A stretch of 63,900 bases of DNA, counting the filler, from Olpidium bornovanus S191 (Eukaryota > Fungi > Olpidiomycota), in the NCBI GenBank assembly GCA_017911155.1. It is 33 parts of 33 records of this genome, joined end to end, with 100 filler letters (N's around TTAATTAATTAA, not from the genome) between each part and the next. Parts side by side here need not be neighbours in the genome. Positions count along the whole stretch, not along the records: positions 1 to 1,974 come from JAEFCI010007238.1; 32 more parts are not named here. One strand, 5' to 3'. The stretch's first letter is position 1; every line of letters starts with the position of its first letter. Position numbers and translations under genes: made by a program. Positions 1 through 63,900 of the stretch are shown here, one piece after another. Below the pieces are notes generated by a model. The model was not told the origin of the DNA and did not search any database. It saw only the letters and a program-made list of their open reading frames with translations.

Positions 1-289
1 AAGTCGCCCGGCGGCTTGGACTTCGCCTTCCCCCGTCGCAGCCGCCACACAGGCCGTCTTCCCCCCCCCCCCCCCCCCGCCCCTACCCCCCCCCCCCCCC
101 CCCCCGCCATTCCGCGGTGAACTCGGCCGTTCTCACCCTCGCCGACAAAGAAGCAAGCGATGTATCAGAACTCCAATTTGATCAACGCCAGATAACAGAA
201 ACATGGCATTGCACATTGAAGCACGTTCACGTTTTGAAAAAGGATGATGGGAACGGGCTTCGAACTAAACAAAATTGGCTGCCCTCGAA

Positions 290-935
290 CCTGCGCTCCC
301 ATCTAGATTTCGTCTGCTTACGTGCCTGGTTTGCCGCCGGGATCAGAAGGAATGTATCCCCAAACGGGGAAAAGGAGGGAAAAGAAGGAATAAAAGGCGG
401 GGATTCCCTCGGACCTACGCTCCTCTAAATGAGGAGTTTTGGCTGCCTACGTACCCGGTTGCTGCCGGGATCAGAGGGAACGTTTTTCCAAACAGGGGAA
501 GAAGGGAAAAGGAAGAAAAAAAAGGAAATAATTCAAAAGCGCGCATCTCTCCTCGCACTTAGGCTCCCCAATTGGAGGAGTTTTGGCTGCCTACGTACCG
601 GGTTTTCAGGATGAGAGGATACGTAGTTCTACTACAAAGGGAAAGGAAGGAGGGAGAGGAGGGGGAGGGGCCTTGCACCTATGCTTCTTTCGGAGCTTTG
701 GCTGCCTACGTACCCGGTTGCCTGGGATCAGAGGTAACGTAGTTCTACTACAGGGGAGAAGGAGCTAAAGTAGGGAGCTATAAATTAAGGGAGTTATAAA
801 GTAAGGGAGCTAAAGTAAGGGGGCTGAAATAAGGAGGGAAAAAGTGGAGGGCGAAGGGCCTCGAGCCTACACTCCTACTGAAGGAGTTTCGGCTGCCTAC
901 GTACCCGGTTGCCCGGGATCAAAGGTAATGTACTT
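290..935 (+). repeat. Array of five imperfect copies of a two-hairpin motif separated by purine-rich variable spacers
   Basis: Core GGAGTTTYGGCTGCCTACGTACCCGG-loop-CCGGGATCAGAGG at about 433, 577, 692 and 883, plus a degenerate copy near 303-350. Each good copy is preceded by CCTA(C/T)(G/A)-like sequence and a CTCC...GGAG hairpin. Confidence 0.9.
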
Positions 936-1071
936 CTTAGCGTTGAGGGAAAAAAGAGAATATTGGGCGAGGAGTGTGAGCCTTTTATACCGGCGTGGGG
1001 GGGACTCGGTCGGGGAGCTGGGGGACGGGCGGCGGCAGGGTAAGGGGGTTTGTTTACGAGGTGTTTTTCGC

Positions 1072-1206
1072 GGGGGAGGGAGGGAGGTGTGGAAGTTATG
1101 TGTTTTGCCGTCTGTGCTTTGGCAAGGCGGACGCGTTCGCGTTTATTCAAGGAAGAAGGAAGTGACTATAGTAAACATTCAGGGGTTCCGACTATATCGT
1201 CCAACA
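1072..1206 (+). mobile_element. Polypurine tract plus short (about 119 bp) 3' LTR of an LTR retroelement
   Basis: GGGGGAGGGAGGGAGG (1072-1087) directly precedes TGTGGAAG (1088) and the segment ends TCCAACA (1206), giving TG...CA termini. A roughly 85% identical copy (by eye) starts at 26263. Confidence 0.75.
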
Positions 1207-1974
1207 GTTTCCACCAACTTTTCGTTTTTCCATCTTCCAGCTGGCCTCCTGGTGAAGCTCATCTGGTATCCTGGGACAATTACTGGGAAAGTTCTCAGTA
1301 CAGTCTCAGAATTTGCACGGCTGACGTGGCCTTCTTGCCCTTTGATATATCATATCCCAACGATGATAACTGACATTGCTGACTGGGCCGATGCCCCTTG
1401 AAGAAGCGGGTGCTCTTTGTTTTTGATGACTGATATTCTTACGCTTCTGAGTCGACTTAGCGGATGCCTTTGGTGGATTGTTGGTGGCCCGCATCAAGGC
1501 ATCATATCATCAGGCAGCTTCTTGACAGGCCGTCACATCAGCGACATTGGCCGGAAGAGCTGCAATTGCTTTTCGGACGTGGTCAGAAAGGTTATCAATG
1601 TATTGGAGAAGTGAACTTTCTTTTCCAACTCCTCCATCAATGATGGCAGTCAAAGCATTAAAATTGCAAGGTATACTCTTGGACGGATCTCGTCTGACAG
1701 AGATTCCTTAGTTTCCTGACAGATTCCAGGCTCTGGCAAAGTGAGTATTTAGGAGATGCTTCATAGACTCCCATGTAGCTTCCTTTCCATTGTCAACATT
1801 GGTAAACCAGAGTGTCTCTGCCATGCCGGATAACTTGTTCTCGGCTAGGACAACATGCAAATCAGGTTGAATTCCGGCGAAGCGAAAGTAAGTTTTCATC
1901 TTATGAATGAAAGCACGAAGCTTCACAAGAGTATATCTATATACTCTTATACGTATACCCTCCTTTGCCTTCAA
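1207..1974 (-). pseudogene. Degenerate Ty3/Gypsy gag (retrotrans_gag-like), interrupted by the LTR element on its left
   Basis: LSGMAETLWFTNVDNGKEATWESMKHLLNTHF, then frameshifted QTRSVQEYTLQF and LLQYIDNLSDHVRKAI. In-frame TGA TGA at 1512-1507 and further stops. Confidence 0.7.
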
Positions 1975-2074
1975 NNNNNNNNNNNNNNNNNNNNNNNNNN
2001 NNNNNNNNNNNNNNNNNNTTAATTAATTAANNNNNNNNNNNNNNNNNNNNNNNNNNNNNNNNNNNNNNNNNNNN
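1975..2074. other. Artificial contig linker (44 N + TTAATTAATTAA + 44 N); first of 32 identical linkers splitting the window into 33 contigs
   Basis: Same 100-nt pattern at 1975, 4345, 6516, 9083, 10841, 12859, 16829, 18091, 19723, 21186, 22306, 23737, 25273, 26381, 27488, 29700, 30928, 32860, 34471, 36188, 37610, 41690, 44944, 46147, 47579, 48828, 52000, 55675, 57438, 59056, 60620, 62711. TTAATTAATTAA gives stops in all six frames. Confidence 0.99.
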
Positions 2075-2083
2075 AAAACGGCA

Positions 2084-2115
<32 letters not shown>

Positions 2116-2412
2116 ACCCCACGGCCGTGCCTTCTCTTTGCGGTCCCGCGTCCTCTGCGCGCACCAACCACCCCTCCTCGTTCCCTCGCCTTTCCTGTGC
2201 GCGTTTCCCCCCCGGCTGCCCGGGACAAACTTCCCCCCTCCCTCTCCTTCTTCCCCCCCCCCACCCTCCCTTCCCGTCCTGCGCTCGCCCCCGAAACCTT
2301 CGCGAACCCCGTTGCCTGACGTGCGCGGCCGCAAACGCGCGCCCCCCTCCCTCTCCTTCCCTGGGGAATTTTCCATCCACGCGCACACAAAAAAAAACAA
2401 CAACGACCGAAG

Positions 2413-3660
2413 CTGGCGGAGGAGATCCGTCTGCGCCTCTGGTTTGCCGGGCTCAAGGTTAGGCGCGGCTGGCAGAACTGCACGCTCGACGACGTTGTGC
2501 GGCGGACCTGGAACGAGATCTACGCCCGGCAGAGCGAGGACGCGAGAACGGCGGCGGCGGCGGCGGCGGCTGCGGCGGCGGCTGCGGCGGCGGCGGCTCC
2601 CCCGCTCGGACGCCCGTCCCCCGAACGGCACAAACGCGGAGCTGCGGCGGAAGGACGCGGCGGCGACGGAACGGGCGCAGGACGACGCGCCAGGCGTCCG
2701 GGAGGCGCGTCCGAGCCGGCGGAGCCGACGCGTCCTGCGGCAGGCCGCACAGGGCTCCAGGGTCTGCCTGCCGGCGACGCCCCGGATCGCACCGCCTCTA
2801 CGCCGTCGGAAGGGCACGCCGCGCTGTCTCCGCCGCCGCTCGGGAACTTCGTTTGGCCAGACGAGTCTGCGCGGGCGGCCGGGATGGAACGGGCGCCGGC
2901 ACTCGGCAGCCCCGGCGCGGCGCTGCCGGCGAAGGCGGCCCGGCTGCCGCCGGACGCCGCCGGTCCTGCGACCCCGGCCGCGGAAGCCGCCTCCGCGCCG
3001 TCGCTTACCATGACGGAAGCGGCGGCCCTTATAATGAACCTCGGCCGGCCGAGGGGCCCTGAAAGAACTCCTTTGCGCGCCACCGAGCCTTCCCCCTGGC
3101 CGTGCGACCGGCGCCCTCCCGCTTTGCACCCCGCGGAAACAGGACGCGCCCCTCCGAGGCAGGACGCCGTCGATCCGCCCAAGAAGCGCCGGCCGGAGTC
3201 TCCGCCGGGCGACCGCGACGCCCCAGTGCTCCCGGCAGATTCGGAGCGGGACCGCACGAGACGGACGCACGTCCGGCACAAGGGCAGCCTCAAGAAGGCT
3301 TCGGACGACTACCACCGCCGGTCGGACACACGGCCTTCCCGGGGCTGCGCGGATCCTCCTGTGATCGACGGGCAGAGCCAGCCCGTCGGTCCTTCGTTCT
3401 TCTCCGGAGGCTTTGCGCCGCGGCGACAGACGGAGGCCTCGTGGGTCAGCCGCAGAGGCTACCGCTACGGCTGCGACAGCGGCGGCGCCCTGATGCCGTG
3501 GGGCGACAAGCCGACCGGCGAGGACTACGGTCTGTGGCGCGTGCCAGGATCTGTCTCAGGCCCTGGCACGTTGTCTCCCTGTCCGGCGTTCGTCCAGGTG
3601 TTCCTCCCGCACTGGAACGCAAAAAATCCGAACCCCACGGCGGCCGCTCCCGGGTTGTGA
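2413..3660 (+). CDS. Whi5/Nrm1-like (GTB-motif) transcriptional repressor, terminal exon, 5' truncated
   Basis: After the AG at 2411-2412 the frame reads LAEEIRLRLWFAGLKVRRGWQNCTLDDV, matching the fungal Whi5 domain pattern L-x-x-RL-x-[FY]A-x-x-KV-x-x-GW-x-x-x-[ST]L. It continues in frame with ORF 2497-3660 (long Pro/Ala/Ser-rich tail). Confidence 0.7.
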   Translation: MAEEIRLRLWFAGLKVRRGWQNCTLDDVVRRTWNEIYARQSEDARTAAAAAAAAAAAAAAAAPPLGRPSPERHKRGAAAEGRGGDGTGAGRRARRPGGASEPAEPTRPAAGRTGLQGLPAGDAPDRTASTPSEGHAALSPPPLGNFVWPDESARAAGMERAPALGSPGAALPAKAARLPPDAAGPATPAAEAASAPSLTMTEAAALIMNLGRPRGPERTPLRATEPSPWPCDRRPPALHPAETGRAPPRQDAVDPPKKRRPESPPGDRDAPVLPADSERDRTRRTHVRHKGSLKKASDDYHRRSDTRPSRGCADPPVIDGQSQPVGPSFFSGGFAPRRQTEASWVSRRGYRYGCDSGGALMPWGDKPTGEDYGLWRVPGSVSGPGTLSPCPAFVQVFLPHWNAKNPNPTAAAPGL

Positions 3661-4569
3661 CCCTTGCGGCTTGCCGGCCGGCCTTCGAAACATCGAAAAC
3701 TCTACTTTTTCCAGCGGAGAAGACCTTGGGTTTCGGTCGTGTCCCTTGCTTTTTTTTTTTTTTTTTTTTCTTTTCCTGATGGCCTCCTTCGATCGCAAAA
3801 TGTTTCCGCGAATTCGACGACTGATATTTTTCTGCCGTTATCCCCTTTACTCTAGCGTTTACTTGTACCATACTGTAACATAGAATCCTGGGCGTCGTTT
3901 GCCTGCATTACGCCCCCCATCCACCTTTTCTCACCCCCACACCCAACGTCTTTGTTTCAGGTACAGATATGTACAGTGTACCTTCCGGATCTTCCCTGCA
4001 CCAAGCCCCACGCTCCGAATTCGCCTTAACGGGGCCCGCCGAAGTCGGGCCTCCCTCCCCTTGTATATATACAAAATTTCGATTGAGTGCCAAAAATCGG
4101 AGATCCAGTAATGCACAGACGTCACTACGGCGGCGGCAAACTTGAGACTTTTCCGGGAGATTTGCAGGTCCGAGTGGTTTTGAAACATTTCGACGAAGCC
4201 AGAAAAAAAAAAAATTTATCTTTTCTCTTCTTTTCCCCCCCTTTTGTCCTCGATCGCTTCCCGGCTCAGACAGGAGCGTTGGTTTCCAGGCAAAGAGTCC
4301 TTGCTCGGTGGTTTTCAGGCAACTGAGTCCTGCTCGGCTCCATGNNNNNNNNNNNNNNNNNNNNNNNNNNNNNNNNNNNNNNNNNNNNTTAATTAATTAA
4401 NNNNNNNNNNNNNNNNNNNNNNNNNNNNNNNNNNNNNNNNNNNNCATGCGGGGTAGAAATAATCTATTTCTTCTTTTCGCCGTGCTGGTGAGCAAAGTCA
4501 AGCACACAAAACGAACGTCAGATGATGTCTGAACGCGGAATGCCCACGCCTTACATTGAGCCAAAACGT

Positions 4570-5646
4570 TCCCTTGTTGGCGCCGCGGACCTTCTTCTCG
4601 CGATTCTTCCTCTCCTTGCGCTGCTTGCGAGACGTTTTCGGTGCCTGATTCAGGCCGTGCTTTTGTAGAACACGAATGTCAGCCAAATCCGCCGGTGGCC
4701 CACGGAGCGCGTTCCGCGGAGAAGTGGACTGGAGTTAGTACAAACCCTGACGAGGCGGTGCTTCGGCTCGAACTTGTTGGCCGCGTCTGTGGAGTCGTAT
4801 ATGAGGCCAAAACCGGTCGACTGTCCGCCGCCGAAGTGGGTCTTGAAGCCGAAGACAAAGACGTGCTCCTTGTCGACCTTGTACATTTTGGCCAGCTTCT
4901 CACGGACCTCGTTACGCGACACGGGAGCGCGTCCCGGGTGGAGAACGTCCACAACAAACTGCTTGCGCTGGAGCAAGCGGTTCGTGAGGAACTTCCGCGT
5001 GCGGATGGTGGCTGTCGAGTCGGCCTGTGAAACCGCGTAGCAGGGTGAAAAGAGAGCACGGGTTCGTTGAGGATAAGCCAAGCGGAACGTTGAGAAAGCT
5101 CGCAGAAAGAAGCCGCCGTTAGAAGTGTCCAACGAGTGCACAGTTCCGCGGAGTCGCAACGACGCCCGGCGACGGGGCGTGAGGCCAGTCCTTCCGTGCG
5201 GCGGGGCCGCCAGCGGGAATTTTTAAGGGGCGGCGCGCGACTTTTCCGCGGGCGGCCGACAAAAGCGGTTCGGGGAACGCCTGAGCGGGCCGCGTCCGTG
5301 TCCTCCGAAAACAGGAATGCGTCCTCGGCGCGCCCGACGCGGGCAACCGGTACGGCACGGCGCGCTTGCTTGGAACGCCTCCTCGGCAAAAGGCGGCGCT
5401 CGCGCGCGACCCGTCTCCCTCCCGCGCGCGCCCGGGGGCCCTCCCTTTTGACGCGGGCAAAAAAAGAGCTACGGGGGCGGCGGGCCACGCATACGCGCGA
5501 GGGGGAAGAGCGGGTGCGGGAGGCGGCAGGACACCAGAACGCGCGCGGCAGGGCGAGGGCGGAAGGGGAGGGAAAGGGGGGAGCGCGGGGAGAGCTTTCG
5601 GGCTTCGGTTTCCGCGGAAAAGCAAGAAGAAAGAAGAGCTCACCAT
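4570..5646 (-). CDS. RPS24: 40S ribosomal protein S24 (eS24)
   Basis: ATG-only exon at 5646-5644 with GTGAG donor; exon 5024-4746 [31 protein letters not shown]...[10 protein letters not shown]; exon from 4659 [26 protein letters not shown]. The last exon boundary is uncertain. Confidence 0.97.
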
Positions 5647-5704
5647 GGTTTGGTTTTCTTTTCGTCTTTTTTTTTTTTTTTTTTTTTTTCCGTGTTGTGC
5701 CGAG

Positions 5705-5762
<58 letters not shown>

Positions 5763-5888
5763 GGGGGGGGGGCAAAGGGCGATTGGGGAAAAAGGGGGAG
5801 GGGAGATTTAAGGGGCGGGGAAAGAAAGGGCCTTCAAGGGCAGGAAAACGGCCTGCGGCCCCGCCCCGGGCGCGACCCACACCCCCCG

Positions 5889-5930
<42 letters not shown>

Positions 5931-6299
5931 GATCTGTTTCGCCGACGCCCGATTCCGCGCCCGCATCCGCCGCGCACCCCCACACACGCTAGATCTCTGT
6001 CGCCGATGGCCGCACCATTTTTTTTCACGTTGATGCAGGCATTCATACTAATCCTCCTACTGCTTCGACGACCTCGAACAACAATAACAATGACATTCAA
6101 ACTCTTCTTTGTGTTTTGGTTGATAATATTGTTCGTACTGTCCCTGACCCCGCCCTGTCAGGATCTTTTATTAAACTACTCAGCACCAAGTTCCTGCTGT
6201 CAAAATAAAACGCCATGTCCTTCGTTCTCGGCATACAAGTTGAAAGATCAAGCCAAGGAAATCTACCCTTTATCAAAAACATTTGTTCCACCACGCTAG

Positions 6300-6515
6300 C
6301 GCGATACCAAAATCGTCACCTATCGACACGTCCGCCATCGAGTCCATCGTCACACGAGAAAACACGGCTTCACCGCGGAAAGGGCCGTTATGGCAAATGC
6401 ATCGGATCGCTGCTCTGTCTATCAACGCAAACCCGACCGGACATCACCACGGCTGTATTTCTTCCTCACCCGTTTCACCAATGCGTTTCCCTGGCAAGGC
6501 ACACCGTCGACATGG
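6300..6515 (+). mobile_element. Ty1/Copia reverse transcriptase C-terminal remnant
   Basis: YGKCIGSLLCLSTQTRPDITTAV matches Copia Y-x-x-x-IGSL-x-YL-x-x-x-TRPDI-x-x-AV; frameshifted on both sides. Confidence 0.8.
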
Positions 6516-7911
6516 NNNNNNNNNNNNNNNNNNNNNNNNNNNNNNNNNNNNNNNNNNNNTTAATTAATTAANNNNNNNNNNNNNNNNNNNNNNNNNNNNN
6601 NNNNNNNNNNNNNNNGACCGGGGGGCCCGCCAGAAAGAGAGCAAAAGAGCAGAAGCCCAAAGAAAAAAACCTTGGTTCCTTTCGCCGTCCCAAGGTTGCC
6701 CGCTGGAAAAACTCCCGGCACCACCAACAAAACATGTTCGCCTTTTGAAATTTTCTTCAACGCAAACGGCGGCGTTCCATTGTTTTTTTTCCAGCTTTCT
6801 TCTTTCCTCAGTGGCCCGCCTGGCGTGCAGTTCCTTCGGGGTGGCTCGTGGTGACGACAGTCAAGCGTCGCCGAGGGCATCTGAAGACTTGAGGACTACG
6901 TCGTCGCGCGAGGAGGGCTCGCGGGGGGGCACCTGCAGTGGGGAACGAAAGGGGCCCGGGCTAGCTGCCCCCGGGGGAAGGGGGCGGGGGGGGAGGAGAG
7001 AGATGAAGTGTAGGGGCTTCCGGGAAACAAGGGAGCGCGAGCAGCGACTCTTGCTGCGGCAGGCGTAAGCGGCGGCAGAAACCGGGCCAAGGGGGAAGGG
7101 GAAGGGGAGGAACGGCAGGGGAGGAAAAGCGCATCAGTCGTGCGGGCTCTTTCCCGGGAGGAACCAAAGTTCCATAAGACAAAGACCAACCGACCAAAAC
7201 AGCCCTGGTTTGAATCCCTTCGCAATCGCTCAATTAGCCACAAGATTTCAAGACCCCAAGGCACCAAACAAGCTAACAATAACCAAAACCTCAAAAAAAC
7301 GTAAAAAAAATAGTAAGACCCAAGGCCAACAAAAAGAAAAGCGGGACATTCAAAGCCAATACAACAAAAATGGGTTCAAATTTATCCCACGCTAACAAAA
7401 AAAAAACCGGGCGAAATTTAGGTGCGGCGAAACGATCTGCGTTTGGGCAAAAAAAAAAATCTCTTCTTTTTGGAACGTTCTTCTCCCTCACCGGCATTCG
7501 CTTCGTTTCATTCGGAAAGGGCGGCGTGTTGGTTCTGTTCCCCGGGGCTTTTTTCCCTTGAGTTTACGAGCGCGAATGATGCTTCCGGCGGGCCTCGCGC
7601 GCTGCACTTTTGGTAGAGCATTTATGAAGCATATTTATTAATTGTTTTGCGGGGCAACGGGGAGCGGGGAAAAGCGTGGGAAAAGGAAGGTTCCGCCGGT
7701 CCTGCTTCCGCAAAAACGCGGGAGACGCCTTTCCTTTCCTTTTTTGGGGGCCGTCGTGCTTTTTTCCTTTGAATTTTCTTTTGGGAGCCGTTGTCCGCGC
7801 GGCGCGTCGCGTCGCTCTGTTACGGGCGACGGTTTTCTTGGCAACCGCGCGGCTCCGGTGAGCCCCGCTGGGTGGGGGGGGGGGAAGGGGGGGGGGTCGG
7901 GGGGGGGGGGT

Positions 7912-7943
<32 letters not shown>

Positions 7944-10055
7944 TTCTTCGCCCGACTTTCAGGCGGAAAAAGTCGGGGCGAAATATTAACCCCCTTCCCC
8001 GGCTTCGGCGTTTTCGTCCGCTTCCGAAAGCGGTTTTTTGTTTTTGCCTGCGTGGAATGGGCTTCCCCGGTCCGGGAGCTCGTTTTCCGTTTCATTTGCC
8101 AATTCGGGTGGCTCGCGCCGTCGACGTTTTCGAGGCGTCTCGTTTGCTCGGCGTGTCTCGTCCCCCTCGCTCCACCTCGTATATTGTTGCGGCTCAGGTC
8201 AAGGTCGGCATAAGGGATGAAGCCTGCCTTCAAGAATGCGACTAGCTATTTAGGTAGTAAGTTGATACTTTACGTGTAAATTATACCTGACATTATATAA
8301 TGAACATCTGTTTTGTTCCCGTCGGCATTCCCGTTTTCTGTTTTCAATTATGTCAGGATGGCGAGGTTAGTAAAATGCGCGCGCGATTTGCCCGCGTGGC
8401 GCCGTCCTCCTGCCGAAACACGCGTGGCATTTCTAGAAACTCGTACGGGAAAAGAAACTCAAAGGAACCGGCGTTTGAGAAAAAGGACCACCGAGGGATT
8501 GTTTTGGCAGCTAATCTTGGGTTAAACTTCGCCCCGTCCTGCCGACCCGTCTGCGTGCCCGCCTTTCAAGAGGCCGGGGCAGGGGCGAGCTGAAAGACCC
8601 CGCATAAAACAGGAAGATGGACCAACGTTCCACGGGAGTGGAGGCTTAAGTTATGACCGGCGGAGGCTTAAGTTTATGGCCGGCAGGTAGGCCCTGTCTC
8701 TAAACTAAGCGCGAACAGCAGACCGAGTGGGAAATGCGCTTGCAAGGGCCCAGCCGCATTTCGTTTTCTCCCTCTAAACGCCTACGAGGAATCGGACATC
8801 AAAATTGCCCGTCACAACTCAAGTCGCAAGAACCAAATCCCCACCGTCCATGATCAGATAGCCGCGCCGTGCGTGTGTTTGTGTGTGTGTGTGAGGTGGA
8901 GGAAGAGAGGGCGGGGAAGGTGTCCAAACATTTTATTGGCCGGCATTATATTTACATAAAACATGAAAACTTTTTAACTGCTTGCCGCTCGCCGTACCGG
9001 TGGGTTCAAACGACCACAAGTTTGTTCGCGCCCGGCAAACGCTGCGACGAGAGGGAGGAAGGGGACGGCGCAGGCCGGAAAANNNNNNNNNNNNNNNNNN
9101 NNNNNNNNNNNNNNNNNNNNNNNNNNTTAATTAATTAANNNNNNNNNNNNNNNNNNNNNNNNNNNNNNNNNNNNNNNNNNNNCATGGTGTTATGTGCGTT
9201 TAGTCATTGTACAGCCAATTTTTAGTTGCCTTTCCGCCGTTGTCTTTTGTTTCAACAGGACCAAGCGTTCGTCGTTGCCCAGCTGGCCGGCCGGCCGAGG
9301 ACAGGCAGTGCGTGCAATGTATGCCGTCAAAACTTTATTTTTTGTTTATTTAATTAATTATTTATTTTTTTTTGTTGTTCTCAGCCAGCGCGCCCCGGGT
9401 CCCCTCATTTTCTTCTTCCGGCTCCTTTTTCTCTCTCTCTCTCACTCTCTCTCTGTTCTCCCTGCTCTCTCTCTCTCTCTCTCTTGTTCTCTCTTCCGCC
9501 CTCGTTCCCCTCTCCTGCGCGGGCGCGCACGCCGGACGGACAGAAAGGAAACACCGGGAAGACCGTAAAAAAAAAAAAAAAAAAAAAAAATGGACGAAAA
9601 GGGAGCGAGCGCGAGGGAACAGAGGGCGACGCCCTTTTTTTTTGTGTTGTGCGTGTGCGCGCGCGTGTGGGGGTGTGAGCGCGCCGGCGGGGGCGTGCGC
9701 CGCCTTACAAAGAAAAACCAAATCAAACGTGGCCGCACGGGGCTCGCGCTTTTACGAATAAAACGCGCGCTCTCTTTGCACCTCTTGCGGCGGCGAAGGG
9801 ACGGGGGACGGTGTGGTGGGTGGGAGAAGTTATGGGGCGGAAGGAGGGCGTTGGGCAGGGGGGTCGAAGGAGGGAAATGGGAACTCCGGAAAAAACGACG
9901 GCGCGGGAGGAAAACAGCATATTATTTTCTCCGCGAGTGTGAAATGAGAATCAAGGCTGCTGTTGTTCGCTTGTCACCGCAGGGGGCCGCTGCGCCGCGC
10001 GCCGCTTTCTCTTCGCGGAATTGTCTACACAATACTTTTTATTATAATTAGTAAA

Positions 10056-10665
10056 TCAATGTTTAGATCGATAGAACCTTCGCCGCAGTAGAGGCGGGAC
10101 CGCCGCGGGCCTGGCGGGAGGGAGAACGTTCTCCGCGTCGGCGGCCGGCTCGGGGGCACGAGGGTTCGGGCGAGGGCTTTCCTCGGAGGAAGCGGGGCCG
10201 TGCGCCTCCGAGCAGTTCCGGGGGGCAGCGGGGCCGCTCGCCGCGGGAATGGCCGGAGGGGCCGCCTCGGGGGAGGCGCGGGCGGCGGGTCGGGCCGCGT
10301 CGGGGTCAGCGGAATCGGCGGGAGGGGGAACGTTCTCCGCGTCGGCGGCCGGCTCGGGACCACGAGGGTTCGGGCGAGGGCTTTCCTCGGAGGAAGCGGG
10401 GCCGTGCGCCTCCGAGCAGTTCCGGGGGGCAGCGGGGCCGCTCGCCTCGGGAGCGGCCGGAGGGCCCGCCTCGGGGGAGGCGCGGGCGGCGGGCCGGGCC
10501 GCGTCGGGGCCAGCGGGGTCGGCGGCGCACCGCGGCTGTTCGGCGCGGTACATTGCGGGACGGTCTCCGTCCCCGCACTCGGCGACGGTGGCGAACGTGA
10601 AGCCCGCCGCCTTGATGTGCTCGATGATCGCCCGGGTGCGCGCGACGGAGTACGGCAGAATATCA
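10056..10665 (-). CDS. Chitin/polysaccharide deacetylase (CE4), terminal exon with repeat-containing tail
   Basis: Acceptor at 10667-10666, then (H)DILPYSVARTRAIIEHIKAAGFTFATVAEC, i.e. CE4 motif 5 (HD) and the C-terminal I-x-x-x-K-x-x-G[YF]-x-F-x-TV-x-EC pattern. Confidence 0.8.
10116..10523 (-). repeat. Two tandem 204-bp (68-aa) units in the deacetylase tail
   Basis: AACGTTCTCCGCGTCGGCGGCCGGCTCGG at 10125 and 10329 (offset 204). The peptide DAARPAARASPEA...GPAAPRNCSEAHGPASSEESPRPNPR occurs twice. Confidence 0.95.
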
Positions 10666-10772
10666 CTGGCGGGTGGAGAAGACGTGGGGTGTGGGTGGTA
10701 AGGGGCGGTGTCGACCGGCGTCAATCGTCGTCTTCGGAGCGCGGACTGCGCGTGGGGTGCGGGGGGAGGGGT

Positions 10773-10804
<32 letters not shown>

Positions 10805-10940
10805 GGGAGGGAGGGAGAGATGGGAAGGAGGGAGAGATGGNNNNNNNNNNNNNNNNNNNNNNNNNNNNNNNNNNNNNNNNNNNNTTAATTAATTAANNNN
10901 NNNNNNNNNNNNNNNNNNNNNNNNNNNNNNNNNNNNNNNN

Positions 10941-11269
10941 CTATCAAGGATCCGTCCAGGTTGAGGAGCCTGAGCAGCGAAGGGCGGTGGAGGGCGGGGG
11001 ACAGCGGTCGGTCGGGTGTGAAATCAACGGAATGTACGCAGCGGCAATTAAAACGGGCATGTATTCGGGCGCGCAAGCCCCAGGGACTGTCTGACGCCAA
11101 GCGCCGTTCCTTCGCAAGGAGAAACACCGCGGACGCCAGAAAAAAACAACCGCAGCTCCCAGCCGGCTTCGCTCGCTCGCGGCCACATACACACTCACAA
11201 GCAGGCCAGCACCTCGCCTTCCTTGGCTGCCAGCTGTAGTCCCTGCGAGACAACCTTCGGCCGGAGCAT
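10941..11269 (-). CDS. LAMTOR2: Ragulator subunit LAMTOR2 (roadblock family), 3' truncated
   Basis: Exon 11269-11199 (GTGAGT donor) plus exon from 10969 splice to MLRPKVVSQGLQLAAKEGEVLACLLLNLDGSLI, against animal [32 protein letters not shown]. Not in the ORF track. Confidence 0.85.
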
Positions 11270-11993
11270 ATTTTATCCGTAATCCCGCCACGGAATTGCC
11301 CCCTAGGATGAGCAGGAGCGGGCGAGAGGGCCTTCGATGACAGTGGCGGCGGCAAAAAGACAGAACGGGACAATCGTATACATGAGAAAACTGACCAGCC
11401 ACCCGTGCCCACAAAGCGGTTTCCGCGATATCAAGGCGAGTGTCAGAAGGAAGGCAAACGTTTGATTTTCACCACAAATTTTTAAAGTATGACGTGTTTT
11501 AAACATCCACGGGATTTCATCATTCGCAAAAGAGGGACACAAAGTTCCCGGAAAACAACGCAACGGATTGCGCACTGCAAGCAGTTAAGAGAACGCACCG
11601 TTATGATAGCGCGGCTGCTCGCAACGCTATCCGCGCAATATCTGTGCTTTGCAGGTTCTCAGTGCCGGAGGCGCGAAACAGGGTCTATTCGAACATTGAA
11701 AACGTAGGTCCAATCCTTTCCGCGAATACTCTCCGTTAGCGGGCGGCAGCAAAAGCGAGCATGCGCCGAAAACGCAAAGGCACGCAGGCCTGGTGAGGTT
11801 ATCCGCGCGCGAAAGTGGAGTGGGGGGGCACACGCCCTTCCTACTCGTAAACACCACACCGGCGCTCCCCTTTTTCACCTCGCTCACCGTTCTCCCGAAG
11901 CTGCAGGGCGGCCCTTCTGGTCGGCGCCATCGAGGGTGCCCAACGTACCTCCGCTGGCTGGCGGGCGCTTGCCCCGGCACACGGGACCCGGCA

Positions 11994-12024
<31 letters not shown>

Positions 12025-12768
12025 GGTCTTTTGGGGAGGGGGGCGGGGAGCGGCGGTGGGGCTTTCCCCCTTTCCGGCTCCGGATCCGCAAAACAAAAAC
12101 AAAAACTCACCCGGTGTCACGTGATCATCTCAAGCTCCTTCTTGTCACCGGCCACGTGGTTAGCCGCCGAATTGGCACCGCCGCTTGCGGACACGCAACA
12201 CAACACAACAGGTTCAGCGCCGCCGTCACGACTGACCGCACGCATTATTGACGCAGTCAATGCGGGCTCCTCGTCGCCGCGTGCGTCGGATCACCAGGGC
12301 CGCCATCGGCGTGATATTCATACAAATCTGCACTTTGCCACCGCACTACAGTGGCCAAACCTCACATCACCAGCCACAACTAACCCAAATTCCAAAATCC
12401 AACACACACCTCCTTGCCCGGCAAAATGTCACCCACTACACCTCGGAGAGGTTTGCTCTCTCGGAGATAGCGCCATGGTATCACTGTTTCCCGCAACTTG
12501 AAAAACAAAGTCGTTATTTCATTGTCTGCAACTCCTGCGAACCTGCGAGTTTCATGGATTTGCGAATCCTGTGAATCTGCGAATCCCGGCTCTGGCTCCG
12601 GCTCAGTCTTCTGTCTCTGGCTCTGGCCCCGTGAGTCTGAATCTGTTGAGCGGATCTGCGAATCCAGCTAAACTGCAACGCCCGCGATTGTGCTAATCCT
12701 GTGAGCCAGCGAAACACTGCTCTGGCTTCCGTCCCGTCTCCAGCGGCATTTCCCAGTAACACCATTAT

Positions 12769-12837
<69 letters not shown>

Positions 12838-13100
12838 AAAAAAAAACCCCCCCCCCCANNNNNNNNNNNNNNNNNNNNNNNNNNNNNNNNNNNNNNNNNN
12901 NNTTAATTAATTAANNNNNNNNNNNNNNNNNNNNNNNNNNNNNNNNNNNNNNNNNNNNCATGGTGGGCCGGTGTCGACGGAAAACAGTTCACAGCTTTTG
13001 ATTCATATCTTAACCTTTCGTTATGTCGTTATGCCGTCACAAAAGTCCTGGTGGCTGAAAACTTCTGGCTTTTCGGCGTTTGTTTCTTCTACAAATGCAG

Positions 13101-13893
13101 GAGTACTGTCCAACGGACCTTTTCGCCCTTGTGCAGTCCGGGTCAATGGTCCGGGCGGACATTGACTGTTTGTTTTCGCAGATCCTCCGCGGCGTCGCGT
13201 ACTTGCACTCGGTCGGTATTGCACACCGGGACCTCAAACTGGACAACTGCGTCGTCTCGTTCTTCGGCCCGCAAGACTGCAGAGCCTGTCTGAAGATCAT
13301 CGACTTTGGATGCTCGACCGTGTTCCGCGTCCCCTGGGAGACCATGGCCCACGAGTGTACCGGCGTGTACGGCAGCGACCCGTACATCCCCCCCGAGGAG
13401 TTCATGTGCGCGCGGTACGATGCCCGCTGCGCAGACGTCTGGGCTGCCGCGGTGATATACGTTTGCATGAGGTGAGACGAGGCGCTGCCGCCTTTCGTTT
13501 CGGCCGATTGTCCCTATTCACGGGCGTGTACCGCTTCTTTCCATGACCCGTCGACCGGGGGGGAGTCTATTCCCGGCCGTGTTGACGCTCCGCCCTCCCG
13601 CCAGCGCGCGCCAGTTCCCCTGGAGGGTTGCCAGGCCCGACGTTGACCGCAGGTTCCAGGGCTACTACACGCTCCGCTCAAGCTCGTGCATAGACGCCCT
13701 GGCCGAAGCCCAGCGGGACGTCGTCTACCGCATGCTGGAGATATGCCCTTCGGAGCGCGCCACCGCCGAGGAAGTCCTGGCCGACCCATGGGTGTCGCAG
13801 ATCGAGACGTGCTGCCAAGGCGCTGACCGCGCGGGGGACCCCGTGCTCAAGCACGCGCACCGGCACGCGCCGATCGCCGGAATTCTAGATTGA
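13101..13893 (+). CDS. Ser/Thr protein kinase, fungal HAL/Npr1/Hrk1-like family, 5' truncated
   Basis: Exons 13101-13471 and 13605-13893: EYCPTDLF, AHRDLKLDN, KIIDFG, GVYGSDPYIPPE, DVWAAAVIYVCM, FPWRVA. Confidence 0.92.
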
Positions 13894-14894
13894 GCGGGGG
13901 CGGGAACGGCTGCCCTCCTCTTCGAGGGCGCCTTCCCGCCACCGTTTTTTTTTTTTTGTGGGGGGGGGGGGGGGGAGAGGAAAGTTTTGCTTTTTTCGAA
14001 AAAAAAGAAAACGTGAAAAAAATGAGATGTCGCGGAGTTCGAACTTGTTGCTCCTCTCCTCCCCACATCTGCCTCCCGCGAGGCGAGCGCACGGAAACCC
14101 TAACCATTTTTTTTAAAAAAAAAAAGCACTTCAGCGAAATCTAGATTTTACAGCGCACTTTTTGCTGGGTCGCACCCTTCCCTTTGTACATGCTTTCACA
14201 CGCGGAAAAAAATCGACGAACGTTAGACGCAGCAGCGGCTCACGGGGTGGGGGGAGGAGGTGTGTGGGTTGGTGGATTTGGGGGTCGGGGGTGGCCGGCG
14301 TGCGCTCGCCCCCGTGTGGGCGGGGGTGGCCCAAGCGCAAAAAGCGCACAGGTTCAAAACGGGGCGGCGGCGGGGTCTTTGCCTCAAGTCCACGCGAGAG
14401 ACCGTTCGGTCCGCGAACACCTTCTCCCGTCGGTCACGAGCCGCCAACAAAGGGGTATCAAACTGACCGCAACAAGGCCAAAAAGAGTCATTGAAGACGA
14501 CTCCTCCAACCGCATTTTCACGCAGGGAGGGGGCTGTCTGCAGCCCTTCGCAGCCTTGCGACCGGACGCGGGCGTCGTATCCCTTCCTTGACGACAAGCA
14601 CCGAAGCAAACCCCGGTTGCCATGGGCAGGCCGGCCCCTCCAATCCCGTTGACTCGACGCCGCTCGGCGAGTCGCGCTTTCGCGGTTGAGATTCCGGTTT
14701 TTTTTTTTTTTTTCCCCTCCCGGGCACGGGAAATTCGCATCATCTGAAAACAAAAAAAAACAACCGGAATCTCACAACCGCGAAAGCAACAGAGAGAGAG
14801 AGAGAGAGAGACGAGAGAGAGAGAGAGGCTCTACGGTGAGGCGCTTCCGGCTGCAGCGCAGAGATTACGTTATCTAGATCTAACGCGCAAAAAC

Positions 14895-16804
14895 TCAGAT
14901 GCCGGACCACAGCCGCACGAACTCCGGGGCGCGCGTGTAGTCGTCCGCGCCGCATTTTTGGGCCGGCCCGTAGATGGTGTAGATGTGGCCGTCCTCGTTG
15001 GAGGCCAGCCACGCGGCCTTCTGGGCAAACCCGCTCCAGGAGGAGACGACGTGGAAGTCGGCGGCGGCGAGCAGGAACATGTCGGACGCGGCGCGCTGCA
15101 AGGCGCCGTTGGCGCGGTGGCGGTCGCGGCAGTCTTCGGCCCGGCGCGAGAGGCAGCTGATGTGGAGCGCGCGGTGCTCGGTGTCGGTCACGAGCTTGCT
15201 CCCGAAGCGCCGCTTCGCGTCCCGCCGCACCTCGATCGAGTCCGATGTCAGCAGCCACACGACTTTCTGCTCCGGCCCCGCCCGCGCCCGCTCGACCTGG
15301 GCCGCGCAGTCGAAAAACGCGGAGTAGGCGTCGGCCGGGCCGCCCGACCGCCGGCGCAGGGACTTGTCCCCCGTGCGGATGTTGATCCCGATGACGAGCG
15401 CGGTGGGGTCGGCGAGCTCCAGCGCCCGCTCGCGGGCGAGGTTCCACAGCTCCGGCCGCGCCAGGAACAGAAACCGGAACACGCAGCCGAAGGCCGAGCG
15501 CGGCGTCAGGCCGAAATCGAGCAGCTGCTGTCTGTGGTGCGGGTTTTCGAACATGCGGAAGGAAAAGCCTCTGTTGGAGGAAAAGAAGACCTGCGGGCGT
15601 TTTTCCCCCACCCCCCCAGCGCACGCCCGCCCGCCGCCCGCCCCGCGGCCACCGGCCAGTCAGCAGACTATGGGCGACAAAAACCGATTGCCGCAACCAA
15701 CTCTCGGCATCCCCCCTTCCTCCCCACCCCCGCCGGAACCGCTTCCGTGACGCGGCAAGTTACACCCACGTGCGTGGCATTGTTCGGGAAATCGGTCAGG
15801 TTCTTCTCCACAAAGAAATTTCTCTCGACATTGCCGTTGACGTACGACCAGCAACTGTACGTGAGGTCGCCGCGGCGGCCGCCGCCGCAGCCGGGCAAAG
15901 AAAAGTCTTCGTAGCGGAAGTTGTATGCAGGGGCGCTCCAGTTGATGAACGGAGATTCAAACGCGAGTGACAAGTCTGCTAGTTCTTGTGATTCGTGGAT
16001 CTGAAAAGCGCGACCTTTTTTGGAAACAGGCGAGGGGGTGCGGGTAAAGACCTGGAGATTAAAAGCGACAGCCGGGAACAGGTACCGGTGCCCGGCTCGG
16101 ACCCGGTGGGAAAGCGCCGGGGGGGAAGAGGGAGGGACACGTAGGAGACGAAGGGGAAAAAACGCACCGGTTATCAGCGCGTAGAGGAAGCCGGTGACGA
16201 GCCCGCTGAGCCAGTCGGAGAAGCCGGCGTCGAGCGGGACGTAGACGGCGTAGCGCGCGGGCGCCTCGGCGTTGAGGATCCTGGCGTGCAAGTCCGCGTA
16301 CGCGGTGACCCAGGGCCCGCACTGCTCCTGCAGCCGCGGCGGCTCGCTGCTGAACAGTTGCATCCGCGGGATGGTTCCCGCGGCGACGTCGTCCAGGTCG
16401 TCCGGGTCGGCCTGGCCGGTCGCGTCGCCGGCGCCGTCGTAATCGGCAGGCGGAAACGCTGTGTCGGCGAAACCGGGCGCCGCCGGGATCCCGCCGGCCG
16501 CGGAGGGGAAGCGGGCGCAGAGGGCGAGGAGGATCGCCGACGCCAATGCCGGAATGCGCCGGGGGCGGGACTCATCGCGTGATTTGCGGCCGCCTGCCGG
16601 GAGGCTGCGGGTGGCCTTTGACTGCCGAGGCGGCCGAAGACAAACAAAAAAAATAGATTCATTGTCAGTTGCTTTTTCGCCTGAACGGGTTCCGAACAGG
16701 TTTCTGCACGACCGTTCTTCCGTGCGGCGGCAGCCCGGGAGTCGCAAAGAACTGCTCACCGGTCGGCATCCCTCCCTGATTTCGGAAAGTGGGAAATTTG
16801 CCAT
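14895..16804 (-). CDS. GT-B fucosyltransferase, GT37 (xyloglucan FUT)-like type II membrane protein
   Basis: Introns 16167-16015 and 15769-15591. Motifs GFSDWLSGLVTGFLYALITGRAF, GINIRTGD, VWLLTSDS and SDMFLLAAADFHVVSSWSGFAQKA fit the GDP-fucose transferase motifs. Hydrophobic anchor IPALASAILLALCA. Start codon uncertain. Confidence 0.7.
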
Positions 16805-17382
16805 GACGGGCGGGGGAAAGGAAGGGGGNNNNNNNNNNNNNNNNNNNNNNNNNNNNNNNNNNNNNNNNNNNNTTAATTAATTAANNNNNNNNNNNNNNNN
16901 NNNNNNNNNNNNNNNNNNNNNNNNNNNNCCAGTGCCCCCTCGGTACACTGGTGAGTGCTGATAGAGCACTTCCTTGGATTAATCACCGGTCCCCGGAGGA
17001 TCAGGGCTGTTTGTTGGAGAAAGGGTTCCAGCTGGGGTCTGAATCCATGGCGCCCTTCGGCGTCCATATATGCTGTCAGCCCCGCCCTGGTAGGGGACGC
17101 CTTCACGCGGAAAGAATCCGCGGATCGGTAGTGTCGCCAGTTGTCTTGACGCAAATTATCTTGGCACATCGTAACTTGAATGCTTTTTTTGGAAAATCCT
17201 TCCGGTGCTCTTCTAAGCACCTGCTGACGACGACGGTGCACTGCTTGCAGTGCCCGTCTCGATTCCGATGCGCTCCTCGAAGCGCTTTGTGAGAAAACTG
17301 GACGGGACCGTTGACGGAAAGAGAGAATGAGACTGCCGCGGCTGCGTCGTCAAACGTTTGACTCTTCCCTGCGAACGCCAAA

Positions 17383-17646
17383 CCAATCAATAACGTGACG
17401 TCATCATCGTTGCGCCGACACAGGCAGCCGTTGGCTGCTGCGATTCGGCTGCGCAGCGCACGTCACCTGACATCATCCCGCGCCAAAACAAGCTTTAGCC
17501 GTTGGCTGTTGCGCTGGGCCCGTTTTTTTGCGCTTCGCCTGAGCTTCAGCTTCACCCCGCACTGCGGCACCGCGGTCATGTGACGTCATCAAAATAGCCC
17601 GGACCACCAGACACACCGCCAGTGCGTCTGGTCGGCCGTCACGTGG
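17383..17646. promoter_or_regulatory. Cluster of CCAAT, CRE-like and E-box motifs
   Basis: CCAAT at 17383; TGACGTCA at 17396 and 17581; TGACATCA at 17468; GTCACGTGG at 17638. No linked gene identified. Confidence 0.35.
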
Positions 17647-18225
17647 TTCTCCAGACCACGACGTAGGCCTGCTGTGCGTAGTAGAACCACCTACATGGGA
17701 TTGATTCCAAACACCAACGTGGCGGCGCCGCTATCGGAGTATTTACCCCCTTGGAATATTCTCGAGGCCAAGGGCCCAGTACCAGGCTTTATTGTTACGC
17801 ATGTCCTGCCAACCCTTTTGCATAAGGTGCCATTCCCCCGTCTTCCCCCACTTCTCCCGTCGCGAAGCCGTCCGCCGTCCGCCGTCCGCCGTCCGCCGCG
17901 CCGCCGCCCCGCTGGTCAAAGAAAAACCGTCAGGGTAACAAGGACCTGACCCTGCATCGCGAGCCTGCCCATGGACCAACCGCGCGCCCTGTCAGCGGAA
18001 GAGATTGCCCTTCTGTTCGCCGAACCCCAGCACCTTCGCGCTTCTGTCGCCGCCGCCTCTAACCCTGCCGCTCAAACCCCGTCATCACACNNNNNNNNNN
18101 NNNNNNNNNNNNNNNNNNNNNNNNNNNNNNNNNNTTAATTAATTAANNNNNNNNNNNNNNNNNNNNNNNNNNNNNNNNNNNNNNNNNNNNGCGGGGGGGC
18201 GGGGGGGGCGGGGGGGGGGGGGTGT

Positions 18226-18264
<39 letters not shown>

Positions 18265-18730
18265 GGGGGACGCGGCTGCCTGGGCCAGGGAGAATGGGCG
18301 GGGTGAGGGGGAATCTGGGGGAGCTCCGACCCAACAGCAACAACAACAACAAAAAAAAAAAATCTTATCCGGTTTCCCCGACCGCCGACAATTTTTTTAA
18401 TTCCCCGGCCGCAACCGTCGTCCTGGCCAACCAACCACCCCCACCGAACCGAGAGGCGGAGACAATAGACGGCGAGAAAGAAAGAGAGAGAGAGAGACGA
18501 GAGACAGAGAGAGCCGAGAGACAGAGAAAGACGAGAGAGAGAGACGGGAGACGAGAGAGATACGAGAGAGAGACGAGAGAGAGGGAGACGAGGGACGAGA
18601 AAAAGAAAGGGAGACGAGAGACGAGAGACGAGAGAGCACCGACCCAGAGAGAGGAAACGGCACGCGGAGGAGCGAACGGTGAGTTCGCCTCTTCCTCCCG
18701 ACCGCCGTGTCCGGGGCGGCTGCCGGGACC

Positions 18731-19722
18731 ATGTCAGAACCCCCCGCGCCGCAAGCCGTGCCGGGAGGCTCGGCGTCCCCGCAGAGCCCGCCGCCGTTTG
18801 GGCCGCTGCACATAGATGCGCAACCTGGGCCGAGGGTCCAAGTCGCCGGTTCCCCGGACGACGACAACGACGACGACGACGGCGACGACGACGACTCGTC
18901 CGCCGGAAACGGCCCCGGGGCCCCGGCGGCGGCGGCGGCGGCCCCGGACGCTTACGCGAGCGTTCCGAGTTCGGCGGCGAGCGACGCCTCCTCGTCCGCG
19001 CACGGGCCCGAGGCGGAGGCGGACACCGTCCGGCTGCTCCAAACGGGGGGGAAGCGCCAGGCGTTTCCGGAAAAGGGCGGCTGCCGCGACGGGGCCGCCT
19101 GGCTGCGCGGGGGGAACCAGATGCGGCGCAGGTCTTCCGCCGGCGCCTCCGTCTCCTCCCGCCTCGTCGAGCGGTCCGGCTCGGGCCGGTCGGTGGTGGG
19201 CCAGGGGAGGCGCAGGTCTTCGGCCGGCTTCGTTCCGCTCGCCGCGGAACACCGCCCCGCGCCGCTGCTGCAGCGCCGGGACGCACCCTCCCGGCAAAAC
19301 CTGCAGCGCCCCTGGGCGGCTTCGTCGGCCCGGCTCGCCCTGGGGAGCTCGGTTGCGCTGCCGCCGGCCATGATCCCGAAAGCGAACGCCCCGCTCGGGT
19401 CCGCGGCCGCGGCCGCGGCCCCGCCGGGAGACAAGCAGGCGGCGAAGAAGTCGACCCTCGAGCTGACCGCGGGCCCGCGGCCCTTCATGAGCGAGATCCC
19501 GCTGCAGAGCCGGGCGGTGCGGACCGCCCGCGTGCAGGCGAAGTGCCTCTCGCGGACGACCGCCCACGTCAGCGAGTTCATCCGGATCAAGGTCGTGCTC
19601 CCCCCCGGCCGCTCGTTCCCCGTGACCGTCCAGTACGGGAGAGACATCGAGCACCTGGCCAGGCTCATCGAGGCCGAGCACGCGTTCAGGTACAATACCG
19701 TCGGGCGCCGGGGCTCGAACGC
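18731..19722 (+). CDS. Hypothetical protein: acidic disordered N-terminus followed by a compact, possibly ubiquitin-like segment; 3' truncated
   Basis: Long open frame from ACCATG (18731) with a poly-Asp tract, ending FIRIKVVLPPGRSFPVTVQYGRDIEHLARLIEAEHAFRY. Confidence 0.5.
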
Positions 19723-20047
19723 NNNNNNNNNNNNNNNNNNNNNNNNNNNNNNNNNNNNNNNNNNNNTTAATTAATTAANNNNNNNNNNNNNNNNNNNNNN
19801 NNNNNNNNNNNNNNNNNNNNNNCAGGAAAACGCGGTGCGCGTGGATGGTTGGGACGCCGTGATAAGGGATCTGCTGGAGGGAAAATATAGACGTAGACGG
19901 AGAATAAAAAACAATCGCCCCTCTTTTTTCTGTCGTTTTCATGTTTGTGAATATTCCGAACTTGAAAGAGCGCCGAGTTACCGAGTCCTTGATCACGTGA
20001 TCACCGCCGAGTTCTTGATCGGTAACTCTGCGGGTCGGGCCTATCGC

Positions 20048-20705
20048 GGAACCGCGCCTGGGTACGGAGGCAGAATTAACGGAGCTAGAGTTAATGGAGC
20101 CAGAGTTAACGGAGCCAGAGTTAACGGAGCCAGAGTTAACGGAGGCAGAGTCAACGGAGGAAGAGTTACCGATCTATAACTCGCGGCGCTGATGACCGCC
20201 CCTGTCACGTGAAGCTGCTGAAGTTCTAGATCCACAACTCTCGCCGCATCATGTTTTCGCAGGCAAATAACATCGAACGCCGGAGGCAGAGTTATCGATC
20301 TATAACTTGTGCAACCCAACTCGTCTGGTGTCACCTCGTGCGTATAACGGGACCGCGCCTAAGTACTTGAAAGCGCGCAGAGTTAACGGAGGCAGAATTA
20401 ACGGAGGCAGAGTACCGGAGGCAGAGTATCGGAGGCAAAGTACCGGAGGCAGAGTTACCGATCTATAACTCCCGGCGCTGATGACCGCCCCTGTTACGTG
20501 AAGCCACAACTCTCGCAGAGAGGCAGAGTTAACGGAGGCAGAGTACCGGAGGCATAGTTACCGATCTATAACTCGCGGCACTGATGACCGCCCCTGTCAC
20601 GTGAAGCCACAACTCTCACAGAGAGGCAGAGTTAACGGAGGCAGAGTACCGGAGGCAGAGTACCGGAGGCAAAGTTACCGATCTATAACTCGCGGCGCTC
20701 ATGAC
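20048..20705. repeat. Hierarchical minisatellite: 14-15-bp monomers interleaved with a conserved cassette of about 60 bp
   Basis: Monomer GGAG(G/C)CAGAGT(TAAC/ACC). Cassette AGTTACCGATCTATAACTCGCGGCGCTGATGACCGCCCCTGTCACGTGAAGC near 20163, 20453 and 20576, with partial copies near 20290 and 20673. Confidence 0.95.
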
Positions 20706-21285
20706 GGGGTTTCAGGGCATGCAGAAAGATTGCCTTTAAGTGTTCCGATTGGACACTCCTGATCGCCGAGAACAGCGCATCGGCCGTGTCTGGTACGTTT
20801 GTTTGGGAAAGCATTTCCCGCACTGCTGAGCGCTCGGCTGGGTGTTCTTGGAAATATCTTAGAACACGCATACGGTCGTCGTTGGACAACTAAAACGGGC
20901 GAACGGGGTGAGCGGGCCGCTGCGCGCAGTACTGCTCCAAAGAACACATTTCTCACCTGCTGCAATTGCCGCTAAGGGCATTTCCCGCTGGTGACCAACA
21001 GCAGTCCTGGACCAAGTTCCGCCGCGAGCTTTATAAAAAGATTTCCCGACGTGTTTTTTGTTTGAAAGTGCCTACGGAGCAAAAAAAAAGCAAAAAGCGG
21101 GTTTGAAAATTTATCCTGCGCTCAGTCTACTGCGCGCAGTACACCGCCCCCTCCCCCCCCCCCCCCCCCCGGGGGGCGGGGGCCCNNNNNNNNNNNNNNN
21201 NNNNNNNNNNNNNNNNNNNNNNNNNNNNNTTAATTAATTAANNNNNNNNNNNNNNNNNNNNNNNNNNNNNNNNNNNNNNNNNNNN

Positions 21286-45044: not shown

Positions 45045-45639
45045 ATGTCGTCCTCGAGCCTGCCCGGAACGTCGTCGCCGGTCTCGCCGGAAACCCCCGT
45101 CGGAGAGGGCGAGGAATTCAACGTCATCACGACGTCCGGGGAAAGCGGCTCGAGGCAGGGCGTCGTGGGGCCGGCGGCGGGAGAAAACGTCCGGGAGGAG
45201 CTGCTGAAGGGGGCGCTGGCCACCAATCCCGCCCACGATGGGGAGCCGTGCGACGGCGTGCTCAGCTCGAAGGAACGCAGGAAGAGCAGCATAAGCAAGA
45301 AGTGGGTTTTTTTTCTTCACTTTTTTGGTTTTTTCAGGGATAACGCTTGGCGGGTGGGGGGAGAGGGGGAAAAGGGGGGGGAGGGGGTAAGAGGTGGGAC
45401 GAGGAGGGTGGCGCGCGAGGGGGTGCCGTCGTCCCGGCCTCAGGCAAACGGGGACCTGGGTGGATCACCGCGCCGCCGGCAGACTTCGCTCGGCGGTTGT
45501 TAGTTTCGGTGCGGAAATCCGGCAGGTACAAACAAACTTTTTGAAATCCCGTGCTCCGCCTTTCTGGTCCGCAGATTTCTGGGCGACTACTGTCAAGTGT
45601 CGGTCAATCCCACCATAACGAAGACGATGAGAAAGCACG
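45045..45639 (+). CDS. Myosin-I tail homology 1 (TH1) domain protein, exons 1-2
   Basis: Exons ..45301 and 45575-45639 splice to KERRKSSISKKFLGDYCQVSVNPTITKTMRKHG, the TH1 entry motif KERRR-x-S-x-x-R-x-F-x-GDY. Confidence 0.75.
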
Positions 45640-45718
45640 GTAAGTCCACTCCCTCTCCTCCCGTTCGGGAGATCCATTGTCGAGATGAAAGCGCGGGGGG
45701 GCGAGGGGGGGGGAGGCG

Positions 45719-46146
45719 GTGATGGGGCCTTGGACCCTGAGGGGCGGATCCCCGCGACATCAAAAAAAGGCCTTTACGGCGCGGCGCGCACCTAAAGATC
45801 TCGCAACCCCCCCCCCCCCCCCCCCCCCCCCAAACCGGGGGGGGCGGGGGGGGGGGGGGGGGGTCCGGGAGGAATTTGTCCCAAAACACGACACAACGCC
45901 TCTCCCGCGTCACCGCGAGCCCAAGCTTTTCCTTTTTGTACCTGTGATAAGGAGCAGCCGCTCTTGCATCTTGTTCCTTTTGTTGATCTTAATGACGACG
46001 TCGGAGAACTCGACGCGGTTGTCGCCTGCGTTTCGGGAGCGGGCAGGGGGGGGGGGGGTTGCGAGATCTTTAGGTGCGCGCCGCGCCGTAAAGGCCTTTT
46101 TTTGATGTCGCGGGGATCCGCCCCTCAGGGTCCAAGGCCCCATCAC
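45719..46146. repeat. Perfect inverted repeat of about 98 bp (45719-45817 / 46046-46146) flanking the inverted exon
   Basis: GTGATGGGGCCTTGGACCC...AAAGATCTCGCAACCCCC and its exact reverse complement, which runs to the contig end. Confidence 0.95.
45942..46025 (-). CDS. Next TH1 exon, found on the opposite strand
   Basis: AG|(G)DNRVEFSDVVIKINKRNKMQERLLLIT|GT continues the TH1 pattern GD-x-x-x-x-F[SA]D-x-V-x-K-x-N-x-R-x-K-x-Q-x-R-x-LL-x-T, in the matching splice phase. Confidence 0.75.
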
Positions 46147-46377
46147 NNNNNNNNNNNNNNNNNNNNNNNNNNNNNNNNNNNNNNNNNNNNTTAATTAATT
46201 AANNNNNNNNNNNNNNNNNNNNNNNNNNNNNNNNNNNNNNNNNNNNATGCGCTGAACAAGATAAATAAGGAGCGTAACTAACTAACTAACTTAACTACCA
46301 TCCGAGCGACTTGCCCTTCGAGGCTGATATCCGGGGCGCCAGCTGCGGGACCGCCGCGCTGCCCATGTACGCCGTAC

Positions 46378-47104
46378 CCAGTCAACGCATACACCGTCGA
46401 AGCCGAGATTTGCAACGTGCTGTACGCAACTCTCGACGAAGGCTCTGCGCGTCTCCGGACGGGCAGCGACCGCGCTGAAGTTGGTGCTCCACGTCCACCC
46501 TCCGACCGCCAGGGAAACCTTCAGGTGGCGGTTCGCCTTCTTCAGCTCGAAAAGCTGCTTCACGTTCCCGTAAACGTTCTTGCCCTGGTCGTTCCAGCTG
46601 TCGGTCGGGAAGTGCTTTTCGAAGTCCGCGTACGAATCCCCGTTGACGACGTTCCCGTCCGGCTGCAGGTTGAAGAACGCGTAACTTGGGGGGCCGGGCA
46701 GTGCGGCAGAGAAAAATATCAGAGTGCAGGGAAACAGGAGAGGCGTGGTGCGGTGAGGGGGGGGGGGAGGGAATCGGACAGGGGAGCCGCGGGGGCAGGA
46801 GTTGTTTCTCACAAGATGTGGGTCAGCTTGGTGGCGTCGACATCGAAAACCTGGTAGTTCCGCGCGTAGGTGGCCCTTGGCGGCAGGCAAAAAAAAAAAA
46901 AAAAAAAAAACAACGAAAGCGTGGAAAACAGAAGTAAAGGGAAACGCGGCCGGTGAGAAAGGACGGGGTCAGCGGACTGGACCGCCGATTCCGCGTTAAA
47001 GCGATTTCCCGCTTCCGCGCCTTCCCCGGTCTCCCCCCCCCTTCCTCACCCCTCACTCCCCCTTACCACGCCGCGTAGTAGGCCCCCACGGACTTGCATC
47101 CCAT
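46378..47104 (-). CDS. GH18 chitinase (subgroup A-like), 3' truncated, variant catalytic motif
   Basis: Exons 47104-47067, 46875-46813 and 46684-46378: VGAYYAAWATYARNY, KLTHI-x-YAF, GNVKQLFELKKANRHLKVSLAVGGWTWS, GFDGVCVDW. Confidence 0.93.
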
Positions 47105-47776
47105 CCTCGAGCGCACGCGGCCGAGCGGCCAGGCTTCCGCGGCAAGCGGGGGGGAAGGGTCTAACGTGCGCAAGGGCGCGTGGGGCGCGTCTTCGTCGGC
47201 TCGTTTGGGGGATACTTCCGCGCCCGGGGGGAGTGGGGTGCGGGGGGGGGGAAGTGGGGCCGGAGGGCGGGGTGCCCGAGAAGCTCTGGAATATTTCGCA
47301 CACGCGATTTACGCATGGTTTTTTTTTTTTTGTGGCGTCGTTCGCCTGAGAAAAAAAGAAAACGCCGCACGTTGACGAAATCTCATATAACCCCGCCATC
47401 TCAAAATTCACCCGTTATTCGCCGTTATTCTTGAATCTGCAAAGCCCGAGTCTCTTACATGACAGGCGTCGCGCAAATTTGCTTCGCATCGGTGAGCTTC
47501 GCTCCCGCACACAGAGCGCCAACTCGGAGCAAAAATGTAGGTATCAGCGGTTTTCCAGTGTTGGTGGCTAAATATTCANNNNNNNNNNNNNNNNNNNNNN
47601 NNNNNNNNNNNNNNNNNNNNNNTTAATTAATTAANNNNNNNNNNNNNNNNNNNNNNNNNNNNNNNNNNNNNNNNNNNNACATAAATATAATATTAATCTT
47701 ACGCGCCTAGGCTTTACCTCTACAACCCCGAGAACCCCTCCAGAACCAGATCTAGACCTAGAGTCCAGCGCCGCTG

Positions 47777-47900
47777 GGGAGCACCGCGCACCGCATGGCC
47801 GTCAGCGAGGGCCACTAGGACTGCGCGCGCGCCCTCGTCTCTGCTGGCGCCGACGTGGCCGCGATGGACGGCAGGGACCGCATCACGCTGGGCTGCGCCA
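47777..47900 (+). pseudogene. Ankyrin-repeat fragment with an in-frame stop
   Basis: GSTAHRMAVSEGH*DCARALVSAGADVAAMD matches the ankyrin consensus; TAG at 47816-47818. Confidence 0.6.
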
Positions 47901-48927
47901 CGGCGACCGCTGGTCTGCCCGCGCGACCTGGCCGCCGCCTGGGCGCAAAAGAACCGGTCGCGGCGCGAGTCAAAGCCGCAATGTAGCAAAGAGAAGGAAA
48001 AAAAGCAAAGAAAAAAGCAAGCGAAACACTGCAAAATTCACACCCTTAGAAATCCCAAGAATGTATATATTTGTGTATATGCGCACCTGGAGATTTTTTT
48101 TCGTTATTTTATTTTTTTGATCCACACAACTGTAGAATTTCAAATGCGCTCTTTTTTATGTTTCACAACTTTTTCTCTGGGGGTCAAGAATTTTATCTTT
48201 TTGTGTGTTCGTGCGGGTACTCATTAACCCGAAGATCACCTGGCGTCCAGAGTAGAAAGCATTTAGAACTTTCTGGACTTTCGGATATGACACTTTTCAC
48301 GCCTCTTTTCCCGTGCCCGTTTGAGATCGCCGGGGTCTCCCCCACCGCATACAAATTTCATTTTAAGCTCACTTCCCACCACCTCTCCCCACCCCCACTC
48401 TTCCCGGCCCGCCAAAAAGTTGCTCAATTTGCAACGGAATGCCTCCGCCAACTTGGGTAACATGTTCTTCCCCCCCCTACTTCCCCCCCAGCCCAAGGAC
48501 ATGCAAGCGAGTCCACCAGTATTTCTGCGGGGAAAAAATTACCGAGGCGGCAGCATGGTCACGAGCTTGAGCAGCTGCGAGTTGCACTCATCAACGAGCT
48601 GCGCCGCCTCCCGGGCGACTGGACCGTAATTGGATTCACTCTTCTTGTCGAGGATGACTGGGGGTGGTGTGGTGGGGGGGATAAGGTCAGAGGAAGTGAG
48701 AAAACACGGGGGAGATGTAAATATTCTGGCAAGAAAAAAAAATGGCGTATTTCCGTCGTCCGTCCAGATTTTTTTTTTTTGCCTTCCGAGGATTCTCAGT
48801 ACTACGAGTGATTTATTTTTTGTCATGNNNNNNNNNNNNNNNNNNNNNNNNNNNNNNNNNNNNNNNNNNNNTTAATTAATTAANNNNNNNNNNNNNNNNN
48901 NNNNNNNNNNNNNNNNNNNNNNNNNNN

Positions 48928-49474
48928 CATGAAACGCCTTCGGAAACTCATCCTGGGGGGCGCAAGTCCCGAACGACAGGGACCGTGCGAGCGCGGCGCG
49001 CGCGCGAAAGTGAGCGGTCGCACGGTTTCTGTCGCCTGGTCCCAAAATGGAAGGTCCCCAACTTGCGATTTCCGAACAAAATATAAAAAGAAGCGGAAAG
49101 TGCGGGGGACATGCCTGTACTGGCGCCGTGTTGTATTCCTTAGTGTTCGCTTCGTAGGCTCTTGCCAGCGCCGCGGCGCTGTCGTGCGCCAGCGCTTTCG
49201 CTTCTTCTTCGCTTTCCGCGTGGAAGAGGGCGTCCAGCATACCGTCCGCGGCGCGGTCGGCGCGTGACTCCAGCACGCCGCGGACGACGGAGAGCACCGA
49301 GGGCTCGAGGAAAACCGGCAGGTCCGCAGCCGCGAGCTCCCGGTGCACGCGGTCGAAGAGGAGCTGGCCGGCGCCGAGTTCGAGGGCCACGGTGACGGGA
49401 GGCTCCCCCGGCGCGGGCTGGACGGTGACCGAGGCGCGCAGATCGGCCGGACACGTCAGGCTTTCATCTTGCAT
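48928..49474 (-). CDS. C12orf4/FERRY3 (DUF2362)-like protein, 3' truncated
   Basis: Exons 49474-49121 and 48952-48928: LPVFLE...ALARAYEANTKEY...DEFPKAFH, against animal LPCFIE...WAKAYAETTLEH...DEDFADVYH. Confidence 0.7.
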
Positions 49475-50136
49475 GGCGGGCCTGGGAGTGCTTTTGTGGG
49501 GTTTGCGCGCGCGTTCCGGCGCCCCTGACCCACGCCTGCCGTCTTAGTCCTCCTCCTAATCCGCTTCGGCTGGCTGCGCTTGTGCTGCTCCCCGAGGCCG
49601 TCCTCCGCTCCGCTATGGGTATGGAACGCCAAGTCGGTTACGTGAAAAGCTGGCCAGAATTGAAAAACAAGAGAACGGAAGATCGGAATGTGTCTTGCAG
49701 GACGCGCTTTCCTCCCCGCTTCTCGCGGCCTGTGGGAAGCTGGCAGACAGAACGGTCAGCCTTGCAGATGAAAGCGGCCTGGGTTCCAGGAACATCCGAA
49801 GAAAGGGTTTGTGGGGTAAGGTAGACCTGGGTCTCAGATTCAGATGCTCTGCGAGAATCCAGGTTGGGGTTTTCAGCCAGCTGTTCCTTTCTTTTATTGC
49901 GGTACAGTCTTGATGGCCCCGACCCAAGCCCGTCTCAGGGAGTACCCTCTAGCCTGTGACAACGAGCCGAAGCCGTCTGAACCGGCCGCGGTGGGCGGAG
50001 AGGGAAGGGCGGAAGAGGGGTGGGTGCGAGGGGAAGGGAGGATGCCCGGAAACGAACGCCGGGGTCCGAGAATAGCAGGCCGGAGGGCTGGTGACAGAGA
50101 GATTTTCGGATTTCGCTTATATCTGGCCCCCTTCCT

Positions 50137-50446
50137 AGAGAGGCGCGTAGTCAACTGTGGCAATGCTGATTTCTCTGGCACGGCATATGCCAAAATGGCC
50201 TGCGCAAAAAGACGCATCCGGGTGGTCAGCAGGAGCTGGAGACGGCGTAGTCAGTTGGCGGAAAACCGGCGGTAATGCTGATTTTTCTGGCACTGCATAA
50301 TGCGAAATGGCCTGCGCGAAAAGACGCGTCCGGATGGTCCGCAGGAGCTGGAGACGGCGTAGTCAGTTGGCGGCAATGCTGATTTCTCTGGCATATGCGA
50401 AGGGGCGTACGCGAAAGGACGCGTCCGGGTGGTCCGCAGGAGCTGG
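50137..50446. repeat. Three tandem imperfect units of about 100-113 bp
   Basis: AATGCTGATTT(C/T)TCTGGCA at 50161, 50273 and 50374, each followed by GACGC(A/G)TCCGG-x-TGGTC-x-GCAGGAGCTGG. Confidence 0.92.
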
Positions 50447-51660
50447 CACACCTACTTGTCCCACCGCAGCTGCAGGTGACCTGGCAAAGCGGGCTTTTTT
50501 TTTGTTGGCTTGCTGCGGGTTTTTCGTTCATCCAAGGAAAAGCCGGAACGGGGCCGGTTCCAAGTTTTGGCTTGCTGAATGATAAACGGTCGGCAGCGGT
50601 GGAAACAGGCCCGGGTGGCCTTGTCCGCGGCCACAAAACAGGCATTCGGTTCACAACCAAGCGCGGGACAGGATCGTTGACCTGAGATTATGAGCCCCGA
50701 AAGCAGCGGAGGTCGGAAGTGTTAAACGAGGGGTGATCCTGGGGCCATAGGTACTGCGCCAGCCTACAACTAGCTCTTTGCAACTCGTGTCGATAACGAA
50801 TTGGTCCAGCGAGGGGATCGCCGCTCTAATCGATCATATTCCGTTAAGCGATGTTCGATCATACCACGTTCTCTAGTTATTAAGAACTGCAAGCCCCAGA
50901 CCTCGGCACGACCACCGGGGATCCCCGATGACCTTCCTCCCTTAAGTTCATTCATCTATCGTGTGCATCCTAACGATGCTGCTTCTGATTTCACACGAGT
51001 AATGCCAGGCGCGGACAGCATTATCAGTCGCTTAACCGCCCAGGGAACGGGACCGCGGGCGCGATGGGATAGCGATGGTCTTTGTTGCACGCCCGTGCTT
51101 CTTGGCGAACTGTGCTGTACTCCGGCACAGACTTATCTTATTGCGCTATATTCTCGCAGCGACTTGTGATGCTCAAATTCCTGAAGAGTGGTTTAAATCC
51201 ACTCTGGTCGTTGAGAGGCGAGATATTTTCGGCATCCGCCATCAAAATCCCCAACGTTGGTCCATGTGTGTACTGTGGAGAGTCGGGTCAGCCTCTAGAC
51301 TCGCGGTAAGGTCCTTGTCTTTTAAGGAGGTCGCGGTAAAGAAGCGTTTGTATTCAGGTTGGAGAGATATTACTCTCAAGATAAATACTCAAAGTACCGA
51401 AGAGGCAAGCTAGGGAAGTTCTATGGGAGTACGTCGAGTTTCGGAGCAGAAGAGACGCTATTTATGCCCTTCGACGTCGAGCGGAAGGTAAAGCCGTCCG
51501 TCGACGTCACGTCTATCGACGCGGTGCGTCTGGTCTCTCCCCGCGCGGTTACCACGCGGGGCTCCGGGCTCTCACGTGCGGTGGGGTGCGGGGGCAGTTG
51601 GGGGGTTGTGGTTGGCGGAGAGTTCCCGCGTGTGGCGCTGGGGGGAAGGGGGAGGGGGCA

Positions 51661-51733
51661 AGGGGGAAGTCCTTTGATTGGCGGACTTTGAGGGGGACTA
51701 TTCTATTGGTTGGGCCCCGGGTTCGGGGGCCGC
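51661..51733 (-). repeat. Inverted copy of the CCAAT-containing dispersed repeat at 36083-36157
   Basis: Direct alignment by eye. Confidence 0.85.
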
Positions 51734-52976
51734 CTTGTCCCATCTCCGCCTCCTCCTCCCTCTCGCCCGCCGCCGCCCTCCGTGGCGTTCTCCTTGACGT
51801 ACGGTGACGGTTCGGTCGGGACGAGGGCCGTGCCACAGCACACCCCCCGTACTTTCCGCTTGCGGAAAGTCTTGTCGGGCGGCATGCCGTCTTCCTCCCC
51901 CTGGGCCGCCGGGCGGTCGATGCCTGAAGTACTTAATGTCTCCAGGCAGCCCAGGGGAAAGGGGCCATTGGGCTCTGGCCTCCACAGTCTCGTTGGGGGN
52001 NNNNNNNNNNNNNNNNNNNNNNNNNNNNNNNNNNNNNNNNNNNTTAATTAATTAANNNNNNNNNNNNNNNNNNNNNNNNNNNNNNNNNNNNNNNNNNNNA
52101 GAAGGAGATTCTATTTTCGAGATTGTCGTCGAATGCTTAGACGAGTCGAAAACAGGCTGTTTTGGGTTCGGCCAGACATTCAGTGTGAATTTCCAAATCT
52201 GGACCAAAATGGGCCTCATGGGGAGTGTTCGACTCTTGTTTCCGTGTATCCTGCAAGATGCGCGAAACTTTGGATTCGGGTCCCAGGAAGTGTTTGAAAA
52301 CAAACGCACGTAATTCAAGGGGCTTCCGGTGAACCGGTAGCCTCAAAGAACTAAATGTCTAGGTGCACTGCACCGTAGAAACAAAAAATACCTGAAAACC
52401 AAGACCTGCGTGCTTGCGTTCGCCGTTTCTACGCCGGGTGGATTTGTTTGGACCTCAACATGATCTTTTGAGATTGACCTGCCGCACAATATGAAAATCG
52501 ATTGTGTATGACCGGTAAATCATGCATCCGGGCTGGATGCGCCGCGGCTCACGGTTGCCGAAACTGGAATCGCAGAAAACGCAATGGATTCCTGGACAGC
52601 AACAAAAGAAAATTATCCCTCCAACGTGTTGAATAGCAGGCGGTCCAAAAACATTTCTGTTCCGCATCAGCATTAGCCAACGGTGTAACTTCCGTAACCT
52701 CGCAAAAACTGATAGTCATAACACCGAGGAGACAATATCAATTTTCAACCTTGAACGGACCAACTCATGTCTCACCCAGTTTTCATGGGTAGCGCGCCGC
52801 TTACAAAGGTTACACGCCCTGTTGGAAAGCACATTGTTAGCAACCCTCCGCGTTTTGTTCTCACAAACCCAGAACATGAAATGATGTGACGACGAGAAGA
52901 GGGCCTGAACCGGAGCCATACTACAGAAGACGCGCTATATTTTGAGAAGCTACGTGCAAATAGAAATAAATCTAAT

Positions 52977-53698
52977 CTAGTCGAACAAGCCTGTGACACG
53001 TAGTGCAAAGATCAGAACAGTTAGCGGCGTACACCCAACGGACAAACGCCATGGGCAGAAAATTCTGTCCCGAACCGAACCCGAGGTCGCGACTTACCGA
53101 AACCCATGTCCTCATCTGATTCCTCCTTCTCCTCGACCTTTTCCTCAGCCTTGGTTTCAGCGGCGGAACCTCCTGCGGCCGCTCCGCCAGCAGGCACACC
53201 ACCCGCGGGCGCCGCGGCGGCTCCTGAACCAACATTCATGAGCAGGTCACCAACGTTCCTGCCAGCGAGGGCCTTTGCAAAGATGCTGAACCACACAGGC
53301 TCGACGTCCATACCGGCGGCCTTGACAAGCGTAGCAAGCTTGTCAGCCTGTTTGGCCGATGAAATGGCAAGCAGATTGGGACGCGGCGTGAGACGAATGC
53401 GCCGCAAACTGATTGGATGACTGGCACAAAAAAAGCGTTTAAAAACTTTTGGCGTTCTGGTCGGCAGCTTCCGGACTGCACTGGCGCAGGCGCGGACCCC
53501 AACGGGCCCTTGCCGCTGCAAAGAAGGATCCGCACGGCCAAAGGTGTACTGCATAGGACACGAGGCAGCTGCAAGCGCCGGAAGGCCTTCCCCAGAGATC
53601 GCACGATTCTCCCCCGAACTCACGGAAATGTCGACGCCGTCATCGTGAAGGATGAGGGCGGCGTAGACGCACGCCTGCTCGGCAGAGGGGTCGGACAT
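52977..53698 (-). CDS. RPP1: 60S acidic ribosomal protein P1, complete
   Basis: Exons 53698-53624, 53347-53098 and 52990-52977: [29 protein letters not shown]...[16 protein letters not shown]. Confidence 0.98.
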
Positions 53699-55579
53699 GG
53701 CGAGAGGATGGGATGGGGTCGTCGTCGTCAGGTTGGGGGTACGTCCGGCTGGAGCGTGAGCGCGTCCTTTAAGCTTGACAGCGGCGCGGATGTTTCTGGG
53801 GGCAGGACCAGCGCGCGACGCCCGCCGGCCGATAAATCTTCCGCTCCCCACCCCCCTTCTCCCCCTCCCCCCCAAAAAAACGCCCCTCCCTTTCCTCCGA
53901 CCAATCCCGCGGAAGTACTTCCTGTACCCAAACCAGCAAACGAGCCGCGGCGAGCTCATCAATTCACGAAAATCGCCCTTGGCGAGAGAGAAACGAGCCT
54001 CCGGCACGTGTGAGTCGACAACGCGAAAGGCCCGCAAGAGTAAAACGGAAGAGAGAGTGAGGGGGAGAAAGACGGGGGAGGGGGTTGAGGACTCCAGCGC
54101 TATCCGATTCCCTATCCACGTCCTCGGGAGCCGCTCCCGCCGCCCCTTCCCTGCAATGAAAGGCGGGTTTTACCCAACCGAAAAGAAGAAAGAAAGACCT
54201 CCATCAACCTAATCTAAAAGTACCGAGTTCCAAACTTTGGTGTGCCACCTGCGAATGCGGGCATTGTGCGGGAAGAGCGCTAAAGATGTCCAGCTGGAAT
54301 GACAAAACTTACCCTGTTCTGTGGGGACAGAAACCGTTTTCCCGGTTGCATATGGGAGTTGTTTGACGCGCCACCCCTTTTTTTCTAATAAATGAAAACC
54401 ACCAGGTGAAAACCCTGGCCGAAGGGAAGCAAACGCAGGATTGGGGTTGCTTGACGTTAAAACACGTCCAGACTTAGTATACAAGCAAGGCAACGCGGAC
54501 CTTTTCGAAGAATTTTTGAACTCATCGCATCCACATGGGCTAACCAGTTTCAGCAGGAATCATTGGGAAGGACAAGTCAGCCGGGCCATGTGTGTAAAGG
54601 GTTGACCAGCTGGTCTATGCTAACTACGGTCACAAGCTTCTTGAGACATCAAGAATCTCCGTTTGTCCGTCCAGATTCTGGTGGAAGAAATATTTCGCGT
54701 CCTTATTTTGCAGGTTCTCTCGTGTCATGGAGCACTTTCCCTGTTCGCAGGGTAAAATCACCCCCGCCAGCCACAGCAGCCAAAGAGGCCACACGGGCGC
54801 CGCGCAGAAACGGAGACGCACGGGAACACTGGCCTTCCTCAAGGTGCATATGGATGCACCGTGTAATTAGCATTCACGAAATGCCGTCCTCACCGAACGA
54901 GAGCGTTCCACACGCCTTTTAAACTGCAGGTTGAAGCGACGTGGTGGGCTGGTTGTGGATGAGGCTCGTTGTCTTTGCTTGGGAGGGATTCGGGGAGGTG
55001 TCCCGGGGGAAGGTGTCGCATGGGAACGTGCCGGTGCGAGGGAAAGGGGGCGAATTTGGTTGCGCTTAGGAGATGGGTTTTCAAAGCTTCCGTGGAGTTC
55101 TTTTGTGGTCTCGACCTGACCTTTATATTCGCTATGGACGCATTGTGGCCACCTTGCACCTCGGGCGGTTTTCTTTCTCCGCACACGCACGCTTATGCGA
55201 ACAGGCGCGTTTTGTTTGTTTGTTGCATTTCGCGGCAAACGCTGAACGCCTTTCCCTTCCGAAACAGACGCAGGCTGCCGCGTTCGAAAGACGCGTTAAC
55301 CAGTCCTCTGTCCTCCCGCCGCCGTTGGAATATTAAGCTAATTCTTCGGAATTTTGATGCTCGGGTTGGGAGCCCGCGCACTAACAGCAAAAGAAGGAAG
55401 AGGGTTGGTTGCTCTGAACAACAAGCGTCCCGCAGGCAACGAAGGCAACAATCCGGCTGACCACGATCCTGGGTGCAGCGTGTCTGGGGGTACCGGGGTC
55501 CCGTTTCACAGGTTCGTATCGCGTGATCAATGTCCGGAAGTCTCCCAACCCTGTCACCGCTCCCACACACACACACTGT

Positions 55580-55617
<38 letters not shown>

Positions 55618-56648
55618 GGGGGTTCTGCCTCCCAAAAAATATATTTATTCTGGGTGTGGGGGCGGGGCGGGGGGNNNNNNNNNNNNNNNNNNNNNNNNNN
55701 NNNNNNNNNNNNNNNNNNTTAATTAATTAANNNNNNNNNNNNNNNNNNNNNNNNNNNNNNNNNNNNNNNNNNNNCCATGAAAACGCAAAATCTGTACAAT
55801 GTGGAGTTCTCACCTCAGGGTCCTGGTCGCGTGCCTTGTATCTGCGCCTGAGGCTCGGATAAGCAAAGAACCGGTTGCGGGGCGGGTTTTGCGCAGATCA
55901 AACAAAACCGAAGAAAAAGAGCTGCGGAAAACCCGGTGTGACACGCCGAGACTTCACCTCGGGCGCACTCGGCCCCTGGTGTGTTTTCCGGCAGTCGTTC
56001 CGGAACGCGCGCCCCGCCCCGTTCTCCGCCGCTCTGCGTTTCAGAAGAACGAAAAGCAGTCGTTTCCCCGCCGCTCCCGGTCTTCGGAAGATGACCGTCA
56101 CGTGGTGGCCCGAAGGGGGTAAAAACCAGGCACTCCCGCCCAGCCAAACCAAACCCACATCAGAACTTGAAATTGCCGCAGCCCGCTCCCCCCTCCTTCT
56201 CACTGCGCGACGGGACATCTCTCGATCCCCCGCCCCCTCCGGCCCAACCAGCAATCCCTCAAGATTTAACCTTCAAGTTGGCCTCCAAGCCGGACTTCCA
56301 ACGTCCTCGTTTTGAACCAGGCGGAATTGTTTGAGCTTTTCGTCGCTGCTTTTGATAGATTAGAAAGGCGCCTCGTTTGCACGCAGAACCGGCGAAATGG
56401 CCAGGGCACCGCGGGAGTGAGAGTACCCGGCGTTGTTTCTGACGACAGGCCGGTGCCGCTCTGGGTGCCAAGCGGCGAAAGCATCGTGAAGCCATCGGGT
56501 TTGGAGACGGCGAGATTTTATCCACGTGCCCCGGGTGAATTCTCGGCCAAGCCGGCACTGGCCGACGGTATCGGGCTCGCCGCGCTAAGCGTCCCATAAA
56601 AGGCCAAACTGCCGTCCCCGCCTGGCCCGGAGCGGGTCCGACGCGCGG

Positions 56649-57329
56649 TTACCGCTCTTCTCCCTTCTTCCTGCGCCTGGCGGCCGCGCCGGCTTGGATC
56701 CCGCCGGCCGCGGCGGAGGCCGCCGCCGCCGGGGCGCCACCGTCGACTTCTTCCGCCTCGCCCCTCCGGTCCTCGAGCAACGCGGCGCGCGGCGGCTCGT
56801 CCTCCAAAAACACTGCCCAAACCGTCAGGCCCATCAGCACGGCGACGACCACCCAGAACGACCACCAGGGCAGCGTGCGCCAAAAGCGGGAAAGCGAGCC
56901 GGAAGCCCGGCCGAGCAGCGCCAGCGCCGTCGCGAGGGCCCCGAACGGGTGAAGGTAGCCGGCCCACTTCTGCCCCGTCTTCTTCACCTCCCGCACCGCG
57001 CGGACTAGCGACTCAGCCGACAGCCGCTCGTAGGCCGGCGACCAGATCTCGCCGTGAGAGATGTGGTAGACAGTGGGCAACCTTTTTTTGTGATAAAGGG
57101 ACGGTCGGCAGCGGTGGGGTTAACCGACCCGGTTCTGGGCGAAGTGGGCGGGTTGCGGTTTCGCTCACTCTGCGCTTACGCGTTGACTTGGAACCGGGCC
57201 GCGAGCTCGGTGTCCTCGTCGACGTTGACGGCGGCGATCTTCAGGTCGGGAAACTCCTTCGCCAGAACCGCCGCCGCTTCTTCGTACACGGGGCCGAACA
57301 ACTGGCAGGCCCCGCACCAGTCCGCGAAA
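56649..57329 (-). CDS. Thioredoxin-domain transmembrane protein (TMX-like), 5' truncated
   Basis: Exons 57329-57180 and 57081-56649: FADWCGAC, IAAVNVDEDTELAARFQVNALPTVY, a hydrophobic WWSFWVVVAVLMGLTVWAVF segment and a basic C-terminus. Confidence 0.85.
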
Positions 57330-57543
57330 CTTTTTGAGAAAGGAATCATAGGAAAAAAACGTGTTCGTTCCACACACACACCCCCCCCCCCCCCCCCCCC
57401 CCCCCCCCCGCCCCCCGGAAAAAAAAAAAAAAAGAAANNNNNNNNNNNNNNNNNNNNNNNNNNNNNNNNNNNNNNNNNNNNTTAATTAATTAANNNNNNN
57501 NNNNNNNNNNNNNNNNNNNNNNNNNNNNNNNNNNNNNAAAAGG

Positions 57544-57574
<31 letters not shown>

Positions 57575-59199
57575 CGGGTGGGTAAGGGCCCTTGGCAGGA
57601 GTGTCGTTTGCGGTGCGGTGAAGGTCGCCGGGGAGGGGACGGGGAGGCGGTTGCCCCGGGGGACGGACGGGCGCCCCCCGCGAAAGCGTCCGCGGCGGGG
57701 ACGCAGCACCAGACGTCAAACCCCCGCGCGCTCGGAGCTAGCGAGAGTAGTATACGCGCGCGCTCCGCGAGGGCATTTCACGGATCCCGTCGGCGCCCTC
57801 GCCGCGTGATGCCGAGCCGACCGCCTTGTCCCGGCCCCCGCCCCCCCGCAAAATTGCCCTTTCGACAAAAAAAAGGGAAGATAAGGGAACGAACGGCGTC
57901 GGCGGCTGTCGCGGGGCGCCCTGCTTTTGCGCCCGGGACACGAACAAAAAAAAAAAAAAAAAAAAATGCGACGGAAGGAGAAGTGCGTGCAGGTCGAGGG
58001 AATCTAAGACGGCGAGAGTTCCGGAACGCTTCGCGAAGACCCGCCGGCCCGGCAGCGCCCGCAAAGCTTTTCAGAAACGGCCCGTCGAACCGGCGCGGCC
58101 GGCCGTCGGCGTTATCTGAATCTCAGCCCAGAGTCGGCTCGCTTGGCGCCTCCGAGAAGAAGTGCGGACGGGTTTCTCGTTCGGAACCACGCGGAATTCA
58201 GAAACGGCCCCCCGACCCTCCCAGCCTTACTGCGCCCATTTTCCAGAAAAAAACAAACAAACCCAAAAACATTCAAAACCAAATGGTACGCGCCTGGTTT
58301 TTGCCGCCCACCGGTGTCACCCGGGTACGCCTACCAGAGGTATCCACAATCTCGCAGCTGGAAAGAGCGTCAGCTGGTTCCCACATTAGGGGAGTGAAGG
58401 GGCCAATCGGATGGAACCGCGGACGACGTCTTTTTAGACTCCGCGGACAAACTTCTTGATCCTGGGCAACGTTCAGCCCAAAAACAGCCGCGGCGGCGGG
58501 GTCAGGGGGGCGGGGGGGGGGGGGGGTAGGGCAGCGTGCAGGGGAATCACCTGATGCGGCAGTGCAAGGTCTCCACACATACAACAGCAAGGTGCACTGG
58601 AAGTGCAATCCCGCACATTGCAGCCCGCAGTCCGCTGCGATCGTGCAGTTCCACCTGTTCCCGTCAGTTCCACAAACCATGCTTGCGCCCTCGCCTGCAA
58701 TTCCAAGAGGGCGGGAATCCGGAAGCTCTACTCCCAACGGGATTGGCACGGGTAAATTTTACCGCTCAAACCTCGGGTATCTTCTCCATTTATTGGCGAA
58801 TCAAGGACAACTGAGCCTGGCAATAGCTACACGGCTCACCAGCGTCCGCGGCGGCCGAACTTTCGGGACCCCGGCTTTGGTCCTCTCTGGAGCTTGAGAG
58901 CGACAAAGTTGTCGCTGACTTGACGACCCACATCCACCGTTCCGGTTGCTACTTGCCAAGTCGTTCCGGTAAATAGTGTGCGGCGCGGGTGACGCGAATA
59001 ACCAAACGCAAAACCGCAAAGCCGAAATGCAGAAGTGAGCCACCGGGCGACCATGNNNNNNNNNNNNNNNNNNNNNNNNNNNNNNNNNNNNNNNNNNNNT
59101 TAATTAATTAANNNNNNNNNNNNNNNNNNNNNNNNNNNNNNNNNNNNNNNNNNNNCATGCGTTTGTAGCGCGAAGCCGACAACGCGACACCGCAAAACA

Positions 59200-59730
59200 G
59201 GTAATGCGCGCTACCTTAAAGGAACGGCGCACCTCGGAATTCGCTACGATGGACCAAGGAACCTCGACATAGTCGAAATGTAGGCGACTGGGACAGGGCA
59301 GAGTGCCGGGAGATCCGCGCGTCGATTGCCGAATTAGTGGCCGTGTGCAGCTCCAATCTCTTGGCGATCAGCTTGACAAAGGTGCGCAGCCGCATCGTCA
59401 TGCGAGGCCGAGTTCGTCGCCGGCTCCGCAGCGGCGCAGGAAATGAAATGGCCAAGGTCCATCGACCCAGACGTCATCGAGGGACCATCACCCTTCTATG
59501 TCGATAACCATGCAGGCTGCTGAGCTAGCGGGTGACATCGCGGTATCGAAGAAAATCGAAGCGCATTGATATCAAGTTCCACCGTCTGAGACGGTGTGCC
59601 GCGGATCGAGAAATCCAGATCGAGCGCGTTGCCCTCCGCAGATAACCCGGCTGACCTTCCCACGAAGCCAATGGACAAAGTGAAATTCGTCAAGTTCAGA
59701 ACGGTGCTCGGTATGCAGGGCGGCATTTCA
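59200..59730 (+). mobile_element. Degenerate Ty1/Copia RT end plus RNase H
   Basis: RYLKGTAHLGIRY, WRSA*QRCAAASSCEAEFVA, FYVDN, KKSKRIDIKFH and PSADNPADLPTKP, with frameshifts and stops. Confidence 0.9.
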
Positions 59731-60068
59731 AATGACAAACCGCCGGCAGACACTGAGTAAAATGTAGATTAAAGTAGCATCTCATAGAGCGTGACCATGG
59801 AGTATGATAAGGGAGGGCGCGCGATGAGGAATGTATAGAAAAAATGAGGGAAACGGGGCTCAGGCCCAACCTGTGTGCATCACACGGCAAAAACAATCCC
59901 CCCCCCTATAAACCCCTGAAGAATCACTAGGAATCCCGTACTATAAAAATGCTAGAACCAAATAGAAAAAACACGCTCCCTACGTAGTCTCGTTCTACAA
60001 TCCGAGCTCGGCACAGTTTCCATTCTCGACCCTGCGTACGCGAATTCCTGTCGTTCTTTCACACCTTT

Positions 60069-60107
<39 letters not shown>

Positions 60108-60476
60108 TTCCGCGGCGCGTACGTTCAAAAAAGCCCGCCCGAGTAACAAAATCCTGGGGACGGTTGCGCGCATTCTTGCAGTTTGATCTTTTTAGTTGCT
60201 ACACATCGCCTAAGAACTTTCTTTTTCATTTATTCTGTCTCCCTCTGTCGCTCGAACCCGTCATTTCCGCGCCTTCGCCGGCTTCGGCACCCGGATGGTG
60301 GTGACGTTCGGCGTCACCGTCAGCGGGGGCTCGTGGTCTCGAGCGTATGCGTAGAACTTGTAGGTGGGCCAGGTGACCAGTAGCCAGACGCCTGACCGGG
60401 GCGTGGGCGAACGACGACGACAAAAAGAAAGGAAGAACGAAACAAAATGGCATTTTTTTCAGAAGATATTGGGATA

Positions 60477-60619
60477 GAAAGGAAGAAAAAAAAGGAAGGA
60501 AAAAAAAGGAAGGAAAAAAAAAGAAGGAAAAAAAAGGAAGGAAAAAAAAGGAAGGAAAAAAAAGGAAGGAAAAAAAAGGAAGGAAAAAAAAGGAAGGAAA
60601 AAAAAGGAAGGAAAAAAAA
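60477..60619. repeat. Purine minisatellite (GGAAGGAAAAAAAA-like)n at the contig end
   Basis: Read directly from the sequence. Confidence 0.9.
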
Positions 60620-61455
60620 NNNNNNNNNNNNNNNNNNNNNNNNNNNNNNNNNNNNNNNNNNNNTTAATTAATTAANNNNNNNNNNNNNNNNNNNNNNNNN
60701 NNNNNNNNNNNNNNNNNNNAAGGTTCGGGGGGGGGGGGGGGGGGGGGGAGGGAGGGGGTGGGCGAGCAGGGGTCGTTGGCCGCCGCGGGTGCGGGGAGAG
60801 CCTGTCGCTCTTTTCTCTCATCTTTCTCATTTCTCTTCTCTCGTCTTTCTCATCTCTCATCTTTCTCTTCTCTCATTTCTCATTTCTCTCATTTCTCATC
60901 TCTCTCATTTCTCATTTCTCTCATTTCTCTCTCTTCTCTCCCTCTGAGCTCCCCCCCCCCACCCCCGACTCCCCTCGGTGTTACAATCTAAAACGGTTAA
61001 AAATGAGACCAGGAAAATTACACGGGCGCTCCAAGGGAGGAGGAGGAGGAGGAGGAGGACGGGGGGGGGGGGGGGGGGGGGGGTGACGCTGCCGGTTTGT
61101 GGGTGGTTTTCTTTTTGGACCGGGGCATTTCGCAGCAGAAGAATAAATAAATAACGTAATTGCTCTACGCCGACGACCGGCGGGGGGTGGCGACTATTCG
61201 GCGCGTTTCGCTCGGGCGACCGTCGGCCTGCCGACCGTTTCTCTCGAGTCGATGCGCGCGCTGGCGGCGAACGTCTTTCTAAAGGGCAGGGGACCGGCCA
61301 ATGGGGGGGCGCGCCCCCGCTCGCCCTGCCCGCCGCGCGTGCTGCGAAACAAACCCGCGGGGGGGGGAGGGCGGAAATCCCAAACCCGGCGGACGGGAAA
61401 AAAAAAACAAAAAAAAAAAAAAAACCGTAAACCCCCTCCACGGGGGAAACGGGGA

Positions 61456-62574
61456 TCAGACGCGGAAGGAAAGGCAGGCGGCGGCCGCCGCCGCCGCGGC
61501 GATTAGCGCGCTGGCGTGCGGAGCGGCGGCGCTCGACGGGCCCACGGCGCCGCCGGGGACCCCGGGGGCGGGGCTGACGGCGAGCGGCGCCTTGTTCCAC
61601 TCGAAGTTGAACTCGCGCGAGACCGCGGTGGCGCGCTGCTCCACCCATTGCACCAGGCCCCACTGGATGGGCCCCACGGGGCCCTTGAGCCCCGCATCGA
61701 AGTCCTGGATCGTCCACGGCTTGAGGCCCGCGTGCGGCCTCGCCACCTGCCGGTCCCACTCGATCTCCGCCCGGTACCGCTTGGCGAGCGCGTCCAGCCT
61801 GAAGCCGACCGCGTCCGGGTTGAACACCTCTCTGACGAGGCCCGCGAGGATCTTCTCGAAGCGCGGCGCGAGGACCGACGGCGCCTTGAGCAGCTTGTTC
61901 ACCATCGTGCGGTCCGCGGCGTCCAAGGGGTCTAGCTTCCACTGCCGGGCCAGGAGGTCCTTGTACGACTGCGACGTCGCCTGCAAGCCGGCGGTGTTGT
62001 ACGGAGGCCCAAAGGCAATACCCTGCCAGAAAGGAAAGGCGGGGGAAACGAGAGAGAGAGAGAGAGGGAGAAAGAGGGAGAGAGCGAGAGAGAGAAGGAA
62101 GAGAGGAGAGAGAGAGAGAGAAAGAAGAGAGAAAAAGAAGAGAGAGAAAAAAAAAAGAGAGAAAGAAGAACGAAGAAAGAGTGAGAAAGAAGAGAGAAAG
62201 AAAAAAAAGAAGAAAGAAGAAAGAAGAGAGAAAGAAGAAAGAAGAGAGAAAGAAGAGAGAAGAGAGAAGAAAGAGAGAAAGAAGAAAGAAGAAAGAAAGA
62301 GAGAAAGAAGAAAGAAGAGAGAAAGAAGAAAGAAGAGAGAAAGAAAAATAAAGAAAGAAGAGCAAACGAAAAAAGAAGAGAGAAAAGAAAAAAGAGAAAC
62401 GAGACGCCAGACCGCGAGTTAGCATTTCGGCCGTCGCCTGCGACGGTCCCGACGTCCCTGTTCCTGAACTCACAAAGGTCTGGTCAAAGTCCTGGTCGAT
62501 GAAGTAGAACTTGAACTTGCCCGGCGCCGATTCGGCGGGGTCGTCGTAGACGACGAAGTTCGTTGAGAAGAACC
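61456..62574 (-). CDS. CotH-family protein, C-terminal part, with a probable GPI-anchor signal
   Basis: Exons 62574-62474 (FFSTNFVVYDDP...KFYFIDQDFDQTF) and 62022-61456 (FEKILAGLVREVFNP...RYRAEIEWDR...QWGLVQWVEQRATAV), ending SSAAAPHASALIAAAAAAAACLSFRV. Confidence 0.85.
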
Positions 62575-62644
62575 CTGCGGCCGCGGGACCCGCGGGACCG
62601 GAAAGTCAGCGATCCCCCCGCCCAAGCAGGCCCTGGCGCGCAAC

Positions 62645-62675
<31 letters not shown>

Positions 62676-63900
62676 ACCCCCCCCCCCCTCCCCCCCCGCC
62701 CCCCCCCTCCNNNNNNNNNNNNNNNNNNNNNNNNNNNNNNNNNNNNNNNNNNNNTTAATTAATTAANNNNNNNNNNNNNNNNNNNNNNNNNNNNNNNNNN
62801 NNNNNNNNNNCATGTATCTCAGCGACAGTGAGCCGTCCAACATAAACGCCGTTTGGCCTGCGAACCGGGAAGCGGAAGACTATTACGGCGTGCACCGCGA
62901 CGGGAACGAAACCGACGTGCCAGCTGTCGTCAACGGCGGCCACTACGACGTCCCCAGTGAGGCGGACAGCAGCGCCTTGCGGCAGTCGCCGCTCCGGGAT
63001 GCCGGCGAGAGCCCGGCGGATGCTGCTTGGGACGATAAACAGTAGTTCGAGAAATCTCCGGTCGCCTGGAAGGCCCCATGTTGCTGCTCCCCGTTATTTG
63101 CGGTTTCCCGGGAGAGCATCGGAGGCGCGCGCGCGTTCCCCTTTATTTGATGAATGCTCCCTTTCCTTCTTTCTTTCCGCTTCCTTACTTCTTCCCCCCA
63201 ACACGACCTCTCCATCGCAATCAATTGTCTCCGTGTCCTTCGTATGTCCTTATCTTCATGCCACTGCCGCCCTTTCTGCTTTCGCACTTCAATAGATACC
63301 AAAATGTAGTGATTTACTTGTGAGGACCCCATCACTCTCTCCAGCATTGAATCCTCCTCAGCACATGGTCTGGCACCGAACGACCTCTTAGCGCGCGTTG
63401 GGTTACCAGCTGTTGGCGAATACAGGTCCTGTCCCTCATCGTTCTCTGCCTGGGTACTTTGGTGGTGTTGGGACTTGTCCGAGCACGACCGACACTTTAG
63501 AGAGGGGGCGCCAAGTCCATACGCTCTTCAAATGCACAGGAACGCACGTGACGCAAAAGTCGGTAAAGCAAAAGTCGGTGTCACCACGGTGGAGTGTATT
63601 GCTGTCCGATGGTGTCATGAGCGCTTCCGCAGGTCATCTCGCGATATTTGTGTGCTCAAACCGGAAACCAGCCCCCTAGTCGCACCCGGCTGAACCTTTG
63701 CGCAGAACAGAACCGGGCAGCCTGTCACCAACGCCTCACAACGAGTGCCGAAAATGACGAAAAAGCTTGGCCTTGTGCAGAAGAGTTTGGGGAAAGGCGG
63801 GGGAGCACGAAAAATTTATCCTCAACTTTCTTTTTGTGACGTGTGACGAGGGGGGGGGGGGGGGGGGGGGGGTGGGGGGGGGGGGGCCCCCCCCCCCCGC

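Follow-up and report, generated by a model that had tools for sequence, protein, structure and literature searches.

The closest published parallels to the locus described here are the tRNA- or 5S-bearing TRIMs Helenus, Ajax (TRIMp3) and Cassandra. These non-autonomous LTR elements of fungi and plants carry a short structured block that resembles a small RNA, as does the locus studied here; the block lies within the LTRs, keeps the A and B boxes and is recognisable as tRNA or 5S, and TRIMs with such LTR segments occur in rusts and agarics (PMC10886601). Structured RNA motifs are also repeated in other non-autonomous retroelements, namely the retrozymes and the hammerhead-bearing Penelope-like elements, and arrays of 100-200-bp units lie between pol and the 3' LTR of the plant Tat/Ogre elements, where they are family-specific satellites with no reported conserved structured core. 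In stringent LINE/SINE pairs, which are non-LTR, a structured 3' tag is common to the autonomous element and its parasites; it is presumed to be read by the machinery of the element, whose reverse transcriptase binds it at the extreme 3' end. The CTE of Mason-Pfizer monkey virus and related 3' UTR export elements are located between the last coding region and the 3' LTR, the CTE being one long hairpin, broken by conserved internal loops, with two loops in 180-degree symmetry. In the Psi/DIS signals of retroviruses and of Ty1/Ty3, short conserved stem-loops whose unpaired bases are invariant are combined with a palindrome of 6 nt; the signals are required in cis, are kept by defective or non-autonomous genomes mobilised in trans, and lie in the 5' leader with the palindrome in a hairpin loop.

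Here we describe a short structured module that forms an array in the window, by which we mean the whole 63,900-nt stretch of DNA analysed, 33 joined parts of the genome assembly of the fungus Olpidium bornovanus S191. Unlike the blocks of Cassandra, Helenus and Ajax, the module is internal to its elements, is missed by tRNA and 5S models and is also present in autonomous elements. It differs from the motifs of retrozymes and Penelope-like elements in having no hammerhead or other ribozyme core (Rfam, E ≤ 10), and from the Tat/Ogre units, which the array in the window resembles in layout, in having a core conserved across families and kingdoms. Like the LINE/SINE tags it is common to autonomous elements and their parasites, but it lies upstream of a polypurine tract (PPT) and an LTR. 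It shares with the CTE its place in the element and a helix broken by conserved internal loops, which recur in repeated copies; yet there is no sequence similarity to the CTE, and the module occurs as separate head-to-tail units in arrays and singly in autonomous elements. With the Psi/DIS signals it has in common the short stem-loops, the invariant unpaired bases and the palindrome, but it lies in the 3' UTR, and its UACGUA spans the top of helix P1 and the internal loop.

Results

Organisation of the array-bearing piece

The piece of the window that comes from JAEFCI010007238.1 (positions 1-1974) consists of three parts, a non-coding repeat, a 119-bp unit and the interior of a gag element (Table 1). 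The non-coding repeat (about 61-1087) begins with 45 nt of poly-C and a unique segment of 180 nt, continues with five tandem units, each 115-191 nt long, and closes with a G-rich tail. An array of hairpin-bearing units had been predicted at 290-935; it proved to be real, with five units at about 312-936 lying where they had been placed, and a repeat search of the window agreed, giving a 55-nt family with spacings of 144, 115 and 191 nt and a 17-nt family in five copies. In the four units of 441-488, 585-629, 700-745 and 891-936, the stem originally designated hairpin B comes after GCCTACGTA. The spacers are purine-rich and, as had been noted, show no alignment between units. A minisatellite in one of them has the repeat TAAAGTAAGGGAGCTA and explains the longer 191-nt unit.

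Table 1 Features of the array-bearing piece in window coordinates
Feature	Position	Strand	Evidence
Homopolymer tract, poly-C on + / poly-G on -	61..105	-	TRF: period 1, 45 copies
Unique region between array and homopolymer tract	110..290	-	Homology with L003, L006, L009, L014, L020, L021, L027; family A alignment
17-nt exact complement of tRNA-Ser(CGA/UGA) variable-arm/T-arm segment	283..299	+	k-mer comparison, 35 genome tRNAs
Module unit 0, degenerate: TGCTTACGT, long hairpin, ATCAG, weak closing half	312..358	-	R1 23.3 bits, E 3e-4
Module unit 1 core (P1 + P2); hairpin A 420-436	441..488	-	R1 41.2 bits; sequence; fold
Module unit 2 core, hairpin B decayed; hairpin A 564-580	585..629	-	R1 44.7 bits; sequence
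Module unit 3 core, best-preserved copy; hairpin A 684-695	700..745	-	R1 65.4 bits
14-16-nt minisatellite in purine-rich spacer, units 3/4	761..834	.	TRF period 16, 3.9 copies
Module unit 4 core; hairpin A 872-886	891..936	-	R1 45.0 bits
G-rich tail of array-bearing element	937..1087	.	Homology with other arrays stops at about 1036-1048 (L002 to 1036, L006 to 1048)
119-bp LTR (TG..CA), 3' LTR, in minus-strand sense, of a separate small gag-bearing element	1088..1206	-	At least 20 dispersed sharp-ended copies; C8709
Degenerate Ty3-type gag frame, several stops, runs off right end of piece	1306..1974	-	Pfam

The unique region at 110-290 is also present in single-module repeat families elsewhere in the genome, and the repeat family of the array is bordered in other contigs by C or G runs like that at 61-105. 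Autonomous copies have a G-run and the start of an LTR about 190 nt beyond the module; by analogy, the tract at 61-105 is a candidate PPT of the array-bearing element, if the sense of that element is the minus strand. Homopolymer runs of C, G or A, 20-45 nt in length, border the repeat family in many contigs (for example L016, L017, L024 and L027), often at contig ends; they may be real PPTs, but in so fragmented an assembly they may also be artefacts of sequencing or assembly.

The 119-bp unit belongs to a separate gag element

In the original prediction the sense of the array was set by a PPT and LTR at 1072-1206, an assignment that did not hold up. The 119-bp TG..CA unit is an independent dispersed repeat with sharp ends and at least 20 copies. 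In contig C8709 a second 119-bp unit, in direct orientation, lies 790 nt past the same gag piece, so that the minus strand reads LTR, leader and a gag that has the typical motif; 1088-1206 is therefore the 3' LTR of a minus-strand gag element, separate from the array element. From 1207 to the end of the piece runs the interior of this small LTR element, with a degenerate Ty3-type gag on the minus strand. Its frame matches Ty3_capsid (E 1.2e-4) and Retrotrans_gag (E 0.038) in Pfam, both below the gathering scores, and the related gag in C8709 matches Ty3_capsid with E 0.0024. The element as a whole (window 1088-1974; L032, which is C8709) is about 1.75 kb long, non-autonomous and on the minus strand, with 119-bp LTRs flanking a GC-rich repetitive leader of about 750 nt and a gag-only coding remnant; at least 20 of its LTRs are found in the genome, solo or paired.

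The 119-bp unit is not attached to any other array of the genome, homology between the window and other arrays is confined to window positions 102-1048, and the array element simply ends with the G-rich run at 1072-1087.

The core module and its genomic settings

On the plus strand, the core of about 45 nt reads TGCCTACGTA, a variable hairpin, ATCAG, a linker of 4-9 nt and CGTAGTTC, in all five units and as the general form across copies. Written as RNA of the same strand, it is UGCCUACG-UA, the variable hairpin P2, AUCAG, a 4-9 nt linker and CGUAGUUC. The assembly that was searched comprises 28 Mb in 13,525 contigs and is highly fragmented and rich in homopolymer tracts. The array region matched 36 places in it. 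An 18-nt core with up to three mismatches occurred 94 times, versus 23 for a reversed control, and the anchor pair GCCTACGT-N9-33-GRATCAG 80 times, versus 0 in the control; a covariance model of the core, R1, found at least 132 places at E ≤ 1. These numbers are well above what chance would give.

The module is found in three settings: arrays, single copies in non-coding repeat families and autonomous elements. Arrays of 3-6 copies, with varying unit number, are present on seven contigs besides the window. Single modules are carried by the non-coding families A, B and others, whose flanks are otherwise unrelated between families, and many module copies are decayed. The module is thus kept in non-autonomous derivatives, both as single copies and as arrays.

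Position and orientation relative to pol

In at least 25 copies of this genome, representing at least five autonomous families, the module is located 25-135 nt past the integrase stop codon, as the complement of the plus-strand motif. Integrase-bearing contigs with the module just after the ORF are L081-L084, L089 and C550, and tblastn extended this arrangement of integrase and module to about 20 other short loci and to L259, an unrelated contig from a metagenome. The integrase was identified by Integrase_H2C2 and rve (E about 4e-5), by SH3_Tf2-1 and by an Atlas score of 0.95 (most frequent taxon, Basidiomycota). All of the roughly 25 copies of the TCCTC-type families adjoin the pol end, which places the module inside the element and outside the LTR. 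About 190 nt past the module, L082 and L083 have a run of purines with a G-run at its end and then TG. The position and orientation of the module are thus constant relative to pol in the autonomous elements, and the proposed link between a repeated structured module and the 3' region of LTR retroelements was borne out in the form of a module that sits after integrase in Ty3/gypsy families.

The same contigs speak against the sense assigned to the motif, which had been the plus strand: in every autonomous element examined, the integrase-coding strand carries the complement of the plus-strand motif. As the module after integrase lies on the complementary strand, a coding-sense transcript would have the order GAACUACG, linker, CUGAU, hairpin, UACGUAGGCA. 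By analogy, the sense of the array in the window is probably the minus strand, with the order array, 180-nt segment and poly-G. The purine-rich side differs between the two settings, being the plus strand in the array spacers and the coding strand in the autonomous copies, and so the element may carry its array in inverted orientation.

L081 contains two modules in opposite orientations. In this contig (C3385), positions 1476-1603 are equivalent to L068 151-384; the two modules, which face one another just past the integrase gene, make up an inverted repeat of 87 nt with 92% complementarity.

Two helices, one strongly covarying

The module contains two helices, P1 (CUACG/CGUAG) and P2, which is hairpin B of the original prediction. 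P1 closes an asymmetric internal loop of invariant bases that includes the palindrome UACGUA; the palindrome is invariant among the aligned copies and lies partly within P1. At least three flush pairs were formed by hairpin B in 69% of 75 distinct sequences, versus 8% of shuffles. In a MAFFT alignment of 75 copies, P1 and P2 pair in 92% of cells, the outermost pair of P2 being C-G in 44, U-A in 22 and U-G in 5. In alignment A2 of 93 copies, which was fitted by the R1 model and hence favours the modelled structure, 90.6% of cells pair, versus 83.0% in shuffles, a value reached by 0 of 500 shuffles; slid controls on the same alignment pair in 13-42% of cells. P2 shows double changes at all four pairs, and C-G, U-A and G-C types at three of the four, whereas P1 is nearly invariant and has few compensatory variants: CUACC/GGUAG (L259), CUAUG/CAUAG (L296 and L312) and GCG/CGC (L318), all of them in diverged copies, few in number, whose alignment comes from a model with P1 built in. 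Both helices show compensatory changes: P2, predicted to be a conserved stem, covaries strongly across copies, and P1 is supported by few such changes.

Hairpin A, the second stem predicted for every unit, had a different fate. It is present at the four places listed in Table 1 and is clear in the lineage of the window and in a plant family (see below), but among 27 family representatives the best upstream stem has a mean of 5.3 bp, versus 5.2 bp in shuffles (mean z -0.33). Hairpin A is accordingly not supported as a universal feature, and it is lineage-restricted. An outer helix, CCUC/GAGG, around both hairpins was also considered; it appears in the minimum-energy fold of unit 1, but on inspection other families do not retain it. 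The folding energies of the two strands are no more than modest (z -0.2 to -3.3).

The module could also be functionless, a passively inherited or self-propagating sequence, such as a recombination-prone palindrome or a favoured insertion target, with the array as a satellite-like expansion. The several contigs with arrays of variable unit number and the many decayed copies would fit, and the highly fragmented, homopolymer-rich assembly may distort context; yet the invariant sequence blocks are better conserved than the adjacent integrase DNA across families and kingdoms, compensatory changes preserve P1 and P2, and position and orientation after pol are constant. We therefore regard this explanation as improbable.

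Which strand is functional

Substitutions giving G-U pairs on the plus strand had been taken to fix that strand as the functional one. Such pairs do occur in the window, but over more copies (alignment A2) 39 plus-strand cells are G-U versus 42 that are A-C, which is G-U on the other strand; the argument from G-U pairs fails on these counts, and the balance looks like transition decay of dead copies. The tetraloops disagree as well, being GNRA-like on the coding strand in the fungal CCCGG family and GUGA on the other strand in the plant family, and folding energy does not differ between strands.

An RNA of plus-strand polarity, antisense to the autonomous elements or sense to inverted non-autonomous ones and perhaps a new self-cleaving ribozyme, as the original prediction had allowed, has little probability. 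The array and family A are purine-rich on the plus strand and end in PPT-like G-rich tracts, the GUGA tetraloop of the plant family is on that strand, some variants of hairpin A pair better there, and the invariant unpaired bases of the internal loop resemble a catalytic or ligand-binding core. Against these points stand the opposite orientation of all autonomous copies, the assignment of the sense-setting PPT and LTR to another element, the lack of a G-U excess on the plus strand and the lack of a match to any ribozyme family.

Comparison with known RNA families, tRNA and 5S

An Rfam cmscan at E ≤ 10 gave no match on any module tested, covering the window, 17 loci of the same genome and two metagenome loci; in particular, hammerhead, twister, twister-sister, HDV-like, hairpin, pistol and hatchet ribozymes were not matched. 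The claim that the motif lacks the hammerhead, twister, HDV and hairpin cores thus stands for the window and about 20 other loci, and no Rfam family matches it. Full-text literature searches found no description of the motif. A MIR6027 match in L068 (57 bits, below the model threshold) is explained by the 87-nt inverted repeat of its two facing modules.

The 17-nt complement of tRNA-Ser is found only in the first (leftmost) unit of window-type arrays, including those of L003, L011 and L050. The pol-sense strand of 283-299 is the stretch identical to tRNA-Ser, and it could be a template-switch relic. Local alignment to tRNA beats 60 of 60 shuffles for this first array unit only; against 35 tRNAs of the same genome, 23 of 25 representatives align no better than shuffles, the exception being the 17-nt identity of the first array unit. 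ARAGORN found no tRNA on eight module-bearing metagenome contigs, the Rfam tRNA models gave no match on the modules tested, and an initiator-tRNA anticodon-arm pattern was not found in the assembly. A primer-binding site for tRNA-Ser was rejected, as its matches are not enriched (79 versus 107 in the control). A 5S origin was set aside as well: there was no RF00001 match on the modules, and the genome's own 5S gene was not recovered for direct comparison. The resemblance of the module to 5S is only a lead, and a remote relationship may exist.

These data bear on the proposal that the module is the relic of a small RNA gene (tRNA or 5S), with a present or past polymerase III promoter, as in Helenus, Ajax and Cassandra. 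Besides the precedent of TRIMs with tRNA- or 5S-like LTR segments (PMC10886601), it can draw on the 17-nt match in the first unit of window-type arrays and, in several lineages, on an upstream block, CGAACC, that is complementary to a T-loop. It is very unlikely nonetheless, since the tRNA similarity of other families is no better than in shuffles (35 genome tRNAs), neither ARAGORN nor Rfam finds tRNA or 5S on the modules, the B-box-like segment is not conserved, and the module is internal, outside the LTR.

Occurrence outside the Olpidium genome

A strict three-anchor pattern matched at least 120 metagenome contigs, mostly plant-like. Among the matches listed, most belong to one high-copy family in which P2 is CCC-GUGA-GGG and is accompanied by an adjacent hairpin, and about ten further lineages appear, with two or three modules per contig in L193, L259 and L265. 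The invariant blocks are identical in the metagenome lineages and in the Olpidium genome, and in this respect the module is conserved from fungi to plants. The high-copy plant-like repeat (L168-L287, mainly contigs Ga0209282 and Ga0099826) has one module per copy. In its consensus about 300 nt separate the module from a sharp boundary (TGTCGCG...), and the opposite side has a region that is A-rich and contains (CA)n; no LTR pair was found for this family, and retroelement proteins are rarely nearby. In L196, the module and a Streptophyta-type laccase are on one contig. The module contigs L215 (2409-2464) and L269 (8719-8774) also encode reading frames that, judged by their N-termini, are of mitochondrial atp8/atp1 type. 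These reading frames suggest that the two copies lie inside a plant or moss mitochondrial genome.

Discussion

The array unit is best read, in our tentative view, as a conserved structured cis-element of the Ty3/gypsy 3' UTR that has been multiplied in a non-coding derivative, most likely a packaging or dimerisation signal for Gag/nucleocapsid. Among the functions first proposed, such a signal or a protein-binding site is the most plausible class. A cis-acting replication signal is suggested by the conserved unpaired bases, the covarying helices, the fixed place after pol, and retention and multiplication of the module. We infer that the module acts as RNA rather than DNA; a role in replication or packaging is suggested by the fact that non-coding derivatives, in which only sequences required in cis survive, have retained it.

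Such a mechanism would start from autonomous elements with one module in the 3' UTR, 25-135 nt past the integrase stop and roughly 190 nt before the PPT. The module in the genomic RNA would be recognised for packaging by the element's own Gag/nucleocapsid, and dimerisation might proceed via the UACGUA palindrome or by strand exchange of P1. Non-autonomous copies, needing to be packaged in trans, would keep and multiply the module, and the arrays may be a parasite's means of competing for packaging. Several observations count against this cis-element reading: the balanced pair counts, the conflicting tetraloops, the unremarkable folding energies, the opposite modules of L081, the plus-strand purine richness of the array spacers and the near-invariance of P1. 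The known packaging and dimerisation signals of retroviruses and Ty1 are in the 5' region and not in the 3' region, which likewise counts against packaging.

It is unlikely that the module is a 3' UTR signal read by the host, either a 3'-end processing enhancer favouring the poly(A) site of the 3' LTR or a CTE-like export or stability element. The module does occur only upstream of the 3' LTR and never within an LTR, primary-sequence blocks that are invariant from fungi to plants would suit a conserved host factor, and AT-rich, AATAAA-like sequence adjoins the module in several fungal families; UACGUA also fits the UAYRUA pattern of the yeast efficiency element. The AT-rich flank, however, is upstream of the module in the coding sense and not downstream, packaging matters more to a non-coding parasite than export or translation does, and five copies of a processing enhancer would bring no obvious gain.

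A role as single-stranded DNA, in which a fold of the minus-strand cDNA just past the PPT aids plus-strand priming, strand transfer or RNase H positioning, is distinctly doubtful. The fixed orientation in autonomous copies does put the plus-strand motif on the minus-strand cDNA, the distance to the junction of G-run and LTR is of a constant class (about 170-200 nt), and the helices, which are short and GC-rich, would form in DNA too, with balanced G-T and A-C counts. LTR elements offer no precedent that we know of for a structure of this kind, however; the spacer of family A is longer and different, and arrays would put most copies far from the PPT.

To our knowledge, the cis-acting signals of LTR retrotransposons have been defined experimentally for few models only (Ty1, Ty3 and Tf1), and conservation beyond close relatives has not been shown so far. 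It is possible, though less than probable, that the module is an ancient structured RNA common to fungal and plant Ty3/gypsy elements, required in cis as a packaging or dimerisation handle and multiplied by non-coding parasites. If so, it would be the first family of cis-acting RNAs in LTR retrotransposons to be defined across kingdoms. Should the module instead prove to be a site for a host factor or a structure in DNA, that too would be new for Ty3/gypsy elements. If functional, the module would offer a handle on genome recognition in Ty3/gypsy elements, a marker for their non-autonomous relatives and a candidate new Rfam family.
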